From positions 1 through 54,513 of the forward strand of contig CAYLJU010000007.1 in assembly GCA_964384115.1 (NCBI GenBank): 54,513 nucleotides of DNA. The letters are read 5' to 3'. The notes beneath the pieces are model-generated. The model ran no database searches and was not told where the DNA came from. It worked only from the letters and a program-made list of their open reading frames with translations. Shown one piece after another: positions 1 to 54,513 of the stretch. The first letter of the stretch is position 1; the number at the start of each line of letters is the position of its first letter. The stretch is from an uncultured Muribaculaceae bacterium (lineage in GTDB: Bacteria; Bacillota_I; Bacilli_A; RF39; UBA660). Both the position numbers and the translations under genes were made by a program.

Positions 1-82
1 CTAACATCAACCGTTCTTTATATAATTTCATCCGAAACTATTTGACACTAATTTTACTTGATTTTCATTTATTTACTTAATC

Positions 83-517
83 TTATGCATTATATTTTTT
101 AGCAATTTCTCTCTCCACATCTCTTTTTTTAACACTTTCCCTTTTATCATAAAGTTTTTTACCTCTACATAAACCTAGTTCTATTTTAGCTTTATCATGA
201 ACAAAATACAATTTTAAAGGAATTAAAGTAAAACCATCTAAATCTAATTTATTTTTTAATTTCAAAATTTCCTTTTTATGAAGTAAAAGTTTCCTTGTTC
301 TAGTTTCTTCATGATTAAAAACACCACCATTTTCATAAGGACTAATATGCATATTTAAAATAAAAACTTCATTATTTTTTATAATTCCATAACTATCTTT
401 AATATTAGCCTTACCCATTCTAATTGATTTAATTTCTGTCCCCTTTAAAACAATACCACATTCTATTCTTTCAAATATTTCATAATTAAAATTAGCCTTT
501 CGATTTAATATTTCCAT
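83..517 (-). CDS. smpB: SsrA-binding protein SmpB
   Basis: The translation (MEILNRKANFNYEI...GTEIKSIRMGKANIKDSY...KRDVEREIAKK) matches the SmpB family throughout. I placed the start at the ATG at 517, preceded by AAGGAGGAG. The longer track ORF overlaps the rnr 3' end. Confidence 0.9.
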   Translation of the reverse strand: MEILNRKANFNYEIFERIECGIVLKGTEIKSIRMGKANIKDSYGIIKNNEVFILNMHISPYENGGVFNHEETRTRKLLLHKKEILKLKNKLDLDGFTLIPLKLYFVHDKAKIELGLCRGKKLYDKRESVKKRDVEREIAKKYNA

Positions 518-2618
518 TTTTCTCCTCCTTAAAAGGTAAAAAATCAACAGTTTTAGTTAGTTTTGAAGCATCTTTAACAATAACTTTCATATAATCACCA
601 ATTCGATATTGTTTGCCCATTCTACGTCCAATTAAACGATAATTTTCTTCATCGTAAATATAAAAATCATCACTTAAATCTTCTATTTTAATTAAACCTT
701 CAACTAAATTATCAAGTTCAACAAAAATTCCAAAGTTCATAACACCACTAATATGTCCACTATAAACTTCCCCAATATGTTCTTCCATATATTCAGCCAT
801 TTTCATATCATCAACTTCTCGTTCACATTCAATAGCATCAACTTCTTTTTCACTAGTATGTTCAGCAATAACAGGAAGTTTAACATTCATAGAATCAATT
901 GTATAATTATCAATTTTACCTTCAAATATATAAGTTCTAAGAAGTCTATGAACAGTAGTATCTGGATATCTTCTAATAGGTGAAGTAAAATGTGTATAAC
1001 AATCACTACCTAAACCAAAATGACCAATATTAGTATCACTATAGACAGCTTTTTGCATACTTCTAAGTAAAAGTTCAGAAAAGATTGGATATTCCATTGT
1101 ATCTTTTAATTGATTCAATAAATTTTGAACAGATTGTGGACTAGATTTTTTTAATTTACCAACTGTTTTATAACCAAGTGTGCTAACAAAATTAACAAAA
1201 TTATTTAATTTTTCTTGACTAGGTTCACCATGTATACGATATATAAAAGGAAGTTCCATATTATTTATATATGTTGCAACAGTTTCATTTGCAACAATCA
1301 TAAAATCTTCGATTAACTTTTCACCAGTACCTTGAACTCTTTTACTAAGCTCAATAGGTTTTCCTTTTTCATCAACTATAATCTTAACCTCAGGAATTTC
1401 AAAATCAATATAACCTCTCTTATATTTATTTTCTCTTAAAATATCCGATAATTTTTTCATATTTCTAAGTGTTTTTTCAAAAGGTTTATAACTATTATCA
1501 ACTATATTTTTTTCTAAAATATCATTAACTTTTTTATATGTCATTCTAAGTTTAGATTTAATAACACTTGGAAATACATTATAATTAACAACTTCACCTT
1601 TATCATCTATTTCCATAACACATGAAATCGCAAAGCGATCAACATTTCCATTAAGTGAACAAATACCATTAGATAATTTATGAGGAAGCATTGGTAATAC
1701 TCTATCTACCAAATAAACACTTGTTCCTCTTTCATAAGCTTCTTTATCAAGTTCAGATCCTTCTTTTACATAATAACTTACATCAGCAATATGTACTCCA
1801 AGTTCATAATTACCATTTTTAAGTATTTTTAAACTAACAGCATCATCTAAATCCTTAGCATCATCACCATCAATCGTAAATATTTCTTCATTCCTTAAAT
1901 CAGTTCTATTTTTTATATCATTTTCATCTATTTCATTTGGAATATCATCAAGTTCTTTCATAACAGCATCTGGAAATGTATCTGAAAAATCATATTTAGC
2001 AATAATTGATAAAATATCAACGCCAGGATCATTTTTGTGACCAATTATTTTAACAACTTCACCCTCATATGTATTTGCCTTAATTTTTTTACCTAATTTA
2101 ATTAAAACTTTATGACCATCCATAGCATTTAATGATTTATAAGGTTCAATTATAACATCAATACTAATCTTATCATCGTCAAATTTAATATGACCTTTTT
2201 TATCTTTATAGTAATATTCCCCAACAAATAATTTATTTTCTCTGTTAACAATACTTAATATTCTACCTTCTGGTTTAATGCCTTTTTTAAATATTTCCAA
2301 AACAACAGTATCTCCATCTATTGCCCCATTTACATTATTTTTAGCAATAAATGTATCTTCTTCACCATCTACTATAACAAAACCAAAGCCTTTCCTATTA
2401 CCAATAAATTTACCTGTTTTAAGATGACTATTTACAAGTAACATATACTTTTTTGCTTTTGATTGATAAACCGTAGCTTTTAATTGTAAATCATTTAAAA
2501 TTTTTATAATAGATGCTATATCTTCTGGAGAAGTAATATTTAAATATTCACATATTTCTTCTAAACTAAAACCTCTTTCTTCTGTTTTTAAAAATTCTAT
2601 TATTTTATCTTCCATCAT
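492..2618 (-). CDS. rnr: Ribonuclease R (3'-5' exoribonuclease)
   Basis: Carries the RNB catalytic motif FTIDGDDAKDLDDAVS, N-terminal OB/cold-shock-like regions and a C-terminal S1 domain (GEVYSGHISGVMNFGIFVEL). A GAGGT RBS precedes the ATG at 2618. The rnr-smpB pairing is the conserved arrangement. Confidence 0.9.
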   Translation of the reverse strand: MMEDKIIEFLKTEERGFSLEEICEYLNITSPEDIASIIKILNDLQLKATVYQSKAKKYMLLVNSHLKTGKFIGNRKGFGFVIVDGEEDTFIAKNNVNGAIDGDTVVLEIFKKGIKPEGRILSIVNRENKLFVGEYYYKDKKGHIKFDDDKISIDVIIEPYKSLNAMDGHKVLIKLGKKIKANTYEGEVVKIIGHKNDPGVDILSIIAKYDFSDTFPDAVMKELDDIPNEIDENDIKNRTDLRNEEIFTIDGDDAKDLDDAVSLKILKNGNYELGVHIADVSYYVKEGSELDKEAYERGTSVYLVDRVLPMLPHKLSNGICSLNGNVDRFAISCVMEIDDKGEVVNYNVFPSVIKSKLRMTYKKVNDILEKNIVDNSYKPFEKTLRNMKKLSDILRENKYKRGYIDFEIPEVKIIVDEKGKPIELSKRVQGTGEKLIEDFMIVANETVATYINNMELPFIYRIHGEPSQEKLNNFVNFVSTLGYKTVGKLKKSSPQSVQNLLNQLKDTMEYPIFSELLLRSMQKAVYSDTNIGHFGLGSDCYTHFTSPIRRYPDTTVHRLLRTYIFEGKIDNYTIDSMNVKLPVIAEHTSEKEVDAIECEREVDDMKMAEYMEEHIGEVYSGHISGVMNFGIFVELDNLVEGLIKIEDLSDDFYIYDEENYRLIGRRMGKQYRIGDYMKVIVKDASKLTKTVDFLPFKEEKNGNIKSKG

Positions 2619-3678
2619 GATCAACCTCAATTTCTTTTATCTCAACTTTATTAATCGAATCAAATCTTTTACTTATTTTTTCACTAGTAGTGTGCAAATC
2701 TTTTACATCGTTATTTATAGTTTCTATATGATTAGATAATTTATCCCATCTTTCTTTATATCTTTTAAATTCAACATCTAAAAGTTTTAATTGTTCATGA
2801 ATAATACTAGCATATTTATCTCTTTCTACATTTTTAACTATAATTTGAATAGTTGTAAGTGTACTTATTAAAGTTGTTGGCGAAACTAACCAAACTTTTT
2901 TCTTATAAGCATAATCAATTAATTCTTGATGATATGCTTGTATTTCTGCAAAAACAGCTTCAGCTGGTAAAAACATAAATGCTTGATCAGAAGTAACACC
3001 AGCAATTATATATTTTCTAGAAATATCATCAATATGTTTTTTAACATCTTGAACAAAACTTTTCTCAGCAGCATCTCTTATCCCTTGATTCAAATTTTTA
3101 TCAACCATTCTTTGATAATTTTCAAGTGGAAATTTAGAATCAATCGCTACTGTTCCGAGTGGTTCAGGTGCGAATAAAACACAGTCAGCTATTTCACCAG
3201 TTTCAAATTTATGTTGCATTTCATATAAATGCATATCATTTCCAAAGACACTATTCATAATATGTTTTAAATTAACTTCACCAAAAGTACCACGTGCTTT
3301 TTTATCTGTTAATATTCCTTGTAAAGAAATAATATCAGTAGATAACATATCAATTTTTTTCTGAGCTTCATCTATTTTAGCTAATTTTTCTAAAACACTA
3401 GTAAAAGTTTTATTTGTTTTTTCAAAATTTTCATCCAATCTAGAATTTACTTTATCATTTATAAATCTAAGTCTTTCTTCTATTCGATCACTTAATTTAG
3501 TAAAATCATCATTCATATCTTTTGTTAGGTCAGTTCTAAAACTATTTAATTCTTTAATTGTTGTATTTTCTAGTTTACCAAGTCTTTCACTTATATGAGT
3601 TTCATTTATATTTTTCATTAAACTAATAACAGTTACAATCAAATTAATTACAATTAAAATAATTATTACATATTCCAT
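2605..3678 (-). CDS. rmuC: DNA recombination protein RmuC
   Basis: Has an N-terminal TM helix, a long coiled coil, and the RmuC nuclease-like core (ADCVLFAPEPLGTVAIDSKFPLENY ... MFLPAEAVFAE). The likely start is the ATG at 3678, after GGTGAT. Confidence 0.8.
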   Translation of the reverse strand: MEYVIIILIVINLIVTVISLMKNINETHISERLGKLENTTIKELNSFRTDLTKDMNDDFTKLSDRIEERLRFINDKVNSRLDENFEKTNKTFTSVLEKLAKIDEAQKKIDMLSTDIISLQGILTDKKARGTFGEVNLKHIMNSVFGNDMHLYEMQHKFETGEIADCVLFAPEPLGTVAIDSKFPLENYQRMVDKNLNQGIRDAAEKSFVQDVKKHIDDISRKYIIAGVTSDQAFMFLPAEAVFAEIQAYHQELIDYAYKKKVWLVSPTTLISTLTTIQIIVKNVERDKYASIIHEQLKLLDVEFKRYKERWDKLSNHIETINNDVKDLHTTSEKISKRFDSINKVEIKEIEVDHDGR

Positions 3679-3916
3679 TTTTATCACCATAATAAGTATA
3701 ACATTTTTTGTAAAAAAAAGGAATATTATATAAAAACAAGTTTTATCTATAATAAAATTTTTAATATCAGCCTCTTAGTAAAAAAAGTTATTATTACAAG
3801 TATTATGATATAAATAAAATATAATATATAAATTATTCTATTATAAACAACATTACTAGCATTTGATATTGATAAAAAGCAAAAATAATATTCATACGAT
3901 TTAAGTAAATATAAAC

Positions 3917-3951
3917 TTTAAGTAGGTTTTAAGTAAGATTTAAGCAAGATA
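3917..3951 (+). repeat. 35-bp direct repeat, left copy (TTTAAGTAGGTTTTAAGTAAGATTTAAGCAAGATA), abutting the -35 of the fic promoter
   Basis: Matches 5005-5039 at 34 of 35 positions. Internally it is built from TTTAAG(T/C)A units. Two further TTTAAGTA units lie just upstream, starting around 3899. Confidence 0.85.
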
Positions 3952-3953
3952 TA

Positions 3954-3982
3954 TTGTATATTTTCCTATAAAATGATATAAT
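3954..3982 (+). promoter_or_regulatory. Sigma-A type promoter for fic (TTGTAT-17 nt-TATAAT with a TG-extended -10)
   Basis: TTGTAT at 3954-3959, a 17-nt spacer ending in TGA, and TATAAT at 3977-3982. It lies about 27 nt upstream of the GAGGTGA RBS. Confidence 0.55.
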
Positions 3983-4008
3983 ATAAATAATAAAACGAGG
4001 TGATTTTA

Positions 4009-5004
4009 ATGGATAAATATATTCCGCCATTTGAAATATCAAATAAAATGTTAAAAAAAGTTTCTGACATTATGGAAAAAATCGGTAAATTAGATTCTTT
4101 TACTAATTTAGATAAAACACCATACTTAAGAAAACAAACTAAAATCAATTCAGTTCATTCTTCTGTTGCTATTGAAAATAATCCCCTTAGTTTAGAACAA
4201 GTAAAAGATGTTATCAACGGTAAACTAGTTATTGGTGAACAAAAAGACATTCAAGAAGTAAAAAATGCATATAAAGCATATGAAATGTTAAAAGATATTA
4301 ATCCATACTCTATCAATGATTTAAAAAAAGTTCATGGCGTTATGACTTTCTTAGTTGAAGAAGTATCTGGAAAATTTAGAACTACTCCTGAAGGTGTATT
4401 TGATGAAAATGGAAACTGTATATTTGTATGTCCACCAGGAAATAGAGTTAATTCATTAATGAATGATTTGTTTGAATGGTTAAATGAAAATAAAGATACA
4501 ATTCATCCTTTAATTTTATCAAGCATATTCCATTATGAATTCGTATTTATTCATCCATTTACAAATGGCAATGGTAGAATGATTAGATTATGGCAAAATG
4601 CAATTCTTTATAAATGGAAAGATGTCTTTGAATATTTACCAATTGAATCTAAAATTTACAAATATCAAGATGAATACTATAATTCAATAGCGCAGTGTCA
4701 TAAAAATGGTAACTCAAATGTATTTATTGAATTTATGTTAAAAATGATAGATGAAACTTTAGATGAAGCAATATCTACATCTCATATGCCACTTACAAAC
4801 GAAACAATTAATATTAATAGATTATTAAATGTTATGGAAACTGGTAAACCAATAACAGCAACTGAAATAATGGAAAAATTAGGAATTAAATCTAAAGAAA
4901 CTTTAAGAGGACAATATCTTGATCCTGCTATTAAACAAGGCTTAATTAATTTAACCATTCCTGATAAACCAACAAGTAAAAATCAAATGTATTATAAAAA
5001 TTAA
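4009..5004 (+). CDS. fic: Fic family protein (AMPylase-type, class II, with an N-terminal inhibitory helix and a C-terminal wHTH-like tail)
   Basis: Carries the Fic active-site motif HPFTNGNGRMIR and the inhibitory (S/T)xxxE(G/N) motif as SVAIEN near the N-terminus. A GAGGTGA RBS precedes the ATG at 4009. Confidence 0.85.
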   Translation: MDKYIPPFEISNKMLKKVSDIMEKIGKLDSFTNLDKTPYLRKQTKINSVHSSVAIENNPLSLEQVKDVINGKLVIGEQKDIQEVKNAYKAYEMLKDINPYSINDLKKVHGVMTFLVEEVSGKFRTTPEGVFDENGNCIFVCPPGNRVNSLMNDLFEWLNENKDTIHPLILSSIFHYEFVFIHPFTNGNGRMIRLWQNAILYKWKDVFEYLPIESKIYKYQDEYYNSIAQCHKNGNSNVFIEFMLKMIDETLDEAISTSHMPLTNETININRLLNVMETGKPITATEIMEKLGIKSKETLRGQYLDPAIKQGLINLTIPDKPTSKNQMYYKN

Positions 5005-5039
5005 TTTAAGTAGGTTTTAAGCAAGATTTAAGCAAGATA
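5005..5039 (+). repeat. 35-bp direct repeat, right copy, immediately after the fic stop codon
   Basis: TTTAAGTAGGTTTTAAGCAAGATTTAAGCAAGATA, matching 3917-3951 at 34 of 35 positions. Confidence 0.85.
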
Positions 5040-5066
5040 ACTATTAATGAAATAGTTATCTTTTTT
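5036..5066 (+). terminator. Rho-independent terminator of fic
   Basis: Perfect 9-bp stem GATAACTAT/ATAGTTATC with a 7-nt loop, followed by TTTTTT. Confidence 0.7.
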
Positions 5067-5281
5067 CTTAATTCAAAATTAAAATCAAAAAACAATTAAA
5101 TTATTTAATACATATTCAAATAAATATGGAATTTTTTTAAAAAGTAAAATGATTAAGATAAAATACGTTATTTCAATTAAAAAAAGATAATTTCTATAAT
5201 AATTAAATATTTCAATAAAAAATAGAAATGAAATATTATATCTAAAACATATTTTATAATATTATCTTACTTTAAATATAT

Positions 5282-5306
5282 CAAAAAAGTGTGCATAAAC
5301 ACACTT
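5282..5306 (-). terminator. Rho-independent terminator after the rhodanese gene (overlaps its stop codon)
   Basis: Stem AAGTGTG/CACACTT followed by a T-run on the minus strand. The plus strand is also followed by AATTTTTT, so it may act in both directions. Confidence 0.5.
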
Positions 5307-5592
5307 AATTTTTTAAATAATTTATATAAGCTTTATACCCACCATCTAAACTAACAACATCATAATTTTTTTTTAATATTTGAACTAATTTAATACTAGC
5401 TTTACCACAATCACAATAAATTACATAAGTTAAATTTTTATTTAAATATTTATTAGGAAAAGCAAGTATATCATTAAGTTCAATATTAATTGATCCAGGT
5501 ATATGACCAGTCATATAATCTTCTTTAGATCTTATATCAATCAATTTATAATTTGTATATTTTTTTAAATCATCTATATCAATAGAATCCAT
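5305..5592 (-). CDS. Single-domain rhodanese-like sulfurtransferase
   Basis: About 95 aa with the rhodanese fold pattern (LIDIRSKEDYMTGHIPGSINI ... VIYCDCGKAS active-site Cys loop ... LDGGYKAY). Confidence 0.75.
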   Translation of the reverse strand: MDSIDIDDLKKYTNYKLIDIRSKEDYMTGHIPGSINIELNDILAFPNKYLNKNLTYVIYCDCGKASIKLVQILKKNYDVVSLDGGYKAYINYLKN

Positions 5593-5619
5593 ATATTCAC
5601 CAATATATTATATGACTAT

Positions 5620-7806
5620 TTATTCTCCATCGCACCAAAAATCATCAAAAAATTCATCATCAGTAACTTCATCTTTAGATTTTTTTCCATCATCTAAATC
5701 TCTATTTTGTTCATCAACATTTATATTTTGTTCTTCTATATCAAAATCACTTTGTTTATGACTATCCAAAATAATATTTTCATTATCTTCAATATTATTT
5801 TCATCTAATTCATTAGAAATATTATTAATATTTTCTTTTGAATCTTCTATAACATTATCCTGATCATTATCCTCAAAAGACCAATCTTTATCATCATCTT
5901 TATTAGCTTCTTCAGCTTCCAATTCAGCTATTTTAGCATCTATTCTCTTAACAACCTCATCTAAATCTATAGAATTTGCTTGATTATTACCCATAAAAGG
6001 ATTCTGATTTTGATTACCAAATGGCATACCAGCAAATGGGAAAGGATTTCCTCCAAAATCACCATTATTCATATTTCCAACCATACTTTGAAATTTATCA
6101 GCCTTAACTTTATCAACAAATTGCTTTATATCAAACATTGGAATGCTTAATTTTTCACGTGTAGGATAACCAGCTTTATCATATTTTTTACCCCAATCAA
6201 TCTTCCAATTCATAACAAGTTTAGTCTTAAATGGCCATTGACGAGTACGAAGAATAATTGTCTCACCTTGTTTAAGTCTCTGTAAATCACTTACAGTAAT
6301 TAAAGGTGTTGAAGCAGTCTTATCTTTTTCTTTTGACTTTTTCTCACCACATAACTTACTAATTTCTTCTAAAGCTGCAATTTCAGTACTAATTAAATAA
6401 ATAATATTACCACAGTTACCTTTAATAGTATCAGCTTGTTCTTTTCCATATATTTGATTTAATTGAGCAAAGTTTTGAATAATGAAATTAAATCTAATTA
6501 AACGGCTTCTAGCAGCAGTTACCATTGTTGTAACATCTTTTAATGGTGGCATATTCGCGAATTCATCTAGAATAAAATTAGTTCTATATGGTAATTTACC
6601 ACCACATTCTTGAGCAACATCAATTAATGTTTCATAACATTGCTTAATAAAAATCGTAACTAATGAATGATATGTCTTTTTCTCATCTTGAATAACTATA
6701 AATACCGCTGTTTTTTGTCTACCAATATCTTTCATATCAAAATCATTATGAGCAAGCATTTCCGATAAAACTTCACGTGAAGTAAATAATTTTACTTTTT
6801 GTTTAAATACTGCTAAAATACCACCCTTAGTTTCTGAAGGAGCCATTAAAACAGAACTTGCATTTACATAAGCTGAAGATGCTGCATCTTTAGTTGAAAA
6901 ATATTCTTTTATATATGTAGATGCACCACATCTTTCTTCACCAATAGTAGACATTAAATTTATACTATTTAAATTTATTTCTTCCGGTTTAGCATCATCA
7001 AATAATCCAAGTGCAAGACCTGAAAAATAATCTGCTGAAGACTTTTCCCAGAAAGGATCTTGATTTTGAGCTTTTTCATCATAAAGTATATTTGCAACCA
7101 AATCATCTAAAAGTTCTATAGCCTTATCAACATTACCTTCTTTATATAATGAATAAGGTAAATAAAGAGGATTCCAAGAATTACCTTTTTGTGGATCACG
7201 GAAATTAAGTAAGACAATATTATAGCCTTTTTCCTTTAACATTTCAGCTGTTTCCTCATATATTTCACCTTTAGGATCGGTAATAATCATAGATTCGCCT
7301 TTACGAGCTAAAATCTTAACAGCAGGTAAAACCATATACTGTGTTTTACCTGAACCAGTAGAACCAATTATAAGTGAATGAGATTCTCCATCATCAACAT
7401 AAATTTCTTTACCATTATTTATTAAAGGAAGACCACCATATTTCATTACTTCATCAGTAACTTTAACCATCTTTAATTGTTCTTTAATTTCTTTTTCTTT
7501 TGCCCAATGAGAATAACCATCACTTTCTTTTTTCTTAACAGAAAAACCAATACCTTTTTCTTTATCAAAAATAAGTGAACTAACACTTGTTAATACCCAA
7601 ATTAATAAAACTGCAAAAAGTAAAATAGAAGCAACTAATCTTATAGGAATATAAATATGATATGGAATAAGCCAAATATAAGGTTCAACAATTCCATAAC
7701 TAGCCCAGTTAGCTAAATTTTCAACCATTACTGCCGATAAATAAAATAAAGCAATCGCAAATATTATAAATTTTATCCAATCCTTTTTTTCTGCTTTTAT
7801 TTTCAT
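5620..7806 (-). CDS. Type IV secretion coupling protein (VirD4/TraG family T4CP) with a long acidic low-complexity C-terminal tail
   Basis: Has N-terminal TM helices, Walker A IIGSTGSGKTQ, the TDPKGE motif, Walker B FILDEFANMPP and an SRLIRFNFIIQNFAQL region typical of TraG/VirD4. The tail is rich in N, Q, D and E. A GGAGGA RBS precedes the ATG at 7806. Confidence 0.85.
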   Translation of the reverse strand: MKIKAEKKDWIKFIIFAIALFYLSAVMVENLANWASYGIVEPYIWLIPYHIYIPIRLVASILLFAVLLIWVLTSVSSLIFDKEKGIGFSVKKKESDGYSHWAKEKEIKEQLKMVKVTDEVMKYGGLPLINNGKEIYVDDGESHSLIIGSTGSGKTQYMVLPAVKILARKGESMIITDPKGEIYEETAEMLKEKGYNIVLLNFRDPQKGNSWNPLYLPYSLYKEGNVDKAIELLDDLVANILYDEKAQNQDPFWEKSSADYFSGLALGLFDDAKPEEINLNSINLMSTIGEERCGASTYIKEYFSTKDAASSAYVNASSVLMAPSETKGGILAVFKQKVKLFTSREVLSEMLAHNDFDMKDIGRQKTAVFIVIQDEKKTYHSLVTIFIKQCYETLIDVAQECGGKLPYRTNFILDEFANMPPLKDVTTMVTAARSRLIRFNFIIQNFAQLNQIYGKEQADTIKGNCGNIIYLISTEIAALEEISKLCGEKKSKEKDKTASTPLITVSDLQRLKQGETIILRTRQWPFKTKLVMNWKIDWGKKYDKAGYPTREKLSIPMFDIKQFVDKVKADKFQSMVGNMNNGDFGGNPFPFAGMPFGNQNQNPFMGNNQANSIDLDEVVKRIDAKIAELEAEEANKDDDKDWSFEDNDQDNVIEDSKENINNISNELDENNIEDNENIILDSHKQSDFDIEEQNINVDEQNRDLDDGKKSKDEVTDDEFFDDFWCDGE

Positions 7807-7852
7807 AAGATCCTCCAAACATTTTCACTTAAATATAGTATAGCATTTTTTT

Positions 7853-7886
7853 CATAAAAATAAAAGAATATTATAAGTATTCTTTT
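7853..7886 (-). terminator. Hairpin terminator overlapping the dnaJ stop codon
   Basis: 9-bp stem AAAAGAATA/TATTCTTTT followed by ATTTTTA on the minus strand. It separates dnaJ from the T4CP gene, which has its own TGCTATACT extended -10 at about 7837-7845. Confidence 0.5.
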
Positions 7887-8974
7887 ATTTTCTTAAATTC
7901 TTTATTATCTTCCAAATCAGTTTCCCTTAATTTTTCAAACAAAATCTTTTGTTCTCTTGAAAGTTTAGTAGGTGGTAAAATATTTAATACAACATACATA
8001 TCTCCTCTTTTACCATTATTAACATCTGGAACACCTTTTCCTTTTAATCTTAATTTATCACCAGTTTTTGATCCTTCGGGAATTGTTAATTTTATAGTTC
8101 CATCCATAGTAGGAACATCTCTTTTACATCCAAGAACAGCATCTACAACAGTAATTGGTAAAAATAAATATATATCATTTTCTTCACGTTCAAAAATTGG
8201 ATGAGCTGAAACATTAAATTCAATATAAAGATCACCATTAGAGCCACCATTATATCCAGCTTCACCTTTACCAGCTATCCGAAGTTGATTTCCTGTATCA
8301 ACACCAGCTGGAACTTTAACTTCTATTTCTTTTACTTTATTTATTTTTCCAACACCACGACAACTAGAACATACTTTATCATAAGTAGTACCTTTTCCAT
8401 GACAATTATCACATACTGTTCTTGTCATAAATGATCCAAAAATAGATCTTTGTTCACTTGTAACAGTACCACTACCATGACAAACACTACAAGTTTTTTC
8501 TCCTATTCCACCTTTTCCATGACAATCATCACAAATATCAGAAGAATTAACCTTAATAGTTTTTTTACACCCATTAAAAGCTTCTTCAAATGTAATATTC
8601 ATTGAAACAATAGTATCTTCGCCTTTTCTTGAACGATTAGAATTAGAAGTTCTACCACCAAAATTAAAACCACCAAAGCTACTTCCAAACAAATCGGAAA
8701 AGATATCTGAAAAATCAAATCCTGAAAAATCATAACCAGCTGAACCACCATTATTATTAAATGCTGAATGACCAAACTGATCATATTGTTTTCTTTTATT
8801 GGGATCTGATAAAACAGCATATGCTTCTTGTGCTTCTTTAAATTTATCTGCAGCATCAGGTTCTTTATTTATATCTGGATGATATTGTTTAGCTAATTTC
8901 CTAAAAGCACTTTTTATTTCAGCATCAGTAGCTGTTTTTGAAACTCCTAAGACTTCATAATAATCTTTTTTCAT
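7871..8974 (-). CDS. dnaJ: Molecular chaperone DnaJ (type I)
   Basis: J domain (DYYEVLGV ... HPD), a G/F-rich linker, and four CxxCxGxG zinc-finger repeats ([32 protein letters not shown]). Confidence 0.95.
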
Positions 8975-8984
8975 AAACATACTC

Positions 8985-10772
8985 CTAACTTAATTCATTA
9001 AATTTATCAATTAATTCATTAAATGATTTAAGTGCCTCATCCACTATATTACCATTTAATACATCAATATCACATTTTTTTAACATTTCAAGTGGATAAT
9101 CTCTTCCACCACTTTTTAAAAGGTTAATATACTTATTTATAAATTCTTTATCATTAGATCTAATTCTATTTACAATATAACTAGCAATTGATAATCCTGT
9201 TGCATATTTATATACATAAAATGAATCATAAAAATGTGGAATTCTAGCCCATTCATATTTTATTTTTGAATCAATTTTTATATTTTTAGCAAAATAATTT
9301 TTTATTTTTTCAAAATAAATATCTGATAATGATTCACTTGTTAAAGTTAAACCACTCTTATTTTTTTCATGAATATCTTTTTCAAACTCTGCAAACATAG
9401 TTTGTCTATATATAGTAGCCCGATATAGTTCTAATATATTACTTATAATGTATTTTTTTTCATTTATATCACTTGAATTATCAAGTATATAATATGCTAG
9501 TAATAATTCATTAACAGTAGATGCTATTTCAGCTAAAAATATAGGATAACTAGCTTCATGATATGGATTGTTATTATTTGAAAAATAAGTATGAACAGAA
9601 TGACCAAGTTCATGAGCAAGTGTTGATACACTATTATAATCATAATTATAATTTGTTAATATATATGGATCAGTTCCATAAGCCCCCCAAGAGTAAGCTC
9701 CAGATTTTTTGCCTTTATTTTCAAAAACATCAATCCAATTTTCATTAAATGCTTTATCTATTACTTTTATATATTCGTCACCAAATACACTTAAAGCATT
9801 TTTTATAAGCTTTTTAGCATCTTCATATTCATAATGTTTATCAAGTTCACGAACCATATCAGCATATAAATCATAAATATGTAATTCTTCAACTTTTAAA
9901 ACATTTTTTTTAAGTTTATAATATTTAAACAAATATGGTAAATTCTTATGAACATCTTTAATTAATTTATTATAAAGTTTAACATCAATATCATCTTTAT
10001 ATAATGATGATTCTAATGCTGAATTATATTTTTTTAAATCAGATATTTCATTATTTAATTCAACAGTAGTAGATAAACAACTAGCATATGTATTAATTAA
10101 TGACTCATAAGTTTTAAACATTTCATTAAATGCTCGTCTTCTTACTTTTCTATTACTTGATTTAATATACATCGAATAATTAGAATCTGTAAGCTCTATT
10201 TTTTTATTATTTTCATCTTTAATTTTACCAAATTTCATATCAGAATTTCTTAAATAATATGAAATTTCTTCACTACTACTTAATACTTTACTAAGAGAAG
10301 CTAAAATATGTTCTTCTTCTTTAGTTAAAGTATGACTTTTATATCTATAAATATCTTTTAATACTTTATTATATGTTTCAAGTTTTTTATTTTCTTTAAT
10401 ATATTTTTTAACTACTTCATAATCTTCTGATAACAACTCTGGTTCAATATATGATGTAAGAGTTGAAAATTTAGTAAGAGCCGTTGTTATTCTTCCTACA
10501 TAATCTTTATATATACTTTTATTAGCATCTTCATCTAAACGCATTTTTGCATAAACATATAAACGAGATAAAACAATATCATAATTATTTAAATCTGTTA
10601 ATAAATTATATAAATTATCACTTGATTTTAATATATTACCTTGATATTTACTAATATCTTCCATTTTTACTAAAATATTATTTAATTCTTCTTCAAATTC
10701 ACTATTATTTTTATATATTTTTTCTAAATTCCATTTATATTTATCATCTATTTTTTCTCTTAAAACTGGCAT
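8985..10772 (-). CDS. pepF: Oligoendopeptidase F (M3B family)
   Basis: About 595 aa with the zinc motif AHELGHSVH and overall PepF-like sequence (KWNLEKIY N-terminus). Confidence 0.88.
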
Positions 10773-10782
10773 ATTTTCCTTT

Positions 10783-10813
10783 CAAAAAGTAAGTTCTGGT
10801 ATAACCAGAACTT
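10783..10813 (-). terminator. Rho-independent terminator after dnaK
   Basis: Perfect 9-bp stem AAGTTCTGG/CCAGAACTT at 10791-10813, followed by ACTTTTTG on the minus strand. Confidence 0.55.
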
Positions 10814-10816
10814 CTT

Positions 10817-13332
<2,516 letters not shown>

Positions 13333-13334
13333 AT

Positions 13335-14333
13335 TTACCTCTCTATATTTTTCTTTATATAATCAAGAAGTGATGTAACTCTACCATATTCCATACGTTT
13401 TGGTCCTATTAAAGCAATAGTTCCTTCTTCACCATTTACAGAATATTTTGTTTTTATTATAGCAACATCATCATCTAACGTATTTTCACTACCTATATAA
13501 ATATTAATTCCGTTATCTTCTTCTCTAATACTACTAACTAAATCTTTATCCTCAAATTTACTAACGATTTCTCTTATTTTATCAGCATCACTAAATTCAG
13601 GTTGCATTAATATGTTTTTAGTTCCTGAAACTTTAATATTAGTTTCTTCTTTAAAATCATTTAATGCGTTATAGAATGCATTATATATTGCATCATGTTG
13701 TTTAATATAAGTACCTATCACAGGCTTAACTTCAAATTCAAGTTTAGTACATATTTCATCTATTGGCGTACCTACAATAAGTTTATTAATAAGTTCAACT
13801 GTTTTTCTTATTTCATCTAAACTTATATTTTTACTCATTTCCATATTTCTATGTTCAACATGACCTTTATCTGTTATAACAATTGCCAAAAACCTATTTC
13901 CTTCAAGTGGTACAACTTCCATCCTACTAAGTAAATTTTCTTTTGACGAACTTCCTAAAACAATTGCTGTATAATTGGTTAATTCTGATATAATTTCCAT
14001 ACTTCTTAAAACTACATCATTTAACATCAAACTATTATTTTTAAATATTGTTTGTAATTTTAACATATCATCGCCACTAAGTTCTTTAGGAACCATTATA
14101 TTATCAACATAATATCTATATCCATTATCACTTGGTATTCTTCCTGATGAAGTATGTGTTTTTTCAAGTAACCCCAATTCTTCTAAAGCACTCATTTCAT
14201 TTCGTATAGTTGCACTTGAACATTTTAATTTAGCGCATATTGCTTTAGATCCTACAGGTCGTGCTGTTTTAATATACTCTTCAACAATTATTTTAAGCAA
14301 ACTTACTTGTCTTTCTGTTATCAAATATACCAC
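13335..14333 (-). CDS. hrcA: Heat-inducible transcription repressor HrcA
   Basis: ITERQ..LLKIIVEEYI..ARPVGSKAI ... SSATIRNEMSALEELGLLEKTHTSSGRIPSDNGYRYYVD. The real start may be the TTG at 14324, 6 nt after GAGGTG. Confidence 0.9.
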   Translation of the reverse strand: MVYLITERQVSLLKIIVEEYIKTARPVGSKAICAKLKCSSATIRNEMSALEELGLLEKTHTSSGRIPSDNGYRYYVDNIMVPKELSGDDMLKLQTIFKNNSLMLNDVVLRSMEIISELTNYTAIVLGSSSKENLLSRMEVVPLEGNRFLAIVITDKGHVEHRNMEMSKNISLDEIRKTVELINKLIVGTPIDEICTKLEFEVKPVIGTYIKQHDAIYNAFYNALNDFKEETNIKVSGTKNILMQPEFSDADKIREIVSKFEDKDLVSSIREEDNGINIYIGSENTLDDDVAIIKTKYSVNGEEGTIALIGPKRMEYGRVTSLLDYIKKNIER

Positions 14334-14375
14334 CTCTAATTATTATATTCATCAAATACGTTAGTATACGATTTT

Positions 14376-14402
14376 TTTAGCACTCTTTCTCTTTTTGTGC
14401 TA
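14376..14402 (-). promoter_or_regulatory. CIRCE-like operator 1 (TTAGCACTC-N9-TTGTGCTAA)
   Basis: The left arm matches the CIRCE consensus TTAGCACTC-N9-GAGTGCTAA perfectly. The right arm has two mismatches. It lies upstream of hrcA. Confidence 0.7.
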
Positions 14403-14421
14403 ATACAATTATATCACTTTC

Positions 14422-14448
14422 CTTAGCACTGTCAATAGTTTAGTGATA
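14422..14448 (-). promoter_or_regulatory. CIRCE-like operator 2, degenerate (TTAGCACTG-N9-TAGTGATAA)
   Basis: A second inverted repeat with 9-nt spacing lies 20 nt upstream of the first. Confidence 0.45.
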
Positions 14449-14491
14449 AAAAATAAAAAATTATAATCATTTTGACTATAATTTTATCTAA

Positions 14492-14806
14492 TTAAGAATT
14501 TAAAGAATTTAATTCCTGAATGAGCATTTGCTGTTTTTCACATATTTTATTATTGTCAGCTTTTTCTAATTTATACCATCCCATTCTAAACATAAACTCA
14601 AAAACATCTCTTTGCATCGAAATGTATGCATCAAACATTTCTTTATATTTATTATATAATACTTCATTACTAGCTTCAGTTAAAGCTGTAGCATAATTTT
14701 TAACAAGTTCTTTTAAACAAGAAAGTAAACTATTTGCATAATCTTTATCATTCATACATTTTCCACAAGGAACATTAACTTTTTCATTTTCTATTTTATT
14801 ATTCAT
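14492..14806 (-). CDS. Spore coat protein, CotF-like (Coat_F domain)
   Basis: DKDYANSLLSCLKELVKNYATALTEASNEVLYNKYKEMF is typical of the Coat F family. A GGGAGGTAATC RBS precedes the ATG at 14806. Confidence 0.65.
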   Translation of the reverse strand: MNNKIENEKVNVPCGKCMNDKDYANSLLSCLKELVKNYATALTEASNEVLYNKYKEMFDAYISMQRDVFEFMFRMGWYKLEKADNNKICEKQQMLIQELNSLNS

Positions 14807-15014
14807 GATTACCTCCCATAATATTAATAATATCATTCATAATACTCATAAAAGTATTAGAAGACTTATTTAAAATATTTTTAAGTTCTTCATTAGAAAC
14901 ACTATTTACAGCATTAAATGATGTTTTATAAGCTCCAAAATTCCAATTAAACATATCACTTAAATAATCCAAATCTTTACTACTTATAATATTAGGTACA
15001 TATTCATATTTCAT
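14799..15014 (-). CDS. Small spore-coat-associated protein (CotF partner type)
   Basis: A 71-aa product starting at the ATG at 15014, after GGAGGA. It overlaps the CotF-like gene by 8 nt. Its helical sequence (SSKDLDYLSDMFNWNF...) resembles the small proteins paired with CotF homologues. Confidence 0.45.
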   Translation of the reverse strand: MKYEYVPNIISSKDLDYLSDMFNWNFGAYKTSFNAVNSVSNEELKNILNKSSNTFMSIMNDIINIMGGNHE

Positions 15015-15082
15015 ATTTTTTCCTCCAACATTATAATGAACAAAAAATAATAATTTATTCATATTTTGTACATAATATAAAT

Positions 15083-15337
15083 ATGATATACTTTATAATA
15101 TTTATTTTTAAATTCATTGAAAATACATTAAGTACATTTAGATTAATAGTAGTTTCTAAAGGTAAAAAATTAAATGGTGCGATTCTTCAAGGAATCGTTA
15201 CCTTAGTATGGGCTATATCTGCAGGATTAACAATCATCGATTTTAAAAATGATTACTTTAAAATTTTTGTTTTTTGTTTAGGCGCTAGTATTGGATCATA
15301 TTTTGGATCATACATTGAAGAAAAAATAAAGAAATGA
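15083..15337 (+). CDS. Small integral membrane protein (resembles the N-terminal membrane part of UPF0316/DUF5698 proteins)
   Basis: Three hydrophobic helices. The opening FIENTLSTFRLIVVSKGKKL is reminiscent of the UPF0316 family. Confidence 0.45.
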   Translation: MIYFIIFIFKFIENTLSTFRLIVVSKGKKLNGAILQGIVTLVWAISAGLTIIDFKNDYFKIFVFCLGASIGSYFGSYIEEKIKK

Positions 15338-15339
15338 AA

Positions 15340-15918
15340 TTATTTAACAATCTCATTTCCTTCAAATTTAACATTCAAAAATTTTTTACTTGATAGAAAA
15401 TCACACATATGAACAAACTTTTGATATTTATTGTGAGGTTTTTCCAAAACTTCATTACCATTATAATCTTTTGTCCACTCACCCATATGTGTTTTTATTG
15501 TACTATCAATAAATTCAAGTTCTTTATCACTAAATTTTAATTTATCATTATTTTCAATTATATATTTACCGATAAGAATAGGATGTTCAAAAACAGTATA
15601 TTCTTGTTTAACTAATCCCGATTTTAATCCATCATGAACAAGTAAACATAAAAGCATCAAATCTTTTTCTTTAGGTGTAAAAGCATCACCAATAATCGAA
15701 TTATTATTTAATAATTCATTGGCAATAGCAGCAGCAACTTTAGTGTGTCTAACAAGACCACCTTCCCCTTGGGAAAAAGAAGGATGATACTTACCAGTTG
15801 ATGAAGCTGGAACTTCAAAAAAATAATCTGGAAGTAAATTTATAATTTTTTTAGCTTTTTCTCTTATTTCATTATCTTTTATATATTGTAATTCAGTTTT
15901 AAATACATCTTCTTTCAT
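15340..15918 (-). CDS. HD-domain phosphohydrolase
   Basis: H...HD pattern (GKYHPSF...LVRHT...LLVHDGLK) in a protein of about 190 aa. Confidence 0.65.
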   Translation of the reverse strand: MKEDVFKTELQYIKDNEIREKAKKIINLLPDYFFEVPASSTGKYHPSFSQGEGGLVRHTKVAAAIANELLNNNSIIGDAFTPKEKDLMLLCLLVHDGLKSGLVKQEYTVFEHPILIGKYIIENNDKLKFSDKELEFIDSTIKTHMGEWTKDYNGNEVLEKPHNKYQKFVHMCDFLSSKKFLNVKFEGNEIVK

Positions 15919-15928
15919 ACTTAACCTC

Positions 15929-16996
15929 CTATATAAAATAAATCAGTATTTCATTTGACAAATAGATATAATCTTTATTTATAAAAATATAATTATTTTT
16001 ATCTATCAATTTACCACAATCTATTAAATTTTTAATATCAAAAACATCTTCTATTTTTTTATTAAACTTTCTCTCAAATTCTACTTTATCCACGCCTTTT
16101 AATTTTCTCAAACCAAGTATCATTTCATTTTGCATAATTTCCATTTCATCTAATTTATTACTACTTTGAATATATTTACCATTTATATAATCAATAATAT
16201 TTCTTGTATTTTCATATCTTATATTTTTAATATATCCAGATGCACCAAGCCCAAATCCATAGTAATTTTGATTATTCCAATACACTAAATTATGTTTAGA
16301 TTCATAACCATGTAAAGAAAAATTAGAAATTTCATAATGGTTATATTTACTTAATTTTTTTTCAATTAACTCATACATTGAATAATCAAGATCTTGATCT
16401 ATTGGTTCTTCATTTTGTAATTTTGTATGTTCTTCTATTATTAATGAATATGTTGAAATATGTTTTATTTTTAAAGATAAAAGAATATCTAAATCATCTT
16501 CTAAATCTTTTAAATTCTCACATTTTAAAGCATACATTAAATCAACATTTATATTATCATAATACTTACTTGCTAAAATAATTCTATCTTTATAATCACT
16601 ATAATAACTGCGCCCTAAATAATCAAGATTTTTTTTATTTGTAGACTCTAAACCAATACTTAATCTGTTAACTTTAGTAGTTTTTAAAAATTCAAGTAAT
16701 TCAATATTTATATCTTCTATATTACATTCAAAAGTAAATTCTTTAATATTCATATTAAAAATATTAATAATCTCAAACAAATATTTTAATTCTTCCATTT
16801 TTAAACAAGATGGTGTTCCACCACCTATATAAATTGTTTCAATTACTTCACCTTTATAATTATTAATGATTTCATTTTTTAAACTATCCAAATAAGGTTT
16901 AATCCATTTTTTTATATAAAACAATTTACAGAAATCACAATATGAACATATATTCTTACAAAAAGGAATATGAATATAAACACTTTTATTCATCAT
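15929..16996 (-). CDS. hemW: Radical SAM heme chaperone HemW (HemN-like, oxygen-independent coproporphyrinogen oxidase family)
   Basis: [16 protein letters not shown] is a CxxxCxxC radical SAM motif. The gene lies immediately after lepA, as in Bacillus. Confidence 0.85.
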
Positions 16997-18785
16997 CTAA
17001 TTTTAATACTGCAAGGAAAGCTTCTGGTGGTATTTCTACACTACCTACCATTTTCATTCTCTTTTTTCCTTCTTTTTGTTTTTCTAAAAGTTTCCTTTTT
17101 CTAGAAACATCGCCACCATAACATTTAGCAAGAACATCTTTTCTTACTGCTTTAATATCACTTCTAGCAATTATTTTTGATCCAATACTAGCTTGAATTG
17201 GAACTTCAAATTGCTGTCTAGGAATTAATTCTCTTAATTTTTCAACTATACTTCTTCCTCTATTGTAAGCAAAATCTCTATGGACAATAATACTTAAAGC
17301 ATCTACTACTTCACCGTTTAATAAAACATCCATTTTTACTAAATCACTTTCTCTATAACCAATTAATTCGTAATCAAAAGAAGCGTATCCTTTTGTATAA
17401 GATTTAAGTTTATCAAAAAAATCATAAACTATTTCTGATAAAGGAAGTTCATAATGAATATTAACTCTTGCATTATCAATATATTCCATTGATACATAAT
17501 TTCCTCTTTTATTCTGACAAAGTTCCATAATAGGTCCAATATAGTTTGATGGAACAAATATATTAGTCATTACATAAGGTTCCTCTATTTTTAAAATTTT
17601 AACTTTTTCAGGCATTTGTATTGGACTATCAACAACAACAACTTCCCTATCAGTTTTAGTTACCTTATAAATAACTGAAGGAGTTGTTGCAATAATATCT
17701 AAATTAAATTCTCTTTTAATTCTCTCAATTATAACATCCATATGTAATAATCCTAAGAATCCACATCTAAATCCAAATCCCAGTGAAGCTGAAGTTTCAA
17801 CTTCAAATTCAAGTGATGCATCATTTAATTTTAATTTTTCTAAAGCTTCTCTTAAATCAGCAAATTTATTAGTTTCAATCGGATATAAACCACAAAATAC
17901 CATTGGTTTTAATTGTTTATAACCTGGAAGTGGCTCATCTGCCGAATCATTTGCCAAAGTTATAGTATCTCCAACTTTTAGATCTGATAAACTTTTAATA
18001 CTTGCACTTAAATATCCAACTTCTCCTGCTTTTAATTCATTAATATTTTTTTCTTTTGGTGTATGATTACCAAGTTCAGTAACATCATAAACTTTACTTG
18101 TTTGCATCATTTTAATGTTTGAACCAACTTTAATTACACCATTTACAACTTTTATTAAAGCTACTACACCTTTATAAGAATCATAATAACTATCAAACAC
18201 TAATGCTTGTAATTTTTTATTTACATCACCATTAGGTGCTGGAATTCTTTCAATAACAGCCTCTATTAATTCTTTAATGCCAATACCATTTTTAGCGCTA
18301 GTTAAAATGATTTCATCTTCATTAAAACCTAAAACATCATGAAGTTCTTTTTTTACCTTTTCTGGATCAGCATTAGGTAAATCAATTTTATTGATAACTG
18401 GAATTATTTTCAAATTATTTTCTAAAGCCAAATATAAATTAGCGATTGTTTGAGCTTCTATTCCTTGAGCTGCATCAACAACCAAAATTGCGCCTTCACA
18501 AGCAGCTAAACTCCTAGAAACTTCATATGTAAAATCAACATGACCTGGAGTATCAATTAAATTTAAATAATATTCTTCATTATTATAGTTATATTTTAAT
18601 TGAACAGCATTCAATTTAATTGTTATTCCTCTTTCTCTTTCAATATCCATATTATCAAGTAATTGATCTTGCATTTCCCTTTTTGTTAAAGCTCCTGTTT
18701 CTTCTAAGATCCTATCTGCAAGTGTACTTTTACCATGATCAATATGAGCGATTATTGAAAAATTTCTTATATTAGATTGCTTCAT
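16986..18785 (-). CDS. lepA: Translation elongation factor 4 (LepA)
   Basis: [28 protein letters not shown] and NKIDL G-motifs, plus the LepA-specific C-terminus ([17 protein letters not shown]). Confidence 0.97.
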
Positions 18786-18821
18786 AAAACCACCTACACC
18801 TAATTATAACAAAAAAAGACA

Positions 18822-18850
18822 TAAAAAAAAAGACATAAAATTTTATGTCC
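18822..18850 (-). terminator. Rho-independent terminator after the prepilin genes
   Basis: Palindrome GACATAAAATTTTATGTC followed by a 9-T run on the minus strand. Confidence 0.7.
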
Positions 18851-18867
18851 TTTTGCACTTACGATTA

Positions 18868-19284
18868 TTATGCACTTGGTTTTTGACAAGTATATCTACC
18901 ATTTGAAGCTTTACATATATATGTATTTACATTTAAATCTCCCCAAGTAACAGTACCATCTTGTGCGATTGTAATTGTACCTTCTTGTGGATAAGTATTT
19001 TTGTAATCAAATGTAGACAATGTATCACCTTCAACAGTAGGCGTTACTATAGCTTTAGTTCCATCAAATGTAATACTTGCACCACCAAAATTAGCATTTT
19101 TCATAACAGAAAGACTATAGAAATTATTTGTAGCCTCAACTATAGCATCACAAGTCCTTTCAGCAGCACTAATACGAGTAGTATTGATAATATTTGTTAC
19201 AATTGGCGTACCAATTAAAGCAATAATTGCAAGAATAACAATGATCGCAAGCAATTCAATTAAAGTAAAACCTTTCTTATTCAT
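18868..19284 (-). CDS. Type IV pilin / ComGC-like pseudopilin (prepilin-type N-terminal methylation domain)
   Basis: MNKKGFTLIELLAIIVILAIIALI is the classic G|FTLIE class III signal. There is a C-terminal Cys pair (CKASNGRYTC). Confidence 0.85.
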   Translation of the reverse strand: MNKKGFTLIELLAIIVILAIIALIGTPIVTNIINTTRISAAERTCDAIVEATNNFYSLSVMKNANFGGASITFDGTKAIVTPTVEGDTLSTFDYKNTYPQEGTITIAQDGTVTWGDLNVNTYICKASNGRYTCQKPSA

Positions 19285-19306
19285 TATTTACCTTCCTTCC
19301 TAAAAT

Positions 19307-19666
19307 TTATGAACACGAAATTTCTTCCGCATTACCTGAAATTGTACAAGTAAAATTATCAATCTTCATTTCACTTGTTATATTGCCACTTTTATCAATA
19401 GTAGCTTGTCCCTCTTTTATATCTGCATCTTCTATATTTAATTTATCAATATTTTCTTTTTTAGATAAATCTAATGTTTCAGCTTTATTATTAGCATAAT
19501 AGTAAGTTTTCAAACCTTGTTTAACCAAATTACACTTACTAACTGCTTCTTCCCTCTTTACTTCATCTAATTCTTTTGAAATAAGCGGAGCCGAAACAAA
19601 AGTCATAACGGAAACAATTATTGTAATTGAAATAAATTCAACTAACGTAAATCCTTTACTATTCAT
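19307..19666 (-). CDS. Type IV pilin-like protein
   Basis: MNSKGFTLVEFISITIIV prepilin signal and a C-terminal Cys pair (CTISGNAEEISC). Confidence 0.8.
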   Translation of the reverse strand: MNSKGFTLVEFISITIIVSVMTFVSAPLISKELDEVKREEAVSKCNLVKQGLKTYYYANNKAETLDLSKKENIDKLNIEDADIKEGQATIDKSGNITSEMKIDNFTCTISGNAEEISCS

Positions 19667-19740
19667 ACCCCACCTACCATCTTAATTTTATAATATTATT
19701 TAAACATAGTCAATAAAATTTTAAAAATATATACATTTTT

Positions 19741-20157
19741 TTACGCTCTAATATCTATTATGCGCAATTTACTAATTTCTATATCACCCTTAGTTACAGT
19801 ATAAACAAAAGTATATTTACCAGGTGTTAAACCTTTTAAATAAGAACCATATTCATTTTTATCAATTTCATAATCATCAATACTTATCTCAGAAATACTA
19901 CAGCCATCACAAATAACAATATCATTTTTTAAATTATAATTAATTCTCTCATCATAAGATAATATTTTATTAGATATAACCACTGTAGGCATACTAGAAG
20001 CTTCGTCATATATTGCCTTTTTGTGAGCATCAAAAATAGTCTTACGATATGAAAGCAAAGCAAGTAAACTAGCAACTAAAACTAAAAATAGTAAAAATAT
20101 AGAATAGATCATTGTTGATATAGCAAATCCTCTATTATTTAATTTCACCTTCATCAC
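19741..20157 (-). CDS. Minor pseudopilin-like protein (degenerate prepilin signal)
   Basis: NNRGFAISTMIYSIFLLFLVLV has the Gly-Phe cleavage context followed by a hydrophobic helix, but lacks Glu5, as many minor pilins do. Its start overlaps the pduL 3' end by 23 nt. Confidence 0.55.
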   Translation of the reverse strand: MMKVKLNNRGFAISTMIYSIFLLFLVLVASLLALLSYRKTIFDAHKKAIYDEASSMPTVVISNKILSYDERINYNLKNDIVICDGCSISEISIDDYEIDKNEYGSYLKGLTPGKYTFVYTVTKGDIEISKLRIIDIRA

Positions 20158-20686
20158 CCGTTTTTACAAAATTTCCATTTGCATCATCCGTATCAATATG
20201 CATTTCCATCAAAGAATTAGGACTAACCTTTAAATGAACATCATATAATAAAGATTTCTTTTCATTACCAATTTCAACACTTAAAACATCATTTAAACCA
20301 TATTTTTCTTTATCTTCTTTAGTTATATGAATATGTCGATCAGGTATAATACATCCATTAGTAACAATTTGGCCGCAAGGTCCAATTAAAGTTACAATTT
20401 CAGATCCTTCTAAATCACCACTAGTTCTAATGGGTGGATTCAATCCTAAAGTATAAGCATCAGTTTTAGAAATTTCAATTTGTGTATAACTCCTAAAAGG
20501 TCCAAGTACTCTAACATTTTTAATTTCATTTTTTAATGTTTTAATAGTTAATTTATAAATAGAAGCAAATTGATTAGGCTGATACAAATCTTTATCCTTT
20601 TCTAAAATAACATCACCAAACAATCTTTTAAAATCTTCTTCTTTCAAATGAACATGTCTATTTGAGACACCAATTCTAACTTTCAT
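20135..20686 (-). CDS. pduL: Phosphate propanoyltransferase / phosphotransacylase PduL
   Basis: The duplicated PduL motif is present (IGVSNRHVHLKEEDF ... PDRHIHITKEDKEKYGL). Confidence 0.8.
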   Translation of the reverse strand: MKVRIGVSNRHVHLKEEDFKRLFGDVILEKDKDLYQPNQFASIYKLTIKTLKNEIKNVRVLGPFRSYTQIEISKTDAYTLGLNPPIRTSGDLEGSEIVTLIGPCGQIVTNGCIIPDRHIHITKEDKEKYGLNDVLSVEIGNEKKSLLYDVHLKVSPNSLMEMHIDTDDANGNFVKTGDEGEIK

Positions 20687-20764
20687 ATTATCACCATTTA
20701 CATTATACTATTTTTTTTTTAATATTTAAAGGTCTAATTAATATAATTTAATGAAAGGAGTTTT

Positions 20765-21109
20765 ATGAACAACAATTATAATAATTTTCCAGGTAATCCT
20801 ATATATTATGGAAATACAAAATTACCAAATCAAGACGATGGTTCAATTATAAATGAACAAAGTTATATTGAAAATATTTTAAGATTAAATAGAGGTAAAA
20901 AAGTAAGAATACATATGACATTTCCCGATTCAAATGAATTTAGAGACAAAGTATTTACAGGCATTATAGAGCAATCAGGACGTGATCATATTATATTAAG
21001 TGATTCAACAACAGGAAATTGGTATCTTTTATTAATAATATATCTTGATTACATTGAGTTTAATGAAAAAATTAACACAAGTGGTCAATTTTATCCGCAA
21101 AGTAATTGA
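20765..21109 (+). CDS. gerQ: Spore coat protein GerQ
   Basis: EQSYIENILRLNRGKKVRIHMTF...FTGIIEQSGRDHIILSD..TGNWYLLLIIYLDYIEF matches the GerQ (YwdL) signature. Confidence 0.8.
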   Translation: MNNNYNNFPGNPIYYGNTKLPNQDDGSIINEQSYIENILRLNRGKKVRIHMTFPDSNEFRDKVFTGIIEQSGRDHIILSDSTTGNWYLLLIIYLDYIEFNEKINTSGQFYPQSN

Positions 21110-21150
21110 ATTAAAAACCAATAAATGATATAATTTAATTGGTGATAAAA

Positions 21151-21690
21151 ATGGATTATTTAGTAATTATATCAGAAATTGTAGCTATAATATCAATACT
21201 ATTATTATGGATAATCATAACATACAATAATTATCAAAGTTTTATTATAAGAATAAATGAAGTTGAAACAAAAATAGATTCCATATTAAGAAAAAAATTT
21301 GATCTCGTATCCAAATGTATTGAAATAATAGAAACATATACAGGAAAAGAAGAATTTGAAGATATAGATAATCTAAAAAATGAAAAAATAAGTAATTTTG
21401 ATCTAGACCGCAAATTAACTGAAGCAATTATAAAATTTGAAAATTATAAAGATAAATATGAAGAACTAGAAAAAAATGAAGTATTTATAAAAACAAATAA
21501 TCAAATAAATGAAGCCAATACTGATTTAGAAGCATGTAAAAATTACTACAATGACATAGTAACTAACTATAATAAAAAAGTTAAAAAATTTCCTAGTGAT
21601 ATAATTGCAAAAATATCAAAATTCAAAGTAAGGCCATATTTTGATGGCAAAGATATGTTTGATGATAATGTAAAAGATTTTAAACTATAG
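21151..21690 (+). CDS. lemA: LemA family membrane protein
   Basis: N-terminal TM helix followed by the LemA-like helical domain (YN..Q...I..NEVETKIDSILRKKFDL ... YYNDIVTNYNKKVKKFPSDIIAK). The start is the ATG at 21151, after GGTGAT. Confidence 0.75.
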   Translation: MDYLVIISEIVAIISILLLWIIITYNNYQSFIIRINEVETKIDSILRKKFDLVSKCIEIIETYTGKEEFEDIDNLKNEKISNFDLDRKLTEAIIKFENYKDKYEELEKNEVFIKTNNQINEANTDLEACKNYYNDIVTNYNKKVKKFPSDIIAKISKFKVRPYFDGKDMFDDNVKDFKL

Positions 21691-21716
21691 ATAGAATTTT
21701 AATTTCTATCTTTTTA
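21689..21716 (+). terminator. Rho-independent terminator of lemA
   Basis: Stem AGATAGAA/TTCTATCT followed by TTTTTAT. Confidence 0.6.
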
Positions 21717-21718
21717 TA

Positions 21719-21754
21719 TAGAAAAAGATTGAAAACTAAAAATTTTCAATCTTT
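21719..21754 (-). terminator. Rho-independent terminator after divIC
   Basis: 12-bp stem AAAGATTGAAAA/TTTTCAATCTTT followed by TTTTTC on the minus strand. Confidence 0.6.
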
Positions 21755-21765
21755 TAAATTCGTAC

Positions 21766-22200
21766 CTAATTATTTTTAACAGTATTTAAGTATTTTTTAC
21801 TCATTTTATGCTTAACAAAAACAATTATTAAAATTAAAAAAGCGCCACCAACAATAATATATATATTTATATAATCTTCCTTATCTTCCTTAACTATCTC
21901 TTCATAATTATCATCATCAAACTTTAAAGCAAATTCACCATCTCTAGTATATAAATAATGTTCTCTAGCATACCTAGCAATATATTCCTTATCATTTAAC
22001 TTTAAAATATCTGTTTTTAATTTTTCTTCATTTTCTTTTAATTCCAATAAATTATTATTTAAATCTATTTCCATCGAAGACAAAGTTTTAATTTTTATAC
22101 CATATGAAATAGTAGTAATACAAAAATAAACAATAACAACAATTGAAACAATTCTTAAAATAAATTTTACAACTGATTTCTTTACCTTTCTCTTTTTCAT
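21766..22200 (-). CDS. divIC: Septum formation initiator (DivIC/FtsB family) with an extra C-terminal TM helix
   Basis: N-terminal TM helix, a coiled coil and DKEYIARYAREHYLYTRDGEFALKF. The yabP-yabQ-divIC synteny supports the call. Confidence 0.75.
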   Translation of the reverse strand: MKKRKVKKSVVKFILRIVSIVVIVYFCITTISYGIKIKTLSSMEIDLNNNLLELKENEEKLKTDILKLNDKEYIARYAREHYLYTRDGEFALKFDDDNYEEIVKEDKEDYINIYIIVGGAFLILIIVFVKHKMSKKYLNTVKNN

Positions 22201-22226
22201 ATGATCACCATATATATTATATACGA

Positions 22227-22511
22227 TTATTTCTTTTTTTTCAACAACACTTTACACACAGTATAACTAATATAATTCCCAACTAAAAACATTATTACTA
22301 AATTAATATTTAAAATACCATCATTAATAATCTTTAAAAAAAAGAAATAAAGAATTCCATTGAAAATACCAAAAAGAATAGAAGAAATAAATTTAATTAT
22401 TAATTTTTTATTATAAATAAGAGGCTTAATAAAATTTAAAATTACAAAAAATATAAAACCATAACAAAAAGAAAAAGTAATCATTTTTAATTGAATATTT
22501 AAAGGTATCAT
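22227..22511 (-). CDS. yabQ: Spore cortex biosynthesis protein YabQ
   Basis: A small polytopic membrane protein directly after yabP, with a 4-nt overlap. Confidence 0.7.
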   Translation of the reverse strand: MIPLNIQLKMITFSFCYGFIFFVILNFIKPLIYNKKLIIKFISSILFGIFNGILYFFFLKIINDGILNINLVIMFLVGNYISYTVCKVLLKKKK

Positions 22512-22795
22512 TTAAATAATTTACTAAAAACGCTTTCTTCTTTTTCTTTTTTATTAATAGTATCTTTATAACTAAAACTATTTACTTTTCCTTTAATAGA
22601 AACATTTCCCTGATAAGTATCTAACTTAATTATTTCCAAATCAGTACCTTTAATATTAATAAAACCCATATTAGTTTCAAGAAGAAACTCTTCATTATCA
22701 AAGTTTTCAATTTTTTTTACACCAGTAATAACAATATTTTTTCTCTCATTAATCGTTACACTATGTCCACTTATTGTATCTATTACTTTATCCAT
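22508..22795 (-). CDS. yabP: Sporulation protein YabP
   Basis: HSVTINERKNIVITGVKKIENFDNEEFLLETNMGFINIKGTDLEIIKLD matches the YabP family pattern. Confidence 0.85.
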   Translation of the reverse strand: MDKVIDTISGHSVTINERKNIVITGVKKIENFDNEEFLLETNMGFINIKGTDLEIIKLDTYQGNVSIKGKVNSFSYKDTINKKEKEESVFSKLFK

Positions 22796-22839
22796 AATAT
22801 CCTCCTAGATAATAATATGAATAAATAAAAAAAAAAGAC

Positions 22840-23472
22840 CTATAATTCTAGATCTTCTTGTTTAGTTCTTAATAAAGAATACATTACTTTCAAAGCAATT
22901 AATACTGCAAGTACAGAAACAAGTCCAATTGGTGATTGTACAAAAAGAATTGCACGTCCTAAATAAGGAATATGAAAAATTGTTTTACCAACAGCTTGCG
23001 ATTTTTTTATTGGAGCATCATTTGTATTATTAGCGTCTCCTCGCGTAACAAAAGTTGTATCCGATTCTTCAACAATCCTATGAGTTACTAAAACTCCACC
23101 ATCACGATATGTTAATATATCACCAACATTATAATCTGATTCTTCATGAATTACAATTACTTCACCTGTCATAATAGTAGGTTCCATACTTCCACTTAAA
23201 ACAATAAGAGCACTATAACCAGCTACCATAGGTACATCGACTTTAAGAATCATTTTAACTATAATTGCATACCAACAAGCAATAATTACAATAATTGTAA
23301 AAATTGAAACAATAACATCACGAACCTTTTGTAAGCCCGTTTTCTTAACTTTTTCCTTTTTCTTTTTATCTTCTTTAAATAATTCCTCTATCTTATCTTC
23401 TCTTTCAAAATTATCAATTACTGGTTCAATTTTCTGTGTTTTTGACAATCTACTTTTACCCATATTACTCAC
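22840..23472 (-). CDS. sipW: Signal peptidase I, SipW (ER/archaeal S26B) type
   Basis: TM helix followed by LSGSMEPT (catalytic Ser) and VTHRIV (catalytic His in place of Lys), which marks SipW-type enzymes. There is a C-terminal TM helix. It lies downstream of TasA-like genes. Confidence 0.85.
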   Translation of the reverse strand: MSNMGKSRLSKTQKIEPVIDNFEREDKIEELFKEDKKKKEKVKKTGLQKVRDVIVSIFTIIVIIACWYAIIVKMILKVDVPMVAGYSALIVLSGSMEPTIMTGEVIVIHEESDYNVGDILTYRDGGVLVTHRIVEESDTTFVTRGDANNTNDAPIKKSQAVGKTIFHIPYLGRAILFVQSPIGLVSVLAVLIALKVMYSLLRTKQEDLEL

Positions 23473-25528
23473 CCTTTGCTGTTACATTTATAGCAATTGT
23501 ATAAGTTGCTAAATCCAATTCTCCAATTGAAGTATCATTTGAACTATCTTTCCAAAACCATTCCAAAACATAATTATCAACTTTATTAGAATCCAAACTC
23601 ATCTCATTAAATTTAATATCAGATGCTTTTTTCCAACCTGTTATATACAAATTATTTCTTTTAATTCTATACAATAAATTAATATTATACAAATTACTTT
23701 CATCATAAGAAATATTATATTTTATAGTATTTTTAGTTGTATTTTTAACAGAAAAACTGTATTCACCATAAGATCTAGGCGCGATTATTTGAATCCTATC
23801 ATCTGTACTAATACAATTTTTTTCACAAACACCTTGATTATTATAGCAATTAATATCACAAATACCATCGCCATCTAAATCAATATTCTTCTCTGGCCAT
23901 CCATCGTCATCAATATCACAATTCATTTTACAAACACCAGAATTTGAAGTTTGATTCATAGGATTTTCATCAGGCTTATTATCGCCATTTTTATCGATAT
24001 TAAAGTGTGGCGTCAAATCATCATTATAATCTATATTAATATCTGGTTTACCATCACCATCAATATCACAATTAACATTACATTTTCCATCGCCATCAGT
24101 ATCGACATTTAAATCACTCTTACCATCACCATTTGTATCGCAATTTAATTTACACTTTCCATCTGGAGTAATACAATTATAATCACAAATATCATCATCA
24201 TTCCAATCAATATTTGTATTTGGCCATCCATCATTATCAGTATCGCAATTTAAATCACATTTACCATCATTGTCAATGTCTCGATCTTTAGTATTAGTAA
24301 TATTACCATAATTATCTTCAACATTAAAGTGTGGTGTTTTATCACCTTCATAATCAATATTAGTATCTGGCTTTCCATCACCATTTTTATCACAATTTAA
24401 ATTACATTTTCCATTATTATCAGTATCACAATTTAAATCACATTTACCATCATGATTAGTATCACAATTCAAATTACACTTACCATCACCATTAGTATCA
24501 CAATTTAAATCACATTTACCATCATCATCAGTATCACAATTTAAATCACAAAATCCGTCATTATTAGTATCACAATTTAATGTACATTTATCTCCCCTAG
24601 TGTAACAATTATATTCACACTTTGTATCATTATTAATATCAATATTTTTTTCTGGCCATCCATCACCATTAGTATCGCAATTCAAAAGGCAATAATCATT
24701 ATCCATTTGATTCATCAAATTTTCATCTGGAATACCATTATTATCATTATCAATATTAAAGTGTGGCGCTCTATCGCCTTCATAATCAATATTAGTATCT
24801 GGCTTTCCATCTTTATTAATATCACAATTTAAATCACAAATTCCATCATTATTTATATCAACACTAATATCTGGCCATCCATCACCATCTACATCACAAT
24901 TTTTAATACACTTACCATTTTCATCTACTTGATTAACATTATTGACATCACCAATTTGATCATTATTATTATCAACACTAAAATGTGGTTTTAAATCACC
25001 TTTCCAGTCAATATTATAATCTGGTATACCATCATCATTTATATCACAATTTATATCACAAATACCATCATTATTTAAATCAACGTTAATATTATAATAC
25101 AAATCAATATATTTTTGATTATTCTTAGCACTTTCAAATATTTTAATATTTTGACCAATTTCCCATTCATTACCATTACCTTCGATAACAAATAAGTTAT
25201 TATTTTTATTATTTTTATTCAAAAAATCGAACCAGTTATTCTTAAGGCCAACAAAAATCAAAGCAATTATACCACCAAATATTATTAAGCCAAAGAAAAT
25301 CCATAAAATAATTGGTTTCTTTTTTTTGTATATTGCTGTTACAACCAAATCTTTACTTACATTTGTAAAATCGACATCCCACTTCGAAAATTTATATCCA
25401 TCATGTTCCAAAGGTTCAGGTGCTTTAGCAGAGGATCCTTCATAAACAATCTCTTTTTTTATAATTTCATCAGTAACCTCATCTTTAAACACAACAGTAA
25501 ATTCTTTTAGTTCAACTATATCTTCCAT
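23465..25528 (-). CDS. Membrane-anchored Cys/Asp-rich calcium-binding-repeat protein with a C-terminal TasA-like domain
   Basis: Residues 1-70 resemble a Listeria-Bacteroides (Flg_new) repeat (EHDGYKFSKWDVDF...VVTAIYKKKK). A TM helix spans about residues 72-95. Residues ~148-575 are dozens of DxNxDGxxD/CDxNCD units. The last ~105 aa (IIAPRSYGEYSFSVKN...YVLEWFWKD) align with the two upstream TasA-like proteins. Confidence 0.7.
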   Translation of the reverse strand: MEDIVELKEFTVVFKDEVTDEIIKKEIVYEGSSAKAPEPLEHDGYKFSKWDVDFTNVSKDLVVTAIYKKKKPIILWIFFGLIIFGGIIALIFVGLKNNWFDFLNKNNKNNNLFVIEGNGNEWEIGQNIKIFESAKNNQKYIDLYYNINVDLNNDGICDINCDINDDGIPDYNIDWKGDLKPHFSVDNNNDQIGDVNNVNQVDENGKCIKNCDVDGDGWPDISVDINNDGICDLNCDINKDGKPDTNIDYEGDRAPHFNIDNDNNGIPDENLMNQMDNDYCLLNCDTNGDGWPEKNIDINNDTKCEYNCYTRGDKCTLNCDTNNDGFCDLNCDTDDDGKCDLNCDTNGDGKCNLNCDTNHDGKCDLNCDTDNNGKCNLNCDKNGDGKPDTNIDYEGDKTPHFNVEDNYGNITNTKDRDIDNDGKCDLNCDTDNDGWPNTNIDWNDDDICDYNCITPDGKCKLNCDTNGDGKSDLNVDTDGDGKCNVNCDIDGDGKPDINIDYNDDLTPHFNIDKNGDNKPDENPMNQTSNSGVCKMNCDIDDDGWPEKNIDLDGDGICDINCYNNQGVCEKNCISTDDRIQIIAPRSYGEYSFSVKNTTKNTIKYNISYDESNLYNINLLYRIKRNNLYITGWKKASDIKFNEMSLDSNKVDNYVLEWFWKDSSNDTSIGELDLATYTIAINVTAKGE
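24374..24586. repeat. Near-perfect 36-nt (12-aa) coding tandem repeats, NCDT(N/D)xDGKC(D/N)L, about six copies
   Basis: The DNA unit GTATCACAATTTAAATCACATTTACCATCATC and close variants are visibly iterated. They encode residues 315-385 of the 687-aa protein. Confidence 0.8.
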
Positions 25529-25618
25529 AATATCACTCTCCTATACAAATTTAGTCCTCATTAAAAAGCACTTTTATAAGTACTCTTTAATGAGGATTAA
25601 ACCTCATTGACACACAAA

Positions 25619-26260
25619 TTAAGCAGTAGGTTTTACTTGTTTCAATGTTGCAGAGAAATCTAATTTGATTGTTTTGCCAGCAATTAAATTATCTACATTT
25701 ACAGTAGCGCCATCTTTTTCAGTTGTTTGATCTGAACTAATCCATTTCCAATAAACAGTAACTTCATATGTACCTACTGCATCAACATTACCAGTTAAAT
25801 CAGCCAAAGCCAAATCACTATTAGCGCTAGTTTCTAAAATGTTAATTTCATTTGCATAACCTGCATCTTTATAAAATCTAATTTGATTTTGAGTTTGATT
25901 TAAAGCAGTATAGGCAGCATCATTGTCACCAGTACCAACACGAGCTTTATATAAATCAATAGCTACAGTAGCAGGAACATCACTATTATTTTCAAGTTTA
26001 ATAGTAAAATTACCAGAATCACCAGGAGCTATATCATTACCTCCATTAATTGCAAGTGTTTTGTTAGCAACTGCTGTACCGTCAGTAAAAGTAGAATCAT
26101 CTCCAAATTTTACTTGCCATGAACTAATTATTCCTTTGTGACCAGTACTATCAACAGTAGAACTAAATCCAGCATATATAGCAGTTCCAACACCAGCTAA
26201 TGCTAAAATAGCGCAAACAACTGCTAAAACTTTCATTTGGTTTTTTTTCATATTTTTCAT
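25619..26260 (-). CDS. TasA/camelysin/BsaA-like SipW-dependent secreted fibre subunit
   Basis: Long signal peptide ending in GTAIYAGFSSTVDS (SipW-cognate type), then the DIAPGDSGNFTIKLENNS motif (PGD..F.v.N) and the C-terminal VTVYWKW motif shared with its neighbours. Confidence 0.65.
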   Translation of the reverse strand: MKNMKKNQMKVLAVVCAILALAGVGTAIYAGFSSTVDSTGHKGIISSWQVKFGDDSTFTDGTAVANKTLAINGGNDIAPGDSGNFTIKLENNSDVPATVAIDLYKARVGTGDNDAAYTALNQTQNQIRFYKDAGYANEINILETSANSDLALADLTGNVDAVGTYEVTVYWKWISSDQTTEKDGATVNVDNLIAGKTIKLDFSATLKQVKPTA

Positions 26261-26344
26261 TTTTCTTTTTCCTTCCTATTATTTAACATTTAAATATTTA
26301 AATATATGTAAAGATTTAATAGTGTCCTTTTAAATCTTAACACC

Positions 26345-26872
26345 TTAAGCGATTTGAGAACCAACGACAACTATATCAAATGATAAAATTGAATCTTGAT
26401 AAATATTATCATTACCATCACCATTATAATCCCATTTCCAATAGATTGTAACAACCTTGACCATATTATCTCCAAACTTAATTACATCACTAATAGTCTC
26501 TTTATCTAATTCAATTTTTTTCGTATAATTACTATCTAGATAAAAATTCAAATTGTCAGGTTTTCCTTTCAGATTTTTGAATGTTATCTTATAATTAACA
26601 TCCGTATCAGTCCCAGTAGCATCCAATCTTATACCAAATGAGCCATATGACCCAGGCATAATTTTGCCGTCTTGAGTATTACTAGCGTTTGTCGCCAAAT
26701 TAATTGCAAATGTACTAGATGAGCCATTAACAGTAAAATTCCAATTTGCAATCGCACCCATCGACTTTCCCCTTGGACTAGACTTATAGAGTGAGTAAGA
26801 AGCACCAGCTATTCCAAATAAGCAAAGTAACATACCAAGTAAAATAAATAGAATTATATTTTTTTCTTTCAT
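26345..26872 (-). CDS. TasA/camelysin/BsaA-like SipW-dependent secreted fibre subunit (paralogue)
   Basis: Signal peptide ...GIAGASYSLYKSS, then KIMPGSYGSFGIRLDATG and TIYWKWDYNGDG. The start is the ATG at 26872, after GAGAGGAG. Confidence 0.65.
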   Translation of the reverse strand: MKEKNIILFILLGMLLCLFGIAGASYSLYKSSPRGKSMGAIANWNFTVNGSSSTFAINLATNASNTQDGKIMPGSYGSFGIRLDATGTDTDVNYKITFKNLKGKPDNLNFYLDSNYTKKIELDKETISDVIKFGDNMVKVVTIYWKWDYNGDGNDNIYQDSILSFDIVVVGSQIA

Positions 26873-26902
26873 ATTCACTCCTCTCACTACCCTACTATAA
26901 TA

Positions 26903-26931
26903 ATTTTAAACTATATAACAAAATTTGTCAA
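26903..26931 (-). promoter_or_regulatory. Sigma-A type promoter of the TasA-like/SipW operon (TTGACA-17-TAAAAT)
   Basis: On the minus strand, TTGACA lies at 26926-26931, followed by a 17-nt spacer and TAAAAT at 26903-26908. Confidence 0.5.
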
Positions 26932-27070
26932 TTATTCTTTTCAAGTTTTACGTTTTTAGTTTTTCCATTTTTTTCATTTATATAATAAAATATAACAAAT
27001 ACTAAAAAACAATTTAATAATTTTTTATTAATAAAATTTTATATCACCATAAAACAAATCATTAAATTCT

Positions 27071-27099
27071 TTGCACCACCATAAGTTTTATGATATACT
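27071..27099 (+). promoter_or_regulatory. Sigma-A type promoter of the rnfC-like gene (TTGCAC-17-TATACT, TG-extended)
   Basis: TTGCAC at 27071-27076, a 17-nt spacer ending in TGA, and TATACT at 27094-27099. Confidence 0.5.
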
Positions 27100-27108
27100 A
27101 TTCATAGG

Positions 27109-28290
27109 ATGATGATTATGTATAACTATAAAAAAATGTCTTATGGACCATTAAACTTTTTTTTAAAACCTGAATATGTTTATATTCCACTAATAATTGC
27201 TGGTAGCGAAAATATAACTCTGCTAGTAAAAAAAGGTGACTATGTATATAAAGGAACAACTATAGCCCGTAAAAGAGATGAAAGTAAACTAAATATTTTT
27301 TCTAGTGTATCAGGAATAGTTGAAGATATAAGTACTCAAAAATATCATACTGGTCAAACTATAAAATGCATAAAAATTAAAAATGACTTTAAAGAATGCT
27401 ATGAGACAAAACGTAATGAAAATAAAGATTTTTCATTAAAAAAAGAAGAATTTATTGAAATTTTAAAAAAGCATTCAATAATTGAAAACAACAAAATAGT
27501 ATATAAATTATTTGAAGAAAACAAAAGATATAAAAATATTATTATCAATGCAAAAGAAAATGATCCATATATCACTTCGTCAAGCATTTTAATAAAAATG
27601 CATCCAGATGAAATACTAGATACACTAGATGCAATATTAAAAATAACAGGTTCTGAAGAATGCATAGTCTTATTAGATGAAAATGACACCCAAAGCATTA
27701 ATGCTCTATCAGATTATATAGGAACATATGATAGAATAAAAATTGAATTTAATTATAAAGAAGAAAATAATCTTACAATAAATGTAGCAACCATATACGC
27801 AATATATGAAGCAATAAGATATGACATTCCATTCATTCAAAAAGTAATTACCATAAGTGGTGATGGTTTTAAAAATCCTCAAAATATATTAATAAAAAAC
27901 GGAACAAATGCTCACGAATTAATCGAATCAATAGGAGGATATAAAAGATTTAATTATAAAAACATGTTTTTAGTATCAGGAGATGCTCTAAAAGGAAAAT
28001 CAATGCCAAACGATAATTTTATTATTGGTCTTGAATCTTCTGGTATCCTAGCAATAAAATCATTTGAAGATTTAGAAGAAAAACCATGTATAAGATGTGG
28101 AAAATGCATAAATATATGCCCCCAAGGATTAAATCCACTAATGATAATTCATTCAAACAATAAAAAATTAAATGTCCAAAAATGTAATGAATGTGGCCTA
28201 TGCTCCTATATATGTCCATCCCGAAGAAAAATTAGAGATAAAATTATAAAAGCAAAGGAGTACCAAAATGAAAGAATTCAAAGAATATAG
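27109..28290 (+). CDS. RnfC-like iron-sulfur protein (degenerate nucleotide-binding region)
   Basis: Has an RnfC_N-type barrel (LLVKKGDYVYKGTTIA...IFSSVSGIVEDI) and two 4Fe-4S ferredoxin motifs (CIRCGKCINICP, CNECGLCSYICP). The canonical GGAGFP glycine motif and ECEP are replaced (ENNKIVYKLF, ENDP). The start may be the ATG at 27118. Confidence 0.6.
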   Translation: MMIMYNYKKMSYGPLNFFLKPEYVYIPLIIAGSENITLLVKKGDYVYKGTTIARKRDESKLNIFSSVSGIVEDISTQKYHTGQTIKCIKIKNDFKECYETKRNENKDFSLKKEEFIEILKKHSIIENNKIVYKLFEENKRYKNIIINAKENDPYITSSSILIKMHPDEILDTLDAILKITGSEECIVLLDENDTQSINALSDYIGTYDRIKIEFNYKEENNLTINVATIYAIYEAIRYDIPFIQKVITISGDGFKNPQNILIKNGTNAHELIESIGGYKRFNYKNMFLVSGDALKGKSMPNDNFIIGLESSGILAIKSFEDLEEKPCIRCGKCINICPQGLNPLMIIHSNNKKLNVQKCNECGLCSYICPSRRKIRDKIIKAKEYQNERIQRI

Positions 28291-29272
28291 TGGACCTTTT
28301 ATACATAGTAAAGAAACCTACAAAAAAATAATGTTTAGCTATATCATTGTTTTTTTACCATTTGTAATATATGCATTATATGTTAATGGATTATTAAAAT
28401 ATAACGAAACAAAAGAAATAACAACTATTTTAAAACCATTAATATTTATATTATTACCAACAATAACCATTTTAATATTAGAAATAATATACAAACTAAT
28501 ATTTATAAAAAATAAATCATTAAAAGATCATATAAAACAAAATTTTTCAATATTTGGAATACTATATTTTCCACTCTTACTAAACATTGAAACCCCAATA
28601 TATATAATATTAATATCAACCATATTAGGATATATACTATATAAATTATTATTTAAAAAATGGTATAGTTTAACAATATTATCATATGTATCATATCTTA
28701 TATTAACATTTATATTAAGCAAATTAAATATAACAACATTCATTGAAATATTAAATATAAAAAATATAAACTACAATTATTTAGTAATAAGTAACGGCGG
28801 CTATATTAACCTTTTATTGAAAGGATCAGCACTAATGTGTCCCCTACTATCAATTTTATCATTCATCTATTTATGCATAAAAAAAGATATAAAATACCAA
28901 ATAACAATAAGTGCATTCATAACAATATTATTATCAACATTAATAATAAGTATAATAAATAAAAGCCCATGGTTTCCATTTTATTTTATTTTAACAGGAG
29001 GAACATTATTTATAATAACCATACTAGCAAATGATTTTTATAGTCCCGCAACTAAAGGTGGTCAAATAATATATGGTGTATTTATAGGAATTACAATTGT
29101 AATGCTAAGATTTATATCAAGCTATAATATCGCACCATTTAGCATCTTTATAGCCCAAACATTTACCTTTACATTTGATTATATAAATGAATTCATAAAT
29201 AAAAAAATAATATACATAATACTATTAATAATAGTTTTAATAACATCATTAACAATAGGAATTATAATATAG
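28268..29272 (+). CDS. RnfD/NqrB-like polytopic membrane protein (degenerate)
   Basis: N-terminal SGPFIHSKE resembles the RnfD SSPH motif. The C-terminal LANDFYSPATKGGQIIYGVFIGITIVMLR resembles MATDPVTSP..G..IYG. I could not find the SGAT FMN-attachment motif. Confidence 0.55.
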   Translation: MKEFKEYSGPFIHSKETYKKIMFSYIIVFLPFVIYALYVNGLLKYNETKEITTILKPLIFILLPTITILILEIIYKLIFIKNKSLKDHIKQNFSIFGILYFPLLLNIETPIYIILISTILGYILYKLLFKKWYSLTILSYVSYLILTFILSKLNITTFIEILNIKNINYNYLVISNGGYINLLLKGSALMCPLLSILSFIYLCIKKDIKYQITISAFITILLSTLIISIINKSPWFPFYFILTGGTLFIITILANDFYSPATKGGQIIYGVFIGITIVMLRFISSYNIAPFSIFIAQTFTFTFDYINEFINKKIIYIILLIIVLITSLTIGIII

Positions 29273-29298
29273 ATACTTCCAAAAAGTATCTTTTTTTG
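29271..29298 (+). terminator. Rho-independent terminator after the rnfD-like gene
   Basis: Stem AGATACTT/AAGTATCT followed by TTTTTTT. Confidence 0.7.
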
Positions 29299-29323
29299 AT
29301 AAAATATATTTAGGAGATGACAT

Positions 29324-30193
29324 ATGGAATTAATTATAGGATCACACGTATCTTTTACAAAAGAAACACAATTAAGCGGAAGTTTAAATGAAGCACTAAG
29401 CTATAAAGCAAATACATTCATGTTTTACACAGGTGCGCCTCAAAATACAAACAGATGTAAAATAGATGATGAACTAACAAAATTTGCCCAAAAAAAAATG
29501 AAAGATAATAATATTGATATCAACAACATTATCATTCACGCACCATATATAATAAATTTAGCAAATAAAGATAATATGGATTTCAACATCAAATTTTTAC
29601 AAGAAGAAATCGAAAGAGCAACAAGTCTAAAAATAACCAAAATTGTTTTACACCCAGGAAGCCATGTTGGAAAAGGATATGAAGAAGGCATAAAAAATAT
29701 TATAGAATCATTAAACAAAATAGATTTTAAAAATGTAACAATATTACTAGAAACAATGGCTGGTAAAGGTAGTGAATGCGGAATAAATATTGATCAAATA
29801 AAAACAATTATTGATAACATTAAAAATAATGATCATATTGGCGTATGTTTAGATACATGCCACTTAAATGATTCTGGAATTGAAATAAAAGATTTTAACA
29901 AATATTTAGAAGAATTTGATCAAAAAATCGGTTTAAATAAAATCGGTTGTATCCATATAAATGATAGTAAAAATATAGTAAATTCACATAAAGATAGACA
30001 TGCTAATATAGGACTAGGAACAATTGGATTTGATAACCTTATAAATGTAATTTACAATGAAAAATTAAAAAATATTCCCAAAATATTAGAAACCCCATAT
30101 ATAGAAGGACACGCACCATACAAAGAAGAAATTGAAATGATAAGAGAAAAAAAATTCAATGATGATTTAATAAACAAAGTTATTCATAAATAA
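29324..30193 (+). CDS. nfo: Endonuclease IV (deoxyribonuclease IV)
   Basis: IGSHVS, HAPYIINLA, VLHPGSH, LETMAGKG, CLDTCH, HINDSK and LETP motifs are all present. Confidence 0.92.
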   Translation: MELIIGSHVSFTKETQLSGSLNEALSYKANTFMFYTGAPQNTNRCKIDDELTKFAQKKMKDNNIDINNIIIHAPYIINLANKDNMDFNIKFLQEEIERATSLKITKIVLHPGSHVGKGYEEGIKNIIESLNKIDFKNVTILLETMAGKGSECGINIDQIKTIIDNIKNNDHIGVCLDTCHLNDSGIEIKDFNKYLEEFDQKIGLNKIGCIHINDSKNIVNSHKDRHANIGLGTIGFDNLINVIYNEKLKNIPKILETPYIEGHAPYKEEIEMIREKKFNDDLINKVIHK

Positions 30194-30459
30194 GAACCAT
30201 ATCTATTTTTAAACTCTAAATACAATTTTTCAGCTTTACTAACCGTTTCTAAAGAAAATTTTTCTCTTAAATCAGAAAAAATATTCTCAGGATTACCATA
30301 TATAATAGTACGGTATTCCTTTTTTATTACAGAAAAAATATAAGATGTTTCATCATCAGACAAAACAATACCATTTTTTAAAGCAAAAGATTTAACATCA
30401 CATTCCTTCATATTATAAACATAATTATCAATAAGTTTTTGAATCAAATTTATCACCAT
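30184..30459 (-). CDS. Small hypothetical protein (91 aa, helical)
   Basis: A clean ORF convergent with nfo. I recognise no diagnostic motif. Confidence 0.4.
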   Translation of the reverse strand: MVINLIQKLIDNYVYNMKECDVKSFALKNGIVLSDDETSYIFSVIKKEYRTIIYGNPENIFSDLREKFSLETVSKAEKLYLEFKNRYGSYL

Positions 30460-30517
30460 TTAAATATATGCCGTATAAATTTAATAATGCCTAATAAAAT
30501 AATACTAGGAGAATTAT

Positions 30518-32398
30518 ATGAAAAAAAGATTCAAAATACTAAGTATAATTATTATAGTTCTATTTACATTCATTACATATAAATTAGCGCATATTCAACT
30601 AATAAATAAACAAAAATATACAGATTATGTCTATCAAAGTAGTCATAATTTTTGGTATGGTCAATCAACACCAAGAGGAAAAATATATGACCGAAATAAT
30701 AATATTATTGTTGATAATGAATCAGTAAGAACTATTACCTATCTAAAAGGACCAAAAAGTAATACTAAAAATGAAATAAGAATCGCATATAAACTTGCTA
30801 AAAACATTGATATTAACTATAAAAATCTATCAGAATATAACTATAAAAAATTCTATTTACTCTTAAAAGGATATATAAATAATTATGAAAATAAAATAAA
30901 TACTATAACAGAAGAAGAATTAAATATATTAGACGAAGAAGACAAAAAAGCAGCATATATTTATTACCTAATGAATATAGGATATTCATATGCTCCTAAA
31001 ACAATAAAAAAAGAAATAACTGACTCAGAATATGTTTATATCATTTCATCAGAAATAGAAGGAATATCTATTACATATGATTGGAAAAGAAAATATAACT
31101 ATGAAGCTTTTAAAAGCATCATTGGAAATATATCAAACATTCCATATGAAAATCAAAATTACTATCTAAACAATGGTTATAGTTTAACAGATCGAGTCGG
31201 TGTAAGTTATATAGAAAAAAACTATGAAGATACCCTAAAAGGAATCAAAACAAAATATGAAATAAAAAATGGTAACATGATTCTAATCGAAAATGGTCGT
31301 AAAGGAAATGACATTTATCTAACAATCGATATCAATTTGCAAGAATACCTAGAAAATTTATTAACAGAAGAATTAATAAAAACAAAAAAACTCTATAGCG
31401 CTAAATATTTTAACAAAATCTATGTTGTCATAATAGATCCAAATACAGGCGATATCCTAGCAATGAGTGGTAAACAAATAGTAAAAACAAGTAGTGGTTA
31501 CAAAGTATATGATTACACACCAGGAACTTTCTTAAATGCCTATGCATCAGGATCAGTAGTAAAAGGAGCATCTCATATTGTTGGCTATAATACTGGAAAT
31601 TTAAAAATTGGCGAAAAAAGAAACGATACATGTTTAAAGATCGGAACTATAAGTAAATGTTCTTGGACCTATTTAGGTTACATAAATGATATAGATGCAT
31701 TAAGATTATCATCAAATACATATCAATTTAGAACAGCAATAAATGTAGGAAAAGGAAAATATGAATATGGAAAAGGACTATCACTAGACAAAAATGCTTT
31801 TACCATTTATAGAAAAATTTTTAACGAATTTGGATTAGGAGTAAAAACCGGAATCGATTTAGAAAATGAAAGTATAGGATATAAAGGAACAAGCACTAAA
31901 CCAGGATTTTTATTAGACTTTTCAATCGGTCAATATGATACATATACCCCACTCCAATTAGCCCAGTACATAGGAACTATAGCAACTGGAAAAAGAATGA
32001 AATTAAGACTAGTAAACAAAATAAAAAAATTAGATGAAACAGAAATAATAGAAAGTACTGAGTTAAATAAATTAGATACTTTAGATAAATATATCGATAG
32101 AGTTAGATTAGGATTTAAAGAAGTTGTAAGTAATGGTCTTGGATATGGATATATCTATTATAAAGGAGCTGGTAAAACTGGAACAAGTGAAACATTTGCT
32201 GATACCAATAATGATGGAATAATTGATACCGAAACCATAACCAAAACATTTGTTGGCTATTTTCCATATGATAATCCTAAATTTGCTTACTCAATAGTTG
32301 CGCCAGATATATCATATAAATCAGCAAGTGAAAGTAATATAACCCAAAGAATATCATACAACATAACTAAAAAAATATATGAAATGTACATAAAATAA
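30518..32398 (+). CDS. Class B penicillin-binding protein (PBP2/SpoVD-type transpeptidase)
   Basis: N-terminal TM anchor, a dimerisation domain, and the transpeptidase motifs SVVK (SxxK), SSN (SxN) and KTGT. Confidence 0.88.
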   Translation: MKKRFKILSIIIIVLFTFITYKLAHIQLINKQKYTDYVYQSSHNFWYGQSTPRGKIYDRNNNIIVDNESVRTITYLKGPKSNTKNEIRIAYKLAKNIDINYKNLSEYNYKKFYLLLKGYINNYENKINTITEEELNILDEEDKKAAYIYYLMNIGYSYAPKTIKKEITDSEYVYIISSEIEGISITYDWKRKYNYEAFKSIIGNISNIPYENQNYYLNNGYSLTDRVGVSYIEKNYEDTLKGIKTKYEIKNGNMILIENGRKGNDIYLTIDINLQEYLENLLTEELIKTKKLYSAKYFNKIYVVIIDPNTGDILAMSGKQIVKTSSGYKVYDYTPGTFLNAYASGSVVKGASHIVGYNTGNLKIGEKRNDTCLKIGTISKCSWTYLGYINDIDALRLSSNTYQFRTAINVGKGKYEYGKGLSLDKNAFTIYRKIFNEFGLGVKTGIDLENESIGYKGTSTKPGFLLDFSIGQYDTYTPLQLAQYIGTIATGKRMKLRLVNKIKKLDETEIIESTELNKLDTLDKYIDRVRLGFKEVVSNGLGYGYIYYKGAGKTGTSETFADTNNDGIIDTETITKTFVGYFPYDNPKFAYSIVAPDISYKSASESNITQRISYNITKKIYEMYIK

Positions 32399-32418
32399 AG
32401 GTTGCCAATAGCAACCTT
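32398..32418. terminator. Bidirectional hairpin between the convergent PBP and GltS-like genes
   Basis: Stem AAGGTTGC/GCAACCTT with loop CAATA. It is followed by TTTATTTTA on the minus strand and overlaps both stop codons. Confidence 0.55.
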
Positions 32419-33842
32419 TATACATGTTTTATATTTGTATACTTAGCAATATCATCACTAGTAGTTACAATATCATAATTACTTAAAAGATGAATATCAT
32501 TATTTCCTGTAATTCTAGCAAAAGTTCTAAGTTCATCATTTACTACATTAAAATAATTAACTAATCTTTGACAACTCTTATCAATATCAAATCTTTTCCT
32601 AAGCTCTGGATCTTGCGTTCCAATTCCAACTGGACATTTACCAGAATTACAAACACGATATTGTTGACAACCTATAGCAATCATAGCAGCTGTCGCAATA
32701 GCAATCGCATCAGCACCCATCGCAATCGCTTTTGCAAAATCACTAGCAGTTCTAAGACCACCCGTAATAATTAAAGAAATATCTTTATCATGTTCATTTA
32801 AATATTTCCTAGCCCTATATAAAGCATAAATAGTAGGAACCGTTGTAGCATCCTTAATTATTTTAGGACTCGCCCCAGTTGCTCCTCCTCTACCATCAAT
32901 AGTAATAAAATCTGGTTTAGCATAGCATGCAAATTCTAAATCTTCTTCTATATGCTCAGCAGCAATTTTTACCCCTATAGGTCTTCCATCTGATTTTTTT
33001 CTTAATTCTTCAACCAAATTTTTCAAATCATCTTTAGTACTAATTTCTGAAAACTTTGAAGGACTAATAACATCTTCATGAATTTTCTTACCTCTTATAA
33101 GCGCAATTTCTTCAGTAACCTTTTCACCAGGAAGATGACCACCCATTCCCGGTTTAGTACCTTGACCTATTTTTATTTCAATCGCACTAACCTTTTTTAA
33201 ATTTTCATCATTAACACTATATTTATTAGGAACATATTCAAAAATATATTGATATGAATTTTCAAATTCTTCTGGTAATATACCACCTTCACCACTACAT
33301 ATAGCTGTTTTTACATTATTCGTTCCTTTAGCTAAAGCAATTTTTGCTTCTTTAGATAAAGCTCCAAAAGACATATGTGATACAAAAATTGGTGATTCAA
33401 GAACCATAGGCTTTTTAGCTTTTTTACCTATAATAGTTTTTAAACTAACTTCTTCGTTATCATAAAGTGGCATTTTATTTAATTGACCACCAAGTATCAA
33501 AATATCATTCCAACTAACTACTGGAAGTAAAGTACCCATAGCAGATATTATACTTTTTCCAGTAATTGCCATCGTATGAATATCAATCATACTTTTTTCT
33601 TTATCATCCATTTCACGTTTATATTTACTTAAATACAATGATAAATCATTTTTATAACTATCAGATTTAATGTTTTCCTTATCATCTTCAATTTTTTTAT
33701 TATCTTCTTCAACTAATACAAACATACTTTTAGGAGCAAAGCACATTGGACATTTCCAATCATCTGGTAAATCTTCAAATTTAACCTTTTCTTTGTCTTC
33801 ATCATATATATGACCGCATAATTGACATTTATATTTTGCCAT
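32418..33842 (-). CDS. Rubredoxin fused to a glutamate synthase domain-2-like FMN/Fe-S oxidoreductase
   Basis: The N-terminus KYKCQLCGHIYDE...DWKCPMCFAPK is a rubredoxin. The remainder resembles the GltB FMN domain (GEGG..PEE, KIGQGTKPGMGGHLPG, IDGRGGATGASP, CQQYRVCNSGKCPVGIGTQDP). Confidence 0.8.
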   Translation of the reverse strand: MAKYKCQLCGHIYDEDKEKVKFEDLPDDWKCPMCFAPKSMFVLVEEDNKKIEDDKENIKSDSYKNDLSLYLSKYKREMDDKEKSMIDIHTMAITGKSIISAMGTLLPVVSWNDILILGGQLNKMPLYDNEEVSLKTIIGKKAKKPMVLESPIFVSHMSFGALSKEAKIALAKGTNNVKTAICSGEGGILPEEFENSYQYIFEYVPNKYSVNDENLKKVSAIEIKIGQGTKPGMGGHLPGEKVTEEIALIRGKKIHEDVISPSKFSEISTKDDLKNLVEELRKKSDGRPIGVKIAAEHIEEDLEFACYAKPDFITIDGRGGATGASPKIIKDATTVPTIYALYRARKYLNEHDKDISLIITGGLRTASDFAKAIAMGADAIAIATAAMIAIGCQQYRVCNSGKCPVGIGTQDPELRKRFDIDKSCQRLVNYFNVVNDELRTFARITGNNDIHLLSNYDIVTTSDDIAKYTNIKHV

Positions 33843-33855
33843 ATATTACCTCATT

Positions 33856-34785
33856 TTAATAGTTTTCAGCTTTAATTTCAAAATATGCTTTAGGATGAGC
33901 ACATACAGGACAAAGTTCTGGAGCACTCGCACCAATAACGATATGACCACAATTACGACATTTCCAAATTCTATCGCCATCTCTTGAAAATACTAATCCA
34001 CCCTCAACATTTTCAATTAATTTACGGTATCTTTCTTCATGTTCTTTTTCAATCTTACCAACACTTTCAAATAAAAATGCAATACGATCAAATCCTTCTT
34101 CTTTTGCTACCTTAGCAAATTCATCATACATATCAGTCCATTCATAATTTTCACCATCAGCAGCAGCATTTAAATTATCAATAGTAGATGGAATAGATCC
34201 ACCATTTAATTCTTTAAACCATAATTTTGCATGTTCTTTTTCGTTATTTGCAGTTTCTTCAAAAATGGCAGCAATTTGTTCATATCCTTCTTTTTTAGCC
34301 TTACTAGCAAAATAAGTATATTTATTTCTTGCTTGACTTTCTCCTGCAAAAGCAGTCATTAAATTTTGTTCAGTTCTACTTCCTCTTAATTCCATTCTAA
34401 ATCCTCCTTGTTCTAAATTACACTCATTACATATTCCATAAACAGTTAAATTATATTTTTTTAAAATAATGTCATTACTTAAAATTTCAGATAAATCATC
34501 AATATTAAAATTATATTCAAAATCAAATACTTTACCACATTTTTCACAAACAGCATGAAAATGTTCATTATTAATATAATCATACCTATCCGCACCCGAA
34601 AAAACCTTTATTTTTTTTATGATATTGTTTTCAACTAAAATATTAACATTTCGATATAATGTACTTTTACTAATTGTAGGATACTTTTTATGAACAATAT
34701 CATACAATTCTTCAATAGTAGGATGCAAATAACAATTTTTTAAAACATCCAATATAATTTCCCTTTGTTTTGAATAATTATTCAT
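33856..34785 (-). CDS. In-frame fusion ORF: Fur/PerR-family regulator (aa 1-~125) plus rubrerythrin (aa 131-309)
   Basis: The N-terminus has a Fur-type wHTH (QREIILDVL...[16 protein letters not shown]) and CxxC pairs (CEKC, CNEC). The C-terminus is a complete rubrerythrin ([25 protein letters not shown] ... EKEH ... CRNCGH...CPVCAHP). No stop codon separates them. AAGGAGGA at 34402-34409 precedes the internal ATG at 34393-34395. Confidence 0.75.
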
Positions 34786-34797
34786 GTAATCATCTCC

Positions 34798-34820
34798 AAA
34801 TTAGGAATAATTCCTAATTT
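34798..34820. promoter_or_regulatory. 23-bp perfect palindrome AAATTAGGAAT-A-ATTCCTAATTT, a candidate Fur/PerR-type operator
   Basis: It lies directly between the -10 box and the RBS of the Fur-rubrerythrin ORF. Confidence 0.5.
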
Positions 34821-34825
34821 ACTTA

Positions 34826-34854
34826 ATTATATAAATTTTTTTTAAAATTGTCAA
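34826..34854 (-). promoter_or_regulatory. Consensus sigma-A promoter (TTGACA-17-TATAAT) for the Fur-rubrerythrin ORF
   Basis: On the minus strand, TTGACA lies at 34849-34854, followed by a 17-nt spacer and TATAAT at 34826-34831. Confidence 0.65.
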
Positions 34855-34907
34855 TCAAAAAAAACATATAAAAATTAAAAAAACATATAATTTAATGGTG
34901 ATTTTAT

Positions 34908-35651
34908 ATGTTTAAAGAAGGAGATTATGTAAGCAGAAATTCCTATAATAATGATATAGTATTTGTAATAATCAAAATAGAAAATGATAACTATATTTTA
35001 AAAGGCGTCAATGAAAGACTTGTCGCAGACGCCAAAAAAGAAGACTTAAAAAAAGAAGAAGGAGCAAGAGAAGATTTTAAAGCCGAAAAACCCAATTTAG
35101 AAGAACGCGAAGACTATTTTTATATGCCAGGTAAAATATTACACATAGATGCAGATATGGATTATTTAAACAGATGTTTAAATTATTACAAAGAAGCAAA
35201 TATATGGGCAACTGGCAAATGCATTAATGAAAATGAAATAAAATATCAAATAAAAGATTTAATAATAGAATATAATCCCAATATAGTAGTTATAACCGGA
35301 CATGATGCTTACAATAAAAATCAAAATAGTTATCGAAATAGTCAAAACTTTGCAGATGCTATAAGAGAAGCTAGAAAATATGAAAAAAGTCATGAAAAAT
35401 TAATAATAATAGCAGGAGCATGTCAATCAGATTATGAAGAATTAATAAAAGCAGGCGCAAATTTTGCATCTAGCCCCAAAAGAATCAATATTCACGCATT
35501 AGATCCCGCAATAATTGCAACAAGTATAAGTATGTCAGATGCTACCAAAGAAATAAATCTAAAAGAAATATTAGAACATACCAAATATGGAAGCGATGGC
35601 ATTGGCGGGATAATTACAAAAGGAACAATGTATATGGGGTATCCAAGATGA
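34908..35651 (+). CDS. yabG: Sporulation-specific protease YabG
   Basis: FKEGDYVSRNSYNNDIVFVI...LKGVNERLVADAKKEDL at the N-terminus and VVITGHDAY...GACQS in the core, as in YabG. It is followed by veg. Confidence 0.8.
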   Translation: MFKEGDYVSRNSYNNDIVFVIIKIENDNYILKGVNERLVADAKKEDLKKEEGAREDFKAEKPNLEEREDYFYMPGKILHIDADMDYLNRCLNYYKEANIWATGKCINENEIKYQIKDLIIEYNPNIVVITGHDAYNKNQNSYRNSQNFADAIREARKYEKSHEKLIIIAGACQSDYEELIKAGANFASSPKRINIHALDPAIIATSISMSDATKEINLKEILEHTKYGSDGIGGIITKGTMYMGYPR

Positions 35652-35860
35652 TAGAAAATGTGAAAAATGGAATTGAAGAATTAATAGGAAAAAAAGCTAT
35701 AATAAAATATAATCTTGGAAGAAATAAATATGAAAAATATGATGGGATAATAAAAGAAACATATAACAAAATTTTTTTAGTTGAAACAAATGGAATAAAA
35801 AAATCATTCTCATACGTAGATGTTTTAACAAAAAATGTAAAAATTAGCATAAAAAATTAA
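35648..35860 (+). CDS. veg: Veg protein (biofilm/sporulation-associated small protein)
   Basis: LIGKKAIIKYNLGRNKYEKYDGIIKETYNKIFLVE...FSYVDVLTKNVKI matches the Veg family. It overlaps yabG by 4 nt. Confidence 0.85.
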   Translation: MIENVKNGIEELIGKKAIIKYNLGRNKYEKYDGIIKETYNKIFLVETNGIKKSFSYVDVLTKNVKISIKN

Positions 35861-35939
35861 AAAATAATTGCCTTTTTTTACCTTTTTTGATATATTAATT
35901 ATGTAAGGATAATTATCCATACTGGAGGGAGAGATAATC

Positions 35940-36233
35940 TTGGAAATAACAAAAGTAAATGTATATCCTGTAGAAAAGGAAAATCCAAAACTAAAAGCTT
36001 TTGCTGAAGCTTATATTGATGATGGACTTGTAATAACAGGTATACGTATCATTAATGGTCAAAAAGGTTTATTTGTTGCAATGCCAGACCGTAAAGAAAA
36101 CAAAAAAGAAGGAGAAGAAGGATATCAAAAACATCGCGATATCGTCCATCCAATAAATAGTGAAGTAAGAAAAATGTTCACTGATGCAATCCTTGCAAAA
36201 TATAACGAAGAAATTGCAAAAAAAGATGAATAA
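35940..36233 (+). CDS. spoVG: Septation/sporulation regulator SpoVG
   Basis: EITKVNVYPVEKENPKLKAFAEAYIDDGLVITGIRIINGQKGLFVAMPDRK...DIVHPINSEVR. It uses a TTG start after GGAGGGAGAG. Confidence 0.9.
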   Translation: MEITKVNVYPVEKENPKLKAFAEAYIDDGLVITGIRIINGQKGLFVAMPDRKENKKEGEEGYQKHRDIVHPINSEVRKMFTDAILAKYNEEIAKKDE

Positions 36234-36260
36234 AAAGAACTAAAAAAGTTCTTTTTTATT
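36234..36260 (+). terminator. Rho-independent terminator of spoVG
   Basis: Stem AAAGAAC/GTTCTTT followed by TTTATT. Confidence 0.6.
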
Positions 36261-36264
36261 ATAA

Positions 36265-36289
36265 AAAGAATTCCATTTTGGAATTCTTT
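36265..36289 (-). terminator. Hairpin at the 3' end of the T4SS-like operon (overlaps the lipoprotein stop codon)
   Basis: Perfect 11-bp stem AAAGAATTCCA/TGGAATTCTTT with loop TTT. The downstream tract on the minus strand is only weakly U-rich. Confidence 0.4.
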
Positions 36290-37022
36290 AAAATTTATTA
36301 CGGTTTTCATATACTCTTTTTACATATGCATAAATTAAATAACCTAAAACTATAAGTACCAAAAAGGCAAGTACTATATAAACAATAGTCATATTAATTT
36401 TAGTACCAACAGTTTTCATATTTAAAGCATAAACATCATTGACATCATATTTTAGCAATATTTCTTTTTCTTCAGTATCTTTATCAATATACCAAGTATA
36501 AATATTTTGACTTTTATCAACAATATCAGCATTATTCTCTAAAACTTTATAAGGAAGTTCAATTACAATAGAACTATTATCAATATTCATGCTAAGCATC
36601 TCATATCTTTCCTCAACCTTTGCCCTATTTAACCCCTTAGCATTTATAGTAATAATACCATCATTATCAACAACACTAAATTCATCATATAAATTTTTAA
36701 TTAACAAATTATAATTATATGAAGTAGGACTAGGATAAGTTCTATTAACTCTTATCCCTTGATATTTATTAGATTCAATATTTGTCATTTTATAGTTAGA
36801 ATAACCTATTTTAGATAAATAACCATACGCATCATTTCTAAGCATATCAATAAAATTAAAATTATTTTCACCAAGTTCATCTTTAGAAGTAGGATCACCA
36901 TCAGGAAAATATTTAGATAAATCTACTTTTTCGACAAATTCATTTTTATTAGTTATTTTTAAAGAATAATCAATTTTACATCCAGATAACAATAGACATA
37001 AAATAACAATTAAAATTTTCAA
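36288..37022 (-). CDS. Lipoprotein with a C-terminal TM anchor, last gene of the T4SS-like operon
   Basis: Lipobox LLSGC at residues 11-15 and a C-terminal helix IVYIVLAFLVLIVLGYLIYAY followed by basic residues. Its start overlaps the hydrolase stop by 4 nt. Confidence 0.6.
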   Translation of the reverse strand: MKILIVILCLLLSGCKIDYSLKITNKNEFVEKVDLSKYFPDGDPTSKDELGENNFNFIDMLRNDAYGYLSKIGYSNYKMTNIESNKYQGIRVNRTYPSPTSYNYNLLIKNLYDEFSVVDNDGIITINAKGLNRAKVEERYEMLSMNIDNSSIVIELPYKVLENNADIVDKSQNIYTWYIDKDTEEKEILLKYDVNDVYALNMKTVGTKINMTIVYIVLAFLVLIVLGYLIYAYVKRVYENRNKF

Positions 37023-40000
37023 TTGAAATAGCCCCTTTCTTCCATTTCAGACATTCTTATTACAGAAGTAAATCCATGTTTAGCGCCACTTTCATATAAA
37101 CCAGTATCCAAATTCATTGTACTATAATGAACACCAGGATCACCACCAGAAGAATGAATAACTGAAAGAGTTCTATTTTGTAAATCAACATCATAAACAA
37201 TTGCAATATGAGAATACTTTGTAGCATTTTCAGCGCTTTCACCATAATAAACAGTATTTGAATAATGATAAAGAACATCGCCAGGCTTAATTAAACCAGC
37301 ATCTGCATATTTACCAAGCGGTAAAGATCTTACATTTTTATGTCCAGCATTATCTTCAAATTCAACATAACAAGATTCTCCATTTTCTCCACAAGCTAAA
37401 TTATGTTTTTCTATCCATTTAACCATAGCTTGATATCTAAATGTATCTCTTCCAAAATCTTTTGGCATATCAAAATAACCATTAACAAATGCCCATCTAA
37501 TAAATCCAACACAATCAAGACCAGTTCTTGAATACTGTGGATATATAGGATTTGCTTCTTCCATTCCCCAATTAGGATTTACACCAATGTAAGGATACTC
37601 TCCAGCTAATTGATATGGTAAACTAATTTCTCCACCATTATTGCTATGAACATAAAGCCAATAAGCAGCAGCAAGAACACCATTTAAAGTTCCCTTACCC
37701 GCTTCAGAAACATATTCTTCTAAATCATAATTTAAAGCAGAAGAATAAGCATCACTTGTATCAAGAGTACCTTTGATATTGCCATCTTTATCTTTTATAA
37801 GTCCCCTTGTTGCCATATTATCAATATTTAAAACTTTAAAATCCTCTCCATAAAAGAATTTTAATATTTCATAATGATCAACAAAATACCAATTATTTGC
37901 CAAATAAGAAGCAACATTAAATACGATTCCAACATTACCTTTTATATTAGTATTATTAAATTGTTCATCATAAGGAATCATTACTTTATGAGTACTATCA
38001 ATATATAAATAACCAAGCTCATAAGTAATTGTTTTTTGATTCCCACTTCCTTTTATTGTACCATTATCACCAACATAATAATATTCAGTTGGTGTTATAT
38101 AACCATCATAATCAACTAAAACATCATCCTTAGTAGCATTAACAGCATCATATATAATTTTATTATCAGTATATGTATATGAATATTGATCCTTTGTTTC
38201 TAAAACATTTCTTCCCCATAAACTATTATTATAAGCCCATGTTCTAGACGAAATAGCTAAAGCTTTTAATAAATTTTGATTTACACTTGAATCAAAATTA
38301 CGAGCAAGAACACCTGCTACATAAAAATCAACAGGTACAGTCATATTAATACTTCCAGCTTTAATTGTAATTTTTCCTCTACAACAATCACTATAATTAG
38401 CTTCATATTCAGTCAAATCATCAAGTAAAACAAGTGGAGTATCAATATTAATTAATTTACTATCAAAAATTTTATTAGCATAGAAATAGTCAATTATTTT
38501 TTCATAATTCCATCCTAAATTATTTGCATAAATATTAGCAAGAACTTGTGACATTCCATTATTATGACCTCTAAAATCAGAATAATCATCTTCAGGATTA
38601 TCAGTATGGCCAATACCAAGTGAAGTCGCAGAAACAGGAATAGTTCTATACGAACCACCATAATTACTGTTTGGACGCAAATCAACACTTATTTCTGAAC
38701 AATCCCCTACTATACTAGCTAAATTAGCTTGTTTTCTAAATTGTCTTGGATATTTAGTTGATCCACAATAATAAAATGAACCTTTCTCTCCAGACGCAGG
38801 ACATGTATCACCGCCACCATCACTAGATAAAGTATTACTTGTTATAGTAACCCTACTTTTATCATTAGATGCATATCCTTTTTCAGCTTTACATGTAACC
38901 TCACCAGTTTTAACATCATACCAAGGAATATATCTATCTACAGCAACAGCACGACCATCATCATAGTAATAATAAATTGTTGGATTATTACAAGCATAAA
39001 CTTTTTCACAAGGAAAATTTGCATACTCAGTATGATATAAACTATGAGCATAAGTAACAATTTTTCCAACAGTCTCTCTTGCAGCAAGAACATTTATAAC
39101 ATCAGTTTTACTATTTTCCGTATCGACTTTACTATAAGTTTGAAAAGTCGTATCATTAGGAACAATTTCATCTTTTTTAAAGAAATTAACTCTATCTATA
39201 TATTCAGTTCTAGCCAATATAGCTTGAGCTTTTAATGCTTCAATATTATAAGATTCAGACATTTCATTATTTACAACACCTGCAACATATGATTCTAAAT
39301 CAATTGATGAATAAGTTCCAGAATTCTTTTTATCATATACTTTTACAATATATTCTTTTTGATTTGTAAAACTATAATTTGGATATATTGATTCCAAATA
39401 TTCTTTCAAAGTTGTTGCTTCATAAGAAATAATATTTACGCCTTTACATTGAGAAAATAGTAATGAAGGATTATATCTTTTACCATCAGTAGAAAATAAT
39501 TGAAAATGCAAATGATTGCCAGAAGAACATCCTGAATTACCTTCAGTACCTATTTTTTGTCCTTTAGTAACAACATCACCAGGTTTAACATCAATAGAAT
39601 TCAAGTGCATATAATATGATCGATAAGTTTTTCCACCAAAATTATGTTCTATAACAACATAATTACCACTACTTCTTGAATCCATCACGCCACTACTATT
39701 AACACAGGCTCCGCCATTCCACTGATTAAATATGTTTGGAATACCATCAACAACTACTTTAACAACACCATCATATACAGCATATAATGGTCTTCCATCA
39801 ACAGTATTAGAATAAGCATCAATTGCGTAATGTGAATAACCATTTCTATTTGATGTAAAGTCACTTGATATTGTACAAGTAGTAGACAATCCATATGGTG
39901 ATGTAAAATTTTCTATTATTTCATCAGGTAATTGATACTGACTTTCAGTTGTTGTAAAAGCATCACCATTAGAAAAATGCATTGTATCAATTACATCATC

Positions 40001-41272
40001 ATAATAATAAGAAGCAAATAAATTTCTATTATTAAATATTTCATATGCAATACTAATTGTATCTGTTCTTTTATTAGCAGATCCACAGTCAAGACATTCA
40101 ATATAATTTTCTGGTACATATTCATTCAATAAATATTTAGCATAAGTTTGATAATTCATATATTTTTGAACATAATGAACTAAATAATTACTACCACAAT
40201 TCATATTAGGATTATATAAACTTGTATCATAGTAATCATTAAAAGTACCATTGCTACGCATTTTATCTAAACTAATTTTAAGTTGTCTAGAATACCAATC
40301 AATAATTTTTTCATTATTATTATCATAATCATATATTTTATTACCAGTATAATATAAATTTTCATATCGTATTATTATTGAATCGAGCAAACTATAAGTA
40401 ACTTTTTCTCCTTTTACTAATCCAGAAATTTGTGTAGTTGGAAGGAAATCACTATTGTCAGCTACACACATACTAACAACTTTTGAACCAACCAAATGTC
40501 CAGAAAGACCTCTAAATTCTTCATCTGGAATTCCTAAATCTGTTCCTAAAGACAATGAAGCAAGTTCATAAAAACTTTTTATTTCATTTTTAGGTATAGT
40601 TGTATAACCTCTTGAACGGGCTATTCCCATATTAGATTTAGTTCTAGATCCATTCATAACACCACTTATAATTGTTTCATCACTTATAAACTTATTAAAA
40701 TGAATTGTTGAAGCAATTAAAGCAATATCAAATTCTCCATCAATTAAAGATAATCCATTCTCAAGTGAATAATTATTATAATTATTAACAATTTGTTTAA
40801 GATCATAGAAAAAAGATTCATTAGATGTACGAGCAGACTTATAATAAGAAGAAACAACTGCTTGTACTTTATCTTTTGCACCACTTGTAGTTCCTCCACC
40901 ACTAGTACTAGTAGAACCACTATTAGAGGTATTTCCATTAACATTATCAGTTACAAAAAAACCTTTCCATTGTTCATTAGTAAACAAAGTACCAATTAAA
41001 ACAACACCAAAAAACAAACAAGCAATTAGTATTCCAATAATTACAAATTTCCACTTTTTAATTGCTTTAAAAAAACCTAAAGCATCAATTCCAGCTTTAT
41101 TAGTACTACCAACACCAGCAGCATCGCCACTTGCCCCTTCTTCGACTTCTTCATATTTACCAACCATATCAGGATTGTTAAAAAAAGCATTTTCTTCATT
41201 TGTAAAATTAATTTTTTGAATTCTATTTTGGTTAGCTTTTATTTTTTCAATAGCATCATTATCATTATTCAT
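37019..41272 (-). CDS. 1417-aa multi-domain cell-wall hydrolase (TM anchor + M23 peptidase + two SpoIID/LytB-like domains + C-terminal NlpC/P60), a VirB1/PrgK/TcpG-type analogue
   Basis: M23 motifs: HYAIDA and GNSGCSSGNHLHFQL. SpoIID-like motifs: YVAGVVNNEMSESYNIEALKAQAILARTEY and a degenerate second copy, YVAGVLARNFDSS..LKALAISSRTWAY. NlpC/P60: GLDCVGFIRWAF ... HIAIVY. There is an N-terminal TM helix at about residue 80. Confidence 0.75.
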   Translation of the reverse strand: MNNDNDAIEKIKANQNRIQKINFTNEENAFFNNPDMVGKYEEVEEGASGDAAGVGSTNKAGIDALGFFKAIKKWKFVIIGILIACLFFGVVLIGTLFTNEQWKGFFVTDNVNGNTSNSGSTSTSGGGTTSGAKDKVQAVVSSYYKSARTSNESFFYDLKQIVNNYNNYSLENGLSLIDGEFDIALIASTIHFNKFISDETIISGVMNGSRTKSNMGIARSRGYTTIPKNEIKSFYELASLSLGTDLGIPDEEFRGLSGHLVGSKVVSMCVADNSDFLPTTQISGLVKGEKVTYSLLDSIIIRYENLYYTGNKIYDYDNNNEKIIDWYSRQLKISLDKMRSNGTFNDYYDTSLYNPNMNCGSNYLVHYVQKYMNYQTYAKYLLNEYVPENYIECLDCGSANKRTDTISIAYEIFNNRNLFASYYYDDVIDTMHFSNGDAFTTTESQYQLPDEIIENFTSPYGLSTTCTISSDFTSNRNGYSHYAIDAYSNTVDGRPLYAVYDGVVKVVVDGIPNIFNQWNGGACVNSSGVMDSRSSGNYVVIEHNFGGKTYRSYYMHLNSIDVKPGDVVTKGQKIGTEGNSGCSSGNHLHFQLFSTDGKRYNPSLLFSQCKGVNIISYEATTLKEYLESIYPNYSFTNQKEYIVKVYDKKNSGTYSSIDLESYVAGVVNNEMSESYNIEALKAQAILARTEYIDRVNFFKKDEIVPNDTTFQTYSKVDTENSKTDVINVLAARETVGKIVTYAHSLYHTEYANFPCEKVYACNNPTIYYYYDDGRAVAVDRYIPWYDVKTGEVTCKAEKGYASNDKSRVTITSNTLSSDGGGDTCPASGEKGSFYYCGSTKYPRQFRKQANLASIVGDCSEISVDLRPNSNYGGSYRTIPVSATSLGIGHTDNPEDDYSDFRGHNNGMSQVLANIYANNLGWNYEKIIDYFYANKIFDSKLINIDTPLVLLDDLTEYEANYSDCCRGKITIKAGSINMTVPVDFYVAGVLARNFDSSVNQNLLKALAISSRTWAYNNSLWGRNVLETKDQYSYTYTDNKIIYDAVNATKDDVLVDYDGYITPTEYYYVGDNGTIKGSGNQKTITYELGYLYIDSTHKVMIPYDEQFNNTNIKGNVGIVFNVASYLANNWYFVDHYEILKFFYGEDFKVLNIDNMATRGLIKDKDGNIKGTLDTSDAYSSALNYDLEEYVSEAGKGTLNGVLAAAYWLYVHSNNGGEISLPYQLAGEYPYIGVNPNWGMEEANPIYPQYSRTGLDCVGFIRWAFVNGYFDMPKDFGRDTFRYQAMVKWIEKHNLACGENGESCYVEFEDNAGHKNVRSLPLGKYADAGLIKPGDVLYHYSNTVYYGESAENATKYSHIAIVYDVDLQNRTLSVIHSSGGDPGVHYSTMNLDTGLYESGAKHGFTSVIRMSEMEERGYFN

Positions 41273-41327
41273 AAAATAACCACCTTTTAAACTAATACTA
41301 TTATAACATTAATTTTAATAAAATAAA

Positions 41328-41364
41328 ACAGAAAAAAGCATTAACTTTTTTTATAAGTTAATGC
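41328..41364 (-). terminator. Hairpin plus T-run overlapping the stop codon of the 332-aa gene (possible internal attenuator of the operon)
   Basis: Stem GCATTAAC/GTTAATGC (41338-41364) followed by TTTTTTCTGTTTTATTTT on the minus strand. Confidence 0.5.
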
Positions 41365-42339
41365 TTTTTCATTTGATGTAAAGAAATTTTTAAGTGCTGT
41401 TTGATAATTCTTATCACTAAGCAATAATTCTTTCAATTTTTCAAGTTCTTCTTTAGTTAAATCATCATACAATTTTGGATTAGATAATAAATCAGGATTG
41501 TCAAGAGACATTTCAATTTTCTTACCACTAACCATTTTTCTAAATTTAATACCACTTTGTTCATCACATAAATGTCCTGTAAATACTTCTTTAGGTTTAC
41601 CAGAAAAATCTACTAACACAGGTCTATCACCAGACAATAATTTTCTTTCTAATACAACACCTTTTCTTAACATATTACCTATTACATTAGAAGAACATAA
41701 AACTTTTATATTAGTTTTTACTTCCTCAACTTTTTCTTCTTCAGTTGCTGAAAGGACAGGTTCTTCAGGTACAACAGTTAAATCAGAAACATCATCATCA
41801 ACTAAATCATTTTTAGCTTCGATATTAGTAGTTTGAATAGAATCAACTCCTAAATTAGAAGATGGTACTTCACTTAAATCATTAACAACATCATCTACTA
41901 TTACATCATTTCTTCTTCCTATTTTTTTAGAATCGTTTTCTTTTTTATTATTTTTAGATTTATCCTTTTTAGCAATCATAGAAGATTTAAATTGAGCTGA
42001 TTTATTTTTTATATTAAGAATCACATTCAAAAGAAAATGTGTATGTTTACTACAATACTCTTTTTTTTCTTCCTTAGTTTTTAATTTGCGATATTTTTTA
42101 CTTAATCTACAAGAATAATAAGAAATTAAATCAGGAATAATTGATAATGCAATCATATATAAAGCTGCAATAACAAGTTTAATACCTATACTATTTACAC
42201 CAAATATAGAAGCTATCAATTCAACCGAATTATAAAAGAAGCCACAAACTACTTTAAAAATATTTCCAATAAATCCAAAAAATTTACCTATATATTTAAA
42301 TATATCTCCAACTAAATTAACAATAGTATATTGTTCCAT
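41341..42339 (-). CDS. Membrane protein of unknown function (N-terminal TM helices, Lys-rich linker, ~130-aa C-terminal soluble domain)
   Basis: Clean 332-aa ORF between the VirB4 and hydrolase genes. I recognise no family motif. Confidence 0.55.
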   Translation of the reverse strand: MEQYTIVNLVGDIFKYIGKFFGFIGNIFKVVCGFFYNSVELIASIFGVNSIGIKLVIAALYMIALSIIPDLISYYSCRLSKKYRKLKTKEEKKEYCSKHTHFLLNVILNIKNKSAQFKSSMIAKKDKSKNNKKENDSKKIGRRNDVIVDDVVNDLSEVPSSNLGVDSIQTTNIEAKNDLVDDDVSDLTVVPEEPVLSATEEEKVEEVKTNIKVLCSSNVIGNMLRKGVVLERKLLSGDRPVLVDFSGKPKEVFTGHLCDEQSGIKFRKMVSGKKIEMSLDNPDLLSNPKLYDDLTKEELEKLKELLLSDKNYQTALKNFFTSNEKALTYKKS

Positions 42340-42421
42340 AACTTTACCCCCTTAAGTTATACAAATCATACCATATATAAACAATATAGTCAAATTGAAA
42401 AGAAAAAAAAGAACTATATTA

Positions 42422-44206
42422 CTATAGTCCTCCACCACTACCAAACGAATCAAGTTCAGCATCAGTAAGTATTACATTAATTTGCATTCGTCTACTACCA
42501 CAAACTAATAAAGCCTCACCTTGGTTATATCTTTTAATACTTTCTTTTTCGTTATCATTTAAATCAATTAAATAAGCCAAATCTTCAACCGCTTGTTTCT
42601 TTAATCCCATAACTAAGTAATAAGAAGCATTATCAAATATAGCTTTACCATGCATAAGTACATCAGGAGCACAGAAATCACTCGGTTGTTGAGTTATAAT
42701 AATTGTTCCCGTATTATACTTACGACTTCTTCTTTGTACTTGAGCCAAGAACTCAGCTCCTAAAGCATTATTACCACTAAGTAATACGTGGGCTTCATCT
42801 ACTGCAAGTACAGTATTAACACTCTTATCAAGAGTTAAACTCCAAGCATATTTTAATATATTAAAGAATAAAGCATTTCTTATATTACTATCAGAATTCA
42901 TTAATTCCCTTATATTAAATACAATAAAATTACTATTAGGTTTAATTGTTGTATGTCCATCAAAATAATATTTTAATTCCTTAACAATAGGTCTAATTTT
43001 CAATTCAAGTTTTTCCAAAATATCTTTTTCATGTGATCGATCAGGCATTGATAAAATTTTACCTCTTACTGTAGCATATACATCTCTAAATGTAGGATAA
43101 TCTTCAGAAGTGAATTTAGTAAAATCAGAATCAAAATCAATACCAAATCTTTTATATGTTTCTTGAATCATTTCACTATATAAAGTTAAAACATCTTCTT
43201 CTATACTAGGATCATAATACTTTATAAATGCTTTCTGTGTTTGTAAAGATCTCGTCAAAACAGTATATCCAAGACCTTCTTTTAACTCATCATCATCACT
43301 ATCTAGAACAATTTCAAGTGGATTAATCATACCATATTCTCCACCTTTACCTAAATCAATGAAATCGCCGCCAAATAATTTAGTCATTTCTTCAAGTTCA
43401 CCTTCAGGATCGATAACAACAACTTGGTGACCATTTCTTATGTTAGCTCTAAGTAATAGTTTAGCAGCAGTTGATTTACCAGAACCAGAAGTACCAAGTA
43501 TAATCATATTAGCATTATTTCTATTGTGCTCTTTTTTTATCTGATATAAGAACTGATTAAATAATACTACACCACCAGAAAAATCTACTCCAAGTAAAGT
43601 TGACATTCCAGGATCCTTTATACTATCAAATATAAAAGGATACATTGCTGCAAGTGTAGGAGAAGGAATTGGTGTACCAATTCTTTCTTCCACAGCTTGT
43701 TTAGGATATATAGGTAACATTGATTTAAATACACTTTCTTGTTCAAATCTAAGTGGTACAGCAGTTAATTGCATAGCTTCTAAAAAATTTTTAACTTGTA
43801 ATTTTTTAGCAACTAATTCATCTTGTGTATCCGCAGTAACCATTATATGCATTTGAAAATCAAATATAGCAGATTGATTAGCCGCAAGCATTGAAATAAA
43901 GTATTCAAGTGATTCATAATCTTGTCTTATTCTTTCCTGTAATGTTTTATCTCTTTCATCTTGATATCTCATTTTTAAATCAGCAATTTCTTTATTTAAC
44001 ATTTTAGTTATTACACTAAATGGTAAAGGTAAATGTTTAATTGCAATTTTAATACCAGACATACTTGTCAGATTTGATAAAAATCCAGGATTAATAAATT
44101 TTGGATAAGATACAACAGTTAATATTGTTGCATATTTATCACTGATTACCATTTCAGCACTTTTAAATTCTAACCCCTTTGGGGCAAGTTGACTTTTTAA
44201 TTCCAT
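42422..44206 (-). CDS. VirB4-family T4SS ATPase, C-terminal (ATPase) part
   Basis: Walker A ILGTSGSGKSTAAK and Walker B LAVDEAHVLL, with an overall TcpF/PrgJ/Orf16-like sequence. The ATG shares one base with the upstream TAA (TAATG). Confidence 0.85.
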   Translation of the reverse strand: MELKSQLAPKGLEFKSAEMVISDKYATILTVVSYPKFINPGFLSNLTSMSGIKIAIKHLPLPFSVITKMLNKEIADLKMRYQDERDKTLQERIRQDYESLEYFISMLAANQSAIFDFQMHIMVTADTQDELVAKKLQVKNFLEAMQLTAVPLRFEQESVFKSMLPIYPKQAVEERIGTPIPSPTLAAMYPFIFDSIKDPGMSTLLGVDFSGGVVLFNQFLYQIKKEHNRNNANMIILGTSGSGKSTAAKLLLRANIRNGHQVVVIDPEGELEEMTKLFGGDFIDLGKGGEYGMINPLEIVLDSDDDELKEGLGYTVLTRSLQTQKAFIKYYDPSIEEDVLTLYSEMIQETYKRFGIDFDSDFTKFTSEDYPTFRDVYATVRGKILSMPDRSHEKDILEKLELKIRPIVKELKYYFDGHTTIKPNSNFIVFNIRELMNSDSNIRNALFFNILKYAWSLTLDKSVNTVLAVDEAHVLLSGNNALGAEFLAQVQRRSRKYNTGTIIITQQPSDFCAPDVLMHGKAIFDNASYYLVMGLKKQAVEDLAYLIDLNDNEKESIKRYNQGEALLVCGSRRMQINVILTDAELDSFGSGGGL

Positions 44207-44781
44207 TAACTCATCACCGTCCCACCTTCAGTACGCATTCCAGCATTTAAGAAATTATCTAGAAGTACTCGTAAATCATCATTTGTGGTTTGACTTGTAT
44301 TCAAACCAGCAGAAGCAAATTGATTAATCAAAGTTCTTAATCTCTTTTGTAATACATCATTATCTTTATCTTTAAATAACAAATAAAATTCTGTATCAAC
44401 AACTCCATTAGACATAAACATATTAGCTTTATTTATATCTTCCATAATCATCTTTTTAATCATTTGATCAGGTGTAGAATTAAATGCGATTTGTAATTGT
44501 GACAAATATACATTTATATCAACTGGTCTTCCTGCAATTATCAACCAAAATTCATAATTTATAACATTGTAAACATTTTTTAAATTAGAAATAATAGCAT
44601 CTTGTGAAGAAGAATCTAATATAAATATATTTTTTGGTTGTATCTTAAGACCTGTAACCTTTACATTATCATCAAGTACAATCATTCCATTTGCAATACT
44701 TTTAATTGGAACAAAACTCTCAGTATATTTACTTTGTGGTTTGTCCACTGGTTTCTTCGCTAGTTCCTTTAAATTCTTCAC
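44206..44781 (-). CDS. VirB4-family ATPase, N-terminal domain encoded as a separate ORF
   Basis: FVPIKSIANGMIVLDDNVKVTGLKIQPKNIFILDSSSQDAIISNLKNVYN is the typical N-terminus of Gram-positive VirB4 proteins. The two pieces total 191 + 594 aa, about full VirB4 length. It uses a GTG start. Confidence 0.65.
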   Translation of the reverse strand: MKNLKELAKKPVDKPQSKYTESFVPIKSIANGMIVLDDNVKVTGLKIQPKNIFILDSSSQDAIISNLKNVYNVINYEFWLIIAGRPVDINVYLSQLQIAFNSTPDQMIKKMIMEDINKANMFMSNGVVDTEFYLLFKDKDNDVLQKRLRTLINQFASAGLNTSQTTNDDLRVLLDNFLNAGMRTEGGTVMS

Positions 44782-45073
44782 TATAACACCATCCTTTCCA
44801 TATAAATCTTTCGCGACTTGTAAAGAATCTATATATTGATAAAATTACCGTCATTACATTATGATAATGGGCAACTGGGAAGACAAGTATTATTGCAATA
44901 GCTCCAGGAGTAATTGCAAGTACTGTCGGCCCAATGTCAGATAAATTAAGTGTAAGTAATAGAATAAGCGAAATTGCCATTCCTACTCCCAAAACTATTA
45001 AATCAAAACTTCTAAATAGACCAAATATAAGCATTGATTTTTTTGAATTGGCAGGTATTAAAAATCCATTCAT
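44729..45073 (-). CDS. VirB3/PrgI-like small membrane protein
   Basis: About 114 aa. SKKSMLIFGLFRSFDLIVLGVGMAISLILLL plus a second TM helix gives PrgI-like topology, and the gene sits directly upstream of VirB4. Its 3' end overlaps the next ORF by 53 nt. Confidence 0.5.
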   Translation of the reverse strand: MNGFLIPANSKKSMLIFGLFRSFDLIVLGVGMAISLILLLTLNLSDIGPTVLAITPGAIAIILVFPVAHYHNVMTVILSIYRFFTSRERFIWKGWCYSEEFKGTSEETSGQTTK

Positions 45074-45090
45074 ATTTTATTTCTCCCTTT

Positions 45091-47508
45091 TTATTTTCCA
45101 TGCTTAGCTTGTGCAGCAGCTTTTTCACGTTCATGACGCCTTACAACATCACTTCCACCATATGATTTGCTAACTATATCAGCTCGATCTGCATATTTTT
45201 TAGAATTTTCGCCAACAAATGTCTCAAGATAGTTCGCCGCACTTGTATCAATAGTTCCAAAAGTATGGCCTACGCCCATAATGGCAGCCTCACCATATAC
45301 ATTAAGATTTGAATTAATATTCGATACAAGTTGTTCAGCCATATGACCAGATATTTCATCATGATAATTTCCAGATGCATCTCTTTGAACCATCCATTCA
45401 GCAGCTGCCTGACCTTCAATAAATTTTTTCTTAATATTCAAGCCACGTTCCCACTCAGCTATTCTAGCAGCATACTCTTCTCTTTGAACATCAGTCATTT
45501 TAGAAGTATCAATTTCTTTCGCAGAATTGTATGCTGCAAGTTCAGTTTTATAATCACCTATTGAATACTCAGCGTTTTTAGATGCCCTATACTTGCCAGT
45601 TGCAGCATCGTACATTTGGAAAGTAGCAATGCCACTAGCATTTCTTCCAAATAATTGATCTCCAGTTCCAGACTTATTATAAAAGTCCCTTATACTTCGA
45701 GAAGAAGCAGCACTAAATGAAACATCTGTGCCATTTTTTTTCATCATTTCACCACCGGCACGTGCATATAGTGCGTCAACACTTTTCTTTAAACCAGAAG
45801 TTGTATCAATAACATTCTTATCTATATCAGCCGGAGTTGGTACTCCCATTGCCATAGCAGCACCAGCAGATAATCTTCCACCCAAAGTAGTACCAACATT
45901 ACTAGCAGCAATCCTACCACTTCTAGCCATATTTTCTCTAGTATTGCTTGTTATATCATGGATAGACTTAGCACCTTTTTTAGCACCACCAGTCAAACCA
46001 TGTACAGCAGTATCAGCTCCACCAGTTATAGCTCTTCTAAGTGCTTCTCCTCTACCAGCACCAGCACTTCTAGCACCTCTATAAGCAGCAAGTCCACCAC
46101 CTATAGCACCAGTTGCAAGTCCAGCAGCACCACCTAAAGCCATACTAGCAATTCTATTATCACCTATTCTCTTAAGTGGATTAAGACTAAATTGACCTTT
46201 AACATCAATTCCAAACGCTTTTCCGATCATTTCTGGAATTTGTTTAACAAACAAAAGTATACCAAGTATCATAAATACTTGAAACCAAGTACTAGTATTT
46301 TGTGAACCAGCAACACCTTCACCAGCTCCAAATATAACATTAATTAAAAATACCCCAAAGTAAACAGTAGCAACTCTAACAAACAAATCAACATAAGTTT
46401 TAAGTGATTCTTTTACCCACCAATTAAGTGACTTTTTATCACCTTTAGAATCACCAGGCTCAATATTTAAAATTATTGGAATAGGAGCAATAATTTGTAA
46501 GAAACAAAGTTTAACGTTACGAATAGCAACATCAAAACAGAAATTTAAAAATAGTAAAGCTAAAAATCCACCAGCAATTGTTGAAACAATAGCAGTATAA
46601 TTAATAACATGCTGATTTCCATAAGTTGCATTCAAAACGTTCGGATCAGTTAATAAACCAAAATTATACCTTTGAGAAGCTATATAAAACATAGTTCCTA
46701 TTTCTGCAGTAGAGTTATTGCTATTCTTATCATCCACACTTATAGCATTCAAAGCATTAACACATTTAGCAATTTTGGCTTCTTCTTTACTTAAAGATTT
46801 ACCATTTTCACCATCAGATTCATTGAGTTTATTACCATCAGGATCAATTTTTAAATTATCATTATAATAATATAAAATATTACCACATGGAGAAAGTTCA
46901 GTAATTGATAAATTAGGTGAATAAAAAGCACTAAAAGTCAAAAAAGATATTGCTTGCCCATATGAAGCAGCATTAAAAGAATCATTATTATTTTTATCGT
47001 TATTCATCCCCATTATTAAATTACCAATAACATTGCTATCCATAATATAATTTTGAAGTGCAAAAGCTCTATTAAATATCCATGGAACAGATACAATTAA
47101 AGCAAGAGAAACAGCTAAATTGGTAAGTAATTTACTAGTTCCCTTCTCCATTCCATCTGGATTAATAATATATTTAATAAAAGCAAAAGCTAATCTAAAT
47201 AACATAAAAATACCAAGTAAAGTATAAAGCCTCTGTGATGCAGATGCTAGATTTAAAGAGCTTAGTAAAGAACTCGAAGAAACTTCATAAAAAATACTAT
47301 ATGCCCAAGATGAAATTGAATAAACTTGTGTATCAATAAAAATTCCAACTGTACGTAGTAAACCAAGTATAGCTTCGTTAGAGCCTGTTACTAAATAAGA
47401 TACACCCCAAGTAGCCACACCTGCAGCAGCAAGACCAAGTAAAATTGTTCCAATAGCGCCCCTTTGATTAAATTTTCTTCTCATTTTTTCACCTAACTTT
47501 CCAAACAT
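45091..47508 (-). CDS. VirB6/TrbL-like polytopic membrane protein (TcpH/PrgH analogue) with a Gly/Ala-rich segment and a C-terminal soluble domain
   Basis: Has at least six hydrophobic helices in the first ~440 aa, then GGAAGLATGAIGGGLAAYRGARSAGAGRG..., then a ~250-aa hydrophilic tail. It sits next to the VirB3/VirB4 genes. Confidence 0.55.
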   Translation of the reverse strand: MFGKLGEKMRRKFNQRGAIGTILLGLAAAGVATWGVSYLVTGSNEAILGLLRTVGIFIDTQVYSISSWAYSIFYEVSSSSLLSSLNLASASQRLYTLLGIFMLFRLAFAFIKYIINPDGMEKGTSKLLTNLAVSLALIVSVPWIFNRAFALQNYIMDSNVIGNLIMGMNNDKNNNDSFNAASYGQAISFLTFSAFYSPNLSITELSPCGNILYYYNDNLKIDPDGNKLNESDGENGKSLSKEEAKIAKCVNALNAISVDDKNSNNSTAEIGTMFYIASQRYNFGLLTDPNVLNATYGNQHVINYTAIVSTIAGGFLALLFLNFCFDVAIRNVKLCFLQIIAPIPIILNIEPGDSKGDKKSLNWWVKESLKTYVDLFVRVATVYFGVFLINVIFGAGEGVAGSQNTSTWFQVFMILGILLFVKQIPEMIGKAFGIDVKGQFSLNPLKRIGDNRIASMALGGAAGLATGAIGGGLAAYRGARSAGAGRGEALRRAITGGADTAVHGLTGGAKKGAKSIHDITSNTRENMARSGRIAASNVGTTLGGRLSAGAAMAMGVPTPADIDKNVIDTTSGLKKSVDALYARAGGEMMKKNGTDVSFSAASSRSIRDFYNKSGTGDQLFGRNASGIATFQMYDAATGKYRASKNAEYSIGDYKTELAAYNSAKEIDTSKMTDVQREEYAARIAEWERGLNIKKKFIEGQAAAEWMVQRDASGNYHDEISGHMAEQLVSNINSNLNVYGEAAIMGVGHTFGTIDTSAANYLETFVGENSKKYADRADIVSKSYGGSDVVRRHEREKAAAQAKHGK

Positions 47509-48200
47509 TTAATTGCTTCAACATCAACATAATTATTTATAAGTCCAATTATAATATTAATTATAACTGGTATAAGTAAAATAATAACTAAAGCAATTAT
47601 TCTTCCTTTTATATTTTTAAAAGCTTTTTTGCTATCTAAATCTTTAGAAACCAATAATTTATAAACATCTGTAATACATAATATAATTGTTATACTTACA
47701 CAAGCAATTTCTAAATAACCAAAATATTCATTTAATACATCCTTAAATTTTTTGTCAATTAAATTACAATCATCAATAATAGTCAAATCATCTCTTGATT
47801 GAATTTTACTACCAACAACAAATACATTTTTTTTAATTTCAATTTCTGTTTCTAGGTTTAAACTATACATTGTATTTTTTCCAACATATTCTTCACCACT
47901 TTTAATAGCTTCATATAAATCTTCAGCATAATTCGCACAAACATCATTTATAGTTTTACCATTTTGAGTAGTCAAACTTTTAATGGTATCATATCCACCA
48001 CTCAAAGCTTCTAAATTACCATCAGCATATTCGATAATTGCGACCCTTTCAAGATTACTACATGCACCAATAAATAGATCATATGAAGAATTTAATTCGT
48101 AAAAAACTTTTTGATACTCAGAATAAGTAATTTCATTTTTATCAGCATATACATTGCTTATAAAAGCAAATACTAAAATTAATAATATAATTTTTCGCAT
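47493..48200 (-). CDS. Secreted paralogue 5 (235 aa): ectodomain plus C-terminal VirB2-like Cys-bracketed TM hairpin
   Basis: Signal peptide ...FISNVYA|DK. The C-terminus is C-x20-ACVSITIILCITDVYKLLVSKDLDSKKAFKNIKGRIIALVIILLIPVIINIIIG...KC. Confidence 0.6.
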   Translation of the reverse strand: MRKIILLILVFAFISNVYADKNEITYSEYQKVFYELNSSYDLFIGACSNLERVAIIEYADGNLEALSGGYDTIKSLTTQNGKTINDVCANYAEDLYEAIKSGEEYVGKNTMYSLNLETEIEIKKNVFVVGSKIQSRDDLTIIDDCNLIDKKFKDVLNEYFGYLEIACVSITIILCITDVYKLLVSKDLDSKKAFKNIKGRIIALVIILLIPVIINIIIGLINNYVDVEAIKCLES

Positions 48201-48274
48201 AATTCACCTATAGGAAATCTATCATAATAAATTATAACATAATAATCATAAATTTGCTATATATTTTATAAATA

Positions 48275-54513: not shown

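Follow-up and report, generated by a model that had tools for sequence, protein, structure and literature searches.

What does a gut bacterium build with a four-gene operon that couples two small secreted proteins and a 687-aa protein to a signal peptidase? We examined such a locus within a window of 54,513 nucleotides, the whole stretch of DNA analysed here, and conclude that its product is probably a cell-anchored protein fibre. In its full form, that the operon specifies a SipW-dependent, cell-anchored extracellular fibre built from an undescribed subunit family, we give this reading slightly better than an even chance. The four minus-strand ORFs and the TTGACA-17-TAAAAT promoter described in the earlier note are all present, and the signal-peptide strings, SGSMEP, THRIV, TIYWKW, VTVYWKW and LEWFWK, as quoted there, are found in the translations. 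The genes are:

26345..26872, minus strand: P1, small secreted subunit, 175 aa (ORF, orthologues, ribosome-binding site)
25619..26260, minus strand: P2, paralogous secreted subunit, 213 aa (BLASTP against P1, family HMM)
23465-25528, minus strand: 687-aa protein (ORF)
22840..23463, minus strand: SipW-type (ER/archaeal-type) signal peptidase I, 207 aa (TIGR02228, alignment with B. subtilis SipW)

Two starts were reassigned. The P1 ORF read from a GTG spans 26345-26887 (180 aa), and the ATG at 26872 was preferred because of the orthologues and the ribosome-binding site GAGAGGAG; the sipW ORF read from the GTG at 23472 spans 22840-23472 (210 aa), and the ATG at 23463 was preferred because orthologous gene calls are 207 aa. 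The four-gene arrangement does co-occur in related genomes, its order being kept in relatives whose P1 is 64-83% identical.

A SipW-type signal peptidase

The peptidase scores 97.7 bits against TIGR02228 (cut-off 51.85) and aligns with B. subtilis SipW at 34% identity (E 3e-20), S47/H87/D106 included; its catalytic residues, in the 210-aa numbering, are Ser95, His131 and Asp146. The SipW-type assignment is thus upheld. A housekeeping SipS-type identity was ruled out, the bacterial-type model TIGR02227 giving 23.7 bits, under its cut-off of 47.

P1 and P2 belong to an undescribed family

By sequence comparison P1 and P2 are paralogues (BLASTP E 1e-9, 26% identity), adjoining each other in all orthologous loci and scoring 202 and 111 bits, respectively, against the family HMM. 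The long SipW-style signal peptides attributed to both are borne out by hhalign, which places the signal peptide in register with that of TasA (GGTYA/KY against GGGTWA/AF; E 4.8e-5). On the register of this alignment, SipW is predicted to cleave P1 after S-Y-S27, leaving a mature protein of about 148 aa, and P2 is predicted to be cut after I-Y-A30. The residue at mature position 2 is aromatic almost without exception in the family, and TasA has Phe there. Sequence similarity to TasA is confined to the signal peptides: the mature domains align with the TasA profile at a probability of 1.6%, and have no detectable sequence relation to any solved structure. Neither protein matched any Pfam or NCBIfam model, including PF12389 (TasA/camelysin) and TIGR04090 (BsaA), so the description of P1 and P2 as TasA/BsaA-like subunits does not hold at the level of family membership.

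The family is nevertheless large. It comprises 2,521 clusters at 50% identity (768 at E<=1e-10), is common in gut metagenomes, and is both undescribed and unnamed, its members being called merely 'hypothetical protein' by the sources. A motif-only metagenome scan returned 120 loci, 107 of which contain a family ORF. A SipW-like gene lies beside it in 59 of these 107 loci, at a median gap of 21 nt, and in 20 of the 33 that have full 1.5 kb flanks on each side; all six SipW-like neighbours sampled passed TIGR02228. Family genes are thus usually found beside SipW-type peptidase genes, about 40% of the family loci with adequate flanks having no adjacent SipW gene. In some members the family domain forms the N terminus of proteins of 400 to 3,136 aa, and it may therefore also act as a non-polymerising module.

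Predicted fold of the subunits

The AF2 model of P1, computed from a 92-sequence alignment, has a pLDDT of 89.6. Confidence is lower at residues 21-40, which in the model fits a free N-terminal extension. Donor-strand-complemented pilins take the first six places in the Foldseek ranking: PapE (twice), CsuA/B (TMt 0.60), AbpA (7ueg, ranked fourth), the TasA fibre subunit (8aur, within the top five) and the PapG pilin domain. All six are weak (E about 2-5e-3, query-length TM-scores of only 0.3-0.46), and no match reaches E<=1e-3. The match to the TasA fibre itself has E 5e-3 and TM 0.41/0.33, which weakens the TasA-like reading of the subunits. A cannula-like entry (9bab) ranks 18th, and the list also holds generic beta-sandwiches such as integrin domains, p53 and carbohydrate-binding modules (CBMs).

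Such a list also admits a reading in which nothing polymerises. P1 and P2 would be free, and the 687-aa protein a tethered, stalked adhesin, with the shared beta-sandwich serving as a module that binds glycan, host or matrix ligands on SipW-exported surface or matrix proteins. CBMs, integrin thigh/calf domains and adhesin repeat domains do appear at E-values similar to those of the pilins, and many family members head very long proteins with adhesin-like extensions, as in P0039, which has Peptidase_M26_N and GLUG matches. The CBM matches, however, have low Foldseek probabilities (0.1-0.6), and pilins of the donor-strand type fill all six leading places. The N-terminal extension, conserved and flexible and with its aromatic position 2, further parallels the donor strands of TasA and of AbpX, in which a conserved aromatic is likewise reported at position 2 (preprint 10.64898/2026.01.04.697558). 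Known fibre loci (PMC11580942, PMC12337348) also show this pattern, pairing a dedicated peptidase with small paralogous subunits and an anchor. We therefore regard the binding-module reading as unlikely, while giving it more weight than the other alternatives to the fibre.

The 687-aa protein ends in a subunit-like domain

The 687-aa protein divides into four parts:

25325..25528, minus strand: residues 1-68, N-terminal domain, predicted cytoplasmic (weak Listeria-Bacteroides-repeat (Flg_new) resemblance)
25244..25315, minus strand: residues about 72-95, single membrane-spanning helix PIILWIFFGLIIFGGIIALIFVGL (translation; kept in orthologues)
23804..25138, minus strand: residues 131-575, acidic Cys-rich stalk of 12-residue DxDxDG-type repeats (DNA repeat period 36 nt)
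23468..23791, minus strand: residues 580-687, C-terminal domain homologous to the P1/P2 core (hmmsearch, hhalign, reciprocal HMM)

The N-terminal domain, also kept in orthologues, resembles Pfam PF09479 at E 0.0036 (17.8 bits, under the cut-off of 27). The KKKK run that precedes the helix favours an N-in topology, and the helix, as read from its sequence, has no YA/xY-type motif of SipW substrates. Asp and Asn make up 21% and 18% of the stalk, which contains all 36 Cys of the protein and carries 20 D.[DN].[DN]G motifs; orthologous stalks have 34-36 Cys and 18-20 motifs. It matched no Pfam model, calcium-binding ones included, and no PDB sequence. The stalk probably binds calcium, a reading that, like the earlier 'calcium-stiffened', depends on the 20 DxDxDG motifs.

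The C-terminal domain is related to the subunits at the profile level: the family HMM matches residues 580-685 (hmmsearch, domain E 3.7e-6, HMM columns 74-185), hhalign aligns the C terminus with the subunit family at 92.9% probability (E 3.8e-7), and the reciprocal anchor HMM matches P1 at E 1.5e-6. BLASTP between this C terminus and the subunits is not significant, and none of the window's other ORFs matches the family or anchor HMM. Of the terminal region that the three non-peptidase proteins were said to share, the homology thus stands and the start motif does not, the 687-aa protein reading IAPRSYGEY rather than I(A/M)PG..GxF. Its core domain, of about 110 aa, has no counterpart of the N-terminal extension of the subunits.

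Of the 107 unrelated metagenome loci, 32 encode a protein of the same architecture next to subunit and sipW genes, with a membrane helix joined through a linker to a C-terminal core domain. What the window encodes is therefore a long-stalked variant of a third component that is itself conserved, and the proposal of a new type of anchor gains comparative support while losing its claim to uniqueness. The W-containing segment that lies upstream in other anchors could not be made out in the 687-aa protein.

A TapA-like role was weighed against anchoring, in which the 687-aa protein would be an assembly chaperone, nucleator or inhibitor beside SipW that binds new subunits transiently and hands them on or caps them. 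Its gene lies immediately 5' of sipW, and in many other loci the two ORFs abut or, often in the metagenomes, overlap; TapA acts on TasA by strand complementation (PMC10151520), and a domain that can only accept a strand could also cap a fibre. On the other side, BsaA oligomers have been reported (PMC11580942), and Tafi pili proposed (PMC12337348), to be membrane-anchored. It is also difficult to see why a chaperone at the membrane face should need a stalk of about 450 residues that spans the wall and whose length and Cys pattern are conserved. TapA donates a strand to TasA; the 687-aa core domain, unlike TapA, has no free adjoining terminus to donate. This role seems to us doubtful, a little more so than the binding-module reading.

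Promoter, hairpin and neighbouring genes

The flanks of the operon contain the following features:

26932..26972, minus strand: conserved block AAACTAAAAACGTAAAACTT..AAAAGAATAA, just 5' of the -35 hexamer (many columns invariant in 7 loci)
26903..26931, minus strand: sigma-70/sigma-A-type promoter TTGACA-17-TAAAAT (top promoter-like match in 21500-27300, 11/12)
22827..22859, minus strand: terminator-like hairpin and 10-U run (11-bp stem; extends across the stop codon of sipW)
21766..22795, minus strand: yabP, yabQ and divIC, downstream of sipW

Promoter-like sites are frequent in this DNA of 25% GC (61 found against 49 expected). The promoter is kept in 7 orthologous loci, with TTGACA invariant and TAAAAT or TACAAT as second hexamer, in loci whose P1 is only 64-83% identical. 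The intergenic DNA around the upstream block is otherwise divergent across the 7 loci, and the block is a possible regulator site. The hairpin (dG -10.4 kcal/mol, z -3.0) was missed by a consensus scan because its stem has fewer than three G-C pairs. Its sequence is conserved in 5 lineages, and in L008 a U.G to C-G change strengthens the stem. The downstream genes were assigned by TIGR02892 (yabP, 100 bits), TIGR02893 (yabQ, 31.4 bits, slightly below the cut-off of 32) and PF04977 (divIC, 38.7 bits). With a conserved hairpin between sipW and yabP, the statement that the operon 'reads directly into' these genes holds for adjacency on the same strand, not for co-transcription, and yabP, yabQ and divIC are probably not part of the fibre system.

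The surroundings nonetheless raise the question of sporulation, as the operon sits among yabP, yabQ, gerQ, yabG, spoVG and a gene for a SpoVD-like PBP, in L005 homologues of P1 and P2 directly follow spoVG, and the label 'spore coat-associated protein N' survives in some sources for TasA homologues. On that view the products, made along with those of yabP-yabQ as the cell sporulates, could form a fibre or appendage of the spore surface or a group of coat-associated proteins. The yab/spoVG neighbourhood is, however, a conserved block in Firmicutes (B. subtilis map), so adjacency to sporulation genes says little. The conserved promoter is of near-consensus sigma-A type, the hairpin separates sipW from yabP, and in other lineages the cassette is found in different genomic contexts. 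A sporulation-linked structure is accordingly improbable, and the least likely of the readings weighed here.

A model of fibre assembly

The gene content, the peptidase type, the relatedness of the three domains, the family's link to SipW and the recurring anchor architecture are results of the analysis, while cleavage sites, donor-strand polymerisation, the role as anchor and the binding of calcium are inferred. For the anchored fibre that we favour, the following sequence of events is proposed. A sigma-A-type promoter would drive P1, P2, the 687-aa protein and sipW. P1 and P2 would be exported and the dedicated ER-type peptidase would remove their long signal peptides, after SYS27 and IYA30, exposing at the N terminus a flexible stretch of about 18 residues, the second of them aromatic. 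The 687-aa protein would stay embedded in the membrane with type II topology, its acidic Cys-rich, probably calcium-binding stalk of about 450 residues holding the subunit-like core domain at its end. Having no such N-terminal extension, this domain is proposed to accept a strand and to be unable to donate one. The N-terminal strand of P1 would dock into it, and further subunits would add in the same way, with P1 as the probable major subunit and P2 as a minor or alternative one.

Comparison with known systems

TSP3 repeats are contiguous calcium-binding loops with disulfides. The stalk resembles them in its tandem 12-residue D-x-[DN]-x-[DN]-G loops and regularly spaced Cys pairs, and differs in that the Pfam models for TSP_3, dockerin and EF-hand give no match at E<=0.1 and the PDB holds no matching sequence. 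The system as a whole is probably of the same general kind as TasA and BsaA fibres and the archaeal bundling and Tafi pili.

The sipW-bsaA-bsaB-bsaC operon of C. perfringens, which produces the BsaA biofilm matrix pili (PMC7395162, PMC11580942), likewise combines a peptidase of SipW type with a pair of small secreted paralogues and a large accessory protein. Its subunits have a beta-rich, Ig-like fold and donate an N-terminal segment, as is predicted for P1 and P2. By contrast, P1 and P2 do not match TIGR04090, and their family has no invariant Lys, Asn or Glu for the N-E-K isopeptide lock of BsaA. Here the large protein sits in the membrane with type II topology and has a subunit-like end, whereas that of the BsaA locus is a secreted von Willebrand A protein, and gene order differs, sipW being last here.

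The tapA-sipW-tasA operon of B. subtilis, which produces TasA fibres (PMC9674648, PMC10151520), shares a dedicated SipW (34% identity, same Ser/His/Asp) and a signal peptide in register (GGT[WY]A, the second mature residue being aromatic). It too has an accessory protein that serves anchoring or nucleation (the proposed role here), and its fibre subunit is within our top five structural matches. P1 and P2 differ in having no PF12389 match and no profile-profile alignment of their mature domains with TasA, and in a mature length of about 148 aa against 234 aa. TapA is SipW-cleaved, secreted and strand-complementing (PMC10151520), whereas the 687-aa protein is membrane-embedded and seemingly accept-only.

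The archaeal Tafi and bundling pili (TafE/TafF, AbpA, AbpX; PMC12337348, PMC9245690, 10.64898/2026.01.04.697558) stand further off in lineage, although AbpX has bacterial homologues. No archaeal pilin matched at the sequence level (AbpX is non-significant at E 0.69), Tafi pilins use the Tat pathway, and none of these systems is described with a long Asp/Cys-rich repeat stalk. They nevertheless assemble by donor-strand complementation, as we infer here, and AbpA (7ueg) is the fourth-best structural match. Their loci also combine signal peptidase I, a major pilin and minor pilins with an already proposed anchor, TafF, in which a single membrane helix precedes a jelly-roll domain resembling the pilins (PMC12337348), an arrangement comparable to that of the 687-aa protein.

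Organization and transcription of the operon

Four products are encoded by the operon: a SipW-type peptidase dedicated to it, the paralogous substrates P1 and P2, and a membrane protein of 687 aa, here called the anchor for its proposed role, in which the core domain of the substrates occurs for a third time. The window has a G+C content of about 25% and its minus strand carries nearly all genes. The four minus-strand genes that the earlier note had described behind a TTGACA-17-TAAAAT promoter are all present at 22840-26931; they are listed here with the promoter and with a hairpin that spans the sipW stop codon:

26931..26903, minus strand: promoter TTGACA-17-TAAAAT, from a promoter scan
26345-26887, minus strand: open reading frame of P1 (175 aa from the start ATG at 26872)
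25619-26260, minus strand: P2 (213 aa)
23465-25528, minus strand: open reading frame of the 687-aa protein
22840-23472, minus strand: signal peptidase (210 aa from GTG; 207 aa from ATG 23463)
22827-22859, minus strand: terminator-like hairpin (11-bp stem, dG -10.4 kcal/mol, z -3.0), then a U run

The start of P1 was set by its orthologues together with a GAGAGGAG ribosome-binding site, and the gene calls of peptidase orthologues give a length of 207 aa, matching ATG 23463. The motifs quoted for these proteins in the earlier note were all found in the translations, except that the large protein has IAPRSYGEY and not IAPG..G.F. The genes yabP, yabQ and divIC come next after sipW on the same strand. 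Every 2-kb bin of 1-54513 has a negative GC skew, and at about 13-27 kb most of the listed genes lie on the minus strand, which is thus probably the leading strand. An Rfam scan of the whole 54.5-kb window matched no family.

The closest genomes belong to Firmicutes bacterium CAG:884 and to human-gut MAGs of uncultured Bacilli. Co-occurrence of the four genes in related genomes, which had been put forward as a check, was borne out: the order P1, P2, anchor, sipW is kept in contigs whose P1 is 64-83% identical, with an rnfC/rnfD-like pair on one side and yabP-yabQ-divIC on the other. One relative further removed, with a P1 of 55% identity, has P1 and P2 behind spoVG instead. The Rnf-like pair of the window (27109-29272, plus strand) is divergent from the operon and recurs in all orthologous loci; its RnfC-like product is 393 aa long and has ferredoxin-type Cys clusters, and its RnfD-like product has 334 aa. 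The pair stands alone, and it is followed by an AP endonuclease 2 gene and not by the remaining rnf cluster. About 2-4 kb downstream of the operon, three consecutive small genes (18868-20157, minus strand) encode N termini that resemble those of type IV prepilins or pseudopilins (MNKKGFTLIELLA..., MNSKGFTLVEF... and ...NRGFAISTMIY...). In C. perfringens, the Bsa accessory protein BsaC needs a type IV pilin for its secretion (PMC11580942).

Promoter-like hexamers are common in the AT-rich DNA of this region (61 found versus 49 expected). The operon promoter is kept in seven orthologous loci despite a P1 identity of only 64-83%, with TTGACA invariant and the second hexamer being either TAAAAT or TACAAT. 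Next to the -35 hexamer on its upstream side, some 40 nt (26932-26972, minus strand; AAACTAAAAACGTAAAACTT...AAAAGAATAA) are nearly invariant across the same seven loci, and the DNA further upstream has diverged; this block could be the binding site of a regulator. At the other end, the sipW stop codon falls within the hairpin at 22827-22859, which lies between the operon and yabP. The hairpin sequence is kept in five lineages, one of which carries a stem-strengthening U.G to C-G change; a consensus scan overlooked it, its stem having few G-C pairs. Upstream of yabP, the conserved CATATTAT was considered as holding a -10 element for sigma-E or sigma-K; this element was rejected because, as read from the sequences, it is too near the ribosome-binding site for any leader.

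The sigma-A-like promoter and the hairpin at the sipW end together point to a transcription unit of its own, probably vegetative, with read-through possible. A rival view is that the operon would specify a sporulation-specific structure; what speaks for a spore-surface location is only the neighbouring genes.

The peptidase is of the SipW type

The window peptidase passes the archaeal/ER-type model TIGR02228 (97.7 bits; cut-off 51.85) and falls below the cut-off of the bacterial-type model TIGR02227 (23.7 bits; cut-off 47). It is 34% identical to B. subtilis SipW, taken from the tapA-sipW-tasA locus (E 3e-20), and the SipW residues S47, H87 and D106 are invariant alignment columns, equivalent to Ser95, His131 and Asp146 in the window protein, in keeping with the Ser and His catalytic residues previously noted. 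Together, the two model results, the identity to SipW and the catalytic residues identify the enzyme, by sequence, as SipW-type and not housekeeping SipS-type. The Bacillus SipW equivalog model NF046067 was missed (80.3 bits; cut-off 190), as expected for an organism distant from Bacillus; it models the orthologues of Bacillus, and its cut-off is likewise not reached by distant SipW-type peptidases encoded next to genes of the P1/P2 family.

P1 and P2 belong to a large unnamed family

P1 and P2 are paralogous (E 1e-9, 26% identity). Neither matched any Pfam or NCBIfam model, and searches of PDB sequences by phmmer and hmmsearch with P1, P2 and family profiles returned only noise (AbpX, E 0.69; EBV gp350, E 0.19). 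In a word-indexed search P1 yields only 28 close relatives, all unnamed, and the anchor C terminus only 3 fragments. The family became visible only by exhaustive profile search, which gave 2,521 cluster representatives (50% identity) at E<=1e-3 and 768 at E<=1e-10, largely from gut and rumen metagenomes. Where a source names these proteins, the name is 'hypothetical protein'. No curated family was matched by ten representatives or, subsequently, by 92 members, apart from stray weak matches to the four SipW-substrate models.

Most family members are 190-200 aa long. The N terminus is Lys-rich and is followed by a hydrophobic segment that closes with GGT-Y-A, then by K-Y-x-S; further hallmarks are A-x-W-x-F, K-I-A-P-G-T-x-G-S-F, P-x-N-L-K-F-Y, T-I-Y-W-x-W and a terminal T-G-T-Q. 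In the 92-sequence alignment, the residues that are invariant or nearly so are limited to P, W, Q, G, F and M, and position 2 of the mature protein is a nearly invariant aromatic. Some members reach 400 to 3,136 aa, with the core domain N-terminal. Among the representatives, P0040, P0053, P0056, P0057 and P0077 (600 to 3,136 aa) have the family signal peptide and subunit domain followed by very long extensions, and P0039 has matches to Peptidase_M26_N and GLUG. These long members may be adhesin-bearing subunits.

The family is linked to SipW across metagenome loci

A degenerate search pattern at the DNA level, encoding KIAPGTxG[ST]F, gave 120 metagenome loci regardless of their neighbours; the same pattern was not found in viral contigs. 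An open reading frame matching the family HMM was present in 107 of the 120, and 59 of these 107 also had a SipW-like gene, at a median gap of 21 nt from the family gene. Where 1.5 kb was available on both sides, the proportion was 20 of 33. Six SipW-like neighbours were sampled, and each passes TIGR02228 but not the bacterial-type model. By these neighbour counts the family is a SipW-associated substrate family, though members also occur away from sipW; at the locus of P0040 (L015), no SipW gene lies within 6 kb upstream or in the remaining ~3.7 kb of downstream contig.

Many loci contain two sipW copies. In related cassettes such as those of L025, L114, L120, L083, L115 and L030, one SipW-type gene precedes the subunit gene and another follows the anchor gene. 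Weak family-like open reading frames downstream of the second sipW in such cassettes may encode minor or tip subunits. The first sipW of L025 has a long charged C-terminal extension.

A membrane protein with a C-terminal core domain recurs

The C-terminal region that the earlier note had seen in all three non-peptidase proteins is indeed common to them. Residues 580-685 of the 687-aa protein match columns 74-185 of the family HMM (domain E 3.7e-6), hhalign of the anchor orthologue alignment against the family gives 92.9% over 93 columns (E 3.8e-7), and conversely the anchor-domain HMM matches P1 at 1.5e-6. No other open reading frame in the window matches the subunit or the anchor HMM. Because the anchor core domain begins at the IAPG strand, it has no counterpart of the subunits' signal peptide, N-terminal extension or A-x-W-x-F segment.

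Residues 1-68 of the 687-aa protein are conserved, with a weak likeness to the Listeria-Bacteroides repeat (Flg_new) that is below the cut-off (E 0.0036). This repeat is normally extracellular, and the segment (25325-25528, minus strand) is predicted to be cytoplasmic here, an odd place for it. A KKKK run precedes the single membrane helix at residues about 72-95, so that the N terminus is predicted to be inside and the C terminus outside. The stalk, at residues 131-575, has a period of 12 residues (36 nt) and is composed of 21% Asp and 18% Asn, with 106 acidic and 33 basic residues, all 36 Cys of the protein and 20 D-x-[DN]-x-[DN]-G motifs. Orthologues keep these features. The stalk had no meaningful match in Pfam or PDB sequences. 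As in TSP3-like DxDxDG repeats, it has tandem loops, but the curated calcium-binding models (TSP_3, dockerin and EF-hand) did not match it at E<=0.1; from the DxDxDG motif we infer that it may bind calcium.

In 32 metagenome loci, an open reading frame scored higher by the anchor HMM than by the subunit HMM. Most of these have an upstream membrane helix (by a simple hydrophobicity scan), a variable linker and a C-terminal core domain. Nearly all adjoin a small subunit gene, and overlap with a sipW gene is frequent; the usual gene order is sipW, subunit, anchor, sipW. They are mostly 210-290 aa long; the longer ones of L025, L114, L120 and L054 (475-590 aa) have stalks of a quite different, Pro/Gly/Thr-rich kind. 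Peptidase, subunits and anchor are thus linked across the family, and the recurrence of the architecture identifies the 687-aa protein, at the level of sequence, as the version of a conserved third component that has a long, Asp/Cys-rich stalk. A rival role for the 687-aa protein is that of a chaperone or a cap; a core domain without its own extension could be read in that way, and the upstream membrane helix and linker found in most of the 32 loci are consistent with an anchor.

Predicted fold and proposed assembly

AlphaFold2 modelling from the 92-sequence alignment gave a confident beta-sandwich (pLDDT 89.6, pTM 0.71), with lower confidence over ~18 residues after the predicted cleavage site. 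This model supersedes an earlier one from 15 sequences (pLDDT 72.8), for which the Foldseek list was less clear. No Foldseek match in the PDB reached E<=1e-3; the six best, all short of that threshold, were all donor-strand-complemented filament subunits, namely PapE (two chains), CsuA/B (TMt 0.60), AbpA (7ueg_A; E 4.4e-3), the TasA fibre (8aur_A; E 5.2e-3, probability 0.99, TM 0.41/0.33) and the PapG pilin domain. At rank 18 came 9bab, a subunit of a cannula-like tube (E 2e-2). Judging from the model, P1 and P2 probably share the fold class of the TasA superfamily. The main rival explanation, a non-polymerising binding module in free and tethered forms, would suit the secreted and membrane-bound copies of the core domain; the six best structural matches weigh against it.

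The mechanism that we propose is drawn by analogy with TasA (PMC9674648), BsaA (PMC11580942), Tafi (PMC12337348) and AbpX (10.64898/2026.01.04.697558). SipW would cut P1 after SYS27 and P2 after IYA30, and the N-terminal extension thus freed would serve as a donor strand; the AbpX donor strand is reported to have a conserved aromatic at position 2 (10.64898/2026.01.04.697558). The anchor domain, having no extension of its own, would take the first strand and so root the fibre at the tip of a wall-crossing stalk. We suggest, as a tentative reading that we consider possible but somewhat short of probable, that P1 and P2 represent unrecognised, widespread SipW-dependent donor-strand pili of gut Firmicutes (Bacilli CAG-884-like organisms, Lachnospiraceae and other Clostridia), with a type II membrane root that ends in an accept-only C-terminal pilin domain, here on a wall-spanning, calcium/Cys-rich stalk of ~450 residues.

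The chief protein scaffolds in biofilms of Gram-positive bacteria are the SipW-dependent fibres TasA, CalY and BsaA, which, to our knowledge, have been found so far in a few cultured Bacillus and Clostridium species. If P1 and P2 form fibres, current annotation would be missing a system of surface filaments in many uncultured commensals. The recurring arrangement of membrane helix, stalk and subunit-like domain would offer a concrete, testable answer to how sortase-independent fibres of Gram-positive bacteria are attached to the cell. Annotation models could be made at once from the family, from the anchor subfamily and from the SipW linkage.

Comparison with known SipW-dependent and archaeal systems

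The earlier note had regarded the small proteins as TasA/BsaA-like, an assignment that did not hold at the level of families. P1 and P2 did not match Peptidase_M73/TasA, TIGR04090 (BsaA), TIGR04087 (TapA) or TIGR04088 (SipW-cognate signal peptide), and TIGR04088 recognises only 2 of the 92 family members, weakly. At E<=0.1, PF12389 matched neither P1, P2, the 687-aa protein nor any of 10 family representatives. We compared the family with a TasA alignment built from real homologues, all carrying PF12389. In hhalign the signal peptides alone pair (GGTYA-KY with GGGTWA-AF; E 4.8e-5, probability 68%), and once these are removed the probability falls to 1.6%, with no significant relation to TasA; membership of the TasA family was rejected on these grounds. 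Sub-optimal alignments pair KIAPGT..F with NLKPGD..F and F.I.VTGTQ with F.FEATQW, which amounts to a likeness of motifs only. Family HMMs aligned nothing past the signal peptide of B. subtilis TasA or TapA. What held of this assignment is the signal peptide: the family shares with TasA the pattern GGT-aromatic-A and an aromatic at mature position 2 (Phe in TasA). On the available sequence models, P1 and P2 are not members of the TasA and BsaA families as currently modelled, and they share a signal-peptide class with the TasA superfamily.

BsaA has an N-E-K intermolecular isopeptide lock (PMC11580942), whereas the P1/P2 family is without invariant residues for it, no Lys, Asn or Glu being among the invariant columns of the 92-sequence alignment; TIGR04090 matches 1 of the 92 members, at E 0.011. 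The 687-aa protein was not matched by the TapA model TIGR04087. B. subtilis TapA (L136:1620-2381) contains KSKWKWELHK, a W-x-W resemblance to the IYWKW of the family that is not statistically significant.

No description of the subunit family, of its anchor subfamily or of the Asp/Cys-rich stalk was found in Pfam, NCBIfam or the literature searched; a SipW-dependent fibre with an accessory anchor is a kind of system already known. With its membrane helix at residues ~72-95 and its C-terminal P1/P2-like domain, the 687-aa protein fits the architecture, and in this likeness the architecture only, of TafF, the proposed anchor of the archaeal Tafi system.
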